Positions 1-51,087 of a stretch of 51,087 nucleotides of DNA are shown here, one piece after another. This DNA is from Promethearchaeota archaeon. GTDB lineage: Archaea > Asgardarchaeota > Lokiarchaeia > Sigyniarchaeales > SOKP01. How positions within the stretch are numbered: position 1 is the first letter of the stretch; every line of letters begins with the position of its first letter. Under the pieces are notes generated by a model that was not told the origin of the DNA, made no database searches, and saw only the letters and a program-made list of their open reading frames with translations. The DNA is taken from contig JBHLOI010000023.1 in NCBI GenBank assembly GCA_048940645.1, positions 1 through 51,087 on the forward strand, read 5' to 3'. The position numbers and the translations under genes were made by a program.

Positions 1-367
1 ATAAATTTCCATAGGAGTCTTTAATGAAAAGATAGTAAATATCACTATTTTCGCGTGGCACTTTAATTACATCATAAGCCATTAATTTTGCTTTAGATAC
101 TAATCTATCTCTATCTTCAATAATTAAACAAGTGTGAGTGAAAGTATCTTTAACTTTGCTATTATCTTTAGTAATAAATACTTCTATATTGATTTTTTCG
201 TCGGAGTATCTTATTATTTCCTGTTCTTCTTTAGTTCCAAAAAATTTTTCCATCAGATTTTCATTAACCGTAAAAGCTCTAACTTTTCTTAATCCTAATA
301 AATCAATAAAGAATTTATCAGAGGATTTTTCTGAGTTAGAAGCAACCGCTATATGCTCAATTCTCAA
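1..367 (-). CDS. VOC/glyoxalase family protein (3' end runs off the window; missing from ORF track)
   Basis: Manual translation from TTG at 367: MRIEHIAVASNSEKSSDKFFIDLLGL...FTHTCLIIEDRDRLVSKAK...YLFIKDSYGNL. Shows the VOC pattern HIAV..FF..LLG / H..L / F.KD..GN. Confidence 0.8.
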   Translation of the reverse strand, partial: MRIEHIAVASNSEKSSDKFFIDLLGLRKVRAFTVNENLMEKFFGTKEEQEIIRYSDEKINIEVFITKDNSKVKDTFTHTCLIIEDRDRLVSKAKLMAYDVIKVPRENSDIYYLFIKDSYGNL

Positions 368-606
368 AATTCTAACCTATATATTGTTTTGATTCCATAA
401 TCTAAAATTATTTAATAGAGTTTATTACTTAAACATATTGTTATAAATCTTAATTTTGATATTTTATTTTGGTTTGAACTAAGAAAAATTTAATTTTAAC
501 GTTTTTTAGAAATTTATAAATTAAAATGTATCTTAAAATATTTTTATAATCCACTAAATTTCATTAAAGATTAGCAAAATAACCAAAAAGAATGTGATTA
601 TTTAGT

Positions 607-1086
607 ATGGGAGTAGTTGAAAGTCTAAAAATTGTTGCTGGTATTATAATACTTATAAGTTCTATGACTATTTTAGTAATGGTTTTCATGCCTTCTGAGA
701 TTAATGCATTAGCAGTTCTTTTTAATTTTGGAATTGACGTTACAGCATCTAATCTTGCAGAAGCTATAGTTTATGGAATAACGGCAGCCTTAGCTGGCTT
801 ATTATTTGGTTTAATGATGATTGTTATAGGTATCATATATCTCGCTGCTTCGGTAACTTTCGGTGTTTTAACCCTTGTACTTAAAAGAAGTAAAGCTATC
901 ACTATTATAGTCCTTATATTAGCAAGTTTTACCTTAATTCTTGGAATTCGGGCAGTTGTCTTCTTGTCAATAGCAGGATATAGTAGTTTAGTTTTACCAC
1001 TTCGGATAGTTGCTGATAGTATTGTAATTACGATATGTATATATAGTCTTGTTATACTATTTCGAAAACCAAGCGAAATGAAGTAA
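607..1086 (+). CDS. hypothetical membrane protein (about 4 TM)
   Basis: 159-aa ORF, almost entirely hydrophobic segments; no family recognised. Confidence 0.6.
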   Translation: MGVVESLKIVAGIIILISSMTILVMVFMPSEINALAVLFNFGIDVTASNLAEAIVYGITAALAGLLFGLMMIVIGIIYLAASVTFGVLTLVLKRSKAITIIVLILASFTLILGIRAVVFLSIAGYSSLVLPLRIVADSIVITICIYSLVILFRKPSEMK

Positions 1087-1327
1087 ATTTTTTAACAAAT
1101 TTATAAACATCTTATATTTTTTTTCTTATGTTATAAAAAGGATAATTTAAATCTAAAATTAAGAAAAGTACTTCAAATATATACAACTCATCTTTAAATA
1201 AATTAGTTTTTAATTATTAATACATTATTTTTTTCTGTTGATAAACTAATGAAAATTTAAAAATTTTTGAATTTAATAAATATTAATCTACTAAATTTTA
1301 AATGAATAAGGTTAGGGTTTGTATTGA

Positions 1328-2197
1328 ATGACAAAGCTTGATGGAGAAGGATTCCTAGATAAACTTTATGAAGTTGTTTTCAAACTCTCGGGAATCTCAA
1401 AAACCCAATCTTATCGATTTAAAAAAGAATGGGATGAAAATTTAATACAATTAAATAAAAACCCTCATCTTGTACGTCAAATCCCTGTTGAGAAAGATAA
1501 ATTTTTACAAGATATTGAATATAGGATTAAAGTTTTAGACGAAGTAAGGCTCTCTTTTGAAGATGGTTTTCATTCCATAAAAACCTTATTAACCACTTTA
1601 TATCAATTGTATTTTAATGATTCAAAACGGTTCAAAGAAGACTTTTCGAATCATGATCAATTACTCCTAAAATATTTTGTAGCAAAAAAGATCCTTGGCG
1701 ATTTAGTGCAATATAATCAATTAGATCATGAATCAGTACCATTTAAATACAATTTGATTGCGAGAAATTATATAAGGATGAAGTTAAACGGTTTAAGAGA
1801 AAAAGAAATTCTTGAAAATTTGAAAAAGGTAAATATTGATATTACTCTACCAGGTTTACGTAAAGTTTTAAAAGAAGTCATTAAAGATGGAATTATTAAA
1901 AGAACGAAGAAAAAAAAATTAATCTATTACGTTACTAATAAGGAATTAGAATTAAGTGAAGTTGGTAATAAAAAATTCAATCAAACCCTTCGTCCTTTAG
2001 TTGAATGGCCTACCCTTTTTTGGAGAAGTTATTATAATATAAGAGAATTAAATGTTAGTGTAGAAGGAAATATTGAATATCCTGAATTCCTAAATAAGAT
2101 TTTAGAAAAAGCAGCAACTCAAGGATATATTGCATCCCATTACGTATTTAAGAATTTGGTTAAATATTATGAAAAAATAAAAGCAGACCTGAACTAA
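1328..2197 (+). CDS. hypothetical protein with a probable internal winged-helix segment
   Basis: 289-aa ORF; DITLPGLRKVLKEVIKDGIIKRTK...YYV resembles a wHTH recognition helix plus wing. Confidence 0.5.
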   Translation: MTKLDGEGFLDKLYEVVFKLSGISKTQSYRFKKEWDENLIQLNKNPHLVRQIPVEKDKFLQDIEYRIKVLDEVRLSFEDGFHSIKTLLTTLYQLYFNDSKRFKEDFSNHDQLLLKYFVAKKILGDLVQYNQLDHESVPFKYNLIARNYIRMKLNGLREKEILENLKKVNIDITLPGLRKVLKEVIKDGIIKRTKKKKLIYYVTNKELELSEVGNKKFNQTLRPLVEWPTLFWRSYYNIRELNVSVEGNIEYPEFLNKILEKAATQGYIASHYVFKNLVKYYEKIKADLN

Positions 2198-2216
2198 CTT
2201 ATTCTAAATCCTGTTT

Positions 2217-3119
2217 TTAGAAATCTTTCGTTTTTTTTATTGGAATCTCATATTCTTCTAAAATTGGAATTAAATGTTTTTTATCATCAGAATTTGTGCC
2301 CTTCCAATCTATTATGAAAAAGTTAATATCTTCAAATGTATATCGAATCATTTTTTCAATCATTTCATGATCTAAGTTTTGGATGAAATATTTTGGACAA
2401 ATAAATGACATAGCTATGTTTTTAGTTTTAATTAATCTATTAAAATTTGGAGCATAATGAGTTCCACCAAAGCCTAATCCAATTTTATTTTGACTACTTT
2501 CTTTAAATTGTATATATTTAAAAATTGTATTTACTATTGCTGATGCAATAATTTCACCTGCTTTTTTATTGGTCCATTCTGTTTTACTACTACCAAGTTC
2601 CATATAAATCAAAGGTTTTTCTAAAATTGTAGGACCATGATGAGTTACTTCGATATCTATAACAAAATTTTCTATAGATTGAATTGTAGCTTGTTCTATT
2701 AAGGAAAAAAATCCTGCCTTATGAAGTAATGCACTAGATCTAGAAAGATCTAATGGTTTTCCTCCAAATTCAACATCTTCACTCCAATTTCCTGTAGTAT
2801 GAGTTAATAGTGCTGGTCTTGCCGTCTTAGATGTATGACGACTGGCAAATATGAGAAAATCAGGATTAAAAATAGATTTATTTAGTCTTAAGTCATCCAA
2901 AAATATTAATCTCTCATCAGTCAATCCAAGATATATTCCTATATCATCAAGATATAAATTTTTATTCTGATCTATTAAAAATTTTTCTAATTTAAAAACT
3001 GGTTTTTCATTCCATTCGAAATCGACATTTTTAAATGAAAAGGACTCAGAATTTAATAACTTATCATAAATGTTCATTGAGGCAGTATCTTTGGAAGAAT
3101 GTATAATTAAAAAGTCCAT
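2217..3119 (-). CDS. dtdA: archaeal D-aminoacyl-tRNA deacylase (DTD2/GEK1 family)
   Basis: Motifs SRHTS, LTHTTGN, EVTHHGPT, ELGS, GFGGTHYAP. Confidence 0.92.
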   Translation of the reverse strand: MDFLIIHSSKDTASMNIYDKLLNSESFSFKNVDFEWNEKPVFKLEKFLIDQNKNLYLDDIGIYLGLTDERLIFLDDLRLNKSIFNPDFLIFASRHTSKTARPALLTHTTGNWSEDVEFGGKPLDLSRSSALLHKAGFFSLIEQATIQSIENFVIDIEVTHHGPTILEKPLIYMELGSSKTEWTNKKAGEIIASAIVNTIFKYIQFKESSQNKIGLGFGGTHYAPNFNRLIKTKNIAMSFICPKYFIQNLDHEMIEKMIRYTFEDINFFIIDWKGTNSDDKKHLIPILEEYEIPIKKTKDF

Positions 3120-3227
3120 AACTTTCAGTTAGTAGGTATTTTTCACATAAACTAATAATTCAAATCGTTTCAAATAAAGAAACCATAATAACAACTTTAA
3201 AAAATTATAATTAAATCATTGTATATA

Positions 3228-4190
3228 ATGTCAATTGATTTAATAACCGTTTTAATTTTATCTTTAGTATTTGGCATTCTATTTTTTGGCGCTGATTTTT
3301 ATGAACATAAACATCTTAAATTACATGTCTCATTAATAGCGGGGATTTCAGTAGCATATTTCTTCATAATTGTATTACCTGAAATAGCAGAAAAATTACC
3401 TGAATATCCTCTTCATTTAAAATTTTTAGAATATCTATTTGTTTTATTAGGTTTTTGTTTTATTCATATTAGTGAAAAATTGATATTACAAAAAGTAGAG
3501 AGTCGTTCACAAAAAAGAATGAGGAAATTACTTAAAAAAGAAAAGATTTTAGAAGCAGTTGAAAAAAATATGGAAAAAATTTTGACTGAAGAGATAAAGA
3601 AGAACGACTTAGATGAATATACTTTAAGAGAAATCGCTCAAACCTTATCAACCTTGAATCAACAAGAAGAAGATATGATTAACGAAATAGAGAAATATAA
3701 AATCAAAATTCAAAACCGAATAAATGAGGATTTATCAAAATTTCGATATCTTACTGATTATATTTATCATTTTCTGGTAGGTATTATCTTAGTAGGATTA
3801 TTATTACTTAACATTTTAGATGGAATACTCTTTTTTATATTTGCTTGGTTCAGAACAATTATTACAAACAGATCAGAAGCCCACATCATTTTTACTGATT
3901 TGGATATCTATGAAAAGCCAGAAATTGATAGAAAATCGATTAAAAAATATTTATTAGCAAGTTCAGCTCTATCTGGCATTATAATTGGATTAATTATTAA
4001 AATCTTTATCGATATTAACACTGAACTTTTATTTCTCGCATTCTCTTTTATATCGGGAATAATCTTATATATCATTGTAAGAGAAGTCATTCCTGAGAAA
4101 GAAAAAGGAGAACCTTTAAAATTTTTAATAGGGATGGTTGGATTTATTATTACAATTGTATTAATAAATCTTTTCATAAGTATCCTTTAA
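3228..4190 (+). CDS. ZIP-like membrane protein with a long coiled-coil insertion
   Basis: ZIP-like TM2 (SLIAGISVAYFFIIVLPE) and TM7 (FISGIILYIIVREVIPE). Charged helical insert after TM3. ATG at 3228 preferred over TTG at 3219. Confidence 0.6.
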   Translation: MSIDLITVLILSLVFGILFFGADFYEHKHLKLHVSLIAGISVAYFFIIVLPEIAEKLPEYPLHLKFLEYLFVLLGFCFIHISEKLILQKVESRSQKRMRKLLKKEKILEAVEKNMEKILTEEIKKNDLDEYTLREIAQTLSTLNQQEEDMINEIEKYKIKIQNRINEDLSKFRYLTDYIYHFLVGIILVGLLLLNILDGILFFIFAWFRTIITNRSEAHIIFTDLDIYEKPEIDRKSIKKYLLASSALSGIIIGLIIKIFIDINTELLFLAFSFISGIILYIIVREVIPEKEKGEPLKFLIGMVGFIITIVLINLFISIL

Positions 4191-4467
4191 TGGCAAATAC
4201 ATAATAAATATATAGATGTCTCTTTTAGCTATACAGTTATTCTAATTTTTCCATTTTTAAATCCGCAGCATTTATCAATATAAGGAGTTTCAAATAATAA
4301 TTTATAAAATAAAAGATCTTAATCGTAACTATTCATAATTCTTAATGATAAGTATAAGTAAATTTTATATTCATAGAAACAAAATTTAAATTAGAAATCC
4401 CTCTCTAGCTACAAGGAATAAATGAATAAATAATTAATCAAAATCCAAAAAGTAAAAGATTAGAAAA

Positions 4468-5034
4468 ATGATAAAGAAAACTTTTAAGGAATTATTAAAT
4501 ATTGATGATGACGATTATAAAATCATCGAAATGATTGAAAAAGATCCAGATATTACTCATAGCCAGATTGCAATTGAAGTGGAGAAAAGTCAGCCAGCAA
4601 TTGGTGCTCGAATTATTAAATTAGAGAGAAAACATTTATTAACCAAACAAGTTGGATTTAACATTAAAAAGGTTGATATAAAAGTGGCTATAGTTTTTAT
4701 ATCTACTAAAGATGTAGAAACGGTGGTGCACAAAATTAAGAATTGTCCTTTTATTAATCATGCTTTTAAAATTTCTGGTGAATTTAATCTATTATGTTTT
4801 GTCTCTGCTTCTGATCTCCAAACAATTGAAAGATTAGTAGATGTATGCTTTAGAAAAGATCCAAATGTAATTAATGTAAAGACAAATGTATTAATAGAAT
4901 CTGTACACGATTTTGTTGTACCTATTGATTTTCAAATTGAAAGGTTTGATTTTCATTCTGATAATTGTGGACCAGATTGCAATCTTAATGTAAATCTTCC
5001 TAAATATAAGTTTGATCAAATAGAAGAAGAATAG
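4468..5034 (+). CDS. Lrp/AsnC family transcriptional regulator (Cys-containing)
   Basis: DDDDYKIIEMIEKDPDITHSQIA...SQPAIGARIIKLE HTH; RAM domain FKISGEFNL. Confidence 0.88.
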   Translation: MIKKTFKELLNIDDDDYKIIEMIEKDPDITHSQIAIEVEKSQPAIGARIIKLERKHLLTKQVGFNIKKVDIKVAIVFISTKDVETVVHKIKNCPFINHAFKISGEFNLLCFVSASDLQTIERLVDVCFRKDPNVINVKTNVLIESVHDFVVPIDFQIERFDFHSDNCGPDCNLNVNLPKYKFDQIEEE

Positions 5035-5082
5035 CCTACTTTGTTTCATTTATTCAAATAAGTTAATTAAATATAATTTTTA

Positions 5083-5622
5083 TTAAATTTCTCCTCTCAT
5101 TTTAGCAAGTTTATATTTACATTTCTCTCCACAACCGACTTCATCATTAGGTTCATGGTGTTCAGAATCAAAATCAATGGGTAATACGAAATCTTTTGCT
5201 ATATCTGTAACAATTTCCATTGAAACTGAACTTACTTCTGGGTTTTTTCGAAAATGATAATTAACGATAGCATCAAGTTTACTTAAATTACTACTCGCAA
5301 GAAGGATACATATATTATGACCACCACTTAACCTAAAAGCATTTAACATGAATGGGCAACACGTTCCCATTTCCAAAACCTCCTCAGGATTACGAGTATT
5401 AATTTCAACAGTCGCTAAATGGAGCTGTACCTTTTTAAAGTTAATTCCCGGCTGAAATTGAAGTATTCCTTCCTTTTCAAGCTTCTTTATACGCATACCA
5501 ACTGTAGGCTGGGAGCGATTGATCTTTTCAGCAATCTGAGTATGTGTAAGATTTGGATCTTCTTGTACTAGAGTAATTATTTGGCGATCAATATCATCAA
5601 GTTTTAATTTTTCTGAAATCAT
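5083..5622 (-). CDS. Lrp/AsnC family transcriptional regulator (Cys-containing)
   Basis: LDDIDRQIITLVQED...SQPTVGMRIKKLEKEGI HTH; RAM domain FRLSGGHNI. Confidence 0.9.
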   Translation of the reverse strand: MISEKLKLDDIDRQIITLVQEDPNLTHTQIAEKINRSQPTVGMRIKKLEKEGILQFQPGINFKKVQLHLATVEINTRNPEEVLEMGTCCPFMLNAFRLSGGHNICILLASSNLSKLDAIVNYHFRKNPEVSSVSMEIVTDIAKDFVLPIDFDSEHHEPNDEVGCGEKCKYKLAKMRGEI

Positions 5623-5804
5623 ATACTATTCCTTTTAAAAATAATTTTGATTTTATAATTTGAATAATAATTTTTGTAATTTATTGTTTATAATTTTTCA
5701 ATTATAAAATACGTTAAGTATCGAAAAATAAGAACTTATAATTGATGACTTTACCAATTTGAAAGTTTGAAAATTTTCAAGCTTATTAAATATATTTAAA
5801 AAGA

Positions 5805-6044
5805 CTAATCTATAGTAATTGCTCTTAATTTACAAGCAGTTGTACAAATATGACATTTAACACATCGATCTTCCCGTTCTTCAATGACAATGCATTTTGG
5901 TTGATCATTTTTATTAATAACCTCATAAATTCCTCTGAAACAAGCTTCTTCACATGAAAAGTCTTTACACAACCTACATTTATTAGTATCTATATGGTGA
6001 AATCTATAGCTCTCAATATTAGGTTGATTCTTTACTTCACTCAT
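5805..6044 (-). CDS. 4Fe-4S dicluster ferredoxin
   Basis: CRLCKDFSCEEAC and CVKCHICTTAC motifs. Confidence 0.85.
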   Translation of the reverse strand: MSEVKNQPNIESYRFHHIDTNKCRLCKDFSCEEACFRGIYEVINKNDQPKCIVIEEREDRCVKCHICTTACKLRAITID

Positions 6045-6119
6045 TAAATATGCTAAAGTTGATTAGCTTTTATCTATTTAGATTATATTCTATAATAATT
6101 GGTTATTTATCTAAAACGA

Positions 6120-6542
6120 TCAAAATTCGCTTGTATGTCCTTCACAAAAACAATTAGGAGAATTGTTTATTACATCTCCACAAGGGCATGTTTTTGGATG
6201 TTTATATTTTTCACAGATTTTGTTGATAGTCTCGCATGAAAATAATAGATTAAATTTCTCACTTTCTTGATGGGCTTGTTCTGCTGTAATTCCTAATTCA
6301 TTACAAAGCAATAATTCGAGTAATTGTGCGTGTCTGGATAATTCAATAGTTAAATTTTTCCCTTTCCCCGTAAGTTCCACTACTTGATATCTTTTATATT
6401 TAACTAAATTTTGCTTTTCCAATCTTTTAACAGAACTCCCTATTGTGGAATGAGCTAATCCAAATTTTCTAGCAATATCCCCCACTTTTTGTTTTGGATA
6501 TTTATATAGGAATTTTATAACTTTACTATCAATATCAAGCAT
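6120..6542 (-). CDS. DtxR/MntR family metal-dependent regulator
   Basis: HTH (DIARKFGLAHSTI..VKRLEKQNLV.Y..Y..VELTGKG), RH..LLE, HPKTCPCG tail. Confidence 0.85.
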   Translation of the reverse strand: MLDIDSKVIKFLYKYPKQKVGDIARKFGLAHSTIGSSVKRLEKQNLVKYKRYQVVELTGKGKNLTIELSRHAQLLELLLCNELGITAEQAHQESEKFNLLFSCETINKICEKYKHPKTCPCGDVINNSPNCFCEGHTSEF

Positions 6543-6578
6543 TTTTAAATCACAAATGAAATTATTTAAAGAGTCACT

Positions 6579-7334
6579 TTAATGTTGGTGAATAGAAAGT
6601 ATTATAATAAGCACCATGGTACTTACACCTGCTAAGATTAGAATTACTTGGCGAATTGAATATTTAGGGTTAGCCCTCTGATGAAGCTGAGGAGTGAGAT
6701 CAGTTAAAGCTATATAAATGAAACTAGCCGCAGAAATTGCTAATAGATAAGGAACAGCTATGGAGAAGATGTCTAAAATAAAATAACCAATAATAGCAGA
6801 TGGAATTGTAGCCATACTTGAAATCGCATTTAATAAAAATGCTTTCCTCCGTGAATAACCACTATGTAATAAAATACCAAAATCACCCGTTTCTTGTGGA
6901 ATTTCATGTATCAAAATTGAAATACCAACTATAATACCAACTGAAAAATCGGTTAAAAAGGCTGCTGCGATAACAATACCATCGGTAAAATTGTGTAATG
7001 CATCACCTACTAAGACAAGAGGGCCAGCAGCGTTATGTATATCACAGACATCATCTTGACAGTTGCGCCAAATTATAATTTTTTCTAAGACGAAAAAGAA
7101 CAATATTCCGCCTAAAACAAATGTCATTATAAGATGAGGTTCTCCTACAATTTCTATTGCTTCAGGTATTAAACCAAATAAGGATGCTGTAAGTAAAACG
7201 CCAATAGCATAAGAAATTAAGATAGAAATCATTAATTTTTGAACTTTATCATTAAAGAGTATAAAAGTTGCAGCTGCGCTAATAGCTCCTAAGCTTCCAA
7301 TAATACTAAAGACGATAATCCATACTAAAATCAT
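6579..7334 (-). CDS. ZIP family metal transporter
   Basis: GDALHNFTDG and HEIPQETGDF signature motifs. Start moved to ATG 7334 (MILVWII) because the TTG extension overlaps the promoter/operator. Confidence 0.93.
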   Translation of the reverse strand: MILVWIIVFSIIGSLGAISAAATFILFNDKVQKLMISILISYAIGVLLTASLFGLIPEAIEIVGEPHLIMTFVLGGILFFFVLEKIIIWRNCQDDVCDIHNAAGPLVLVGDALHNFTDGIVIAAAFLTDFSVGIIVGISILIHEIPQETGDFGILLHSGYSRRKAFLLNAISSMATIPSAIIGYFILDIFSIAVPYLLAISAASFIYIALTDLTPQLHQRANPKYSIRQVILILAGVSTMVLIIILSIHQH

Positions 7335-7383
7335 GATCACTTCCAAAGATTTTTTTATTATTATAATTAGGATAAAAGAGTTT

Positions 7384-7412
7384 TTGAATTTTACGATAAT
7401 TCGTAAATTCAA
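7384..7412. promoter_or_regulatory. palindromic operator upstream of ZIP-DtxR genes
   Basis: TTTACGA-TAAT-TCGTAAA (7390-7407), extending imperfectly to TTGAATT...AATTCAA. Lies just downstream of a minus-strand TTTTATAAA box (~7445-7453). Confidence 0.6.
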
Positions 7413-7612
7413 TATCTTTGTCTATTTTTTATTTTAACTATCCATTTATAAAATTACTAGCTTTTGAATCGATTAGGTGGCACAAGATTGATAAAAGTTA
7501 AATATTATGTATAAATCTATGATAATTCTTCCTATCTTCTTTTCAAAATTAAATCCGAAAAGCAATTTTTGTGTAATAAAAAAAGTAAAGTGAATATTTC
7601 AATAAATTGAAA

Positions 7613-8542
7613 TTAATACTCTATTTTTGTATGCTTTAGGTAATCAAAGGCAGAATAAGCAGCAATTACACCTTCAGAGACTCCTGTAATTGCTTGCTTA
7701 AAGGGAGCATCCGCCACATCTCCAGCAGCAAATATTCCAGGTATATTGGTCTCGGACTTTCGGTTTATCTTAATTTCTCCTTTTTCATTTGTTATTACTC
7801 CTACTCTTTTTGCTATATCTGAATTTGGAAACGAACCTATTTCGATAAATACACCATCAATGTTCAATTCTTTTCCACTGTCAAAAATGACTGATTTAAC
7901 ATTAGTATCCCCTTTAATTTCTACTATATTTGTATTATATATGATTTCGATTTTCTCGTTTTCATATACCCGTTTTTTATTTATCGGTTCGGCTCTAATT
8001 TCCTGGCCACGATAAATAATATAAACCTTTTTAACATTTTGGGCTAAAAACAAAGCTTCTTTTGCTGCGGAATCACTCCCACCAATTACACACACAGTTT
8101 TATTTTTATAAAAAGGGCCATCACAAGTTGCACAGTAAGATACTCCTCTTCCAGTGAATTCTTCTTCACCTGGAATTCCCAACTTTCTACGTTCTGAACC
8201 AGTTGCGATGCAAACTGTAAATGCTTTAAATATCTGAAAAAAGGAATGTAATACAAAATGCGTCTCGTTTTTTTCTATACTACTTATCTCATCTGATATA
8301 TATGGTATACTTAATGAATCCATATGATCCTTAAACATGTCCATTAATCCTTGCCCACTTGTTGAGGTTATTCCTGGATAATTCTCTACAAGATGAGTTG
8401 TCGCAATTAGACCACCAAATGTCTTTCCTATAATCAAAACATCCATCGCGAATCGTGCTGCATAAATTGCACATCCTATAGCAGTTGGCCCTCCTCCCAA
8501 GACAATTAAATCATATATTTTTTCTAAATCAATACTTTCCAT
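7613..8542 (-). CDS. trxB: thioredoxin-disulfide reductase
   Basis: GGGP FAD motif, GRGVSYCATCDG active site, GIFAAGD. ATG 8542 lies immediately after the PDO stop. Confidence 0.93.
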   Translation of the reverse strand: MESIDLEKIYDLIVLGGGPTAIGCAIYAARFAMDVLIIGKTFGGLIATTHLVENYPGITSTSGQGLMDMFKDHMDSLSIPYISDEISSIEKNETHFVLHSFFQIFKAFTVCIATGSERRKLGIPGEEEFTGRGVSYCATCDGPFYKNKTVCVIGGSDSAAKEALFLAQNVKKVYIIYRGQEIRAEPINKKRVYENEKIEIIYNTNIVEIKGDTNVKSVIFDSGKELNIDGVFIEIGSFPNSDIAKRVGVITNEKGEIKINRKSETNIPGIFAAGDVADAPFKQAITGVSEGVIAAYSAFDYLKHTKIEY

Positions 8543-8543
8543 A

Positions 8544-9227
8544 TCAATATTGAACACGAAAATTACCTCCTATTAACGCCCTTAGGATTTCATTGGGTCC
8601 AACCATACCAACTAGTGTTTTTTGGTCATTGATAATAGTGTAAGGAACCCCTGCCGCGTCATAGTACTGACCAATATCTGGATTTGCCATAATATCTACA
8701 ACAACAGTTCTAACCTTTCCTTTAGACGCAATTGCAAATTGATTTGCGATTGTAACTACAGTTGGGCAATAAGGACAGGTCGAAGTGATCATTATCTTAA
8801 TTGTTGACGGCGCAATTCTCTCTAAGTTTTGCCTAATTGTAGCTTCATAATAATTGGGCATTCCTGCAAAAGTAAATATAGACTGAATAAAAGGTTGGAT
8901 CTCACCACCTTTAGGAGCAGCTAAATATCTAATTACTTCTCTTCCCATATCATCAATGAAAAGTATTGTCGGAACACGTGAAATATCGTATTTTCTGGCA
9001 AATTCTGGATTATCATCAATTGATAGTTCTTCTATTGTAAGCATACCATTTGAATTTTCTTCATACACCCTTAATAACGCCATAAATTGCCCACAATCCA
9101 TACAAGCTCTTATCTTTGTTCCATCAGCTTGAACCTTCTGTGAGGTAAATACTTTTAATTTAACAGCCTTTGTTAATTTAGCCATTTCTGTTTTTATTAT
9201 TTCTTTATATCTATCGTCTTGAGACAC
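8544..9227 (-). CDS. protein disulfide oxidoreductase (PDO, two thioredoxin folds)
   Basis: CMDC and CPYC motifs, SRVPT and AGVPYT cis-Pro loops. Confidence 0.88.
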   Translation of the reverse strand: MSQDDRYKEIIKTEMAKLTKAVKLKVFTSQKVQADGTKIRACMDCGQFMALLRVYEENSNGMLTIEELSIDDNPEFARKYDISRVPTILFIDDMGREVIRYLAAPKGGEIQPFIQSIFTFAGMPNYYEATIRQNLERIAPSTIKIMITSTCPYCPTVVTIANQFAIASKGKVRTVVVDIMANPDIGQYYDAAGVPYTIINDQKTLVGMVGPNEILRALIGGNFRVQY

Positions 9228-9250
9228 TTTATCAAACTACCTCCTTTAAT

Positions 9251-9943
9251 TTAGGCATACATCCCTCCAAAATCTCTTTGTCCTTTAGTAAGTTTATCTA
9301 GTAAATCTTGAGGCGTAAACATTCCATAAATATTCTCAGTCTCATTAACAACCGTATGGGGGACTCCCTGAACTTGATATTTCATAGCAAGGTCTGGATT
9401 TAAATTAACGTCAATTATTTCTGCTGAAATCTTCCCCTTAGACACAATGGCAAAAAGAGTAAGAACTGGAACTGTTGCGGGGCAGTAAGGACAAGTTTCG
9501 CTAATAAAAATCTTCATTTTTGATTTATCAATTTTTTTAAGGTGAGTGAGGATTTGATCAGCGTAATACGGTCTTACTCCTGAAAAATATTGGATACTAT
9601 TGAGAAAAGGTACAAACTCAGCTCCAATTGGGTGTGCTGAATATCTAATTACTTCATTATCATTCTCATCAACAAACAAAATAGCAGGTATCCTTTTAAC
9701 ATCGTACTTTTTAGCTTCATCTTTGTTTTCCTCAATAGAATATTCTTTAATCACTAACTTTCCATCTGAAAATTCAGCCAATTTATTCAATAAGTCATAA
9801 GTACCCTCGCAACCCATACAATTACGTAGTTTCGTATTATTTTCTTGAGTTTTAAAATCTGTGAATAATTTCAAGATTACCTTATTCTTCAATTTACTCA
9901 TTTCTCTTGTGATATTATCAATCTCATTTTGGGAAAATAACAT
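9251..9943 (-). CDS. protein disulfide oxidoreductase (PDO, two thioredoxin folds)
   Basis: CMGC and CPYC motifs, KRIPA and QGVPHT loops. Confidence 0.88.
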   Translation of the reverse strand: MLFSQNEIDNITREMSKLKNKVILKLFTDFKTQENNTKLRNCMGCEGTYDLLNKLAEFSDGKLVIKEYSIEENKDEAKKYDVKRIPAILFVDENDNEVIRYSAHPIGAEFVPFLNSIQYFSGVRPYYADQILTHLKKIDKSKMKIFISETCPYCPATVPVLTLFAIVSKGKISAEIIDVNLNPDLAMKYQVQGVPHTVVNETENIYGMFTPQDLLDKLTKGQRDFGGMYA

Positions 9944-10080
9944 TAAATCACCATCTATTATGAATATTTGAATTTAGATTTAAAATTTTTTTTTGTATAA
10001 ATTATAAATTAAGTTGGCTAATTAACGTTAAAATTAAAATTAAGTTATAAAAAATTAATAGTTTAAAAATTGGTGTTTTT

Positions 10081-10560
10081 TTATAATGTCTTAGCAAATT
10101 CATAAATTATTGAACCAAAGAAATCCCCAATTTTCCCAGTTTTCTGAAAACCATTTTTTTCATAAAAGTTTTGAGCTCTTTTTAGAATTTCAGTTGTGTC
10201 AAGAGTCAAAATTTTACAACCTTCTAATTGAGCATCTCTTTCTACTTGTCTTAACAGAGATATTGCAGGACTATCCTTGCCTTGCTGAATTGGAATTACT
10301 CCCATTCCTCGAATATGTCCTTCATTTTCATTTAATTTCTGCCAACCAATAGTCCCAATTATTTTCCCGTGTTGATCAATGGCTACATATACTTTCATTT
10401 CTTTAATACGATCTTTTGCTCTTTCTTCTGATAAAACAGTGTCTGCAAATCCCTCTGTAGAATAAAAACAAGTATATTCTGCAAAAGCAGCTAATAAAAC
10501 CTCATGAACAGCTTTAGCATCTTTAATCGTTGCTAAACGTATGGTAAAGTCCTTTGGCAT
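10081..10560 (-). CDS. GNAT family N-acetyltransferase
   Basis: IRLAT..DA, GHIRGMGV.P..QG, LDTT....AQNFYEKNGF. Confidence 0.9.
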   Translation of the reverse strand: MPKDFTIRLATIKDAKAVHEVLLAAFAEYTCFYSTEGFADTVLSEERAKDRIKEMKVYVAIDQHGKIIGTIGWQKLNENEGHIRGMGVIPIQQGKDSPAISLLRQVERDAQLEGCKILTLDTTEILKRAQNFYEKNGFQKTGKIGDFFGSIIYEFAKTL

Positions 10561-10747
10561 CAAGAAAACCTTAAAATCTTTTTTTTCTCTAATCTATTTT
10601 CTCTATAACAATAAATTTTATATTTATTTCCATTTACAGTATCATTCTGATATCACCTAAATAACATTCATCTAAATCAAATATAAATAATAATTTATTC
10701 TTTATTATACCAAAAAATTTGCTAGGACAATCTAAAAGTTAGGTAAA

Positions 10748-11815
10748 ATGAGTTTAAATTTTATACCTGCTATTTTTTATATTGATTTAGATGCTATAAA
10801 TGAACCAAAATCTATTTTTTGGTTTCCATCAGAAATTCCAGAGGAATTTAGAAACCTTATTGAATTAAAATGTAATAATATCCTTTCTGGAGATCAAGCA
10901 TTTATCCCCGAAATATTATTAATTTACCCTTTTAAACATTTAAAAATAAAAATCTTAATTAAATATTTTGAAAGAAAGAATACTTCTCAAAAAAATGGTA
11001 TTGCTAAATCAGCTTTAGCTTTCTTGTTTAATGAAAAAGATGACATTATTTTTTATAGGTATATGAGCTATATTGATAAATACTTTAATGAGACAACTCA
11101 AAAAATCATTCAATTTGAAGAAAAAGATTTTGGAAAAGAGAAACTAAATGAAGAAATTACCATACTACGCAATAACTTATGTGAAACAGTTGATTATTTA
11201 CGTTCCAAGAGTAATATCCTAATAGAAGCTAAAGAGGAATATGATATTAAAGAAGAGATTCAAGAAAAAAATCTAAAAAAGTTTAAAGTCATAATTCTTG
11301 GTGATCCAACAGTGGGTAAGACATCAACAGTTCTAAAATTTACAGATAATGTATTTATGAGGGCATATGTGCCTACAATAGGAATGTCTATTACTCAAAA
11401 AAGGTTTAATGTACAAAATCATAATGTTGAGTTAGTTCTATGGGATATTGGGGGACAAAAGAAATTCGAAACAATAAGAAAGCAATTCTATGAAGGTGCA
11501 AGTGTTTTTGTATTAATGTTTGATGTAAGTAATCCAAAATCTTTCGCTAATATTCCTAATTGGTATCAAGATATTAAAAATTACTTTATAAATAATCCCA
11601 AAATTGATGGCTATTTAATCGGAAATAAAATTGATCTCATAAAGAGAAGATATGTAAGTAAAAATGATGCCATCCGAATAGCAAGAGCATTAAATATTGA
11701 ATATTTTGAAATTTCTGCTTTAACAGGAGAGAATCTCGAAAATTATTTCCATAATTTAGCTAATCGCTTATTATTAACAAAATCAGAGCAAATATGCCAA
11801 AGTTCAATATTTTGA
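10748..11815 (+). CDS. Rab-like small GTPase with N-terminal longin/uDENN-like domain
   Basis: G1 GDPTVGKT, G2 PTIG, G3 WDIGGQ, G4 NKID, G5 EISA; ~170-aa N-terminal extension. Confidence 0.9.
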   Translation: MSLNFIPAIFYIDLDAINEPKSIFWFPSEIPEEFRNLIELKCNNILSGDQAFIPEILLIYPFKHLKIKILIKYFERKNTSQKNGIAKSALAFLFNEKDDIIFYRYMSYIDKYFNETTQKIIQFEEKDFGKEKLNEEITILRNNLCETVDYLRSKSNILIEAKEEYDIKEEIQEKNLKKFKVIILGDPTVGKTSTVLKFTDNVFMRAYVPTIGMSITQKRFNVQNHNVELVLWDIGGQKKFETIRKQFYEGASVFVLMFDVSNPKSFANIPNWYQDIKNYFINNPKIDGYLIGNKIDLIKRRYVSKNDAIRIARALNIEYFEISALTGENLENYFHNLANRLLLTKSEQICQSSIF

Positions 11816-11820
11816 AGTTT

Positions 11821-12792
11821 TTAAAGTAGTAATTCACAAATATCTTTTGGTTTTGGATTTATTTTTTCTTTCCTTCCAAAAAACTTGATAAACCATCCAC
11901 AATCAGGACAGTAGTATGTTACAAAATCTCCTCTATAATCATTGACTCTTAATTTTGCAATTTTATCTATAACATCTTCGATTAATTGCATCCCACCACC
12001 ACCACCACAGCAAAAGTAAGGAATATCAATAACCCTATACCCAGATTTTTTTAAAATGTTTTCAATCTCTTTATCTATCCCTGGTTTACAGTCATATACC
12101 AATGGACAGGCATGTTGAATACAAATATCTCCAGATTTCTTATTAGAAGCTGGTTTTAAATAATCAGTAAAATAGTCAATCTTAATACCTATATCGCTAT
12201 AATGTTTTTTAAAGACCATATAGCAACTAGGGCAAACAGTTATTATTCTTTTAAACCCTCTTTCTTTGAAAATCTTTTTATTTCGCTCAACAAGCTTATT
12301 ATAGGTATCTATTATTCCAGTGACTAAAATGGGATAACCACAACATATTTCTTTGTCTAAAATGGTATATTCAACATTATACTTTAATAAGTAATTCGCA
12401 ACATTCTCCCCATATCTAGGATTTTTAACACTTGTAAAGCACCCGAAATAAAGAAGTGTATCACTTTTGTTAGGGATTTCATTAGAGAGTTTAATTCGGT
12501 TTTTACTATCCTTATATGGAGTTCCATATGTTTCATATATCTTTTTTACTTCTTCTAAACCTTCAATTTTATTTCCATCTTTTAAAAATTTCTGTTTTAA
12601 TAGAATTCTTTCATCAGAGGTGCCACATTCTCTGCAATGAATACAATTATAAAGTTTGTGAAAATCTTCTTGTTTAAATTTATAATTATGTTTAGTCTCA
12701 AGAAGATTTAATACTTCTTCATTAGTTAAGAAATTATGTGGATTTACTTCTTGAGTGGGGTATTTTCTTTTTAAAGTCATTTTTTTAATCAT
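11821..12792 (-). CDS. CCG-domain (HdrB/HdrD/GlpC-like) Fe-S protein
   Basis: Two CCG motifs (GC..CCG..CPSC; HAC..CCGG..CPDC) plus N-terminal CIHCREC. Confidence 0.85.
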   Translation of the reverse strand: MIKKMTLKRKYPTQEVNPHNFLTNEEVLNLLETKHNYKFKQEDFHKLYNCIHCRECGTSDERILLKQKFLKDGNKIEGLEEVKKIYETYGTPYKDSKNRIKLSNEIPNKSDTLLYFGCFTSVKNPRYGENVANYLLKYNVEYTILDKEICCGYPILVTGIIDTYNKLVERNKKIFKERGFKRIITVCPSCYMVFKKHYSDIGIKIDYFTDYLKPASNKKSGDICIQHACPLVYDCKPGIDKEIENILKKSGYRVIDIPYFCCGGGGGMQLIEDVIDKIAKLRVNDYRGDFVTYYCPDCGWFIKFFGRKEKINPKPKDICELLL

Positions 12793-12815
12793 TGAATTGT
12801 TTAAGTAAATTCTAA

Positions 12816-13799
12816 TTATAGGATTAATTCAAAAAAATCTATAGCTTTTGGCTTTATTTTACATAATTTACTAAACCGTTTTAATATCCACCAGCAACTA
12901 ACGCAATAAGTTGTTATATAATCAATATCTTCTCTATCAAAATCAATCATTCTTTTATTTGCAATAGCTTCGATTATATCTGTTCGATGCATATACCCTA
13001 AACCCCCTCCACAACACCAATGAGGGACATCAATTACTTTGTAGCCAGATTTCTTTAAAATTTTATTTACAAATTTATCTACACCATTTCTTCCCCTATT
13101 CATAAGTTGGCATAAATGTTGTATCCCAACTGAACCCTGCTTTTGGTTTTTGGATGGCTTAAGGTAATCAACTATATAGTCAAATCTAACATCTTTATCC
13201 ATTGCTGGCTTATAAAATTTATTGAATAAAAAGTAGCATGCTGGACACAAGCAAATGATCTTATCAAATTTATTGAAGATTTCAATATTTTCATTTTTGC
13301 AAATTTCAAATTCACGCATTGAACCACTAGCAAACCATGGCCAACCACAACATATTTCTTTATCCAAAATAGTAAAATCTATCTTTTGTTTCACAAGATA
13401 TTGAAGAGCATGTTCGGTATACCGTGGTATTCTAATGGTAGAAAGGCATCCCATGAAAAATAGCGTAGTAGAATTTTTAATTATCCCTTTTGGCTTTTTA
13501 ATCCTCATTTTATTTGAGGGATAAGGTGTCCGATATTTTTCAAAACATTCAATCATCTGATCAAGACCCTCAACGATATTCCCATCTTTTAGAAATTTTT
13601 GTTTCAAGGTAATACGTTCTTCTTCTGATTCACATTCTCCACAATGTACACAATTATAAACTTTATAATAATCCTCCTGATTAAATTTGATATTTTCAAT
13701 ATTTTCTACCATATTTCTTACTTCTTCATCCTCTATAAAATTATTTGGGTCAATCTCTTTTGTAGGAAAATTTTCCCTGCCTTTAATTCGTTCATTCAT
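12816..13799 (-). CDS. CCG-domain (HdrB/HdrD/GlpC-like) Fe-S protein, paralog of the downstream gene
   Basis: GC..CCG..CPAC; HLC..CCGG..CVSC; N-terminal CVHCGEC. Confidence 0.85.
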   Translation of the reverse strand: MNERIKGRENFPTKEIDPNNFIEDEEVRNMVENIENIKFNQEDYYKVYNCVHCGECESEEERITLKQKFLKDGNIVEGLDQMIECFEKYRTPYPSNKMRIKKPKGIIKNSTTLFFMGCLSTIRIPRYTEHALQYLVKQKIDFTILDKEICCGWPWFASGSMREFEICKNENIEIFNKFDKIICLCPACYFLFNKFYKPAMDKDVRFDYIVDYLKPSKNQKQGSVGIQHLCQLMNRGRNGVDKFVNKILKKSGYKVIDVPHWCCGGGLGYMHRTDIIEAIANKRMIDFDREDIDYITTYCVSCWWILKRFSKLCKIKPKAIDFFELIL

Positions 13800-13942
13800 A
13801 ACAAAAACTCTTCGATAATCTATAAAGACATCATTTAATGATTTATATTAAAATATAAATTTTTGAATTTTAAAGTAATTATTTATAATTGTTTAGAAGT
13901 TATTTATTAAAAACCTAGAATTTTTTAATTAAGTTTGGAATT

Positions 13943-15049
13943 ATGATTGGAGATTTACTAATTATAAATGATACTGGAGCTTTGTTATATCACTGGCATC
14001 CTGATTCAAATAAAAAAGAAGATAAAGCAGATTTATTGAGTGGATTTTTAACTGCAATGGATAACTTTGCTACTGTAGAAAGAGGAGAAGATATTAAATC
14101 ACTCAAGTTAAGAGAAACAACGATTATTTTTGAAAAATCTGATGAGAATTTACAGAAACTTACATTTGTAATTACTACCAAAAATGACTTATTAATTGAA
14201 ATTTTACATTTGTTTATTCATGATATTAAAGATCAATTTATTAAACTATTCAGTAAAGAGTTAAATAGAGTTTTCAATGGAGAGGTTACAAAATTTCAAG
14301 AGTTTAATAGATATATACCCTATATTTTGGTTTCGCATGGATTAGACATCTTAAATGATGCTGTTAAAAGAATTGACGAAGACGATGTAATGAAGTCGAT
14401 TGTGCTAATTGAACCAAAAAGCGGTTCAATATTCTATATTCATGCTAAACAATATGTAAATAAAGAGAAATTAGGTTTCTTAATTCCATTAATACTAAAC
14501 TCTTCTCGTTTATTATATCAGAATAATCTTAATGAAAAATTAAGCTGGATTCTTATTAATACAGTCCAAAATGAAAATTTACTAGTAGAACCCAGAGCTA
14601 AAATAATAATCGTTAAACAATTCCAATTAATGAATATAATTGAAGAAGAATTTATCTCTTTAGAATTTTTTAAAGATAAGGAGAAATATATTAAAAAGCC
14701 AAAAAGGCTGAGTGAAAAATTTACAACCCTCAAATGGGATTCAAATATTAAACAAGTCTTTTTAATTGATTTGGTAGGTAAAGTTTTCTTTTCTAAAGTA
14801 TTTGATCCCACTTATGATTGCTCAGAATACATTCCAGAAACAATTAGTTTCCTAACATCATCAAAAAAAATAAGTAAAGAGATTTATAATAGGATTTTAT
14901 TCAATGCAGCTATAGGAGGGGAAAAAATTACTACAATATGTATTAACTTTAATAATTTTGCTTTAACTCTTATTGGAAATGTTAGTGATTTTAGCGAGTT
15001 TACCTCTATCCAAAATTTGTGTATCAATATATATAAACAGTTAATATAA
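13943..15049 (+). CDS. longin-domain protein with two further roadblock/longin-like domains
   Basis: N-terminus LLIINDTGALLY...LLSGFLTAMDNFA...IKSLKL...F..LF...FNGEVTKF is a typical longin pattern. Two further blocks start IVLIEPKSGSIFY and VFLIDLVGKVFF. Confidence 0.65.
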   Translation: MIGDLLIINDTGALLYHWHPDSNKKEDKADLLSGFLTAMDNFATVERGEDIKSLKLRETTIIFEKSDENLQKLTFVITTKNDLLIEILHLFIHDIKDQFIKLFSKELNRVFNGEVTKFQEFNRYIPYILVSHGLDILNDAVKRIDEDDVMKSIVLIEPKSGSIFYIHAKQYVNKEKLGFLIPLILNSSRLLYQNNLNEKLSWILINTVQNENLLVEPRAKIIIVKQFQLMNIIEEEFISLEFFKDKEKYIKKPKRLSEKFTTLKWDSNIKQVFLIDLVGKVFFSKVFDPTYDCSEYIPETISFLTSSKKISKEIYNRILFNAAIGGEKITTICINFNNFALTLIGNVSDFSEFTSIQNLCINIYKQLI

Positions 15050-15142
15050 ATTATAACTAAAAGGTTTATATTACGGAAAACAATTCTTTTTATTTAAAAA
15101 ATCTTTTGGAAATCACTAAATTTAAGAAGGTGAAATTATAAT

Positions 15143-16201
15143 ATGGCGATGGAATTATGGACTGAATTGATGATTTTACAATCAATTATTGGATATTCTT
15201 TTGCTGTTGCTAATGATTTTATTGGATTATACAATATCAGAGATTTGAACCTTATGAAAGGGGATCTTGCTATTGTAAAATACCATAAAAGATTTGGATG
15301 GATAGAAATATCAATTTTTTATATTATGTTTGCCCAGTGTATGTATATGCTTTATCAACATATTGTAATGTCTGATCCGCTCTTATTAAGACCTTCTGGC
15401 GTTTGGTCGCATACTTGGATTGGAGGCTTAATTGCGACAATTCTAGTTAGCTTTAAGTTTATAATTGCGAGATTCAAAAAGGATCAAATATACCGATATG
15501 GAAAATATATTGGTCCTATCGGATTTGTGGGCTGGAGCTTATCACATTGGACCAGTTTGTATAATTTTTATTTTGTTGTATTACCTTATTGGAATTCATT
15601 AGGGATTACTGCGGTTATTGTGCCTGACTCCTTTATCTGGGCAGCAATTATCCCCTTTATCATAGGATCTGGATTATTTATTTTAGCTCTTTATAAAAGG
15701 GGATCAAAAATAAGAGAAAAAGCAAGATTTGCATTTAATCAGATTGCCTTTTTGTTGCACGGAGTAACCTTTGGTTACGAGAAATCAGCTAAGGAACTAC
15801 TTGGTACTCCCACACTCTTTAAATATGTAATCCCTAGAACTTACGAATTTATTGAAAAGATGATGACTATGTCTGGATTTAATATGAATAAGCTTCAAAA
15901 GATGAGTCTTTCTGATGCCTTGAAGGAATTTATGAAACTTGCAGAAAAAATAGGCATGGCTGAAAAAGTAAAGATAGAATGGGAATCTGACAAATCATTT
16001 ACGATTGAATCTAAAAATTGTTCAACTGCTCAAGTGAGAAGTGTAATGACAAAAGAGGAATTAACTAATGCTGTGTGTCCATGGGCATTTTTTGCAGCTG
16101 CTATTGCTAATAAGATTACAGGTAAAGAATTAAGAATGGAGCCGTCAGAATTCAACGAAATTGGAGCTATAACAAAATTAACATTAATAGATACATCCTA
16201 A
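15143..16201 (+). CDS. membrane protein with His-bearing TM domain and C-terminal V4R-like domain
   Basis: About 5 TM segments containing YHKRFG, SHTWIG and SHW; C-terminal FTIESKNC...VCPWAFFAAAI. AGGTGA SD upstream. Confidence 0.6.
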   Translation: MAMELWTELMILQSIIGYSFAVANDFIGLYNIRDLNLMKGDLAIVKYHKRFGWIEISIFYIMFAQCMYMLYQHIVMSDPLLLRPSGVWSHTWIGGLIATILVSFKFIIARFKKDQIYRYGKYIGPIGFVGWSLSHWTSLYNFYFVVLPYWNSLGITAVIVPDSFIWAAIIPFIIGSGLFILALYKRGSKIREKARFAFNQIAFLLHGVTFGYEKSAKELLGTPTLFKYVIPRTYEFIEKMMTMSGFNMNKLQKMSLSDALKEFMKLAEKIGMAEKVKIEWESDKSFTIESKNCSTAQVRSVMTKEELTNAVCPWAFFAAAIANKITGKELRMEPSEFNEIGAITKLTLIDTS

Positions 16202-16246
16202 ATTCCAAAAAAATTAGAAAAGAAATATAAAAAAAGTTATTTTAAT

Positions 16247-16405
16247 TTAATCTTCTTTTTTTAATTTTACATTCGTTCTTTGAATACCTATTTCTTTATT
16301 ACTCGGTAGAGCAGTTCCACAGTGGTCCTTTTTTGCTTCATTAGCCTTAAAAGCCCTATCTAATTCTTCTTCTAATTCATCATCAGTAATTTCTTCATCT
16401 GGCAT
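16247..16405 (-). CDS. small hypothetical protein (52 aa; missing from ORF track)
   Basis: MPDEEITDDELEEELDRAFKANEAKKDHCGTALPSNKEIGIQRTNVKLKKED*; purine-rich coding-like composition; TATA-like CTTAAATA about 25 nt upstream. Confidence 0.65.
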   Translation of the reverse strand: MPDEEITDDELEEELDRAFKANEAKKDHCGTALPSNKEIGIQRTNVKLKKED

Positions 16406-16494
16406 AATATAAAAAGAGAAAAAATAATATTTAAGAGTTTTATTTATAAAAAATTGGTTTCTAATTATTCAATTCTTAAAAACAATAAAAATTA

Positions 16495-16875
16495 CTATTT
16501 ATTAAAAGATTCTAGTACCGCTTTTTCCTTTTCAATCGGTCTTCTTTCTGGGACATTAACATATTCATTTCCTATAGTTTCGTAGAAATCTTTACGCATA
16601 TACAGATTGCAATAACAAGCTCCATACTCCTTTATATCCAAAGGAGCATAATCACAGGGGCAAATTAAATCTCTATCTAAATCTCTTACACCAGAAGCAA
16701 GACGACATGGGCAAGATTGATATGTATGTTTCTTTTTATTTTCTACTAAGCCATCAATCAATTCATTTAATGTATCTTGGTGACTATTTAAAATCCAGTT
16801 ATTCTTTTTACTAACCTTTTTAATATATTCAAGCATACCATCATATGTTTCCATATTCACTTTAATTATCACCAT
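16495..16875 (-). CDS. ferredoxin-thioredoxin reductase catalytic (beta) subunit
   Basis: CPCR...CPCDY...CYCNLY six-Cys signature. Confidence 0.92.
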   Translation of the reverse strand: MVIIKVNMETYDGMLEYIKKVSKKNNWILNSHQDTLNELIDGLVENKKKHTYQSCPCRLASGVRDLDRDLICPCDYAPLDIKEYGACYCNLYMRKDFYETIGNEYVNVPERRPIEKEKAVLESFNK

Positions 16876-17179
16876 CCCTCATTAATTCTTCATATCTATT
16901 TGGATCATATCCTACGACGAATTTGTCATCGCATATTAAGAAAGGATATGAGATTCTATCTGGTTTGTAATTTTCTCTTAAATATTGTAAAATTTTTAAT
17001 TTCTGATCTGGTGTAATTTGATCAACATCTATATATTTATACTTGATTTGCTTTTCATTAAGATATCTTTTGCACTTTTTGCACCACATGCAAGTCGACA
17101 ATGTGAAAATGGAAACATCTTGTTTATCATTCTTTCCATTTACTTCTTGAAAAAGTTCTGAAATAAAGTCTGGAAACAT
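16862..17179 (-). CDS. glutaredoxin family protein
   Basis: TLSTCMWC, ISYP cis-Pro, VVGY; ATG at 17179; adjacent to FTR gene. Confidence 0.88.
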   Translation of the reverse strand: MFPDFISELFQEVNGKNDKQDVSIFTLSTCMWCKKCKRYLNEKQIKYKYIDVDQITPDQKLKILQYLRENYKPDRISYPFLICDDKFVVGYDPNRYEELMRDGDN

Positions 17180-17234
17180 AATATTCACTTTTGTTTATGA
17201 TTTAATTTTTCAATTTCAACGTTTAGTTTTTTAT

Positions 17235-17684
17235 TTATTTAATTTGTTTTAAATTTTCCTTAAAACTAGGATCTATACACTCAAAAGCTTGCTCAGTTAG
17301 TTTTCTAATATCTGCATCACATGACTCTAAGAGTATACCTAAATGTTCTAAAGCTCTTTTATCTCCTATTTTCATTAATGACTCTATTATTAAGAATAAA
17401 CGAGTTTTATCTTGCTCATCTTCAGATTTTTCTAATTCTTTTTTTAAGAAGTTAACTATTGGAATTGTTGCTTTAGGATCTTTTATTTCCCCCATTGCTT
17501 CAATAATTCTGTTAATTACAATTGAATCTCTTTCTGAATTTAATGCTTTGATGAGTAAGTTTATAGCGCGACCCTCTTTAAGATTTCCAAGTGTTCTAGC
17601 GGCGGTAACTCTTTCCATTACTCCTCCATGGAAGAGCTTTTTCATAGCAAGGTTGAATTCATTTATTTGTGTATTAGAATCCAT
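17235..17684 (-). CDS. HEAT-repeat (PBS lyase-like) protein
   Basis: Repeats ERVTAARTLGNL, IIEAMGEIKDPKA, IIESLMKIGDKRAL. Confidence 0.85.
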   Translation of the reverse strand: MDSNTQINEFNLAMKKLFHGGVMERVTAARTLGNLKEGRAINLLIKALNSERDSIVINRIIEAMGEIKDPKATIPIVNFLKKELEKSEDEQDKTRLFLIIESLMKIGDKRALEHLGILLESCDADIRKLTEQAFECIDPSFKENLKQIK

Positions 17685-17820
17685 ATGATTTTAAGATATT
17701 TAGACCATTAAAATTTGATTTTTATAAATTATTAAAATTTAGTTCAATACAAAATGATTTAATAGTTTTCTATGATATCAAAATAATAACTTGTTTAGTA
17801 TTTTTTCTATCTAATTCGAG

Positions 17821-19074
17821 TTGAATCTAACTATTAGAAATAAAAAGATTATTATAGGATTAATTATAATTGCTTGTGTAATTTCTGCTGGAATCACAGT
17901 TATTCTCATTATAACCGTCCTTCCACCCACACAAGAATCTTTTGAGTCTAAAATTCAAAAGCTTATGGCAGAATATGAAATTCCATCATTAGCAGCAGGG
18001 ATCATCATTAATGATAGTATAGTTTGGGCAAGAGGATTTGGTGAACAACCTGACTTAGATACCGTATATATGATTGGTTCCATCACTAAAACATTTACAG
18101 CAACCGCAATCCTTCAACTAAATGAAAGTAATTTGCTTAATTTAGACGGTGATATCAACAACTATCTCCCATTTGAGGTAAGACATCCTAATTACCCAAA
18201 TATTCCTATTACAACTCGTATGCTTCTTACTCATAATGCAGGTTTACAAACCAACCTTTTTTGGTCTCTCGAGTATTACTTTGATAATCAAACAATTGAT
18301 TGGATTAATGAGAATCTGGATTTGGGAGGGGAAATCATTAAATGGGATGATAGACCTTCTTTAGAAGAGTTTCTAAACGGCAGTTTAAACCCTAATGGTC
18401 TATATTATGATCACTATAATTGGCATTGGCGACCCGGATCGGAATTCCATTATTCTAATGCGGGTTTTCAATTACTTGGGTATTTAATTGAAAAAGTTAC
18501 AAATCAAACTTGGATAGAATATATTCAAGAAAATATTTTTAATCCATTAAATATGACGAGTAGTGGATTTGAATACGCAGATTTTGCTGAAAAAAATGCC
18601 ATTCCTTATGAGTGGAAGGATAATGGGAATTTTGAATATCCTCTCTACAATATTAACGTAACGGGAGCAGGTTGTTTAAGAAGTACAATACCAGATATGG
18701 CAAAATATTTGATTTCTTATATGAATCAAGGTGAATATAATGGAACTCAATTAATAAATCCTGAAAGTGTTGAATTAATACACTCTAATCATGTATCACT
18801 TACTGGAACTTCAGTTGAAGGTTTTAATTGGGAAGGCTATGGATTAGGATGGTTCCTTTACTCAGAAAATTTTAAAGGGCATGGTGGGGCAACTCCAGGC
18901 TTCAGTTCTAATATGTATTTCAAAAAAGATAACGAAGGTACTTTTGGCGTAATTTTAATGTTTAATCGTGGTTCCGCTCTTATATATGACGAAAAGTTAA
19001 TCAACAGCTTTATACCATCAATTAACCAATTAATATTGGAAAGAGCTGAATTCCTATTTCAGCAAGCCCATTGA
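17821..19074 (+). CDS. membrane-anchored serine hydrolase, beta-lactamase class C family
   Basis: N-terminal TM; SITK, LLTH, YSN, HGG motifs. Confidence 0.9.
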   Translation: MNLTIRNKKIIIGLIIIACVISAGITVILIITVLPPTQESFESKIQKLMAEYEIPSLAAGIIINDSIVWARGFGEQPDLDTVYMIGSITKTFTATAILQLNESNLLNLDGDINNYLPFEVRHPNYPNIPITTRMLLTHNAGLQTNLFWSLEYYFDNQTIDWINENLDLGGEIIKWDDRPSLEEFLNGSLNPNGLYYDHYNWHWRPGSEFHYSNAGFQLLGYLIEKVTNQTWIEYIQENIFNPLNMTSSGFEYADFAEKNAIPYEWKDNGNFEYPLYNINVTGAGCLRSTIPDMAKYLISYMNQGEYNGTQLINPESVELIHSNHVSLTGTSVEGFNWEGYGLGWFLYSENFKGHGGATPGFSSNMYFKKDNEGTFGVILMFNRGSALIYDEKLINSFIPSINQLILERAEFLFQQAH

Positions 19075-19207
19075 GAATGATTAAGAATCATTATTATTTG
19101 AGTTTGTTTTATAAAATTTTAGATTTTTTTTAACTAAAATCGTTTGATATAAAATTGACCATGTCTTTTATATAATTTAGACTGATGCACTATCATTTTA
19201 TAGAAAA

Positions 19208-20284
19208 ATGTCAAGTAAGTCCATTCCTTCTTCACTAAATGTTTCAAGAGAATCAATTTTGTGTTTATCATATTTTGATTCAATAATTGGGCCATCCACT
19301 TTTTATTGTAGTTCACCTATCGATACTAAAGAGCACCCTGACTTAGGTAGAATCCTTGAATTTCAAGAACATGAAGGTAGTTTTATTTTTTCTTACCGTA
19401 AATACCAAACAATTAATAAGATTTTTTATATTGATTCCGAATTCGCTAGAGGTGGTAAGGATCTTTTAATGATTACATATATGATAAGGGCGGCTTATTT
19501 TAAGGATGAAATTACAGATGTTTATAGATATTTAGAATCTAAAATACCAGAATTAGAAAATTTTGCAAAAGAAATAAGTAAATTAAAAGAATTGACAGAA
19601 ATTCTTCATACCGAGAAAAACCGAAAAGTACAGCAGGATTTACTGAGCATAGGTTCAGAAGATTTTCAAAATCAATTTTTAGAAATTTTTTATAAATATT
19701 ATCAGATAATATCCCCAGAAATAGCTGTGCCAACACCAATTATTGCAAAGGGAGAATTAAAAAAGCTATACATATTTGGCCCTCCTAAGTCAGGAAAAAC
19801 GACGTTGTTAAAGAATTTAGAAGTTATACAATTTTTACAGTATAAAGACAATGAAAAAAAAAGAGATATGATCAGTAAGATCTACGATTTTATTATAGAA
19901 AATATAGAAATTTTAACATACGAGTGTATTGAAGATGAGAGTAAAGGAGAATATGCTAAACTCTATGATGAATGTATGGATAACGCCCAAGGTTTTATGC
20001 TTATCTTTAATGCATCAAATAAAGATTCTTTAAAAGACGTTATTGATATGTTTCAATTGGTTTTGAATAGGTGCTTAGATAAAGAGGAATACATGCCAAT
20101 AGTAATTATTGGGAATAAATTTTATAATAAAGAGAAAGTGGATCCTAATTTTATTTATAAGAATTTCGATTTAAATGAATTAGCAGAATGTGGTATGTTA
20201 GTCAAATATTTCGCTATTAATGTTTTAACTGAAGATGAAAAGATCGTCGAAGCTTTAAGATGGATATTACAACAATTAATCTAA
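19208..20284 (+). CDS. uDENN/longin (NPRL2/FLCN-like) domain fused to a degenerate small GTPase
   Basis: N-terminal LSYFDSIIGP and IDSEFARGG; P-loop GPPKSGKTT; G4 NKFY; no DxxG in canonical context. Confidence 0.75.
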   Translation: MSSKSIPSSLNVSRESILCLSYFDSIIGPSTFYCSSPIDTKEHPDLGRILEFQEHEGSFIFSYRKYQTINKIFYIDSEFARGGKDLLMITYMIRAAYFKDEITDVYRYLESKIPELENFAKEISKLKELTEILHTEKNRKVQQDLLSIGSEDFQNQFLEIFYKYYQIISPEIAVPTPIIAKGELKKLYIFGPPKSGKTTLLKNLEVIQFLQYKDNEKKRDMISKIYDFIIENIEILTYECIEDESKGEYAKLYDECMDNAQGFMLIFNASNKDSLKDVIDMFQLVLNRCLDKEEYMPIVIIGNKFYNKEKVDPNFIYKNFDLNELAECGMLVKYFAINVLTEDEKIVEALRWILQQLI

Positions 20285-20479
20285 TAATTATTTAAATAAG
20301 CTGAATGTATTTAACTGATTTATCTGAATTTAAATGAATTATAGAAAATTCCACATAATCCGTGTTCTATTATCATATTCTTGTATTTCCAATTAATAAA
20401 TTAGAATATAAACCTTTTTTATTTCTAAATGATATCTAAGTAATATCAAATGATATTCATATTAAGAAGGTAAAAGATT

Positions 20480-20776
20480 ATGGCTGAAATGAAAATACCT
20501 ATTATAATTACAAAAGAAGGTTGTACGCGATGTCTCGAGTTAAAAACATGGTTAGATGAAAATAATGTATCTTATGTAGAGGAAGATATTAATAATGAGG
20601 AGTTTGTACATCAATTATTACACGATGATAACTTCTTAGGTACGTTTTGCGATGCTGATGGATGTATCGTAAATACTCCTGTTGTAATGTACAAAGGTAA
20701 ATATCTTTTTAAAGAACTTTTCGGAATTAATGGTTTGCGTAAAAAGGAAGCTAAAAGAATATTTGGGGTTAAATAG
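20480..20776 (+). CDS. glutaredoxin-like protein
   Basis: TKEGCTRC, NTPVV; extra CDADGC. Confidence 0.8.
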   Translation: MAEMKIPIIITKEGCTRCLELKTWLDENNVSYVEEDINNEEFVHQLLHDDNFLGTFCDADGCIVNTPVVMYKGKYLFKELFGINGLRKKEAKRIFGVK

Positions 20777-20836
20777 TATTTTATTATAATTATTTTTTTA
20801 TTATTATTCCTATTTTTAATAGAAAATTACTTATTA

Positions 20837-21439
20837 TTAATCTATTTTAAATTCAGCAAGTCTTTTTATTACTTTTCTTATAGATCTTAAACCTTCTTCA
20901 TCTTGTTCGATTCCTTCTTTTCCTTTATCTTTTGTCCATAAACTTGCTCCTAAATTTGCACCAAATGCCCCCCCAGAAACACAAATAATGTGGTTTTGTT
21001 GGAAAAAGTCTAAAATGCTCCTAATTGCTATCTCTTGTCCCCCATTTCGATCACCACCAACTGCTAATGCCATTCCAATTTTATTTTTAAAAACTTCTGT
21101 ATTTTTAGCTAATAACGCTCTGCAACGATCGATCACAGTCTTCAACTGCCCAGATAAATTTCCTTGGAATACTGGTGTACCAAATAGAAGAAATTTTGCG
21201 CGTTCCAATTTAGGGTATAATTCTTGTAGGTCATCCTTATGAACACACCCTTTTTTTTCACGTATACAATAATCGCAATTTATACAAAATTTAATCTCTT
21301 TATTTCTAACAGTCCAAAAGTCAGTCTCAAAACTAAATTTTTCTGTAGCGTAATTTAAAGCATATTCAACAGAAAATTCAGTACCTTGCTTTCTGGGACT
21401 TCCACATATTCCTAACAGAAGGGACTTATTTTCTTCCAT
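20837..21439 (-). CDS. iron-sulfur flavoprotein (Isf)/flavodoxin family
   Basis: GSPR..G.T, CINCDYC....GC, GTPVF, GGDRNGGQE. Confidence 0.9.
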   Translation of the reverse strand: MEENKSLLLGICGSPRKQGTEFSVEYALNYATEKFSFETDFWTVRNKEIKFCINCDYCIREKKGCVHKDDLQELYPKLERAKFLLFGTPVFQGNLSGQLKTVIDRCRALLAKNTEVFKNKIGMALAVGGDRNGGQEIAIRSILDFFQQNHIICVSGGAFGANLGASLWTKDKGKEGIEQDEEGLRSIRKVIKRLAEFKID

Positions 21440-21524
21440 AATAATATTACTATTTTTATTTCTTATTTATAATTACCAATTATTTCTAAAAAATATTTTA
21501 AATTCTTCAAAACTACCATTTTCA

Positions 21525-22178
21525 ATGGATTCAAGCAAAACAAGTTTAGCAAGAATCAAAATTAAATTTCCGAAAGATCTGTGGTTCTCAGACATTTTCA
21601 ACAATTTTCAGGACGTTAGAATGGAAATTGAATACTTTTTACCATACGATCTTGAAAAGTCAATCGGAAATGCAATAATTGAGATCATGCATTATAATAT
21701 AGACTCTATTATCGAAAAAATTAAAAACCATGTCTCAGTTTTCGAACTTGGTATTTTAGAAAAGGAAGAAACCAAAGTTAGAATTAATGTAAAAACAAAG
21801 GATCCATATTTATTGTATGCTGTAATTCAATGTGGGGTACTGGTTAATTTTCCAGTTAGAGTCAAAGAGGGATATGCTTATTGGAGGTTAATTTCAAGCA
21901 GAGAGAGAATTGATAAACTTTTAACGCTCTTTGAAGAAAAAAATATATCTTATGAATTATTGAGAATTGGAAAAGCCCCTTATGATCTTGAGGATGAGAG
22001 ATATAAATTAAGTTTGGAAGAATCCCAAATTCTGGATAAAGCTATAAGCCTAGGGTTTTTCGAAATCCCTCGAAAAATTTCTTTAGAAGAACTAGCAAAT
22101 AAATTGGGAAAATCAAAATCTGCTTTATCAGTTATGTTGAGAAAAATTATTAAAAAAAAAGTTATGCTTCAATCTTAA
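21525..22178 (+). CDS. HTH_10 (bacterio-opsin activator-type) transcriptional regulator
   Basis: C-terminal LS..E..IL..A...GFFEIPRKISLEELA..LG.SKSALS..LRK. Confidence 0.88.
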   Translation: MDSSKTSLARIKIKFPKDLWFSDIFNNFQDVRMEIEYFLPYDLEKSIGNAIIEIMHYNIDSIIEKIKNHVSVFELGILEKEETKVRINVKTKDPYLLYAVIQCGVLVNFPVRVKEGYAYWRLISSRERIDKLLTLFEEKNISYELLRIGKAPYDLEDERYKLSLEESQILDKAISLGFFEIPRKISLEELANKLGKSKSALSVMLRKIIKKKVMLQS

Positions 22179-22196
22179 AAAAAATAATAAAAAAAA

Positions 22197-22982
22197 TTAT
22201 ATCCATTCTTCTTTTAAAATATCCCCTTGGACGCCTACGACAATATACTTGATAGGAACTTTTCTGGTTGCTCGTTTAGCACCTTCTTGAGCTAAAGCTA
22301 ATAAGCCTGAACAACAAGGAACTTCCATTATCGCAACAGTAAGGGTGTTAATTTTAGCGTCATCAATCAAAGATTTAATCTTTTCTATGTAAATATCTTT
22401 ACCTTGATCAAGTTTAGGACAAGCGATCGCAATCGATTTTTTCGTTAAGAAATCTCTATGAAAATCACCATAGGAAAAACCAACACAATCTGCTGATAAT
22501 AATACATCTGCCCCTTGATAATAAGGCGCTCGTGGATTGATTAAATGCATTTGAACAGGCCACTGTCGTAGAGCTGAGGAAATCTTTCCTGTTACTTCTG
22601 AGTTAGTTTCTTGCTCACTGAATACCATGGTTTGAGCTGAAGGGCAACCGCATTGATGAGCATGTTCAGCAACTATTTTTTTCACTTGGTCTGTTTCAAT
22701 TTTTTCATTATGTTTCATAGTCTCTAAATGTTTCTCAACAGCTTCCTCATCAAACTCTAGAGCTTCTCGTTCAATTATTTCAAGTGCACCCTCAGGACAA
22801 CCAGAAATGCACGCACCAAGACCATCACAGAAAACTTCATTTATAACTCTAGCTTTTCCATCGATTACTTTTAAAGCACCCTCTGCGCAATCTACAACAC
22901 AATTTCCGCATCCTGTACAAAGATCCTCATCGATCTTGATAATTTTTCGTTTTATTAATTTATGTTGTTTTACTTCAGTCAT
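22197..22982 (-). CDS. 2x[4Fe-4S] ferredoxin-domain protein of the type usually encoded beside hybrid cluster protein
   Basis: CTGCGNCVVDC, CDGLGACISGCP, then GCP, LRQWPVQ, ADC, IACPKLD, MEVPCC. Confidence 0.85.
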   Translation of the reverse strand: MTEVKQHKLIKRKIIKIDEDLCTGCGNCVVDCAEGALKVIDGKARVINEVFCDGLGACISGCPEGALEIIEREALEFDEEAVEKHLETMKHNEKIETDQVKKIVAEHAHQCGCPSAQTMVFSEQETNSEVTGKISSALRQWPVQMHLINPRAPYYQGADVLLSADCVGFSYGDFHRDFLTKKSIAIACPKLDQGKDIYIEKIKSLIDDAKINTLTVAIMEVPCCSGLLALAQEGAKRATRKVPIKYIVVGVQGDILKEEWI

Positions 22983-23021
22983 ATTTAAAAAAAATGGAAG
23001 TGATTATATATTTTTAATTTC

Positions 23022-23031
23022 GAACATGTTC
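23022..23031. promoter_or_regulatory. GAACATGTTC palindromic operator, copy 1
   Basis: Perfect 10-bp palindrome about 11 nt upstream of the minus-strand TATATAA box of the ferredoxin gene. Confidence 0.65.
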
Positions 23032-23235
23032 AAATAAAAACTTGAGATAGGTTTAGGAAGAGAGAAATAATTACGTATTCTGTTCAAAAATTTGAACACT
23101 AACTTCGTCCATCTTTAAAAATCCATTAGAACCATCGTATCAAAATAAAAAAAGTGTTTTAAGAATTAATAGAAATATTTTTAAAAAGATATCGCTAAAT
23201 AACTTTAATCAATATTAGATAATAGGGGAGTATCT

Positions 23236-23727
23236 ATGAAAGTTAAATGGAAAACTTTTAGGAATTCCCTTCCATATATTTGTACTAATTGTGAAGAGTT
23301 CTCTAATATGCAACGGGAATATTGCGAACAATGCGGTAAAAAAGATAGTCTTAGGAAAACTACAAGAGAAGACTATGAGAAACAAACCGAAAAAGTCGAG
23401 GTTGAAAGTACTAAAATAGAAGAAACGTATTATAAAACTGGAGGTCACCCCCGACGGGGGGGAGAACACCCTGGAAGACCAAAAAGGATGAAAAAGATTT
23501 ATGTAGTATTAATTTGCTTTGGCGCGATTTTAATCATTGACGTTATTGGGTTTTTTATTATATTGAACAGACTTAATATATCTATAGATCAAATTGGCGA
23601 TCATTTGCCATTATTTTTAATGTTGTTTGGTTTCTCATTAGTAGCTCTAGTTATCCTTGTAATAGGTATTCTTATAGCTTATCATGGGGGAAAAATTGAG
23701 CAAGAAATATTATTTGGCAGGCCTTAA
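23236..23727 (+). CDS. zinc-ribbon protein with two C-terminal TM helices
   Basis: CTNC...CEQCG; GGHPRRGGEHPGRP linker; two hydrophobic segments; GGGGAG SD. Confidence 0.7.
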   Translation: MKVKWKTFRNSLPYICTNCEEFSNMQREYCEQCGKKDSLRKTTREDYEKQTEKVEVESTKIEETYYKTGGHPRRGGEHPGRPKRMKKIYVVLICFGAILIIDVIGFFIILNRLNISIDQIGDHLPLFLMLFGFSLVALVILVIGILIAYHGGKIEQEILFGRP

Positions 23728-23778
23728 GCTCCATATTAGACTTTAAATATATAAAAAAAAGAAATTAAAAAAACAAGT

Positions 23779-25683
23779 TTAAATACCGAGTTTTCTCCTA
23801 TTTGATTCGATATGCTCTAACATAGCATCAACGGCTTCTTTCGTATCGGTTTCAACGTGTAAAATACCACCGGTTATATCTTTACAGTCTATAGTTAAGA
23901 GTTTGACTAGATCAGGACCTCCTGTAACTGTAGGAACTGGATTAACATAAGTGTAAAGCCCAAATGCCAAAGCAAAAATTGCATCAATTGTAGCCTTTTG
24001 TTCCATATATTCTGGCGCAACAGCAACAATTGGCAAATCGGGTATTGGAACGCCTCCTAAATCACTTGAAACTGCTGCAACAAGATCTGCTACTCGACCA
24101 GTGTCTGTACAAGTTCCATAACTTAAAACTGGTGGTGTACCGAGTTTTTCGCAAAGAGCTTTAAGTCCTGGTCCTGCTAACTCCCTTGCTTCTGGTGAAC
24201 ATAAGCCAGCAACTTGGAGTCCGCCGTTTCCACACCCCATTGATAATACTAAAACATCTCTTTTTATTAATTCCTTTGCTATATCAATAGTATGGACATC
24301 TTGACCATAATCTCGCAGAGTTGTACAAGATACTAATCCTGCAATGCCTCTTATTGTTCCATCTTTAATGGCATCTAATAATGGTTCAAGGGTACCTCCC
24401 AATGCTTCCAATATACTTTCTGCTGAAAACCCAACGACAGCTTCATTCATATCGAGTCCGGTAACGGGTTTAATATCAGCATGCCGTTCTTTAAAATTGT
24501 CTATTGCCAATTGAAGTAATTTGGCTGCTTGTTCCTCAGCTTTTTCTGGGACATAGTCTACCCTTTCATCAATTCCTTCAAAAACGACCACTTCTGATAC
24601 GGGGATTAATTTAAATTTGTACTTTTTTGCATATAGAGGATCAATAGGCATACAACAATTCATGTCGCATATAAATGCATCAATGCATCCACTTGCAAAA
24701 ACTGCCTCCTGCATAATCCAATTACCAGTAAAACCATAAAAAACATCATCCATTTCCCATCTTTGGATCATTTCCTGACCTGTTTCTATATTAGCTATAA
24801 TTCTCAAACCCTTTGCGCCCATTGACTTCGCTTTTTCTTGCCACTCAGGTTTACGTGCTAACTGAACCATAGCAAATCCTAAGAATGGTTCATGCCCATT
24901 AGGTAAAATATTAACATAATCAGGATCTAACACTCCTAAATTTACCCGCATTTTATGGGGTCTTGGAACATTAAACAAAATATCTTGAATAAATTCATTT
25001 ACAATTTGACTTTGATATGCCATTGCAATTCCTAAACGCATTGCTTTCAAGGCAAGACTAGCATAATACCCATCTACATTAGTTAAACACGAGCTTGTCG
25101 AAAACATCATTTCTCCGTAAACTCCGCCTGGAAAGATGCCCAATTTTCTCCATATTTCTTGTCTTTCTTTTGGAGCTAAGGCTTCCACAACTTTACTAGT
25201 TTCGGTATAAGAGCGATTAAAATCTTCTTTAACAAAGTTATGCAATCTCAACGCAATCTGGTTAATATCACCAGAAGTATCGATTCCAAGACGAGTTGCG
25301 AAATTTTTTAATTTTTCAGGTTCACTTATTTTAAAAGGACTTTTTCCCTCAATAGTGGCTTTTAATGTTCTTAGAGTAGTTTCGGTATGATAATGATAGG
25401 TTGAAGTTCCCATTACGTTTCTAAGAAGCATCATTCGCATAGCCATCCCGTCTGCAGTAATTCCACATACTCCCCTCTTATCAATAGAAGCATCAGCACG
25501 ACAAGGGCCATTAGAGCATAAATCACACCGAGCGCCTTTTAAACAAAATGGACATCGTTTATCGGGAACTCCTGCAAATCCTTGTGCTTCAAAACGATCC
25601 CAAATATTAGTCATTCCATCATTTTTAATACGTTCATATACTTTTTGAACAGATTTATGATAAGACTTTCTTTCTCCTTCCAT
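23779..25683 (-). CDS. cooS: CooS-type Ni-CODH homolog, atypical (CooS-V-like)
   Basis: CPFC + CDLCSNGPC..GVCG, NGHEP, DMNC, VSCTT, MGCG, GTCTD, EQKA. Canonical CCTG is replaced by IETG. Confidence 0.88.
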   Translation of the reverse strand: MEGERKSYHKSVQKVYERIKNDGMTNIWDRFEAQGFAGVPDKRCPFCLKGARCDLCSNGPCRADASIDKRGVCGITADGMAMRMMLLRNVMGTSTYHYHTETTLRTLKATIEGKSPFKISEPEKLKNFATRLGIDTSGDINQIALRLHNFVKEDFNRSYTETSKVVEALAPKERQEIWRKLGIFPGGVYGEMMFSTSSCLTNVDGYYASLALKAMRLGIAMAYQSQIVNEFIQDILFNVPRPHKMRVNLGVLDPDYVNILPNGHEPFLGFAMVQLARKPEWQEKAKSMGAKGLRIIANIETGQEMIQRWEMDDVFYGFTGNWIMQEAVFASGCIDAFICDMNCCMPIDPLYAKKYKFKLIPVSEVVVFEGIDERVDYVPEKAEEQAAKLLQLAIDNFKERHADIKPVTGLDMNEAVVGFSAESILEALGGTLEPLLDAIKDGTIRGIAGLVSCTTLRDYGQDVHTIDIAKELIKRDVLVLSMGCGNGGLQVAGLCSPEARELAGPGLKALCEKLGTPPVLSYGTCTDTGRVADLVAAVSSDLGGVPIPDLPIVAVAPEYMEQKATIDAIFALAFGLYTYVNPVPTVTGGPDLVKLLTIDCKDITGGILHVETDTKEAVDAMLEHIESNRRKLGI

Positions 25684-25784
25684 GATTCATAACTTCTTTT
25701 TGTTTTGTTTTTTAAGACAATCTAATTAATAAATATAGTTCTTATAAACTAAACATAACAAATGTTTACTTTGATTTAAAATTA

Positions 25785-25804
25785 AATTAGAACATGTTCT
25801 AATT
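25785..25804. promoter_or_regulatory. AATTAGAACATGTTCTAATT palindromic operator, copy 2
   Basis: Perfect 20-bp palindrome between divergent cooS and NAD(P)H oxidoreductase genes. Confidence 0.7.
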
Positions 25805-25894
25805 GAAATTAAAAATTGAAAATTAAATTGAAACATAAAGAATTTTCAACATATAATAATAAGTTTAAAATAGGGTGAATAACCTAATAATTCT

Positions 25895-27235
25895 ATGAAA
25901 ATTGTCATTGTTGGAAACGGGATTGCTGGGATTTTTACTGCACAAAATATTAGAAGTTTAGATAAAGAGATTAAACTTGAGATTTATTCTCAAGAACCCT
26001 ATCCCTATTATTGGAGAATAAAAACACCAGAACTTATTCCCAGAAAAAAAACCATAAAAGAGTTAATAGTTTATAATGAGGATTGGTATAAAAATAATAG
26101 AATTGATTCCTACTTGGGAAAAAAAGTTGTTGAAATTAAACCTGATGAGAGACAACTAATTATTGAAGGCGAAAAAGAGCCAGTAAAATATGATAAATTA
26201 GTTCTTGCTTTGGGTAGTATCCCAAACATACCACCCTCTATTAAAAATGCTGTTAGTATGGTTGGTAAGGGAGTTTTTACTTTAAGATCTATTGATGACG
26301 CTTTAAATATTAGAGAATATATTAAAGATAATGAAGTTGAAAGGGCTATTATTATAGGAGGTGGATTGTTGGGATTAGAGCTAGCTCGCCAGATAAAAAA
26401 TTGCAACCTAGATACGACAGTTGTGGAATTTTTTCCACGCCTTTTACCACGTCAATTGGATACTGAGTGTGGAGAAATGCTTAAGGCAGAAATAGAGAAA
26501 ATGGGTATTAAAGTTGTATTAGGGGCTGAAACGGAAGAAATTTTAATAAATGGGGAAGTTGAGGGAATTAAATTAAAAGATGGCAGAATCTTTAAAAGTG
26601 AGATAGTGTTAATTCAAGCAGGCATAAGACCAACAATTGATATTGCTAAAGATGCGGGAATTAATACAAATCGAGGCATAGTAGTAAATCAGTTCCTAGA
26701 AACTAGTATCGAAGATATATTTGCATTAGGAGATTGTATAGAATATAATAATCAAATCTACGGTATTATTCCCGCATGCGTTGAGCAATCTAAGATATTA
26801 GCTTCTTACATTCTAGGAAAAGAAAAGATAAAGTATAATGGCACAACTCCCAAAAATACCCTAAAAATTGTAGGAATTAATTTAACTTCAATAGGACGAA
26901 TTAACCCTCCTGAAGAAGAAAGCGGAGCTTGGGAAATTTTAAGAAAAGCTGATAAAAAAGATTGTTGTTATCAGAAGATTGTACTAAAAGATAATAAACT
27001 AAAGGGTGCGATTTTATTTGGGGAGAGTAAAAATCTCAGTTTTGTAAGTCAAAATATGAATAAAGAAATTAATAAAGATATGATGAAAGAGTTACTTGAA
27101 TTGTATATTTGGAGGTGTCCTAGTTGTGGATGGGAATATGATGAGGCAGAAATGGAAGTTTTGTTCAAAGATTTAGCAGCTGATTTCAAATGTGTGGGAT
27201 GTGGTGGTTCTAAAGATGAATTTATTAAAAAATGA
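25895..27235 (+). CDS. NAD(P)H-dependent FAD oxidoreductase (NROR/NirB-like) with C-terminal rubredoxin domain
   Basis: GNGIAG, GGGLLGLE, FALGDC; C-terminal WRCPSCGWEYD...FKCVGCG. Confidence 0.9.
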   Translation: MKIVIVGNGIAGIFTAQNIRSLDKEIKLEIYSQEPYPYYWRIKTPELIPRKKTIKELIVYNEDWYKNNRIDSYLGKKVVEIKPDERQLIIEGEKEPVKYDKLVLALGSIPNIPPSIKNAVSMVGKGVFTLRSIDDALNIREYIKDNEVERAIIIGGGLLGLELARQIKNCNLDTTVVEFFPRLLPRQLDTECGEMLKAEIEKMGIKVVLGAETEEILINGEVEGIKLKDGRIFKSEIVLIQAGIRPTIDIAKDAGINTNRGIVVNQFLETSIEDIFALGDCIEYNNQIYGIIPACVEQSKILASYILGKEKIKYNGTTPKNTLKIVGINLTSIGRINPPEEESGAWEILRKADKKDCCYQKIVLKDNKLKGAILFGESKNLSFVSQNMNKEINKDMMKELLELYIWRCPSCGWEYDEAEMEVLFKDLAADFKCVGCGGSKDEFIKK

Positions 27236-27245
27236 GGGTTAAATT

Positions 27246-27389
27246 ATGACAATATATCGCTGTAAAAGATGCAATTATTTATATATTAATGGAGAGCAAG
27301 ATATTCATTTTGAAAAATTAGAAGATAACTTTAAATGTCCGAAATGTCGTGCTTCTAAGACCTTTTTTATTGAAAAGAACTCGTTATAG
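27246..27389 (+). CDS. rubredoxin-like protein (47 aa; missing from ORF track)
   Basis: MTIYRCKRCNYLY...FEKLEDNFKCPKCRASKTFF; starts 10 nt after the oxidoreductase stop, GAGG SD. Confidence 0.85.
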   Translation: MTIYRCKRCNYLYINGEQDIHFEKLEDNFKCPKCRASKTFFIEKNSL

Positions 27390-27431
27390 TGCATAGAACA
27401 CATAAAAATTAAGAATAGTAGATTGAAACAG

Positions 27432-28484
27432 TCAATTCCTCACTTTTCCTATTAAAATCTCACTATAAGGTAAAAGATTGATAAAGTAAATTATGCATAA
27501 ACTAAAAACACATACATTAATAAACAATATTAAGTAGAATAGAGCTCCAATTTCAAATATTTGTCCTATCAAACTAGTGATTAAGGGGTGGATTAAATAA
27601 ATGCCATATGAATATCTTCCAAAAAAACCAAGTAAATTCCCTATTTTCCTTTCTTTCAAATAAAGACTTACTTTATAAAAAATCAATATGGCTAGTATGC
27701 TTAAAGGCAAGGTTATTAATTTAAAATATACTAAATCCATGATATAATAATAGCTTAACAAAATTGAAGGAATAAAAATTAGAATTTCTATAAAAAGACT
27801 CTTTTTACTATTCGATTTATCTATTATCTGGCCATATTTCTCAGCAAAATACATTCCTAAAAAAAAGTAAAAGATATAAGAGATAAAAGCGTGTTTAATA
27901 AAAAAGATTAAAACTTGCATATCTGGATTAAATAAAAATTGCTTGTATGTGCTAATTTCAAGAAGAATCCATATTAATTGTAAAATAAGTGAGCCCGCTA
28001 AAAGCTTAACCTTATTAAATTTTTCAAAACATTTATTTATTAACGGAAAGAATAAATAAAAAGATATTAATAACCCCATAAACCAGAAATGAAATTCTAC
28101 TGAAAATGTTAATATTTGATAAATCCCTTCTAAAAAATTCATATTTTTATCGAATTTCCAGTTATTATAAAAAAGATAGATTAATGAAAATAATAGATAT
28201 GGCAGAATTATTTTTTTGACTCTAGATTTAAAAATTGATTTTAAAGAATTTTCATTGACATATTTTAAACGCAAAAAGTAAGCAGAAATAAAAAGAAAGA
28301 TTGGTACAGCTGATTGTGCTATAATGAAAATAACACCATATGTTAGAAGATATTCAATCCCTTCATTATAATGATAAACTAAACCAAAAGTATGGATAAT
28401 AACAACAAAAAGTATGGCAAATCCTCTTAAAGTGTCGAATTCTTTTATATTTTCATATGAAGTTATTTTTGAATCTAAGCTCAT
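27432..28484 (-). CDS. acyltransferase family 3 membrane protein
   Basis: DTLRGFAILFVVIIH, AVPIFLFISAY, R..KI..PY, HFWF, GRYSYGIYLIH. Confidence 0.9.
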   Translation of the reverse strand: MSLDSKITSYENIKEFDTLRGFAILFVVIIHTFGLVYHYNEGIEYLLTYGVIFIIAQSAVPIFLFISAYFLRLKYVNENSLKSIFKSRVKKIILPYLLFSLIYLFYNNWKFDKNMNFLEGIYQILTFSVEFHFWFMGLLISFYLFFPLINKCFEKFNKVKLLAGSLILQLIWILLEISTYKQFLFNPDMQVLIFFIKHAFISYIFYFFLGMYFAEKYGQIIDKSNSKKSLFIEILIFIPSILLSYYYIMDLVYFKLITLPLSILAILIFYKVSLYLKERKIGNLLGFFGRYSYGIYLIHPLITSLIGQIFEIGALFYLILFINVCVFSLCIIYFINLLPYSEILIGKVRN

Positions 28485-28602
28485 TTAACAATCAGAATAG
28501 TTTCGTATTTATAAAATATTAAATTAATATTTTTAATAAATATTCGATTAACGAATCCAATTAATTTAAAATTAATTTTTATGACAAGAGGTTGTTTACG
28601 CC

Positions 28603-28743
28603 ATGGCTAAATGGGAATGTGGTGCTTGCGGCTATATATATGATGAAGATGCCGAAGGTACTAAGTTTGAGGATTTACCTGATGACTGGATTTGCCCTGT
28701 TTGTGGAGTAGATAAGAGTTTCTTCACAAAAATCTCAGATTGA
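28603..28743 (+). CDS. rubredoxin (46 aa; missing from ORF track)
   Basis: [46 protein letters not shown]; GAGG SD upstream. Confidence 0.95.
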
Positions 28744-28911
28744 AAGTCAATATTAATACTAATTCTTTTTTTTAATTTTTAGAATAATCTTTTTTAGAAA
28801 CATTAATTGAATCTTAAAATCTTTTTATGAGATATAGAAATTAAATTTATAATCGTGATGAAACTAAACATAGATAATAGAATAAATCCTAAAAAAGTGA
28901 TGAATTGAATA

Positions 28912-30120
28912 ATGACACATTTAGAATTAATGAAAGATGTATACTTCGTTGGTTATATCGATTTTGAAGTCAGAAATTTCCATGGATACTCAACACATAA
29001 AGGTTCTTCTTATAATGCGTATATAGTTAAATCAGGGAATAAAACTATCTTAATTGATACAGTAAAGCGTCCCTATTTTGAATACTACTTAGAAAGTATA
29101 AAAGAAGTGTGTGACCCAAAAGAAATTGATTATTTAATCATAAATCATGTTGAGATGGATCATTCTGGTTCTTTTCCCCTTATACTTAAGCATTTACCAA
29201 ATGCTAAAATTATCGCTTCACCAAAAGGAGTTGATAATTTAAGACTTCATTTCCATGAAGAAGTAGAATCTGAAATATTTGATAAGATTAGAGCAGTCAA
29301 AGAAGGTGATACATTAGATATTGGAAACGGTAAAAAATTTGCATTTGTGCCCATACCTATGATTCATTGGCCTGATTCAATGGTATCTTTTATGACAGAT
29401 GAAAATGGAAAAAATATATTATTTTCAAATGATGCTTTTGGACAGCATTTAGCTACATCAATGCGATGGGATGATGAAAATGATCTTTCTGAAATAATGT
29501 GGGAAGCAGAGAAATATTATGCTAATATTTTACTTCATTTATCGGGACTTATAGCAAAGGCGTTACCAAAAGTTGGAGCCTTGCCTATTGATATTATTTG
29601 TCCCTCCCATGGAATTTGTTGGCGAACCCACATTGGTAAAATTGTGGATGCATATAAAAAATGGTCGGCAGGGGAAATTGATGGAAAAAGTGTATTGATT
29701 GTTTATGATACAATGTGGGGGAGTACTGAAAAAATTGCTAAAGCATTGTTTATAGAGATCAGCCATAGAGGCATACCAGTAAAGAGATTCAGATTAACAA
29801 ATGCAGATTACTCTGATGTTATTACTGAGGTAATGAAAGCCAAAGCTATTTTAGTAGGAAGCCCAACACTAAACAATGGTCTCTATCCCTTAGTTGCAGA
29901 GTATTTAAGCTATCAAAGAGGATTAAAACCTATTAAAAAAATAGGTATGGCTTTTGGATCTTATGGTTGGGGTGGAGGAGCAGTAAAAGAAATAATAAAA
30001 GAACTAGAAGCTACCGGTATAGATGTTTTGGATGAAAAAGTAGAGTTAAAATTCGTTCCAAAACCAGAAGATTTAGATTTTAAAAATATAATTGATAAAT
30101 TAGTTAAAAAAATGGGATAA
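28912..30120 (+). CDS. fprA: flavodiiron protein (class A; O2/NO reductase)
   Basis: HVEMDHSG, HWPDS, SNDAFGQH, PSHG, TMWGST, FGSYGWGG. Confidence 0.93.
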   Translation: MTHLELMKDVYFVGYIDFEVRNFHGYSTHKGSSYNAYIVKSGNKTILIDTVKRPYFEYYLESIKEVCDPKEIDYLIINHVEMDHSGSFPLILKHLPNAKIIASPKGVDNLRLHFHEEVESEIFDKIRAVKEGDTLDIGNGKKFAFVPIPMIHWPDSMVSFMTDENGKNILFSNDAFGQHLATSMRWDDENDLSEIMWEAEKYYANILLHLSGLIAKALPKVGALPIDIICPSHGICWRTHIGKIVDAYKKWSAGEIDGKSVLIVYDTMWGSTEKIAKALFIEISHRGIPVKRFRLTNADYSDVITEVMKAKAILVGSPTLNNGLYPLVAEYLSYQRGLKPIKKIGMAFGSYGWGGGAVKEIIKELEATGIDVLDEKVELKFVPKPEDLDFKNIIDKLVKKMG

Positions 30121-30135
30121 AAAGAGTGAATTAAG

Positions 30136-31314
30136 ATGGACTTTAAATTAACTGAAGAGCAAATAGCACTTCAAAAAAAAGCGAGAGAATTTGCAATTCG
30201 TGAGGTTTTACCAGTAGCAAGAAAATATGATGAATCAGAAGAATTTCCTTTACCTGTTATTAAAAAAGCTTGGGAAGAAGGTTTACTTAATTTGGCAATT
30301 CCTAAACAATATGGGGGTCCAGGATATGGATTATTAGAGTCTTGTATTGTAGTAGAAGAAATTTCATCAGCTTGTCCTGGTATAGCAACATCGATATTTG
30401 ATAATAATCTTGGAGCCGAACCAATAGTGATCGGAGGAAATGAGGAACAAAAACAAAGAATTTTAACCGAATTAATTAGTGAGTTTAAATTAATCGCATT
30501 TGCTACTTCTGAACCAACTATGGGATCTGATGTTGCTGGAATGAGATGCAGAGCTGAAAAGGATGGAGATGAGTATATTTTGAATGGCAGTAAATTCTGG
30601 GTCACTAATGGTGGACACGCGGATTATATTAGTATTTTTGCAACTGCAGATCCAGAAAAAAAGCATAAGGGAATAGCAGCTTTTATTGTTGATACTAAAG
30701 CTGAGGGTGTAAGATTAGGGAAACATATACCAAAACTTGGTCAAAGATCGTCAAATACAGTAGCAGTAAGCTTGAAAAATGTTAGAATACCTAAAGAAAA
30801 CATTTTAGCAAAACCAGGAAGAGGTTTTGTTTTAGCTATGCAAACTTTTGCGCATACGCGACCTGCTATTGGAGCTTTTGCCGTAGGATGCGCTCGATCT
30901 GCAATGGAATATTCCATTGATTATGCTAAAAAAAGAGAGGCTTTTGGTAGATCAATTGAGAATTTTCAAATGATACAAGAAAAAATTGCTAATATGTATA
31001 AAGATATTGAAGCTGCACGTTTATTAACCTATAAAGCAGCTTGGGAAGCAGACCAAGGTATGGATAATAATTTGAGTTCCTCAATTGCTAAAGCTTTCGC
31101 TTCGGATGTTGCTATGAACGTCACAACTGAAGCAATTCAAATCTTCGGGGGGTATGGGTATTTGAGAACATACCCGGTCGAAAAATTATTTAGAGACGCT
31201 AAATTATATCAAATATATGAAGGAACAAGCGAAATTCAAAGAATTGTAATATCTAGGTTTGTTTTAAATAGATATGAGCATGCAATGCCTTTTCTAGGAA
31301 AAAAAAGAGATTAA
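30136..31314 (+). CDS. acyl-CoA dehydrogenase
   Basis: SEPTMGSD, LNGSKFWVTN, R.AFG..I..FQ, QIFGGYGY, YEGTSEIQR. Confidence 0.95.
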   Translation: MDFKLTEEQIALQKKAREFAIREVLPVARKYDESEEFPLPVIKKAWEEGLLNLAIPKQYGGPGYGLLESCIVVEEISSACPGIATSIFDNNLGAEPIVIGGNEEQKQRILTELISEFKLIAFATSEPTMGSDVAGMRCRAEKDGDEYILNGSKFWVTNGGHADYISIFATADPEKKHKGIAAFIVDTKAEGVRLGKHIPKLGQRSSNTVAVSLKNVRIPKENILAKPGRGFVLAMQTFAHTRPAIGAFAVGCARSAMEYSIDYAKKREAFGRSIENFQMIQEKIANMYKDIEAARLLTYKAAWEADQGMDNNLSSSIAKAFASDVAMNVTTEAIQIFGGYGYLRTYPVEKLFRDAKLYQIYEGTSEIQRIVISRFVLNRYEHAMPFLGKKRD

Positions 31315-31385
31315 TCCTAAGCTTTTTTATTATTTTTATTTTTATTTTTTTCCTAATTTTATTTTCTAAGATTTTTACTTGATAA

Positions 31386-32276
31386 TTATTTAAAGAAAAC
31401 TTTTAAATTAGAATCTAAACTTTTTCTAATCTTATAATTTTTGTATATGTGGATCATGATTATACTGATGATGAGAAAGATAATCATTATATTAACTGCA
31501 GAAAAATTAAATAAAAAAATATTACCTTCGCAATTATATTCATGGACACCTCCGGCATAATTTAATAGTACTATGTTTCCAAAGACGATGTTATTATTAC
31601 TATGACTTAATCTTATGCCCTTATTAAAATTTTCATTCGCTATATTTCTCAAAATCATGTTATTATTACTATAATATAAATATATTCCATCAATATCATG
31701 GGAGTTTGCTGTATTTCCCAAAATCTTATTGTAATTACTATAACGTAAGGTTATGCCACCATCATAATTGTGGTATACTATGTTTTCTGAAATTGTATTA
31801 TGATTACTATACTCTAAATATATCCCTTGAGCACCATTTCGAAAACAGTTGTTTTTAATTAATAAGGAATTTTGAACATTTGACAATTTGATTCCTGCAT
31901 TCTCTTCATCGATGCCAGAATTGGAAACAGTACAACCTTCAATTATAAAGAACACATCCGAATTTTCAATCAGTATACAACTTCCATATCCTCCCGCATC
32001 TATTATTAAATTTTCTATAATATAAGGGTTGGAATATGTACCTTCACCTTTACATATTCCCGCCGTTTTAGCATTCTGCCAATCAGAATTACCATTTATA
32101 TAAATTTTTCCTGATATTTTAGAACTTTTTAAATTTAAATTATGTAAGTTAATATAAGTGTTCCAAGCAGGTACTTCTTCGCTTCCATTAACGCTAAATA
32201 CAAATAATTTATTAATCAGAACCGAGAAAACGATTAAAATTCCAATTGTTATTAAAAGCGAATAATATCTTCTCAT
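31386..32276 (-). CDS. NosD/CASH beta-helix protein with N- and C-terminal TM segments
   Basis: Repeated GIYL..SN.N.I..N; G.GT..NPYIIEN. Confidence 0.85.
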   Translation of the reverse strand: MRRYYSLLITIGILIVFSVLINKLFVFSVNGSEEVPAWNTYINLHNLNLKSSKISGKIYINGNSDWQNAKTAGICKGEGTYSNPYIIENLIIDAGGYGSCILIENSDVFFIIEGCTVSNSGIDEENAGIKLSNVQNSLLIKNNCFRNGAQGIYLEYSNHNTISENIVYHNYDGGITLRYSNYNKILGNTANSHDIDGIYLYYSNNNMILRNIANENFNKGIRLSHSNNNIVFGNIVLLNYAGGVHEYNCEGNIFLFNFSAVNIMIIFLIISIIMIHIYKNYKIRKSLDSNLKVFFK

Positions 32277-32447
32277 TATTCTTTCTCAGACTGTTAAAAC
32301 CAAATCAAATAAAAAGAATATAGTTAAGTATTTAAAAATTGACCCCTATTGTTTATCGTGTCATTAAAAGGTATTAAATGTAATTAAAATGATTTTAACT
32401 CTGCCCAGTCTTAAAAAGTGCGTTTATTAATAGTAAGGATAAATCTA

Positions 32448-32996
32448 TTAGTTTTTTTTTAAGATCAATTTAGAAACTTCCAAAAAGTTATCAGTAATAA
32501 CATCAGGCTTTATACCCTTTTGCTCTAATTCCTCAATATGTCTCACTCCGTGCCCCGTTTGAAGATATGCTGTCTTACACCCTCCATTCAAACCAAAGAG
32601 AATATCTGAGGGATGATCTCCAATAACCCATGATTCATTAAGGTTAATATTGTACTCTTTTGCGATTAATTGTAAAAATTTAGGTTTAGGTTTCTTGCAC
32701 TTACAATTATCTTCTGCCAAATGGGGGCAGAAATAGGTTTTTTCTATTTTTATATTATTCTTGTCTAGTGTACTTAATAAATGATTATTGAAATTGTGAA
32801 AATCTTCAACGGAGTAGTAGCCTTTTCCAATACCAGATTGATTGGTCACTATAAAGAACAAGAATGAATCCTTAAGTAAATTCAATCCTTCACATACTCC
32901 TGGTAAAATTTCAAAATCTTCTATTTTATATGCATAATTTTTATCTTCTATTAATGTACCATCTCTATCTAAAATAATTGCTTTATTCTTTACCAT
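32448..32996 (-). CDS. HAD-IIIA phosphatase, GmhB-like
   Basis: LDRDGT, VTNQSGIG, CPH....C.CKKP, IGD..SD. Confidence 0.88.
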   Translation of the reverse strand: MVKNKAIILDRDGTLIEDKNYAYKIEDFEILPGVCEGLNLLKDSFLFFIVTNQSGIGKGYYSVEDFHNFNNHLLSTLDKNNIKIEKTYFCPHLAEDNCKCKKPKPKFLQLIAKEYNINLNESWVIGDHPSDILFGLNGGCKTAYLQTGHGVRHIEELEQKGIKPDVITDNFLEVSKLILKKN

Positions 32997-33040
32997 CTTT
33001 AACCCATTTAAAATTAATTCTAAAGATACTAAAAAATTTT

Positions 33041-34405
33041 TTAAAAAAACAAGAAAGTAATTATAGCAAGGTAACCAATTCCCAAAATTATGTGGAATAA
33101 AGCAAATAATCCACCAACCTTTAATAATTTCTTATAATTCATACCATCCACGCAATATTTCGTTGAGAGCTCGAGTGTCATCATATCAGCAGCAGAACCT
33201 TGGGGTAAAAAATTACCTCCTAAATTAATTCCTAATATAAATGCAATAATGAGAGGAGTTGAGGCAAATCCCGAAGAAATTAAAAGATGTATAATAGGAA
33301 TAAAAATCACTGTTACTGGAACATTATCAAGAAATCCAGAAAGGATTGATGTTAAAACTAAAATTAAAATTGATAATAAAAAAATGTTTGATGGGGCAAA
33401 CAAATTTATAAAATCTTCAAATATTCCAATAATGCCAGCAACCTCAAAGCAATAAACTAAAATAAATAAGCAAATAAAGAAAAATATTAGTTTAAAATCT
33501 ACTTCTTTAAGATAATGTGAGATATCTGGTTGCTTTCTACCCGATTCTTTTCTACGTGGATTAATAAATACAAACATTAGCATTCCAAAGATACCTACAA
33601 ATACGATATTTGGAATTGCAATTAACAAAACAAAAAAAGTTAATAATGCAATAAGATTTTTGTAAAATACCTTTGAACTAATTGGTTCTTCCATTATAAC
33701 TAATTCATGCTCTTTTAAATGTTCTGAATCTACGGGTTCTTCGTATTCAACGCAGTGTGGAACCCAAATATCTTTTAAATGTTTTTTAAGAAAGAATTGG
33801 TCTAATAAAAATAATGTCGTTAAAACCCCAATTACAAAAAATATCCCCAAACTAATGAAAAACCAGTTTGTGGTAAGAAAAAATTCGTTTGCGATTAAAA
33901 CGTTCTGGGCTGAACCAAAAGGAGTTAACGTGGCCGCAAGATTGATACAAATAGTCACACCAAGTAAAATAGGAGTTGGATTTATTCGCATTTTCTCACT
34001 GGTACTGATTATCATAGGTATAAAAATAACCGCAACTGAAATGTCCTCAATAAAAGCGGCACTGATAGTTGAAATTAAACATATTACCCAAAAGAATTTC
34101 CTAGTATTAGTACTGAATTTCTTTGTAATCCGTAAGGCGATCTCATTAAAGATCCTTTTATCTTCTAAAATTGCAACTATTGTAAACATAGAGATTAAGA
34201 AAAAAATTACTGGCCAATCAATCGCCAGAAAAAAATTCTCAAGAGTTATAGGTGTCGGTGAATCTAGGAAAAAAATATAGGTGGCTGTAGCTGCTGCTAA
34301 CATAGATGCCATGCTATATGCCAAAAAGTCTGTTTTTTCACGGAACAGAGCTATTATTATGATTAAAAAACAGATTATAATGAAAATTTGTAAAAATAAG
34401 GACAT
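33041..34405 (-). CDS. ArsB/NhaD/SLC13-type ion transporter permease
   Basis: IDW..IFFL, SAFIED, TPFGSAQN, SGFLDNVP, NLGGN..P.GS. Confidence 0.88.
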   Translation of the reverse strand: MSLFLQIFIIICFLIIIIALFREKTDFLAYSMASMLAAATATYIFFLDSPTPITLENFFLAIDWPVIFFLISMFTIVAILEDKRIFNEIALRITKKFSTNTRKFFWVICLISTISAAFIEDISVAVIFIPMIISTSEKMRINPTPILLGVTICINLAATLTPFGSAQNVLIANEFFLTTNWFFISLGIFFVIGVLTTLFLLDQFFLKKHLKDIWVPHCVEYEEPVDSEHLKEHELVIMEEPISSKVFYKNLIALLTFFVLLIAIPNIVFVGIFGMLMFVFINPRRKESGRKQPDISHYLKEVDFKLIFFFICLFILVYCFEVAGIIGIFEDFINLFAPSNIFLLSILILVLTSILSGFLDNVPVTVIFIPIIHLLISSGFASTPLIIAFILGINLGGNFLPQGSAADMMTLELSTKYCVDGMNYKKLLKVGGLFALFHIILGIGYLAIITFLFF

Positions 34406-34514
34406 TTGACAACTATGTTTAAAGTTCTTAATTTTATTATTTAACTAATTTAATAAATATTGAATTTTAAATACCAGCAATATAAAAAATAAAAAAATAG
34501 GAAAAATTTTTAAA

Positions 34515-34907
34515 TTATTTTTCAGAAATCCATAAACCATGAATATTACAATACTCTCTTGCAATAAGGCCCTCAGGATTAGCGAAAGTAAAAGTTGCTT
34601 TAGGTTCATCACCAGGATTTAAAAATCGTCTTTCATAACAACCATCTTTACAAACGACTTCAATCCACATAATCCAATGTTCTTCTGTCATAGGATGTGG
34701 GGTACCCATTGAAATTCCAACATCGACAGTGACTTTATTCCCTTCGATAGTAATTTTGGGAACATGTTTTTCAGTTTTCCATTCTTTCCATTGTGGTTCC
34801 ATCAACTTCATAGATTGACCACAACAATTAGTTTCTGGAGCAGCAGGATTAAGAATTTCCATTACTTTTCCACAAATTTCACATTTATATATTTCCTTTT
34901 GTTGCAT
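34515..34907 (-). CDS. dfx: desulfoferrodoxin (2Fe superoxide reductase)
   Basis: YKCEICG...CCG, EKHVP, HPM..EH.I, CNIHG. True start is ATG 34907; the track's extension overlaps rbr. Confidence 0.93.
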   Translation of the reverse strand: MQQKEIYKCEICGKVMEILNPAAPETNCCGQSMKLMEPQWKEWKTEKHVPKITIEGNKVTVDVGISMGTPHPMTEEHWIMWIEVVCKDGCYERRFLNPGDEPKATFTFANPEGLIAREYCNIHGLWISEK

Positions 34908-34989
34908 ATAAATTTCACTCAAAAAAATTATTGTTCTTAACTCATTCAGTTTATTATTTAACGATTTTGATTTTAAATTAAAAGTTTTT

Positions 34990-35580
34990 TTAGAAATCTT
35001 CACATTTCTTCCTATAATAAGCTCTAGGATGATCACAAGACGGACATTTGAAATCTTCTGGTAGATGATCCATTTCTACCTCATAACCACATTCCATACA
35101 TACCCAAACGATCTTTTTACCTCGTTTAAAGAACGCATCATCACCAACTAATTTAAGCAGCTTTCCATATCGTTCTGAGTGATGCTTTTCAGCACGTATA
35201 ATCCCACGTACTCTTTTTGCAATGTCAGGATAACCTTCTTGTTCAGCTGTTGCAACTATATCAGGATAAAGAGTTTGCCATTCCATGTTTTCTCCTGCTA
35301 TTGCAGATTTTAAATTATCGATTGTGGTTCCATGGGTCGTAGGGAACTCTGCCTCAGGTAATACTCTCATCTCATCAAACGGTTCTTCTTTTTTGAAGCT
35401 TTGGAGCATTTTATAATACCAAGATCCATGCTCACGTTCTTGATCTGCTGTTTCTTGAAATATATTAGAAACTAAACCATACCCTTCTTTTTTAGCGATT
35501 TTTGAAAAGAAGGTATATCTGTTTCTAGCTTGAGACTCACCAACATAGGCGGTATATAATTTTTTTGCTGTTTCTTTCAT
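34990..35580 (-). CDS. rbr: rubrerythrin
   Basis: GESQARNRY, QEREH, GE..E, AEKHH, C-terminal CMECG...CPSCDH. Confidence 0.95.
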   Translation of the reverse strand: MKETAKKLYTAYVGESQARNRYTFFSKIAKKEGYGLVSNIFQETADQEREHGSWYYKMLQSFKKEEPFDEMRVLPEAEFPTTHGTTIDNLKSAIAGENMEWQTLYPDIVATAEQEGYPDIAKRVRGIIRAEKHHSERYGKLLKLVGDDAFFKRGKKIVWVCMECGYEVEMDHLPEDFKCPSCDHPRAYYRKKCEDF

Positions 35581-35739
35581 AATTCTACCCTCTTATGTAT
35601 AATTTTAAGTTTACGTAACAAATGAATTTTGTTGAGTTTATTATTATTTGGCTTATTTTAACTTTTATACTTATAATCTATAGACATTCCGCAACTAAGT
35701 TGTATAATTTAAAAAGTTTCAATTAGAGAAAATTAAAAA

Positions 35740-38127
35740 TTAAATTTCAAAATGATATTTATTTTCTCTTTCTACAGGATATCCCTTTCTTTGCCAAACT
35801 CTCATCCCACCTGATAAGTTTCTTACATCTCTATAGCCTTCTCTTACTAATAGTTGGGCAGCCATCATTGATCTTCCACCAACAGCACATAATACTACAA
35901 TTTCTTTGTCCTTATATTCATTTAATAAATCTACATTACGTATTAATTTTCCTAAAGGAATTAATTTCGCATCTTTAATATTACCCACATTATGGTATTC
36001 TTGTGGTTCTCTTACATCTACTATTATTGCAGGACAATCGTCTGTACCTAATCTATCAAAAAGTTCATCAACACTGATTTCTGACAACGCAGGGGCGTCT
36101 TGGGTTCTTAATTCCGCTCTAGTTTTCTTCCTAACTTTAATTGGAGCTTTAAGTTCATCCGAAGTTACTTCACCCTTTTCAAGAATTGCAACTAGTTTTC
36201 CTTCTTCTTTTCCTAGCTTTAGTAGATTTACACTTTCATTTAGCTTCACATAAGCTTCTACGCTAGATTTAAATCCTGGATCTGTTGCATAAATTTTTAG
36301 TTTTTTACCTTGAGATAGATTTTCAAGCCCTTGTATAAGTGCATTTAATGGGCCTGGACATGAAATACCACACGCATCAACTTCCATAAGTTCATCGATT
36401 TCAAAAGTTTTTCTATCAATCATTTCTTCGATGACTTCTTCTGGTGGTCCACAAGCTTCGGCAATTTCTTGTGTAGTGGCAGCTGCAGTCTTAAATAGTT
36501 TATATCCCCCAGTAAGGTTATAAACACTATTAAAACCTTTTTGTACCAATAATCTTGTTGTTAAATACCCTCTAAACCCAACCTCACAAAACACATAAAT
36601 ATCTTTATCTTTTGGTATTTCATTTAATCTATTTCTCAACTCTAAATCATTAATATTTACAGCATTTTCTATACTTCCAACTGCATATTCTTCTGGAGTT
36701 CTGACATCAAGAAGGAAACTATTATTTTGTTGTATTTCTGGCAAATCTTCCCAATGCCATATGGGATGATCGCCTTTGATAACGTTTGCCCCAACAAATC
36801 CTGCCATATTCACAGGATCTTTTGCCGAACCAAATGGAGGCGCATAAGTAAGTTCTAACTCTTCTAAATCAAATACTGTTCCACCAAACTTTATTACAGT
36901 TGAAATTACATCTATACGTTTTTCTGTACCTGAACCTCCAACTGCTTGAGCTCCTAAGATTTTTCCAGTAGGAACTTCAAACAGTAACTTTAAAGTGATT
37001 GGAGTGGCTCCAGGATAATAACCAGCATGGTTATTTGGATGCACATATATTTTTTCATATTTTATATCTGTATTCTTTAGTTGTTTTTCACTTAATCCTA
37101 CAAATGAAACTGTTAGATCAAAAACTTTTAAAACAGAAGCTCCTAAAACGCCTTTATATTTAGAAAATCTTCCAGCAATGTTATCAGCTGCGATTCTTCC
37201 TTGCTTATTTGCAGGACCTGCTAAAGGAATCGCTGTTGGTTCATTTGTGACAAAATTTTTAGTCTGAACTGCATCTCCCACAGCGAAAATATAAGGATCT
37301 GAAGTCCGCATATTTTCATCTACAACTATGTGTCCTTTTGGTCCGAGTTTTAAACCTGCATCTTTTGCTAACTTATTTTCAGGTTTTACTCCAATAGTTA
37401 AGATAACAATGTCAGTTTTAACTTTTTTACCGCTCTTTGGTATCACATAATTACATTTATTCTGATCACATTCAAATGAATCTACAGCATCTCCTAATTG
37501 AAGGCATACCCCGTTTAAAATTAATTCTTGATGTACAAATTGAGCCATCTCTTTATCTAATGGTGCCAGCACTTGATCCAGCATTTCAACTATTTTGACT
37601 CTAATTCCTCTTTCTTTCAAGTTTTCAGCCATCTCTAAACCGATATATCCACCCCCAATTATAGTGGCATGTTTCACTTCATTTTTCTCGGCGAACTCTC
37701 TTATTTTCACAGAATCTGGAATTGTTCTAAGTGTAAAACTTGGTACTTCTTCCAATCCTTTAAATGGGGGAACTATTGGAGATGCACCAGGAGAGAGTAT
37801 TAAGTAATCGTATTCTAAACTATATTCTTTATCAATTTCAAGATTTTTAATATTTACAGTCTTTTCTTCCTTATTAATTGATAATACTTCATGATTTACC
37901 CTCACATCAATATTAAATCTATCGAAAAAATCTTCAGGAGTCATCAGTTCTAACTGTTCACGTTCTTTAATCACATTTCCTACATAATAAGGTAAACCAC
38001 AATTTGCAAATGAAACATAAAGGCCCTTTTCAAGAACAATTATCTCGAAATCCTCCCTTAACCTTCTTAAACGAGCTGCTGCAGAAGCGCCTCCAGCAAC
38101 TCCACCAATAATTACAACTCTTTGCAT
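35740..38127 (-). CDS. CoA-disulfide/persulfide reductase fused to rhodanese, TusA and a second rhodanese
   Basis: GGVAGG, SFANCGLPY, YAPPF; rhodanese FCEVGFR; TusA DACGISCPGP; rhodanese LCAVGGRS. Confidence 0.92.
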   Translation of the reverse strand: MQRVVIIGGVAGGASAAARLRRLREDFEIIVLEKGLYVSFANCGLPYYVGNVIKEREQLELMTPEDFFDRFNIDVRVNHEVLSINKEEKTVNIKNLEIDKEYSLEYDYLILSPGASPIVPPFKGLEEVPSFTLRTIPDSVKIREFAEKNEVKHATIIGGGYIGLEMAENLKERGIRVKIVEMLDQVLAPLDKEMAQFVHQELILNGVCLQLGDAVDSFECDQNKCNYVIPKSGKKVKTDIVILTIGVKPENKLAKDAGLKLGPKGHIVVDENMRTSDPYIFAVGDAVQTKNFVTNEPTAIPLAGPANKQGRIAADNIAGRFSKYKGVLGASVLKVFDLTVSFVGLSEKQLKNTDIKYEKIYVHPNNHAGYYPGATPITLKLLFEVPTGKILGAQAVGGSGTEKRIDVISTVIKFGGTVFDLEELELTYAPPFGSAKDPVNMAGFVGANVIKGDHPIWHWEDLPEIQQNNSFLLDVRTPEEYAVGSIENAVNINDLELRNRLNEIPKDKDIYVFCEVGFRGYLTTRLLVQKGFNSVYNLTGGYKLFKTAAATTQEIAEACGPPEEVIEEMIDRKTFEIDELMEVDACGISCPGPLNALIQGLENLSQGKKLKIYATDPGFKSSVEAYVKLNESVNLLKLGKEEGKLVAILEKGEVTSDELKAPIKVRKKTRAELRTQDAPALSEISVDELFDRLGTDDCPAIIVDVREPQEYHNVGNIKDAKLIPLGKLIRNVDLLNEYKDKEIVVLCAVGGRSMMAAQLLVREGYRDVRNLSGGMRVWQRKGYPVERENKYHFEI

Positions 38128-38403
38128 ATTTTACTCAACTATTTTAAGGTTGTGCATTTCTATACCATAACTTAATAATTCAAGTTAAATGTTTCATATA
38201 AACCTCATCGTTATGAATTATATCACAAATCAAAATGTCATTTAATTTAATCTAATTATTTATGATTAGAATTTATGAATTAAAAATTATAAAAAAATGA
38301 ACAAAGAAAATGATTAAAATTTTTAATCTATAAGAACAAATTTTTTAACTTTAGCTCATGTAATTGTAAATAAATTATTCTATTAGTTAACCAAGTGTGA
38401 TTT

Positions 38404-39564
38404 TTGAAGAAAAAGATAATTATAATAGCATTGTTATCCATAATTATAATTTCAGCACTGACATTTTCTATTATTTGGTATTTGAATTCAAATACAAAAA
38501 AAATATTTGGTTATGATATAGAACTGGCTTTTCCGAATCTTACATTTATAAATCCTGTAGGAATTTATTCACCAAATGATGGTTCGAATCGTTTATTTAT
38601 CTTGGAACAAGGAGGCAGGATTTTTTCTTTTAACAATAATTACACTGTGCAGCAAAAAAATCTATTTCTTGATATATCTGATCTTATTATTACTGGAGGT
38701 GAAAGGGGATTATTAGGCTTAGCTTTCCACCCTAACTTTTCTCAGAATGGATATTTCTATTTAGATTATACAGATACTAATGGAGATACAGTAGTTTCTC
38801 GTTTTCAGGTGAATTCAGGTAATAAAAATTTTGCAAATAAATCTAGTGAATATATTTTATTAAATGTAGAACAACCCTATTCGAATCATAATGGAGGACA
38901 GATAGCATTCGGACCAGATGGGTATTTATATATAGCTTTAGGAGATGGAGGTTCAGCTGGAGATCCACTGGGAAATGGTCAAAATCGAAATACATTACTA
39001 GGATCAATTTTACGAATTGATGTTGATTCAGCTACACCTTATGCAATTCCTAGTGATAATCCTTTTTTTGGAAATTTAAATGGTTATAGGGAGGAAATTT
39101 ACGCTTTTGGTTTACGAAACCCATGGCGTTTTAGTTTTGATCCTATTACTGGTAATCTTTGGGCAGGAGATGTAGGACAGAGCGCATGGGAAGAGATTGA
39201 TATAATTGAGAGTGGAAATAATTATGGATGGAGTGCAATGGAAGGAAATCACCCATATTCTCCTGGTATCAATGTTACAAAAGTAGAACCTCCAATATAT
39301 GAATATGGACATAATATTGGACATTCCATTACTGGAGGATTTGTTTACCGCGGTTTTAAATTACCAGAATTATATGGTAAATATATATATGGCGATTATG
39401 AATATGGTCAGGTATGGGCATTAAAGTATGATGGATTAAATCCAAGTAATAATTCAATTTTAGTTGATACAACTCTAGAAATAACTTCATTTGGTTTAGA
39501 TGCTAATTATGAAATCTTTTTTTGTGCTTTCAACGGTAAAATTTATACAATTAAAAAAATTTAG
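38404..39564 (+). CDS. glucose/sorbosone (PQQ-type) dehydrogenase family beta-propeller, membrane anchored
   Basis: GERGLLGLAFHP, NHNGG..FGPDG.LY...GDGG, GLRNPWR.SFD, NYGW. Confidence 0.9.
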   Translation: MKKKIIIIALLSIIIISALTFSIIWYLNSNTKKIFGYDIELAFPNLTFINPVGIYSPNDGSNRLFILEQGGRIFSFNNNYTVQQKNLFLDISDLIITGGERGLLGLAFHPNFSQNGYFYLDYTDTNGDTVVSRFQVNSGNKNFANKSSEYILLNVEQPYSNHNGGQIAFGPDGYLYIALGDGGSAGDPLGNGQNRNTLLGSILRIDVDSATPYAIPSDNPFFGNLNGYREEIYAFGLRNPWRFSFDPITGNLWAGDVGQSAWEEIDIIESGNNYGWSAMEGNHPYSPGINVTKVEPPIYEYGHNIGHSITGGFVYRGFKLPELYGKYIYGDYEYGQVWALKYDGLNPSNNSILVDTTLEITSFGLDANYEIFFCAFNGKIYTIKKI

Positions 39565-39686
39565 CTTAATTACAATAAAAATTATTTTTAAGAAATCCTT
39601 CTTTAATAAAATGCCTTCAATTAAGTCTTGATCGACAATGTTTCTAAAAATCTTAAAAAATAAGAAATGATAAAAATTCTGTTTTA

Positions 39687-40481
39687 TTAATTTTCTAAAT
39701 AAATTACAGTATCAATAAAAAGTTCATAATTCTCATCCTCATCAAAGTCATGAATTACTGCCTTTTCTACATCATCAGTCCCTTTTACTTCAAGTAATTC
39801 TGATTCATATAGTATTTTAATGTCTGAAAGTTTTAACTTTTTCTTTAGTTCTTCTGATCCAGGTATATTTTTAGCTGAAGTTAATACAATGACTCTTCCT
39901 GTATATTTTGTTAATTCCAGAGCAAGTTCAAGCGATTTATCCCCTGTATCTAAAATTAAAACTCTTTTGTCTTTAAATTTAAATAAATCTTTTACTTCTC
40001 TATAAACTCCTTTTCCAATAAAATCTTCTAAACCAAGAATGACTTTAATATCAGGTACACTACAAGAAGCTGCAACTTCAACTTCAGAAGTAGTACCAAG
40101 TCTATAATTATCGATTGCGGCTTTTAATGCGTCAGAAGCTAAATTAGAGCAATGCATTTTAATTGGTGGTAATCCTTCTAACTCATCAGCAACATCGGTT
40201 CTGGTAATTTTATAAGCATCTTCTACCTTCATACCCTTTGCCATTTCTGTTGTCATTGAAGATGTTGCAACCGCAGAACCACAACCAAAAGTTCTAAATT
40301 TAATATCTTCAATAATTTCATCTCCATCTTCGTTTTTACCAATTTTTAAAAACATTTCCATCAAATCTCCACATACAGGATTGCCTACTTTTCCATACCC
40401 ATCCGGATTTTCGATTACACCTACATTTCTTGGGTTTCTAAAATGATCTAGAACTTTTTCAGAATATTGAGTTGATTTCAA
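39687..40481 (-). CDS. iscU: IscU/NifU-type Fe-S scaffold fused to a degenerate TrxB NADPH-binding domain
   Basis: YS..V.DHF.NPRN, GNPVCGD, FGCGSA, LPPIKMHCS; C-terminal ~120 aa align by eye with the central domain of the window's TrxB. Confidence 0.88.
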   Translation of the reverse strand: MKSTQYSEKVLDHFRNPRNVGVIENPDGYGKVGNPVCGDLMEMFLKIGKNEDGDEIIEDIKFRTFGCGSAVATSSMTTEMAKGMKVEDAYKITRTDVADELEGLPPIKMHCSNLASDALKAAIDNYRLGTTSEVEVAASCSVPDIKVILGLEDFIGKGVYREVKDLFKFKDKRVLILDTGDKSLELALELTKYTGRVIVLTSAKNIPGSEELKKKLKLSDIKILYESELLEVKGTDDVEKAVIHDFDEDENYELFIDTVIYLEN

Positions 40482-40485
40482 TCTT

Positions 40486-41676
40486 TTATTTCACCTCTTT
40501 ATATTGTTTTAATAATTCAGGAGGAGTTAAAGGAGACATTATTCTTAATCTTTTTACTGCTCCAGGTATTACCTCAATTAATTTGTTAATGTCAGTTTCT
40601 TTTGTTGTTCTTCCCAAAGAAACTAAAAGACTACCATGTGCCTCTTCATGTAATAAGCCCATCGCTATTAAGGTATGTGAAGGTTCTAAGGTTTTAGAAG
40701 AACATGCAGAACCAGTAGCAGCAGCAATTCTATGTGCTTTTAACTCCAAAATTAATGATTCTCCTTCAATGTAATCAAATCTAAAATGAGCATTATTGGC
40801 CAGCCGCCTTTCTGGATGACCATTTAAATGGGAATTTGGTATTATTTCAAGCACTTCACTGATTAATTTATCTCTTAATCCTTTAAGATATTCGACTTCT
40901 TTTGGCATTTCATTTTTTGTAATTTCAGTAGCTTTAGCAAATCCAACAATACCTGGTATATTTTCAGAACCTGATCTGAAACCTCTTTCTTGACCTCCTC
41001 CTATAATAATCGGATTAACTCTCACTCCTTTTTTCAAATATAGGGCTCCAACTCCACGCGGCCCATAAATATCGTTCGAGGATAAGGTGAGTAAATCAAC
41101 AGGTATTTTTTGAACATCAATGGGTATTACACTCTCACTCGCAACAGCATCAGTATGTAATAAAATCTTGCGTTCTTGAGCGATTTTACTTATTTCATCA
41201 ATAGGTTGGATTGAACCTACTTCATTACTTGCTGTAGAGATAGAAATTAAAATAGTGTCTTCCTTAATTAACTTTTTTAATTTATCTAATTTTACAACAC
41301 CATAAGTATCAACAGGAACTCTATTTACTGTGAATCCTAATTTTTCTAAATTTTTACTAATATTTAGAATTGAAATATGCTCAATCTCAGAAATAATGAT
41401 ATGATTCCCCTTTCTTTTATAAAAGTTAGCAGCACCTATTAGTGCTAAGTTATTCGATTCTGTTGCACCCGATGTAAAAATAATATCTGATGGATTCGGA
41501 GCATTTATAAAATCTGCTACTTTCTCCCTTGACTTGTCTAAAATGTCAGTGGCTATATCGCCATCAGCATGTAAAGAAGCAGGGTTCGCAAATTTATCTC
41601 TAAAGTATGGCAACATTTCTGAGATAACTCTTTCATCCACAGGCTTAGCTGCTTGGTTATCTAAATATATGCTCAC
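40486..41676 (-). CDS. iscS: IscS-like protein lacking the PLP Schiff-base lysine
   Basis: FTSGATESNN, GGGQE.G.RSG.EN, GSACSS present; SSNDIYGP replaces SxHKxxGP; AGGAGG SD before GTG start. Confidence 0.9.
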   Translation of the reverse strand: MSIYLDNQAAKPVDERVISEMLPYFRDKFANPASLHADGDIATDILDKSREKVADFINAPNPSDIIFTSGATESNNLALIGAANFYKRKGNHIIISEIEHISILNISKNLEKLGFTVNRVPVDTYGVVKLDKLKKLIKEDTILISISTASNEVGSIQPIDEISKIAQERKILLHTDAVASESVIPIDVQKIPVDLLTLSSNDIYGPRGVGALYLKKGVRVNPIIIGGGQERGFRSGSENIPGIVGFAKATEITKNEMPKEVEYLKGLRDKLISEVLEIIPNSHLNGHPERRLANNAHFRFDYIEGESLILELKAHRIAAATGSACSSKTLEPSHTLIAMGLLHEEAHGSLLVSLGRTTKETDINKLIEVIPGAVKRLRIMSPLTPPELLKQYKEVK

Positions 41677-41735
41677 AATTAAAATCCTCCTAAACTTTCA
41701 ATTAATTTAATATAATTTAATAATTTTTATCATAT

Positions 41736-42095
41736 TTAAAACCATTGAGTAGCATCTGCTTCTAGTACTAAATCATTTAAAGTAGCTGCACCTACGATTT
41801 TCGCTCCAGGAATTAAATCAACTTTATCCCAGCCTAGCATCCTTTTTGATGCTTCGCACACTAAGATTTCAACACCCATATCGAGTGATTTATCTATCAT
41901 CTCTTTAACTGTAGGAAACTCCCCAACTTGAATATTTTCTGCTACGCCAGGTTTTAAAATTTTTAAACCCATTCCGAGATAATATACTGTTGCCTTAATA
42001 TCCATTGCTCTAGCTGTTTGTGCTAAAACTAAAGGCGAGTATTGTCTCTCTGGGGCATCAGTTGTTTGAACATACAAAATGTATTTTTCTTCCAT
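41736..42095 (-). CDS. DsrE/DsrF-like sulfur relay protein
   Basis: LA..A.AM...A.VYY...G, GVEILVCEAS, GAKIVGAAT. Confidence 0.85.
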   Translation of the reverse strand: MEEKYILYVQTTDAPERQYSPLVLAQTARAMDIKATVYYLGMGLKILKPGVAENIQVGEFPTVKEMIDKSLDMGVEILVCEASKRMLGWDKVDLIPGAKIVGAATLNDLVLEADATQWF

Positions 42096-42111
42096 TTTTT
42101 TCTACCTTTGA

Positions 42112-42351
42112 TTACTTTTTTCTAAAATAAAATATCAAATCTTCTCCTTCTCTATGAAATTCAACTAATTCAGTATCTGTTCTTTTTGCCCATCTCTTTA
42201 AATCCTCTTCGGCAGCTGGATCATCTGCCAATACTTTGAAGCATACTCCACTCTCCAATGTTTCTGAAAAATTTCTAACTTCAAATAAAGGTTCAGGGCA
42301 ATATAAACCTCTGGTATCTAACTCATAATCATATTTTATTTCTTGTGTCAA
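42112..42351 (-). CDS. tusA: TusA/SirA family sulfur carrier
   Basis: LDTRGLYCPEP, VLADDPAA.ED..RW. Start placed at TTG 42351, 8 nt after an AGGTGA SD. Confidence 0.9.
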   Translation of the reverse strand: MTQEIKYDYELDTRGLYCPEPLFEVRNFSETLESGVCFKVLADDPAAEEDLKRWAKRTDTELVEFHREGEDLIFYFRKK

Positions 42352-42571
42352 ATTATATATCACCTTCAAAATACAGATTAATTACTAAATTCAATATATT
42401 TACAGTTTCTTACACAATTAAATATTCACATTATAATTTAGTAGAAAAGAATAAGTACTATAAACAGAAAGTAATGTATCTACTAAACAACCTTTATAAA
42501 ATATAAATTATGTAAAAATTTGCTCATATACCAATTTAAAACTAAAGAATAAGAAATATCGTTTTTTCTTT

Positions 42572-43207
42572 TTACATTCCAGCCAAATTTTTAATATGCT
42601 TTACACCCTCTACAGCATCATCTGCAAAGTCATCGGCTCCGAGTTTCTTAGCAAGTTCCATATTCAATGGCGCTCCTCCTACTATAAGTTTTACTTTATC
42701 TCGTAATCCAGCAGTTATTAATGACTCATGAACGACTTTTATTTGTTCAACAGTCATAGTTAGAAGTGAACTTAAACCTATTATTGTCGCACCGCTCTCT
42801 TTCACTTTCTCAACAATTTTGTTTTCATCGACATCCATACCTAAATCATATATCTCAAAGCCAGAACTAAGGAGGAGTGAGGCCAGTATATTCTTTCCAA
42901 TATCATGGTTATCACCTTTAACTGTTGCCAATATAATTTTCACTTTCTCCTCTGATTTATCGGTAGCAGCTAAAGCTGGTTGCAGTATTTTAAATGCTTC
43001 TTTCATGGTCTCCCCAGCTAAAACTAATTCAGTTAAATAATACTCTTTTTCCTCATATCTTCTCCCAACTTCATCCATGCCTTTTGTTAATGCATCTAAT
43101 ACATCAAATGGATCCTTATCGTCTACCTCTAAAGCTTCTTTCACAGCATCTGCAATATCGTCTACTTCTAACTCAATAATTAATTCGGTTAATTTCTCAA
43201 AATCCAT
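42572..43207 (-). CDS. corrinoid (B12-binding) protein, methyltransferase-cognate type
   Basis: Cap domain L..GM.EVG..YE..EY, GDNHDIGKN (DxHxxG), GLSSLLT, VGGAP. Confidence 0.92.
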   Translation of the reverse strand: MDFEKLTELIIELEVDDIADAVKEALEVDDKDPFDVLDALTKGMDEVGRRYEEKEYYLTELVLAGETMKEAFKILQPALAATDKSEEKVKIILATVKGDNHDIGKNILASLLLSSGFEIYDLGMDVDENKIVEKVKESGATIIGLSSLLTMTVEQIKVVHESLITAGLRDKVKLIVGGAPLNMELAKKLGADDFADDAVEGVKHIKNLAGM

Positions 43208-43315
43208 AAAAATTATCCCAAATTCTATTGTATTATTATATACCTTAACTATTAAAAATCTTAATACTGTTTAAATTTTAAGAAAAAACTTTATTTATTT
43301 ATTTTATGATCTCTT

Positions 43316-43490
43316 AAAAAAAGGAGAAGAGAGAAGTCGGGAAAAGGAAACCTCCGAGGAGGTTAAGTTTTGGGATAAAACCTAAGACTTAGTTACCATA
43401 TAACCCTTACCACGCGAATCGCATGGGTGTTTAATTAGGAAATTAGGGGATATTATATATTTTTACACTTATCCACGACATCCCTCTAAT
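43316..43490 (-). ncRNA. candidate structured non-coding RNA, family unknown
   Basis: GC-enriched intergenic block with several hairpins, upstream TTTATATA box and downstream pyrimidine/U7 tract; no sizeable ORF. Confidence 0.5.
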
Positions 43491-43640
43491 GATGAAATAT
43501 GAAAAGATGATATATAAATCTTATTTATTATATCCAAATGCATAAATATCGAAATGTATTCAAAAACCTTCAATTAATATTTTTAAATAGCTATGAATTA
43601 TTAGTAAAATAGCTTAAAAATATTAAATTATATAATAGAT

Positions 43641-44393
43641 ATGGAAAAAGATATAATATTCAACAACCATAAACTAGAAGAACCTAATTTTAAACCAGAA
43701 TCAGAAAACGTAAATACTATAATTATCGCCAAAAACCTAATTAAAGACTATGAGATTGGCGATTTTGTAGTTAGAGCTGTGAATAACGTATCTATAAATA
43801 TAGAAGAGAGTGAGTTTATTGTTATTAAAGGACACTCTGGTGCTGGGAAAACTACTCTGTTAAATTTAATTGGAGGTTTAGATTCTCCAAATTCAGGAAC
43901 AATTTACAATAGTCGAGTAAATATTACTGATATGGAGGAGGAAACTTTAGCTACTTTTAGATTAATAAATTCTGGATTTGTATTTCAGAATTATAATCTT
44001 ATTAGCACCTTGACTGCTGAGGAAAATGTAATGTTTCCAATGAATTTAGCGGGTATGACTCTAAAAGAACAAAGAGAACGATCTGTTGAGCTACTAAAAA
44101 GAATTGGTCTAGGAGAAAGAAGGGAGCATCTTCCTTTTCAGCTTTCTGCGGGTGAACAGCAAAGAGTAGCAATAGCACGCGCATTAGCTAATAATCCTCC
44201 TATAATTTTAGCAGATGAGCCAACAGCTAATTTAGATCAAAAGACAAGTTTGTTTATTAGAGATCTTTTTAAAGATTTGAAAAATGAGGGAAAAACAATA
44301 ATTATTGCAACTCATGATGATTATCTAATTGAACTTGCAGATAAAGTCATTACATTTGAAGAAGGAAGTATTATTAAAGTAGATCAGAAATAA
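43641..44393 (+). CDS. ABC transporter ATP-binding protein (LolD/MacB type)
   Basis: GHSGAGKT, GFVFQ.YNL, LSAGEQQRVAIARAL, ADEPTANLD, ATHD. Confidence 0.93.
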   Translation: MEKDIIFNNHKLEEPNFKPESENVNTIIIAKNLIKDYEIGDFVVRAVNNVSINIEESEFIVIKGHSGAGKTTLLNLIGGLDSPNSGTIYNSRVNITDMEEETLATFRLINSGFVFQNYNLISTLTAEENVMFPMNLAGMTLKEQRERSVELLKRIGLGERREHLPFQLSAGEQQRVAIARALANNPPIILADEPTANLDQKTSLFIRDLFKDLKNEGKTIIIATHDDYLIELADKVITFEEGSIIKVDQK

Positions 44394-44417
44394 CCAATTA
44401 CTAAGAGGAATTTTATC

Positions 44418-46331
44418 ATGTCCATTGATTTTGCACTAAAGGATTTCTACAGGAAGAGAGAAATTTCTTTGCCATATTTATTTATGGTTATTTTAGTTAT
44501 AGCAGCTACGACTTTTTTAATTTATTTAACAACATCTACTGGATTAAACAGCTTTATTACTTATGAATTCGAAAATCCATATTTCTTCACTGGTGGTATT
44601 AGTATTATTTACACTAGTTATAGCGTTTTAATTGTAAGTTTAATGATAGGATTAGCATTTATCATTGTAATTATTATTAGCAGTACTTTAATTGTATCTA
44701 AAAAACGAGATATTGCTATAATGAGAGCCTTAGGATCTCTTCCTAGAAAATTATATGGATATTATTTGACTGAAATTTATCTAATCTTTCTAATAGGATT
44801 CATAATCGGGTTTATTATCGGATTAGTCTCTTTTGGAATCTTTGCTTTAATCTCGTCCTCTCTTGGTGCTTCAATATTTTTTAAATTTGATTATTTCTAT
44901 ACTCTAATCTTATTTATTTCATGTCTAGGCGGTATTTTTATCATTCCGGGTTACATTTTAAGAAAATTTGGGAATCAAAAAATCATCAAAAGTTTTTCTA
45001 AAGAGATCCCTTATGATTATGATGCGAGTAAAGGATTAACTTTTATTCCCAAATGGTTATCTAAAATTGGATATAACTTTAAAATGTCTATTGTTAACAC
45101 TTTAAGAAGAAAGGGAGAATTTAAGCGTTATCTTTTTGTGTTTTCATCTATCACACTCATAATTTTCACATTAGCATTAGGTATTCTTGTTTTAGGATCA
45201 TCATCGAGAGAATGGGTATATAAATCTCAAGGTGATAATATTGTTGCAATTGGCCATAAGGATGTAATATCTAATTACACGTTGATGTTTAACATGTTCT
45301 CAAACCCAAATATTATTGTTGATTCAAATAGCATTGATTTTTTAAAACCAGAATATTTATTCAACGCATCAGATATTGAGGAGTTATATAATTTAACAGA
45401 AATTGATCTAATCGACGAAAGACTAATATGTTTTAGCGATGCTGAAGAAATATATGGGACTCATTGTTATGAGGATGGGACTTGTATTAGTGTAGGCCAA
45501 GAAAGAACTGGAAGATTTCCCATAGTAGGTATAAATTCCACGAAATTAATTCATGATTTTGAAATAGAAGGTCGATTTTTTAATGACAGTGATTCACATA
45601 TTTATATGGTCATTGGAGATGGGTTAGCTTATAATTTTTTTGATTATGCACTTGATCAAAGCATGTTATTAGAAGATTTAAACCATTCCTTTCATCCTTG
45701 CGGAGTAGTTATCGATAGTTTTTATTGTGGTTATGCTGGATATATAGATATGGAAATTTTTAGGAATGAATTACATCTAAGTAATGAAAACCTTAATTTA
45801 ATATTGTTAAAATACGAATCTGGTTCTTATATTACGTTAAAATCTAATTTAGAAGCAATTTTAAATAATACTCTTGGGCCTGAGTTTACGTTCATCAATC
45901 TAGATTTAATATTTGATACTAATTTAGCTTACATTACAAATATTTCTCTTTATCCTACATTTTTAATCGTAATTATGGCAGTTATTTCTGTTCTTTCATT
46001 ATATAACTATCATAAAGGAGGTATTATCGAAAAAGCGAAAGATTTCTTAATTATGCGAGCTATTGGTTCAAAGTTCCGCTCATTAAGGAGGATTCTATTC
46101 TTAGAAACTTTATTTGTATTAATACCATCAATAATATTAAGTTTAGGTGTAGGAATGATCTTAAATTCCATTGTTTTATTCGATAGAGTTCATTTACCAC
46201 ATATCTCAATACCTTTTATAATAATAGGTATATTATTGGGTATATTTCTTTTACTTAATTTCTTAGGGCTGCTTCCTGTAATAAAGAAAATAAAAAAGAA
46301 TTTTTCTATTAAAGATTTTGAAATCTATTGA
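44418..46331 (+). CDS. FtsX/MacB-like ABC permease (two FtsX domains)
   Basis: KRDIAIMRALG and KDFLIMRAIG motifs, multiple TMs, large extracytoplasmic loop. Confidence 0.88.
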   Translation: MSIDFALKDFYRKREISLPYLFMVILVIAATTFLIYLTTSTGLNSFITYEFENPYFFTGGISIIYTSYSVLIVSLMIGLAFIIVIIISSTLIVSKKRDIAIMRALGSLPRKLYGYYLTEIYLIFLIGFIIGFIIGLVSFGIFALISSSLGASIFFKFDYFYTLILFISCLGGIFIIPGYILRKFGNQKIIKSFSKEIPYDYDASKGLTFIPKWLSKIGYNFKMSIVNTLRRKGEFKRYLFVFSSITLIIFTLALGILVLGSSSREWVYKSQGDNIVAIGHKDVISNYTLMFNMFSNPNIIVDSNSIDFLKPEYLFNASDIEELYNLTEIDLIDERLICFSDAEEIYGTHCYEDGTCISVGQERTGRFPIVGINSTKLIHDFEIEGRFFNDSDSHIYMVIGDGLAYNFFDYALDQSMLLEDLNHSFHPCGVVIDSFYCGYAGYIDMEIFRNELHLSNENLNLILLKYESGSYITLKSNLEAILNNTLGPEFTFINLDLIFDTNLAYITNISLYPTFLIVIMAVISVLSLYNYHKGGIIEKAKDFLIMRAIGSKFRSLRRILFLETLFVLIPSIILSLGVGMILNSIVLFDRVHLPHISIPFIIIGILLGIFLLLNFLGLLPVIKKIKKNFSIKDFEIY

Positions 46332-46408
46332 ATAAAAAAGATTAAAATATATATTGCAAGATGAAATATATATAGGATTAATTTCTAATTAAACACATTA
46401 AACTAACT

Positions 46409-47728
46409 ATGACAGAAGAAGAAAATTTACTTAAGAAACTTAACGAATTAAAGAAGAATCTTGACATAAAGGATAATGAAATCATAGGATATCTCGATAA
46501 AATTGATAATCTTGAAGAAGAAATAATGAAATTCCATCAACTTATGTCAGAAGAACCCTCTAAAAAGAAAAGTAAGAAAATAAAAGAATCAAAATTACAA
46601 ATTGAATTAGATGCGAAAGATAGGGAGATCAGGCAATTGAAGGATAGGATGGGCTTCTTAAGAAAAGACAAACTTGAAGCCCAGAAAGAACTTGATAATA
46701 TTAAATTACTAGAAAAATCTACTTCTGTTATTCGAGTCGAGGATCTTAGAGAAAAAGCACCCCTCAATAATTTAGTAAAAGAATTACAAGATAAAATAAA
46801 TAAACAGGAATCTTTAATACGAAAGTTAAAAATTCAGAATATTGGAAAAAGTGATTTCAACGAGGTTTTACGAAAAAAAGAGGAAGAAATTGAATCTTTA
46901 ATATTACAAGTGACAGAATTAAATCAAAAACTCGAAAAAAGTGAATCAGTTTTAGAAATAGGAGTCGACGATAGTGCAACAGTAACCAGTACTAACATTT
47001 CCAAAAATCTTTTGGAAGAACTACAAAATAAACTTAACAAGACTAAAAGAGAAAATAATGATTTAAAACAGAAATTAGATTCTTATAAAGATAAAAGTAA
47101 ATTTAAAAATAAAATTAAAGACTTTGAAAATAAAATTGCGGAATTTAAAACTAAACTAGAGGATAAAGAAAAAGAAATTCAGGAATTAAGAGAGCAAAGA
47201 AGCCTAGTAGATGATCCATCACAATCTCCGACACTTAAACAGGTTGTCGAAGAGTTAAAAACTAAGCTAAATAAATCTAAATCTCAAATATCAATACTTC
47301 AAGAGCAATTAAAGGCATTTGGAAATCAAAAAGTGCCTAATGAAGCAGTTCCTCAAAGTAATATTGATAGCAACTTGAAAATTCAGAGAGAAATGGCTAG
47401 CTTTTTACAGCAACAATTAGATGAAGCGAACAATACCTTAAAAACTAAAGATGAGGAAATTACGACAATAAAAAATGAAGCAATTAGGATAAAAAGAAGC
47501 TATGAAGACCTTGAAAACCAAATAAGGTTAAAAGATAAAAAAATTTCAGAATTAATAAATGATATAAATAGATTAAGTATAGCAGCCGAAACTCATTTTC
47601 AGACCCAAGAAGTTGAAAACCCTCAGTTTATGTTGAGAATTAAAGAATTGGAAAGTGTTATTGAAGATTTGACCAAACAGAATATTGAACAAAGGCTAGA
47701 AATTGACCAGCTAAGAAAAAGTATATAA
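46409..47728 (+). CDS. long coiled-coil protein
   Basis: 439 aa, K/E/L/Q-rich heptads throughout, no TM or catalytic motif. Confidence 0.75.
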   Translation: MTEEENLLKKLNELKKNLDIKDNEIIGYLDKIDNLEEEIMKFHQLMSEEPSKKKSKKIKESKLQIELDAKDREIRQLKDRMGFLRKDKLEAQKELDNIKLLEKSTSVIRVEDLREKAPLNNLVKELQDKINKQESLIRKLKIQNIGKSDFNEVLRKKEEEIESLILQVTELNQKLEKSESVLEIGVDDSATVTSTNISKNLLEELQNKLNKTKRENNDLKQKLDSYKDKSKFKNKIKDFENKIAEFKTKLEDKEKEIQELREQRSLVDDPSQSPTLKQVVEELKTKLNKSKSQISILQEQLKAFGNQKVPNEAVPQSNIDSNLKIQREMASFLQQQLDEANNTLKTKDEEITTIKNEAIRIKRSYEDLENQIRLKDKKISELINDINRLSIAAETHFQTQEVENPQFMLRIKELESVIEDLTKQNIEQRLEIDQLRKSI

Positions 47729-47734
47729 TGAAAT

Positions 47735-48715
47735 ATGGAAATAATTATTTTAGGTTCTTCTGCCGCAATCCCCATCAAAGAAAGGAACTTGCCCTCAATT
47801 GCTCTTAAATATAAAAATGAAATGCTCCTATTTGATTGTGGTGAAGATATTCAACGGCGTTTAAATCAAGCAGGGTTAAAATTTAACAAACCTCTAAATA
47901 TTTTAATTTCTCATTTTCATGGGGATCATGTAATAGGACTTCCAGGTCTTTTATTCCGATTTGGTTTAATTGAAAGGACTGCTCCCCTCACCATTTATGG
48001 TCCTAAAAATCTTTACTTATATTTGTATTTGCATAGAAAAATTCTTGGATTGAAAGCAGATTATCCAATTAAGATTATTGAAATTGATCATTTGCAAAAG
48101 AAATTAATTGAATTTATAGGTTTAGACTCAGAAAATCCTTCTAAAGAAATTGAAATTGAAAATAATATTATTTTTGAAAGTAAAAGATATATACTAAAAT
48201 ATACACTTGTCGAACATTCAGTACTAACATTTGCTTATTCATTTATAGAAAAACCTCGTAGTGGGAAATTTAATCCTGAAAGAGCAGAAGAACTAGGAAT
48301 CCCAGCAAGTCACCTTTGGAAGAAATTACAAGAAGGAGAAATAATAGATTTTAAAGGAAAAAAAGTTGACCCATTTAAGGAGAATATTGTCGGTCCTAAA
48401 CGTCCAGGTAGAAAAGTGACTTATTCAGGAGATACTGTTCCTTGTGATTCGTTAATAGATATTGGTAAGGACTCAGATATATTGATACATGAAGCTACCT
48501 TTTCGAAAGAATTAGATCACGTTGCTAAAGAAAAAAAACATTCAACTTCTGTTGATGCCGCAAACATGGCCTTGAGAATGAATGCAAAACAGCTAATATT
48601 AACTCATATCTCTTCAAGATATCAAGAAGATGCTGAAAAATTGTTAAAAGACGCTCAAGAAATTTTTCCTAATACAATATTAGCGCAAGATCTTTTAAAA
48701 ATTGCTCTCAATTAG
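47735..48715 (+). CDS. rnz: ribonuclease Z
   Basis: LFDCGE, SHFHGDH..GLPG, exosite with GP.RPG, YSGDT, HEATF, HST, LTHISSRY. Confidence 0.95.
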   Translation: MEIIILGSSAAIPIKERNLPSIALKYKNEMLLFDCGEDIQRRLNQAGLKFNKPLNILISHFHGDHVIGLPGLLFRFGLIERTAPLTIYGPKNLYLYLYLHRKILGLKADYPIKIIEIDHLQKKLIEFIGLDSENPSKEIEIENNIIFESKRYILKYTLVEHSVLTFAYSFIEKPRSGKFNPERAEELGIPASHLWKKLQEGEIIDFKGKKVDPFKENIVGPKRPGRKVTYSGDTVPCDSLIDIGKDSDILIHEATFSKELDHVAKEKKHSTSVDAANMALRMNAKQLILTHISSRYQEDAEKLLKDAQEIFPNTILAQDLLKIALN

Positions 48716-48796
48716 TTTTATTAAAAATTAAATTAAAGGTTAAATTACCTATTTTAGAGTAAAAATAAAGAGAATTTTTAGAAAAATCAATATATT

Positions 48797-49006
48797 TTAA
48801 ATTCCGCCCGCTATGTGGGGCAACACGATTATTTCATCAGTTTCTCGGATAACTGTATCTTCAGTTGCCTTCTTTCCATTAACTAATATCCCAAAATATT
48901 TTCCTTCTAGGTTTAATTCTTTAAGAAGTTCTCTTACTACCATTCTCTTCTCAGGTTTGAATGTTTCATACAATCCTGTCTCTAATAATTCAGATACCTG
49001 CTTTAT
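48797..49006 (-). CDS. ThiS/MoaD/SAMP-type ubiquitin-like protein ending GG-I (missing from ORF track; start uncertain)
   Basis: KQVSELLETGLYETFKPEKRMVVRELLKELNLEGKYFGILVNGKKATEDTVIRETDEIIVLPHIAGGI*. AGGTG SD points to ATA 49006; nearest canonical start is TTG 48973. Confidence 0.8.
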   Translation of the reverse strand: MKQVSELLETGLYETFKPEKRMVVRELLKELNLEGKYFGILVNGKKATEDTVIRETDEIIVLPHIAGGI

Positions 49007-49322
49007 TTCAACACACCTTAAATTTTTATTTATATCAATACTTTGATTTTAATTAATATTAATAAGATTATTTTAGTATTTAAAGCTATTTCCATAATTT
49101 AAAAAGTGTTTAATCTCAAAATTGTAAAATAGTTTTAGATGAAATTTGAGGATTAATAAGCTAATTAACATTTCAAATAAGAATTTTAAAATTTTTCTAA
49201 AAAACCATGTATTTTTTATGTGTATATTAATTTTTATACATAGAATTTGGCATAAACTAAAGGGTTGATTATAGATCCTCCGAGAAGATAGCTATATAGA
49301 TTATGGAGATTACTTAGAAAAG

Positions 49323-50930
49323 TTGAGTAAGCTTGTAACAAATATAAAGGCTTTAAAAGTCCAAAAAGAGAGAGATAGAAAAATTCAAGAATTGATTGAA
49401 GATTCTATTGAGTATGCTAATGAAATAGTTGGATCTGGAGATTACTTTGAAGCTGGTGAATTTTTATTCACCGCAGCTGAATTATTGGAAGATTTTAATA
49501 ACAATCATTCAAAAAAATTGTATAAATTTTCAATTAAACTATGGGAAAATCAAATAACTACATACAAATTACAGGCAAGATTACATGAAATTGCGGAGAT
49601 TTATCTGAGAATAGCAGATATATATGCAGACAAATTAGATGATTCGAAATTAGAAAGAAAGAATATAATTAATAGTATAGATTTTCTTAAACAAGAAAGT
49701 AAGCTTTTAAAGGAGTTTGATGAAACTAGAAAGTTTGCTCAAAATTATCAGAATATTGCTGAATTATATCTTAAAATTAATGACTTTAAGAGAGCTATAA
49801 AATATTATGATTCTGCTATAGATATATCAAAAGAACACCATTATTATGATTTATCATCATATTCTTACCAGCAAATTTCTTTTTGCTATGAAGAGTTGGA
49901 TGAAATTGATAAGTCTAAAAATATTCTCCAAGAAGCAATTGAGTATTTTAATGCATTATATGAAAGTATTGAAGGAGAAAATGATAATCTTATAATAGCT
50001 CAAATTTGTCAAGTCTTAAAGAAATTATATAAATCAATAGAAGATGAGGATCAATTTATTCATTACTCAAAAAAGGAAGCTGGAGCATATATAAACCTTG
50101 CAGAAAATTTAGAAAAAAGTAAGGAAAATTTTCAAAAAATTGCACGATTTTATCGTGGAGCTGCTTTATGTTATCAAGAAATTAATAATAATCTTATTGA
50201 ATCAGCATCATGCTTTGTATTAGCTGGTAATTACTTAGAAAAAATTGAAGAATATGAAGATGCAGCTACAAATTTTTTCAATGCAGCTGTGACATTTAAA
50301 GAACTGAATAATTTAGAAATGGCCTATAAGCACTATGTAAAAGCTGGTGACGATTATTGGAAAACAGAAAATGTAAATGATTCAACTGAGAGCTATCTTT
50401 ATGCTTATGACATTGCTATAGAGGGACGATTAGAATTTAATAGATTTGGTATTTTTAACCAAATAGTTAGAGGATTAAATATAATTGCGAAAGAAGGATT
50501 AAAGAATAAGGAATTTTATACAGCAGCTACACTTATTTTAGAATCTATTAAATTTTACCAGCAGCTTGATACAGCAAAAGATTTTCTACTTAATGAAATG
50601 ATTAATAATCTTTATAAATATTATTACAAGGCAGCCAATCTCAAACAAATAGGGTATTCTCATATCGTACAATCTTATGTTTTAGCAGCAATCTCTTCAA
50701 TTTTAAATGGTAAAATAAAGAAAGCTCAAAAAATTATATCAGAAATTGAATCCAAAGGGCATACGGTAAAAAAGTATAAGGAAATGGTGCAGTTAATTAT
50801 AGGATGGGTTTCGCAAGGGAAACAAGTTGAATTCCAAGACTTTCCATATGGAATACAAAGAATCATTCAAGGAAGTGAAGAAATAATGTACTTGTTACGG
50901 TTGTTTAAAGGTTTTAAAATCGCCACCTAA
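49323..50930 (+). CDS. TPR protein, alpha-SNAP (NSF attachment protein)-like
   Basis: Repeats such as EAGEFLFTAAELLE, ESASCFVLAGNY, DAATNFFNAAVTFKE. Confidence 0.7.
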   Translation: MSKLVTNIKALKVQKERDRKIQELIEDSIEYANEIVGSGDYFEAGEFLFTAAELLEDFNNNHSKKLYKFSIKLWENQITTYKLQARLHEIAEIYLRIADIYADKLDDSKLERKNIINSIDFLKQESKLLKEFDETRKFAQNYQNIAELYLKINDFKRAIKYYDSAIDISKEHHYYDLSSYSYQQISFCYEELDEIDKSKNILQEAIEYFNALYESIEGENDNLIIAQICQVLKKLYKSIEDEDQFIHYSKKEAGAYINLAENLEKSKENFQKIARFYRGAALCYQEINNNLIESASCFVLAGNYLEKIEEYEDAATNFFNAAVTFKELNNLEMAYKHYVKAGDDYWKTENVNDSTESYLYAYDIAIEGRLEFNRFGIFNQIVRGLNIIAKEGLKNKEFYTAATLILESIKFYQQLDTAKDFLLNEMINNLYKYYYKAANLKQIGYSHIVQSYVLAAISSILNGKIKKAQKIISEIESKGHTVKKYKEMVQLIIGWVSQGKQVEFQDFPYGIQRIIQGSEEIMYLLRLFKGFKIAT

Positions 50931-51087
50931 CAAAATACTAATTTTAACATATAAAGATCACTTAACCTATAAATATATATTTCAAACTCTATGTAATTAT
51001 AAAGCTATACTAACTATTTTAGATCTTCATGATTGAAAGAGGAAAAATTATTTTAAGTTTTGATTTGGATAATACTCTTATTAATAA

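Follow-up and report, generated by a model that had tools for sequence, protein, structure and literature searches.

The window analysed in this study, i.e. the whole 51,087-nt stretch of a Promethearchaeota archaeon contig, contains on its minus strand an operon of four genes. These are: (i) tusA (42112..42369), encoding an 85-aa protein, (ii) dsrE (41736..42095; 119 aa), (iii) iscS* (40486..41676; 396 aa), encoding a group-I IscS/NifS homologue, and (iv) an iscU fusion gene (39687..40481; 264 aa). The open reading frames and the intergenic gaps of 16, 59 and 4 nt agree with an earlier note on this DNA, which described four co-oriented genes so spaced. The same note placed the start of tusA, and so the upper limit of the operon, at 42351; an in-frame TTG is indeed present there, but the open reading frame is longer and reaches 42369, with TTG (42369) and GTG (42363) as alternative starts. 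A GGAGG sequence lies 8 nt upstream of the GTG start of iscS*. The iscU fusion ends with a double stop (TAA TAA), 3' of which a T-rich tract (39640..39686, minus strand), as read from the sequence, is likely an archaeal operon terminator. No gene for HscAB, IscA or Fdx was found in the part of the window whose genes were read (35.7-47.7 kb), neither these nor CyaY is encoded beside the iscS*-iscU core, and the cassette in the window contains no gene for TusE/DsrC, MnmA, Ncs6 or MoaD. A chance arrangement of the four genes was excluded, because their order is conserved in about 130 loci (described below).

The product of iscS* (Aminotran_5, 252.6 bits) reads LSSNDIYGP where its paralogue from the same genome reads SAHKLYGP and other relatives have S-x-H-K. 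The Schiff-base Lys is replaced by Asp202 (SSND), the His by Asn201 and the Gln by Ala179, while the mobile-loop Cys325 (GSACSS) is kept, as had been claimed for this protein (an IscS without the PLP lysine but with its active-loop Cys). Only three columns (179, 201 and 202) distinguish the IscS* clade from 123 lysine-bearing relatives, and SSND/E is invariant across 100 IscS* orthologues. The direct homologue search gave relatives of at least 79% identity, and the edges of the family came from a 50%-cluster search. The top PDB match is Archaeoglobus fulgidus IscS2 (4EB5; E 8.3e-133, residues 4-383), which has the same SSND; LSSNDIYGP aligns with ISSNDIYGP of 4EB5 and with SSNKIYGP of the D199K variant. 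In the A. fulgidus structure, the counterpart of Cys325 provides the fourth ligand to the [2Fe-2S] cluster bound by IscU. In the tree (FastTree only), IscS* was placed with A. fulgidus IscS1/2 in an 18-row clade composed exclusively of lysine-less proteins, with an SH-like support of 95. Judged by sequence, IscS* is orthologous to A. fulgidus IscS2, which is biochemically inactive, and so belongs to an already known type. Absence of desulfurase activity, and presence of PMP rather than covalently held PLP, are known for the A. fulgidus protein only (PMC8918507). In five Halobacteriota IscS matches an in-frame TGA was considered as a selenocysteine codon; this was rejected, the TGAs being natural stop codons.

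Both proteins encoded upstream of iscS* are Cys-bearing sulfur carriers, as the earlier note had proposed. TusA passed its Pfam model (64 bits; cut-off 28.6) and has the CPxP cysteine (GLYCPEP), which is invariant in 18 orthologues. DsrE was recognized by the Pfam models DsrE (50.8 bits; cut-off 22.7) and DrsE_2 (56 bits), with an NCBIfam DsrE2 score of 34 bits vs a cut-off of 210, and carries the active-site Cys80 (VCEASK) and a C-terminal WF. C80 is invariant among the Asgard, Halobacteriota and bacterial cassettes, across which the mean column identity of DsrE is 76%. Identity to the genome's four other free TusA paralogues is 26-31% or undetectable, and to its other DsrE paralogues about 25% or undetectable, with the exception of an 80% copy on contig C5. 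On these sequence criteria the DsrE and TusA of the cassette appear as dedicated subfamilies. A complex prediction with two IscS* chains and one DsrE scored 0.00 (mark 0.32), which has no bearing on binding either way.

The fourth protein combines an IscU scaffold (residues 1-128; NifU_N 155.7 bits, TIGR03419 190.7 bits vs a cut-off of 187.9), a disordered linker (residues ~135-144) and a tail (residues 145-264); 75 of 80 loci encode it at full length. The scaffold keeps C37, D39, C67, H110 and C111, all invariant among 18 fusions from several phyla, in agreement with the reported IscU with all three Cys, the Asp and an extra domain. For the AlphaFold model (mean pLDDT 88.5), Foldseek gave an IscU match at 1e-18 and, for the tail, matches to the TrxR-like structures 2ZBW (E 1.3e-10) and 2Q7V at about 1e-10, with an rmsd of 1.4-2.0 over about 120 residues. 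The superposition on 2Q7V (rmsd 1.4 over 117 columns) indicates that an NAD(P)H-domain fold is present. At the profile level, NCBIfam TRX_reduct matches residues 148-260 (E 9e-13), corresponding only to profile positions 117-231, and the Pfam Pyr_redox match is weak. The tail has a TrxR-type NAD(P)H-domain fold devoid of GxGxxA, HRR, CxxC and an FAD domain. It is colinear with the NAD(P)H domain of 441-446-aa IscU::flavoprotein fusions (ANME, Methanoperedens), with which it has in common the motifs GVY, KRVL, VEK, DE.E and VDAV. In the alignment to this long form both FAD halves are absent from the tail, the CxxC is missing, and LDTGDKS stands in place of the GxGxxA/G motif (GRGYNA or GSGNSA). 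From its sequence, the tail is best described as what is left of a TrxR-type flavoprotein, lacking CxxC, that was fused to IscU, and not as a derivative of thioredoxin reductase proper, so the name "TrxB domain" given to it previously was abandoned. The single linker Cys (SCS) might have been left over from a redox site, but this was rejected, as several orthologues lack it. The tail was also rejected as a required docking site for TusA/DsrE, since the carriers also accompany plain IscU in Archaeoglobi and others.

Beyond iscU, and separated from it by an opposite-strand glucose/sorbosone-dehydrogenase-like gene, a CoADR-rhodanese-TusA-rhodanese fusion (35740..38127, minus strand; 795 aa) begins at a distance of 1559 nt, matching the CoA-persulfide reductase-rhodanese-TusA fusion noted earlier about 1.5 kb further on the same strand. 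CoADR-rhodanese enzymes are persulfide/polysulfide reductases. The protein scored 531.9 bits with TIGR03385, below the equivalog cut-off of 578.8, and contains SFANCGLPYY, two rhodanese domains and a TusA domain (42 bits), with both the CoADR redox Cys and the rhodanese Cys present. In the closest relatives (e.g. L057-L059) the fusion gene lies directly 3' of iscU. Among the Asgard loci, 34 of 57 have it at most 6 kb from the cassette, vs 0 of 23 others. It is thus an Asgard-specific accessory neighbour outside the core of the cassette.

The loci sampled (approximately 130) come from Asgard archaea, Halobacteriota and at least 6 bacterial groups. All lysine-less IscS of the A. fulgidus-type clade with readable upstream DNA adjoin TusA and/or DsrE. 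The order tusA-(dsrE)-iscS*-iscU is kept in 20/20 relatives of the same class and in 80/80 loci from genome contigs, which include archaea (Thor-, Hel- and Hodarchaeota, Halobacteriota) and bacteria (Syntrophobacterales, Smithella, NaphS2, WOR-3, Actinomycetes, Thermoleophilia, Acidobacteriota and Eubacteriales). The co-occurrence of SSND-type IscS with tusA/dsrE, which the earlier note suggested checking in Asgard genomes, was found there and far beyond, and the loss of synteny in relatives, named in the same note as grounds against its proposal, was not observed. A 301-genome Halobacteriota sample contained 29 SSND loci, all with the carrier linkage. Both A. fulgidus loci carry it as well, in the orders DsrE-IscS2-IscU and TusA-DsrE-IscS-IscU. 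TusA is encoded upstream of iscS* in 77/80 loci and DsrE is absent from 32/80 cassettes; this, together with the absence of TusA from the A. fulgidus IscS2 locus, indicates that no single carrier is required in cis. In the A. fulgidus-type clade, IscU is almost always encoded too.

The lysine-bearing IscS loci of the relatives have a different context: 47 of the 49 have neither TusA nor DsrE nearby, and the carriers are likewise missing near the K-type loci P0124, P0132 and L232. The statement that carriers never lie beside a normal IscS would nevertheless be inexact, as the two exceptions (genus g2) have TusA and a TusA-DsrE-DsrE cluster nearby, these being of other subfamilies. Other lysine-less variants of the clade (SANS, SSSA) also have carriers beside them, as do 3 of the 5 members examined of a second, separately placed lysine-less IscS group, in which TusA is often present. 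In the operon of one lysine-less IscS without carriers there is a gene for a lysine-bearing desulfurase, as would be expected if persulfide has to be supplied from outside. The linkage is specific to lysine-less IscS, and this fits carriers that act as donors rather than acceptors. The novelty lies in this gene context, as the inactive A. fulgidus-type IscS itself is already known. In the literature searchable without subscription, no description was found of the linkage of the carriers to lysine-less IscS-IscU or of the IscU-reductase fusion.

With regard to physical contacts, direction of transfer, electron source and ultimate sulfur source, we infer the following. The operon would encode an A. 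fulgidus-type IscS*-IscU Fe-S assembly complex with its own sulfur supply. IscS*, deprived of PLP chemistry by the three substitutions (Lys to Asp, His to Asn, Gln to Ala), would be unable to obtain sulfur from cysteine. TusA (and DsrE where present) would transport sulfane sulfur in the form of cysteine persulfides. The recipients would be Cys325 of IscS* and/or the cysteines of IscU, and there the sulfur would be reduced to sulfide and then built into the cluster. The two electrons required per sulfur may come, in ANME and Methanoperedens, from the complete flavoprotein reductase fused to IscU. The presence of a full NAD(P)H/FAD reductase in these predicted proteins fits S0-level sulfur that needs reduction, but it is no proof of S0 input, because reductive coupling of clusters also takes electrons. 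The Asgard IscU tail, a degenerate remnant of the NAD(P)H domain, is probably a docking or structural module, and the Asgard reductant would come from elsewhere, possibly from the neighbouring CoADR-rhodanese-TusA-rhodanese enzyme. The ultimate sulfur source might be polysulfide or S0 via rhodanese/CoADR, or a normal IscS acting in trans. We lean slightly towards the central step of this scheme, i.e. a transfer of persulfide sulfur from TusA/DsrE to IscU and the cysteine of IscS*.

The precedent from Escherichia coli runs in the opposite direction, from IscS to TusA and then to the DsrE homologue TusD. By analogy with the E. coli IscS-TusA-TusBCD system, IscS*-IscU, or an IscS* cysteine loaded from sulfide or from the cluster, could be the donor, with TusA/DsrE exporting sulfur to thiolation targets (tRNA, molybdopterin). 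The E. coli s2U relay indeed begins with IscS, TusA and a DsrE-family protein; moreover, two lysine-less IscS genes adjoin TusA (and one of them also DsrE) without a neighbouring IscU, and one member of the second group is found in the order MoaD-MoaE-IscS*-TusA-Mrp-ThiI-like, an apparent thiolation context that suits outward flow and speaks against the inward relay. However, no route to a persulfide is known for an IscS that lacks PLP chemistry, and export would predict an active IscS beside TusA at least as often, contrary to the 47 of 49 loci mentioned above. Taking into account also the lack of TusE/DsrC, MnmA, Ncs6 and MoaD in the window's cassette and the near constancy of IscU in the A. 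fulgidus-type clade, we consider outward transport improbable.

Two further explanations concern the origin of the sulfur. Direct use of sulfide is a published hypothesis for AfIscS-IscU (PMC8918507), and SMS systems use sulfide (PMC12192291); TusA, DsrE and CoADR-rhodanese, instead of feeding the scaffold, might then serve in a sulfidic habitat to free the cysteines of IscS* and IscU from unwanted persulfide/polysulfide adducts. The CoADR-rhodanese gene, of the persulfide/polysulfide reductase family, beside 34 of 57 Asgard cassettes would suit such a role, but the non-Asgard cassettes lack it. This explanation also does not account for carriers that track the loss of the lysine and not the habitat (lysine-bearing IscS-IscU pairs of the same genomes have none), nor for the operon with an active-type desulfurase in place of carriers, and we regard it as having little chance of being correct. 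The other explanation keeps the flow direction of the favoured relay and differs from it solely in the sulfur source: a normal IscS would load TusA from cysteine, and the sulfur would proceed via DsrE to IscS*-IscU as a second, spatially separate assembly site. The genome encodes such a lysine-bearing IscS (contig C54), along with plain IscU copies, SmsC/SmsB and a CysE-CysK-IscU operon. Orthologues of this IscS are present in 34/36 genomes of the genus, and each of four other cassette-bearing genomes has further class-V aminotransferase genes; the lysine-less IscS-IscU pair sharing an operon with an active-type desulfurase points the same way. Against it, the cassette never has the normal IscS as its neighbour, and the Asgard neighbour is a predicted persulfide/polysulfide reductase-rhodanese fusion, pointing to inorganic sulfane sulfur. 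We find a supply from cysteine rather unlikely, yet the designation "cysteine-independent" used in the earlier note could not be retained, because in a genome that also has SmsCB and CysE-CysK TusA could receive its sulfur in trans from a normal desulfurase.

A broader reading of the TusA/DsrE relay is tentative, and we hold it to be possible though doubtful: a third entry of sulfur into Fe-S biogenesis, old, cysteine-independent and spread among anaerobic archaea and bacteria, in which inorganic sulfane sulfur would pass through a TusA/DsrE persulfide relay to a non-catalytic IscS cysteine and IscU, assisted in some lineages by a scaffold-tethered flavoprotein reductase. The A. fulgidus IscS-IscU complex is a structural reference for a [2Fe-2S] cluster between IscS and IscU. 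How it obtains sulfur without desulfurase activity is an acknowledged puzzle, and a 2022 review treats the sulfur source of IscS2 as an open question (PMC8918507). The dedicated TusA/DsrE genes at lysine-less IscS, including the A. fulgidus loci, provide concrete candidate sulfur donors, testable with the already crystallised A. fulgidus proteins. Similarly, the electron donor of MIS-type systems is listed as unknown in reviews, and the full IscU-reductase fusion of methane-oxidising archaea is a candidate for it. If confirmed, the relay would add a persulfide route to models of early, pre-oxygen Fe-S biogenesis, and the database label "cysteine desulfurase" would be corrected for at least 120 relatives.

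Several known systems resemble the operon in part. The MIS system (MisS-MisU; archaea and anaerobic bacteria) has the same IscS-like/IscU-like two-gene core without HscAB, IscA, Fdx and CyaY, but was described with a cysteine desulfurase and no further components, whereas in the window two sulfur carriers are fixed in the operon and IscS*, with the catalytic Lys and two other PLP contacts replaced, would probably not act as a MisS-type desulfurase. The E. coli IscS-TusA-TusBCD and Allochromatium vinosum Rhd-TusA-DsrEFH-DsrC relays employ the same families (IscS, TusA, DsrE/TusD) with their carrier cysteines. Their source is an active desulfurase or a rhodanese and their sink tRNA or DsrAB; in the window IscS, lacking the Lys, is not the source, the partner is IscU, and the cassette contains no DsrC/TusE or MnmA. 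In the SUF system (SufS-SufE/SufU) a dedicated carrier moves persulfide sulfur toward the scaffold, as proposed here, although it is loaded by an active desulfurase and belongs to families unrelated to TusA and DsrE. The IscU::TrxR-like flavoprotein fusions of ANME-2, Methanoperedens and Methanosarcinales (441-446 aa), labelled "NifU" or "thioredoxin reductase" in databases, occur in the same cassette with TusA/DsrE and an SSND- or ASND-type IscS, and keep both FAD-domain halves and the GxGxxA that the window's protein has lost. The A. fulgidus IscS2-IscU pair (PDB 4EB5, 4EB7 and 4HVK; D199K variant 4R5F), for which no connection to TusA/DsrE was found in the searchable literature, differs in its plain IscU of 156 aa, the window's IscU having in addition the 120-aa remnant of a reductase domain. 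It belongs to the same clade as IscS*, with SSND and the loop Cys, its iscU is directly downstream, as here, and DsrE (IscS2 locus) or TusA and DsrE (paralogous locus) lie upstream, like in the operon of the window.

The four genes of the cassette are co-oriented on the minus strand of the window. These are tusA (42112-42369, with other in-frame starts at 42363 and 42351), dsrE (41736-42095), iscS* (40486-41676), encoding an IscS/NifS-type class-V aminotransferase that lacks the Schiff-base lysine, and an iscU fusion (39687-40481), encoding NifU_N followed by a match to the thioredoxin-reductase profile (profile positions 117-231). The ORFs as read and their Pfam and NCBIfam assignments agree with the layout given in an earlier note on this DNA, as do the intergenic gaps (16, 59 and 4 nt). 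The iscS* start codon (GTG) is preceded by GGAGG, and the double stop of iscU is followed by a T-rich tract. About 200 nt upstream of tusA lies a gene for a B12-binding corrinoid protein (42572-43207, minus strand), which is probably its own transcription unit; it holds this position in most genomes of the genus (74–95% identity), but not outside Asgard archaea.

The best solved relative of IscS* is the lysine-less Archaeoglobus fulgidus IscS2 (PDB 4EB5; E 8.3e-133). Both carry SSND where active enzymes have S-x-H-K, and an engineered D199K variant (4R5F) pinpoints the residue substituted in this motif, while the loop cysteine (GSACSS) is retained in IscS*. Only three alignment columns set 18 lysine-less clade members apart from 123 lysine-bearing relatives: positions 179 (Ala instead of Gln), 201 (Asn instead of His) and 202 (Asp instead of Lys). 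In this family all three are PLP contacts, and the remodelling is therefore confined to the cofactor site, while the remainder of the protein stays constant. A quick FastTree phylogeny placed IscS* inside one all-lysine-less clade (support 95), together with its orthologues from Asgard archaea and bacteria, the two A. fulgidus paralogues and the variants SANS, SSSA, SSGP and SGSD. A second lysine-less group (SAQG, SAQQ, SARS, SAHT, AAPT and others) was placed elsewhere, amid lysine-bearing sequences, and the well-supported branches of this tree force at least three changes of lysine state.

The gene order tusA-dsrE-iscS*-iscU fusion is held in 20 genomes from 7 families of the window's class, with dsrE missing in three in-genus relatives. 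A scan of genome contigs yielded 80 loci, every one SSND or SSNE, with TusA upstream of iscS* in 77 (a contig end truncates two of the remaining three), DsrE in 48 and a full-length IscU fusion in 75, the others being cut or frameshifted. According to record titles, these loci belong to archaea (Promethearchaeota, Thor-, Hel-, Hod-, Hermod- and Odinarchaeota, and Methanobacteriota/Halobacteriota MAGs) and bacteria (Syntrophobacterales, Smithella, strain NaphS2, WOR-3, Stahlbacteria, Actinomycetes, Thermoleophilia, Acidobacteriota and Eubacteriales). The linkage of SSND-type IscS with tusA/dsrE across Asgard genomes, a question raised in the earlier note, was thus kept in both the class genomes and the wider scan. 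Among 301 sampled Halobacteriota genomes, strong matches occurred in 27, from which 30 loci were fetched; 29 of these were SSND-type, each with TusA and/or DsrE directly upstream and mostly with plain IscU, and the single lysine-bearing locus (L232) had IscU and no carriers.

The control set consisted of 50 paralogue loci of normal IscS from relatives, read for 1.5–3 kb per side. TusA and DsrE were absent within this distance from 47 of 49 lysine-bearing IscS loci. The only two with carriers nearby (L177 and L180, from two genomes of one genus, G044 and G037) have TusA beside the lysine-bearing IscS, with an opposite-strand TusA-DsrE-DsrE row of other subfamilies. The nearest lysine-bearing cluster representatives (P0124 and P0132) comprise IscS-IscU only, whereas lysine-less representatives show TusA/DsrE-IscS*-plain IscU (P0122, SANS; P0125, SSSA) or TusA-IscS* (P0121, SSND). 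In the second lysine-less group the orders are IscS*-DsrE-TusA (P0160), IscS*-TusA (P0185) and, in P0183, MoaD(ThiS)-MoaE-IscS* (SARS)-TusA-Mrp/ApbC-like-ThiI/NFACT-R (L235, 3200-7717, plus strand), a thio-cofactor/tRNA-thiolation context. Carriers thus follow lysine loss at at least two separate positions in the tree, a linkage reported as counts with no p-value because related genomes are not independent. Carriers are absent from P0165 of the second group, as they are within 3 kb of an Asgard IscS paralogue of this group with AAPTFYGP (His-Lys replaced by Pro-Thr; L184 of genome G045, 3047-4585, plus strand), the fiftieth locus of the control set, which has IscU downstream. They are also absent from P0137 (SGSD), whose operon (L198, 2853-6635, plus strand) encodes a PF04060 'FeS' protein, the lysine-less IscS, IscU and a second, lysine-bearing class-V aminotransferase (SVHK). 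Here a dead IscS has an apparently active desulfurase as its partner in place of TusA/DsrE.

The AlphaFold model of the IscU fusion (mean pLDDT 88.5) shows two confidently predicted domains with a disordered linker between them (residues 135–144), and the second superposes on TrxR-like NAD(P)H domains, e.g. 2ZBW and 2Q7V. The tail has neither GxGxxA, the HRR phosphate site, CxxC nor any FAD domain. At two Halobacteriota loci the tail match lay unusually far from IscU. One locus (L228, 161-1492, minus strand), read directly, encodes a single 443-aa protein composed of IscU and a complete TrxR-type flavoprotein, with the FAD (GGGxxG), NAD(P)H (GxGxxA) and C-terminal G-x-Y-A-x-G-N/D motifs and no CxxC; L237 (5001-6335, plus strand) encodes another with intact FAD and NAD(P)H motifs and no CxxC. 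More than 100 such proteins (441–446 aa), which databases annotate as 'NifU' or 'thioredoxin reductase', occur among the matches listed, in ANME-2 (Methanocomedens), Methanoperedens and Methanosarcinales; a Methanoperedens example has the order DsrE-IscS(SSND)-IscU::reductase. Since the window's tail is colinear with their NAD(P)H domain (common motifs GVY, KRVL, VEK, DE.E and VDAV), the 'TrxB domain' of the earlier note is best seen as the relic, or a sister, of a reductase tethered to IscU. The cassette occurs in three states: its IscU is plain in Archaeoglobi, carries the full reductase in ANME and Methanoperedens, and carries the degenerate domain in Asgard archaea and bacteria. No description of an IscU-reductase fusion was found in the full-text literature outside subscription journals.

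On the same strand, 1559 nt past iscU, lies a gene for a 795-aa CoADR-rhodanese-TusA-rhodanese protein. Between them is a glucose/sorbosone-dehydrogenase-like gene (38404-39564, plus strand; 386 aa, PF07995, N-terminal hydrophobic segment), which looks like a recent insertion splitting a five-gene cluster, because in the closest relatives (L057–L059) the CoADR fusion directly follows iscU at about 200 nt. The fusion lies within 6 kb of the cassette at 34 of 57 Asgard loci versus 0 of 23 others, and is a lineage-specific addition to the cassette.

The cassette carriers belong to distinct subfamilies. Its DsrE is 65–80% identical across phyla, as opposed to about 25% or undetectable identity to the genome's other DsrE paralogues, with the exception of one 80% copy on contig C5, which adjoins a MarR-type regulator (L137, 2894-3569). 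Outside the cassette the genome encodes four more free TusA and four more DsrE genes; three of these TusA proteins are 26–31% identical to that of the cassette, and the fourth has no detectable similarity to it. This genome (89.6% complete) also encodes SmsC, SmsB, a normal IscS (SAHK, contig C54), plain IscU copies and a CysE-CysK-IscU operon (CysE-like, CysK-like (PALP) and IscU, adjoining ThiI/NFACT-R, TusA and ThiF-family genes; L137, 6332-10794). Its Fe-S assembly relies on more than the cassette, and cysteine is available.

The simplest account is that TusA and DsrE supply IscS* with the persulfide that it can no longer make, since the carriers follow loss of desulfurase chemistry and are once replaced by an active desulfurase; we consider this slightly more probable than all other readings together. 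The fused reductase of relatives would suit sulfur that arrives as S0. The account divides into two versions. The earlier note envisaged a cysteine-independent relay ultimately fed by inorganic sulfane sulfur; the normal IscS and CysE-CysK weaken the case for cysteine independence, and this version is tentative. A relay drawing on cysteine through the normal IscS in trans is slightly more doubtful. Sulfur flowing outward, as in E. coli, would suit the MoaD/ThiI context of one second-group IscS, but leaves the system without a sulfur source and is unlikely; equally improbable are carriers with a protective or editing role, free sulfide being the substrate.

In reviews, the A. fulgidus IscS is an inactive paralogue whose sulfur source is an open question (PMC8918507), and the electron donor of the minimal MisS-MisU iron-sulfur system is given as unknown. 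No paper tying TusA/DsrE to the lysine-less IscS type was found in full-text literature outside subscription journals. One Halobacteriota genome encodes an IscS identical to the A. fulgidus IscS2 PDB chain except for 1 of 377 aligned residues; one locus in this genome has the order DsrE-IscS2-IscU, the other TusA-DsrE-IscS-IscU. The carrier linkage therefore exists at the very genes of the crystallised IscS2-IscU complex.

Follow-up and report, generated by a model that had tools for sequence, protein, structure and literature searches.

A degenerate NADPH-type domain on an archaeal IscU scaffold and its possible role as a tethered anchor on a lysine-less IscS

Introduction

Why would an iron-sulfur scaffold protein carry, behind a conserved IscU head, a domain of the thioredoxin reductase (TrxR) family that has lost its catalytic motifs? 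The question is raised by a gene in a 51,087-nucleotide stretch of DNA from a Promethearchaeota archaeon (contig JBHLOI010000023.1 of assembly GCA_048940645.1), the whole of which we call the window. A sequence-only reading had described the gene product as IscU fused to a stripped NADPH domain of TrxB, and had proposed that this domain, here called the tail, recruits thioredoxin-fold partners or senses nucleotide. The explanation that we favor, to which we give as a whole a probability of about 0.55, is that the tail is the relic of an IscU-fused flavoprotein resembling ferredoxin-NADP reductases (FNRs), kept as a tethered anchor on IscS.

Results

The fusion gene and its IscU head

39687..40481, minus strand: whole gene, IscU plus degenerate TrxR-family NADPH domain (264 aa, TTG start, stop codon at 39687-39689)
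40101..40469, minus strand: IscU/MisU scaffold domain, residues 5-127 (C37, D39, C67, H110, C111 and LPPIK present)
40041..40100, minus strand: flexible linker, residues 128-147 (pLDDT below 50 at residues 134-145; includes Cys140)
39696..40040, minus strand: degenerate NADPH-type Rossmann domain, residues 148-262 (without FAD domain, CxxC or HRR; Gly-loop DTGDKS)

The start codon of the fusion gene lies 4 nt past the IscS stop codon, and positions 39687-40049 hold codons 145-264 and the stop of its reading frame. Residues 5-127 match Pfam NifU_N with an E-value of 8e-46 (155.7 bits against a cut-off of 22), and the fusion protein scores 190.7 bits with the NCBIfam IscU/MisU model TIGR03419, above the cut-off of 187.9. 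The ligand set of an IscU scaffold is complete, with three cysteines, an aspartate by the first of them, a histidine before the third, and an LPPxK motif; C37, D39, C67, H110, C111 and LPPIK (L104-K108) are invariant among 26 aligned homologues. In Foldseek comparisons the head was 71% identical to the archaeal IscU 7c8m and 63% identical to Archaeoglobus fulgidus IscU (4eb5_C). The gene product serves as scaffold in an iron-sulfur assembly system of the minimal IscS-IscU (MIS) type, with cluster assembly and transfer as its predicted activity. The earlier statement that this is not the NifU architecture agrees with the score against TIGR02000, which reached only 141 bits against a cut-off of 273 and covered positions 3-123 of 290, the N-domain alone.

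The genome encodes five NifU_N genes including the fusion, and at least two of the other four are single-domain IscU proteins. NifU_N genes are found on contigs C54, C5, C38 and C69 (loci L001, L002, L004 and L005), and one single-domain copy (L002) adjoins genes for cysteine synthase and serine acetyltransferase.

An AlphaFold model of the fusion protein, built with 30 homologues in the alignment (mean pLDDT 85.5), shows two well-folded domains on either side of a disordered linker of about 20 residues. The pTM of 0.52, together with a pLDDT below 50 at residues 134-145, indicates that head and tail have no fixed mutual arrangement. We considered intramolecular docking of the tail on the IscU head and rejected it, as the model gives no confident arrangement of the two. 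The linker contains Cys140 (40062-40064, minus strand), which is invariant in 26 Loki-type homologues, recurs in several distant copies (P0123, P0126 and P0131), is absent from others, and is thus not an invariant of the wider family; this residue might accept persulfide or serve as a fourth ligand of the cluster.

Homology and lost motifs of the tail

7613..8557, minus strand: genuine TrxB with CATC present, used as the comparator for the tail

The tail comprises 115 aa. The thioredoxin-disulfide reductase model TIGR01292 matches residues 148-260 (E 9e-13) over profile positions 117-231 of 300, a stretch that corresponds to the NADPH domain exactly and to nothing else; the score of 47.7 bits lies far below the cut-off of 343 for a full-length TrxR, and Pfam Pyr_redox falls slightly under its cut-off. 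By BLASTP the tail is 30% identical to the TrxB of the window across 106 aa (E 1e-9). Searches with phmmer against PDB sequences and with Foldseek on the AlphaFold model assigned the tail to the NADPH domains of TrxRs and TrxR-type FNRs, and the head to IscU, the top Foldseek match of the tail being 2zbw_B (E 1.6e-11). The fusion of IscU with a TrxR-family NADPH domain that had been read from the letters is thereby confirmed by profile, sequence and structure comparison.

Its description as lacking a FAD domain, a CxxC and a usable Gly-loop was also correct. The tail reads Y-R-E-V where the TrxB of the window has CATC, its pyrophosphate loop is DTGDKS in place of GGGDSA, and the 2'-phosphate motif HRR is replaced by TSA. 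There is no FAD-domain sequence N- or C-terminal to the tail domain in the fusion protein; the gene stops right past the last strand, and a gene on the opposite strand follows about 120 nt further downstream. The tail thus has the NADPH-domain fold of a TrxR-type ferredoxin-NADP+ reductase without the FAD domain and intact NADPH site that such an enzyme combines.

A stripped TrxB that had lost its CATC is, on the other hand, not what the closest relatives suggest. A profile of the tails matched solved structures of the FNR type best (2zbw, 3e-15; 3lzw, 6e-13; 8c16 and 6gas, 1e-11), with true TrxRs coming after them at about 2e-10, and the nearest relatives in nature are the IscU-fused flavoproteins described below. 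Since all of these lack CxxC, the disulfide motif was probably never present in the ancestry of the tail.

In a wider alignment of tails, with copies 38-72% identical to that of the window, the Gly-loop is not conserved (DTGDKS, DRGEKS, FDTGDES, EFDQKS, YKDNKS, HRSDES). Its first glycine is replaced by D, E, Y, H or F, HRR has become T-S/P-x, and the segment equivalent to the CxxC and thioredoxin groove (residues 160-172) is likewise variable. Twelve residues are invariant, namely R173, A187, T194, R196, V197, K222, G234, E239, E248, Y252, L254 and D257, and these are unchanged between Asgard and Desulfobacterota-type copies that are overall only 38-50% identical. Variation in both the Gly-loop and the groove segment makes it unlikely that the tail binds NAD(P)H in the canonical way or docks thioredoxin. 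On these sequence features, the tail cannot bind FAD and very probably does not bind NAD(P)H either; it contains no redox cysteines and is a pseudo-enzyme domain from which all redox chemistry has probably gone.

These results bear directly on the proposal that the tail recruits thioredoxin-fold proteins (PDO, glutaredoxin or thioredoxin) at the old TrxR groove, or senses NAD(P)H. The NADPH domain of real TrxRs does bear a thioredoxin-binding groove, the window itself encodes a TrxB and hence has a member of the family, and conservation at G180 of the Gly-loop exceeds 90%. However, the groove segment and the rest of the Gly-loop vary within the family, the 2'-phosphate motif is missing, the nearest relatives are enzymes of the FNR type that lack CxxC and are not thioredoxin reducers, and the invariant residues lie on a different surface, at the predicted interface with IscS. 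We consider this proposal quite improbable. What survives of the sequence-only reading is the docking module itself, a non-catalytic docking role being the best reading of the domain, with IscS as the predicted partner in place of thioredoxin-fold proteins.

Distribution of the short form

A search of 5.8 billion proteins returned at least 120 full-length homologues, 70-98% identical and spread over many independent assemblies; most carry the label Lokiarchaeota or Promethearchaeota, and their annotation is NifU-like only. Relatives are encoded in 314 GTDB species genomes, and the best 80 of these 314 are all Asgard. Among 301 genomes sampled from the phylum, strong matches (E <1e-37) occurred in families f1-f4, which make up the window's own class, and in 72 of the 76 genomes of f9, a second large Asgard family; the other Asgard families gave only weak matches, of the strength expected from an ordinary TrxR. 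At the strong level the tail is kept in nearly all f1-f4 and f9 genomes. At E<=0.001 it is found in 88 of 90 high-quality genomes of the phylum, a tally that includes the weak matches of ordinary-TrxR strength. The fusion is real and under selection, and the concern that it might be a chimera of one assembly is laid to rest by the number and independence of the homologues.

A distant short form, P0123, lies on contigs that also encode a TetR regulator and a hybrid histidine kinase. For this TetR, the nearest named relatives are from Desulfacyla and Desulfobacteraceae (72-79% identity), so the P0123 copy is probably bacterial and the short form is probably present on a Desulfobacterota contig. 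No free-standing tail was found in a search of representative proteins; candidate stand-alone tail genes proved to be fragments, the short matches starting at an internal IscU methionine (MHCSNL...) or at a contig edge (P0132).

Metagenome-assembled genomes (MAGs) labelled Odin-, Hermod-, Hod- and Thorarchaeota (L006, L008, L011, L025 and others, with JBHL... records) carry cassettes that are up to 97% identical to the one in the window and share its gene order, and their phylum-level labels look mutually inconsistent.

The operon and its neighbors

40486..41676, minus strand: IscS/MisS, lysine-less (SSNDIYGP, Cys325 loop kept); operon partner and predicted target of the tail
41736..42095, minus strand: DsrE-family sulfur carrier (Pfam DsrE, E 2e-13), same operon
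42112..42369, minus strand: TusA sulfur carrier (Pfam TusA, E 1e-17), first gene of the cassette
42572-43207, minus strand: corrinoid-binding protein (B12-binding plus B12-binding_2), directly upstream of TusA
38404-39564, plus strand: glucose/sorbosone-dehydrogenase-like gene with hydrophobic N-terminus, between iscU and the CoADR-rhodanese gene
35740..38127, minus strand: CoA-disulfide-reductase (CoADR)-like flavoprotein-rhodanese-TusA-rhodanese fusion, 795 aa, four domains (Pfam)

The cassette is conserved well beyond the window. IscS lies immediately upstream of the IscU fusion on the same strand at 78 of 80 Asgard loci, TusA precedes IscS at 68 of the 69 loci with enough flank, and DsrE stands between the two at 34 of these 69. 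Distant short forms (L087 and L090) retain the order TusA-DsrE-IscS-IscU. The corrinoid-binding protein is found further upstream at 47 of 65 eligible loci, and the CoADR-rhodanese-TusA-rhodanese gene is downstream on the same strand at 51 of 66; its product may be a persulfide-reducing partner of the system. The glucose/sorbosone-dehydrogenase-like insertion also occurs at L013, L016, L039, L050 and L073.

The IscS of the window is closely related to A. fulgidus IscS2 (4eb5_A, E 8e-133); in both proteins SSND stands where the PLP-lysine motif would be, and both have the Cys loop. An aspartate thus replaces the lysine that forms the PLP Schiff base (SSNDIYGP), and Cys325 is retained. Every IscS that we examined in cassettes of the short form, or of the long form described below, is lysine-less, reading SSND, SSNE or ASND, and a canonical IscS with its lysine (SAHKLYGP) is encoded elsewhere in the genome (G000:C54:99538-100710). 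An internal stop in the IscS of L008, considered as a selenocysteine codon or the sign of a pseudogene, is merely the natural stop, placed three codons early.

A long form and the origin of the tail

Following up intermediate-strength matches in Asgard family f21, we identified a 448-aa protein (L094:1010-2353, plus strand) with NifU_N at residues 5-127 and a complete Pyr_redox_2 flavoprotein at 143-431. Its GGGPAGL, GNGDQA and C-terminal GD motifs are intact, and it has no CxxC. Proteins of this long form (about 445 aa; P0302-P0419 and L100-L102) occur in Jordarchaeia/Freyarchaeum, many Methanoperedens, Methanosarcinales and ANME-2, where they are annotated as NifU, IscU 2 or thioredoxin reductase. 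With both FAD-domain halves and the GxGxxA loop retained, the long form is expected to work as an active NAD(P)H flavoenzyme.

Gene order around the long form is TusA, IscS, a 136-aa ORF and long IscU in a Jordarchaeial genome (G038), TusA-DsrE-IscS-long IscU-FMN_red in a Methanosarcinaceae MAG, and DsrE-IscS-long IscU-flavodoxin in Methanoperedens; IscS is lysine-less in all three operons. The 136-aa ORF between IscS and long IscU in the Jordarchaeial genome (L096:6364-6771, plus strand) has no Pfam match. The window protein shares with this family its head, an NADPH domain with an acidic hairpin, and the operon of TusA, DsrE and lysine-less IscS; the complete FAD domain of the family is the part that it lacks.

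Maximum-likelihood analysis of NADPH domains places the short tails in a single clade (100/100) and the long forms in another (95/97), with weak support (58/73) for these two clades being sisters. A tree of IscU heads sets the fused heads apart from the two single-domain paralogues of the genome (96/97); with only two outgroup rows, it is unable to test a single origin of the fusion. In this enzyme family the NADPH domain is an insertion within the FAD domain, so a lone NADPH domain arises only by truncation. Given this route, and the head and operon common to both forms, the simplest history is that a long-form ancestor lost both halves of its FAD domain. We infer this direction of evolution, in which the short tail is most simply a cut-down relic of the long-form flavoprotein.

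An ancestor that was itself a reductase invites another explanation, in which the tail is an adaptor for a different flavoprotein or electron donor, such as the CoADR-rhodanese-TusA-rhodanese protein or a flavodoxin, and couples persulfide reduction or electron supply to the scaffold. The frequent position of the CoADR-rhodanese gene downstream on the same strand would suit such a role, as would the flavodoxin or FMN_red genes that follow long-form operons. Yet the invariant surface is still kept at L087 and L090, whose flanks are without CoADR-rhodanese, and this surface is predicted to fit the always-adjacent IscS, which makes an adaptor role distinctly unlikely in our view.

Our search of the literature, whose coverage is incomplete, found no description of either fusion, short or long. 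We regard as new the long-form family, the operon common to both forms, and the predicted IscS interface of the tail.

Predicted docking of the tail on IscS

The complex was predicted from four chains, namely an IscS pair, one TusA and the tail (residues 148-262), the last being the partner that was scored, with an alignment for each. The tail scored ipSAE values of 0.61, 0.60 and 0.62 on IscS, and the best of three controls scored 0.00. A mark of 0.61 was attained by 58 of 80 solved complexes and by 2 of 110 mismatched pairs, counts that hold only roughly here, as the custom alignments and the four-chain set-up are unlike the calibration. Contacts agree between runs to at least 88%, and the pLDDT of the partner is at least 87. 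To our knowledge there is no solved complex of this kind, so that recall from a known structure is unlikely. The model supports binding of the tail to IscS beside the catalytic Cys loop.

Predicted contacts on one IscS protomer are made by residues 121, 123-124, 132, 135-136, 337-340, 342-343, 345 and 387, and on the tail by residues 171-173, 195-196, 217, 222, 235-236, 239, 252 and 254-256. Six of the twelve family-invariant tail residues are among the 14 interface residues (hypergeometric P 6.6e-4), and the predicted interface is more conserved than the remainder of the tail (0.75 against 0.59, one-sided P 0.018). Low-error contacts in the model include two conserved pairs of opposite charge, IscS K132 with E239 and IscS E345 with K222; IscS D123 adjoins R173 and R196 of the tail, which touch IscS T124 and G340. 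Both K132 and L342 are invariant in the IscS partners of short forms, and these positions are E and K in the canonical IscS of the genome, and F and K in A. fulgidus IscS. Of the interface residues, long forms retain R196, Y252 and L254 only in part.

This site can be compared with what is known of partner binding to E. coli IscS. IscS I337 is the equivalent of E. coli R340, where charge reversal weakens binding of ThiI, IscX, CyaY and TusA, and not of IscU (PMC2854127). The published IscU footprint on E. coli IscS comprises 309-316, E347 and 379-391 (PMC2854127), and the predicted tail patch, at 340-348 and 390 in E. coli numbering, abuts it in a model from which IscU is absent. The predicted site, adjacent to both the Cys loop and the IscU site, could be reached by a domain on a 20-residue tether from IscU. 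The patch includes the equivalent of R340, yet neither E334S/R340S nor D346K/E347K affects Fdx binding in E. coli (PMC3750173), and we therefore do not claim that the tail mimics ferredoxin on the Fdx/CyaY patch.

The concentration of invariant residues at this interface also speaks to two further explanations. The first is that the tail is an evolutionary remnant with a generic role in folding, solubility or spacing and no specific partner, as might be expected of a domain whose catalytic motifs are all gone, the more so as a single-domain IscU works with a similar lysine-less IscS in A. fulgidus (4eb5). Against this, twelve positions have stayed invariant between Asgard and Desulfobacterota-type copies, nearly all genomes of the families with strong matches retain the tail, and in the complex model the conserved residues cluster in a single patch; we hold a purely generic remnant to be unlikely. 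The second is that the tail dimerises IscU and thereby aids the coupling of two [2Fe-2S] clusters into one [4Fe-4S] cluster. The dimeric archaeal IscU 7c8m is closely related to the head, and the dimers in that work are reportedly relevant to cluster conversion. However, the dimer of low-Mr TrxRs is built by FAD domains and not by NADPH domains, and the invariant surface is already explained by the predicted contact with IscS, so that dimerisation by the tail seems to us very improbable.

Discussion

We propose that the tail began as the NAD(P)H-binding domain of a CxxC-less, FNR-like flavoprotein of the TrxR family. The Loki-type lineage would have deleted the FAD domain in both its halves while the nucleotide site decayed, with selection retaining one surface, formed by R173, R196, K222, E239, Y252 and L254. 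This surface is predicted to sit on the lysine-less IscS by the Cys325 loop, beside the IscU-binding site. On this view the tail would be a second anchor, tethered to the scaffold and keeping it on IscS, and may control how the sulfur carriers TusA and DsrE reach the Cys loop.

Considered jointly, the two forms suggest a wider picture, which we put forward tentatively and at less than even odds. The cassette could represent an undescribed, cysteine-independent line of iron-sulfur assembly that uses carrier persulfide as its sulfur source, and in which the long form's own NAD(P)H flavin reductase replaces the pair of ferredoxin and FNR, its NADPH domain doubling as an IscS anchor. Loki-type Asgard archaea and some Desulfobacterota would have kept the anchor only, and would receive electrons via other proteins such as the CoADR-rhodanese.

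The short tail alone, as a pseudo-enzyme domain, is a modest finding, of value mainly for the light that it throws on the surrounding system. The gene family offers a handle on the source of sulfur for an IscS without the PLP lysine, and on the source of electrons where no ferredoxin is encoded. One operon exists in two forms, with a complete flavin reductase on the scaffold in one and a conserved, probably IscS-binding remnant in the other, and their comparison leads to testable predictions on electron supply and complex architecture in archaea near the eukaryotic ancestor.

Comparison with known systems

NifU, in which IscU is followed by a [2Fe-2S] ferredoxin-like domain and Nfu, resembles the window protein in having an IscU-type N-domain with extra C-terminal domains; unlike NifU, the window protein has neither the central Cys-rich domain nor the Nfu domain.

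Closer likeness is found in the IscS2-IscU system of A. fulgidus (4EB5/4EB7) and the archaeal IscU 7C8M, to which the head is 63-71% identical. In A. fulgidus, as in the window, the two genes are adjacent, and IscS2 resembles the IscS of the window in its Cys loop and in having SSND where the PLP lysine would lie. The IscU proteins of A. fulgidus and 7C8M end after the C-terminal helix, whereas the window protein adds a linker and a 115-aa Rossmann domain; the cassette of the window also differs in having TusA, with or without DsrE, ahead of IscS, and its IscS has K and L at positions 132 and 342 where that of A. fulgidus has F and K.

The best solved sequence relatives of the tail are TrxR-type FNRs (2ZBW, Bacillus subtilis YumC 3LZW, and Bacillus cereus FNR2 6GAS/8C16), which have the fold of the tail and are naturally without CxxC. 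Unlike the tail, they are complete two-domain flavoenzymes with the GGGDSA loop and NADPH site intact, and they are not fused to IscU.

The long-form IscU-flavoproteins have the same IscU head and the same operon of TusA, DsrE, lysine-less IscS and IscU, and CxxC is absent from both forms. The long form keeps both FAD halves (GGGPAGL and GD motif) and the GxGxxA loop, whereas the window protein is without all of these. Long form and short tail nevertheless share the positions of K222, E239, E248 and D257, together with the acidic hairpin.

Follow-up and report, generated by a model that had tools for sequence, protein, structure and literature searches.

A stretch of 51,087 nucleotides from a Promethearchaeota archaeon (GCA_048940645.1 JBHLOI010000023.1:1-51087), hereafter the window, carries on its minus strand, at positions 40486..41676, a gene (iscS*, misS-like) for a 396-aa homolog of type I cysteine desulfurases that lacks the PLP lysine, as identified by its open reading frame, by Pfam (Aminotran_5) and by its match to structure 4EB5. 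We estimate at roughly 75% the probability that this gene encodes an archaeal IscS/MisS protein without catalytic activity, of the A. fulgidus IscS2 type, and that this protein serves as a partner of IscU rather than as a desulfurase. IscS proteins with a Lys-to-Asp replacement are known already from A. fulgidus, where they were reportedly described in 2012-2014, and from M. acetivorans; what is new here is an Asgard member, with no new mechanism, and the value of the present analysis lies in a clade-wide signature, a census of Asgard genomes and a contrast in TusA neighbours, and not in the substitution as such.

The reading frame of iscS* is open over all 396 codons and is preceded by the Shine-Dalgarno sequence AGGAGG (41686..41691, minus strand), 9 nt 5' of the GTG start at 41676-41674, in agreement with an original prediction, made from the sequence alone, of a full-length ORF with a strong Shine-Dalgarno sequence. 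Pfam Aminotran_5 is matched over its full length (1-371 of 371, 252.6 bits), which, together with the full-length match to 4EB5, assigns IscS* to the type I (IscS/NifS-like) class V aminotransferase fold. When IscS* is aligned by MAFFT to IscS of E. coli K-12 (reference from NC_000913.3; 44% identity), Asp202 (GAT, 41071..41073, minus strand) is placed opposite the Schiff-base Lys206, Asn201 (the codon just before, 41074-41076) opposite His205, Ala179 of the motif HTDAVA (41140..41142) opposite Gln183, Leu351 (40624..40626) opposite Arg354, Ser237 opposite Thr243, and Cys325 (TGT, 40702..40704) of the mobile loop GSACSS opposite Cys328, while Thr76, His104, Asp180 and Ser203 are invariant in this pairwise comparison. 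In E. coli IscS, residues of this active site provide the Schiff base, ring stacking, the contacts to N1, O3' and phosphate, the binding of the substrate carboxylate (by Arg354) and the nucleophile. HMMER alignments to solved K-type (lysine-bearing) enzymes agree in these placements of Asp202, Asn201, Ala179 and Cys325, and neither these nor the MAFFT alignment with E. coli IscS reveal an alternative Lys in or near the SxHK-equivalent motif, which reads LSSNDIYGP; in the alignment to the A. fulgidus structure, Asp202 is paired with Asp199. The prediction that the codon at 41073-41071 puts Asp at the lysine site of SxHK, that HTDAVQ has become HTDAVA and that GSACSS is intact is thus borne out in each part. 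Of the traits of catalytic desulfurases, IscS* lacks the SxHK lysine (SSND instead) as well as Gln183 and Arg354 (Ala179 and Leu351 instead), and it scores under every NCBIfam desulfurase cut-off, including those of NifS (TIGR03402, 462.8 vs 530.75) and IscS (TIGR02006, 396.6 vs 643.2). A contig from a DNA run that may be the source sample itself (X1 record 4, 40808-41512) shows 0 differences to the window over the Asp202 codon.

The best match of IscS* in the PDB is A. fulgidus IscS2 (4EB5, 4EB7 and 4HVK; E 8e-133, 446 bits), which has the identical motif SSNDIYGP, followed by 4R5F, the D199K variant of the A. fulgidus protein, with K-type structures at 354 bits or less; the matches also include the IscS-TusA structure 3LVJ. 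A. fulgidus IscS is without desulfurase activity and binds PMP, not PLP (PMC8918507; PMC7585200). The original prediction had stated that the substitution abolishes desulfurase activity in this protein; the protein is indeed inactive, but other causes must contribute, as the D199K variant is likewise inactive, and with PMP bound it is not free of cofactor (PMC8918507). The accompanying claim, that a Cys of the A. fulgidus protein is a ligand of the [2Fe-2S] cluster on IscU, holds for the crystal of IscS with IscU(D35A) (PMC8918507; PMC7585200; PMC13066941). The cofactor state of A. fulgidus IscS is unsettled, with PMP found in the free protein and PLP modelled in the IscU complex, and the sulfur source of this lysine-less IscS-IscU pair has been called an open question (PMC8918507). 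A second reported lysine-less protein, M. acetivorans IscS1, was insoluble and is uncharacterised (PMC7585200). With regard to the eukaryotic host lineage, for which the prediction had suggested a relevance, PDB scores against NFS1 and E. coli IscS were equal both for IscS* (about 310 vs 313 bits) and for the K-type paralog encoded in the same genome (370 vs 367 bits); neither paralog favours NFS1 over E. coli IscS, these scores suggest no special Asgard-NFS1 tie in IscS*, and the suggestion is retained only as a remark on context.

With one genome scanned for each species, 80 loci were obtained, about 75 of them from Asgard MAGs with 62-94% identity to IscS*; at the Lys position, the 75 Asgard orthologs have Asp (69) or Glu (6), and all have the Cys loop. 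Nei-Gojobori dN/dS of IscS* was 0.12 against its nearest orthologs and had a median of 0.095 among 51 pairs, as compared to 0.06-0.10 for the Lys-bearing paralog; purifying selection on IscS* is strong and similar to that on the catalytic paralog. Among the best 150 50%-identity representatives listed from a search of 1.84 billion proteins, 16 are without Lys and are concentrated among the closest matches, with Odinarchaeum and Aenigmatarchaeota as named clusters, and the best 120 protein matches listed are all near-identical Asgard orthologs. A FastTree phylogeny of 288 sequences places 81, including IscS*, in one all-lysine-less clade (support 0.998), in which the motif is ND or NE in 73 members, NS in 4, SD in 2, GP in 1 and SA in 1, with lysine in 0/81. 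This clade was recovered with IQ-TREE from 85 rows (UFBoot 100, SH-aLRT 97; present in 100% of 200 bootstrap trees), and 31 of 32 lysine-less rows still formed one clade (SH-aLRT 98) after five trait columns had been removed; the exception, the long-branched row P0137, strayed in the quick tree without trait columns, and a tree constrained to hold all 32 together was likelier (AU p 0.98). As judged from these trees, the lysine-less clade has a single origin; to judge from the 446-bit match and the common signature, A. fulgidus IscS2 would belong in it too.

Comparison of alignment columns between the 81 clade members and 187 K-type sequences (186, with the outgroup omitted, for the count of conserved columns) identified 79 columns that are conserved at 85% or more among K-type sequences; 49 of these are kept in the lysine-less clade and four are replaced, i.e., q11 (E. 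coli Thr13), Gln183, Lys206 and Arg354. Specifically, q11 is mostly K, V or S (Lys in 41/81; the remaining members have V, S or R), the Gln183 column has Ala in 76/81 clade members as compared to Gln in 163/187 K-type sequences, the Lys206 column has Asp in 74/81, and the Arg354 column has Q, L, E or V as the four most frequent residues listed, Arg not being one of them, as compared to Arg in 165/187 K-type sequences; in addition, Asn occupies the His205 column in 77/81. By contrast, Thr76, His104 and Asp180 are kept in 81/81 members, and Ser203 and the loop Cys in 80/81 each. This signature fits a protein that has lost catalysis but has kept the Cys loop and a pocket that would hold the cofactor. 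The identical motif in and top match to the A. fulgidus structure (4EB5), the purifying selection and the all-lysine-less clade together support the proposal, also made in the original prediction, that an Asgard lineage has maintained a pseudoenzyme of the same type as A. fulgidus IscS. The 12-residue C-terminal tail TPPELLKQYKEVK of IscS* (residues 384-396) occurs in about 12-16 of the 81 clade members, all of them from the family-level group of the window. Independent losses of the lysine were also observed outside the ND clade, in Asgard families f5, f7, f22, f24 and f26 (our family codes) and in representatives beyond these; in the census, they occur at loci L168, L173, L176, L199, L202-L204, L207, L208, L191 and L210, with the motifs NR, SR, HH, HR, HV, HL, HA and SP, and no TusA was found beside the independent-loss IscS-like gene at L263, the one such locus examined.

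iscS* is the third gene in the order tusA-dsrE-iscS*-iscU, all on the minus strand and separated by gaps of 16 nt, 59 nt and 4 nt. The first gene (42112..42369) encodes an 85-aa TusA (E 1e-17) with Cys24 in the motif CPEP, and the second (41736..42095) a 119-aa DsrE-like sulfur carrier (DsrE/DrsE_2) with Cys80 in VCEAS. The fourth (39687..40481) encodes a 264-aa IscU (NifU_N, E 8e-46; NifU_clost TIGR03419, 190.7 bits) that is fused to a Pyr_redox/TrxR-like C-terminal domain (Pyr_redox, E 5e-4) and has a ligand set of three Cys, an Asp and a His, which appear in translation as VCGD, GCGS and HCS; as shown here, iscS* is translationally coupled to an intact IscU. Further downstream on the same strand (35740..38127), Pfam identifies a 795-aa fusion of a CoA-disulfide-reductase-like (CoADR) domain, a rhodanese, a TusA and a second rhodanese domain. 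This fusion gene lies 3' of iscU in most close relatives (~200 nt after iscU in the closest ones, at L009-L011), and the glucose/sorbosone dehydrogenase (GSDH) gene that Pfam identifies between the two in the window (38404-39564, plus strand) looks like an insertion specific to the window's genome. Almost all of the 80 orthologous loci have TusA and the fused IscU, and about half have DsrE; the Cys of each carrier is invariant (CPEP of TusA in 67/67, VCEAS of DsrE in 35/35). An IscU gene lies within a few bases of iscS* in the window and at almost every other locus, with the f13 loci showing TusA-DsrE-IscS* without an adjoining IscU. The C-terminal domain of IscU is present also in f2, f7 and other relatives in which IscS* is without the C-terminal extension, and at two loci (L239 in G058 of f16 and L241 in G038 of f19) the IscU beside the lysine-less IscS is part of a much longer ORF of 448-527 aa, which at L241 also matches the CoADR model. 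In the sediment metatranscriptome X20, short contigs cover parts of iscU, iscS* and dsrE, and one of these spans the iscS*/iscU junction with 92% identity; contigs from an RNA library are no proof of transcription, and no meaning attaches to the uncovered stretches.

To compare neighbourhoods, HMMs built from the orthologous-locus sets were run on 4-kb flanks. TusA flanks 17/20 lysine-less loci (families f3, f7, f12, f13 and f19; absent in f16 and f18), as compared to 0/20 K-type loci from 13 family codes and, with 1.5-kb flanks, 0/23 K-type loci. Among the five genomes with both paralogs (G000, G027, G038, G041 and G103; the lysine-less locus of G000 is the window), four have TusA next to the lysine-less gene and not next to the K-type gene, and G041 (f16) has it next to neither. 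As these genomes are related and not independent samples, the contrast is to be read as a lead and not as a statistical result.

The canonical, K-type paralog in the window's genome (contig C54, 99544-100728) encodes 395 aa with HTDAVQ, SAHKLYGP and GSACSS, and just passes the NifS cut-off (TIGR03402, 531.8 vs 530.75). Its best PDB match is A. fulgidus IscS2 (399 bits), which agrees with the placement, at weak support, of the K-type clade that holds it as the sister of the lysine-less clade. A SufB-like (SUFBD_core) gene (C54:104117-104776) is found at a distance of 3.4 kb, a single-domain IscU is encoded 9 kb off on the same contig, and this region with its K-type, SufB-like and IscU genes may be a second Fe-S locus. 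On contig C11 (50610-52130), a 653-aa SufS-like protein is encoded (ORF 1345-3306, minus strand, of the fetched locus L003); it has an extra N-terminal segment of ~220 aa that also matches Aminotran_5, the motif GHKLYAP, and an unusual GCFCAH at the position of the type II Cys motif, which in type II desulfurases is GHHCA-like. IscU-like genes in this genome number five. A search of the genome for canonical IscS or SufS, named in the original prediction as a check, thus found a Lys-bearing NifS/IscS, a SufS-like and a SufB-like gene, so that the organism is not dependent on the lysine-less protein for sulfur from cysteine, nor restricted to cysteine-independent sulfur.

Taken with the A. fulgidus data, these features indicate that the most likely role of IscS* would be that of a structural and cysteine-donating partner of the scaffold IscU. 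As suggested by the A. fulgidus structures and assays, IscS* would not desulfurate cysteine; it would probably hold, by non-covalent contacts, a cofactor of the pyridoxal type (in A. fulgidus, PMP), the amine of PMP possibly pairing with Asp202, a contact that we infer ourselves, and it would form an (IscS*-IscU)2 complex in which the nascent [2Fe-2S] cluster would have, by analogy to A. fulgidus, Cys325 as its fourth ligand. Sulfur might reach this complex as sulfide or, as the gene neighbourhood would suggest, as a persulfide on the co-encoded TusA or DsrE, a flow that would reverse the IscS-to-TusA transfer of E. coli; the CoADR-rhodanese-TusA-rhodanese enzyme may load or reduce the TusA/DsrE persulfide. 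Because TusA, often with DsrE, flanks 17/20 lysine-less as compared to 0/20 K-type loci, the neighbourhood points to such a sulfur relay. Several considerations weigh in the other direction, among them the absence of TusA beside the gene in f16 and f18, the unsettled cofactor state of A. fulgidus IscS and the weakness of the RNA evidence. The cluster-ligand role would extend to IscS* from one IscU D35A crystal structure of another organism; cysteine-derived sulfur could reach the fused IscU from the canonical paralog, since the genome has NifS/IscS, SufS-like, SufB-like and five IscU-like genes; and E. coli TusA functions in tRNA thiolation and Moco synthesis, not in Fe-S assembly, which counts against a relay to IscU. 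The wider proposal, that the lysine-less clade is an old Fe-S branch of single origin without its own desulfuration, in which persulfide would pass from TusA/DsrE over the Cys loop to IscU, and which would be the only IscS-type system in several Asgard families, is offered tentatively, as a possibility with the odds against it.

The constancy of TusA also bears on a different role, in which IscS* would act as an adaptor or relay of TusA/DsrE sulfur for thiolation (tRNA 2-thiouridine, molybdopterin or thiamine) and not for Fe-S assembly. TusA is the most constant neighbour of iscS*, E. coli TusA receives sulfur from IscS for tRNA and Moco, and the f13 loci have TusA-DsrE-IscS* with no IscU adjoining; we nevertheless regard this role as unlikely, given that iscU follows a few bases 3' of iscS* in the window and nearly all other loci and that the solved homolog is a cluster-holding complex with IscU. 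Alternatively, IscS* could have taken on another, PMP- or Asp-dependent chemistry, as in PMP enzymes with a replaced lysine, for which the binding of PMP by A. fulgidus IscS (PMC8918507), the specific conservation of Asp (74/81) and the kept cofactor pocket could be cited. The same position is also E, S, A or P within the clade, which argues against a catalytic Asp, and the substrate-binding Arg is gone; such a change of chemistry therefore seems quite improbable.

That IscS* is still a working cysteine desulfurase, using another residue or non-covalently bound PLP, would accord with the conservation of the ring- and phosphate-binding residues and of the nucleophilic Cys, with the Lys at q11 in 41/81 clade members and with the public annotation as cysteine desulfurases. 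This reading is highly improbable, however, as four active-site positions, including the Arg354 equivalent, are altered together, IscS* falls below all NCBIfam desulfurase cut-offs, and the q11 Lys is not only variable but also present in A. fulgidus IscS2, which is inactive even as the D199K variant (PMC8918507). Finally, that the gene is a pseudogene in decay, or that the missing lysine reflects a mistake in sequencing or assembly, is a reading to which we assign virtually no probability; it is refuted by the open frame with its strong Shine-Dalgarno sequence, a dN/dS of about 0.1, the conservation of an identical motif in dozens of independent assemblies and the matching codon in the contig of the DNA run, which may be the source sample. 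The reading that we prefer thus remains that of a non-catalytic partner of IscU.

The distribution of such proteins was surveyed in 121 Asgard genomes of the phylum, searched with the window genome's K-type paralog; these are incomplete MAGs, and SufS-type enzymes fall outside the counts. At least 54/121 genomes, from 10 family codes (f1, f2, f4, f7, f10, f12, f13, f16, f18 and f19), were confirmed to have the ND type. It was the sole IscS-type match (E 1e-40 or better) in 33/121 of these incomplete MAGs, SufS-type enzymes uncounted; among the 33 are 9 f7 genomes, every f13 genome and all 16 of the f12 genomes that gave a match. Odinarchaeum yellowstonii has a derived NS variant with about 51% identity to IscS* of the window. 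Some database labels among the relatives are conspicuous: a contig labelled 'Candidatus Odinarchaeota' (among L009, L075 and L088) has a gene 94% identical to iscS*, and contigs labelled Nanopelagicaceae and Deferrimicrobium hold the Asgard-type operon with 80% and 64% identity, respectively; the MAG labels at these three loci look wrong, with mis-binning the likely cause.

Public annotation labels the lysine-less relatives of IscS* cysteine desulfurases. Because the sole IscS-type match is lysine-less in 33/121 genomes, such automatic labels overstate the cysteine-dependent Fe-S capacity of Asgard genomes, a caution that matters for any deduction from annotations about Fe-S pathways in the host lineage of eukaryotes. 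In the papers searched on Asgard Fe-S biogenesis, we found no mention of a lysine-less IscS, and one 2026 paper reports NFS1 only as 'Asgard-associated'; none of the papers searched combines TusA, DsrE, IscS and IscU as a sulfur relay. With regard to the sulfur source, called open for A. fulgidus (PMC8918507), the clade, its four-position signature and the specificity of the TusA neighbourhood provide a concrete donor to test. If the tentative proposal of a relay branch of single origin were true, part of the archaeal lineage nearest to eukaryotes would build IscU clusters from environmental or relayed sulfur.

Among known systems, IscS* is closest to A. fulgidus IscS2 (AF0564; 4EB5, 4EB7 and 4HVK, with D199K as 4R5F), to which it is ~58-60% identical over 380 residues, as estimated from the printed alignment. 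The two have in common SSNDIYGP, HxDAxA, Leu at the Arg354 position, Lys at q11 and GSACSS, as well as IscU as partner; Asp202 aligns with A. fulgidus Asp199, and the equivalent of Cys325 is A. fulgidus Cys321. Unlike in the A. fulgidus pair, the Asgard IscU has an extra reductase-like C-terminal domain; the Asgard protein is encoded in an operon with TusA and DsrE near the CoADR-rhodanese fusion, and its C-terminal tail of 12 residues was seen in no other family. In M. acetivorans, the lysine-less IscS1 is found beside a functional IscS2-IscU2 pair (PMC7585200), a coexistence of lysine-less and functional proteins that is also seen in the window's genome. With the canonical type I desulfurases (E. 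coli IscS, 1P3W; human NFS1; NifS), IscS* shares the fold, the length, the Cys loop and Thr76, His104, Asp180 and Ser203, but it is without the equivalents of Lys206, His205, Gln183 and Arg354 and stays under the NCBIfam cut-offs. Compared with the K-type paralog of its own genome (contig C54), IscS* is ~51% identical, and it has TusA and DsrE as neighbours, which were beside none of the K-type genes at the loci examined.
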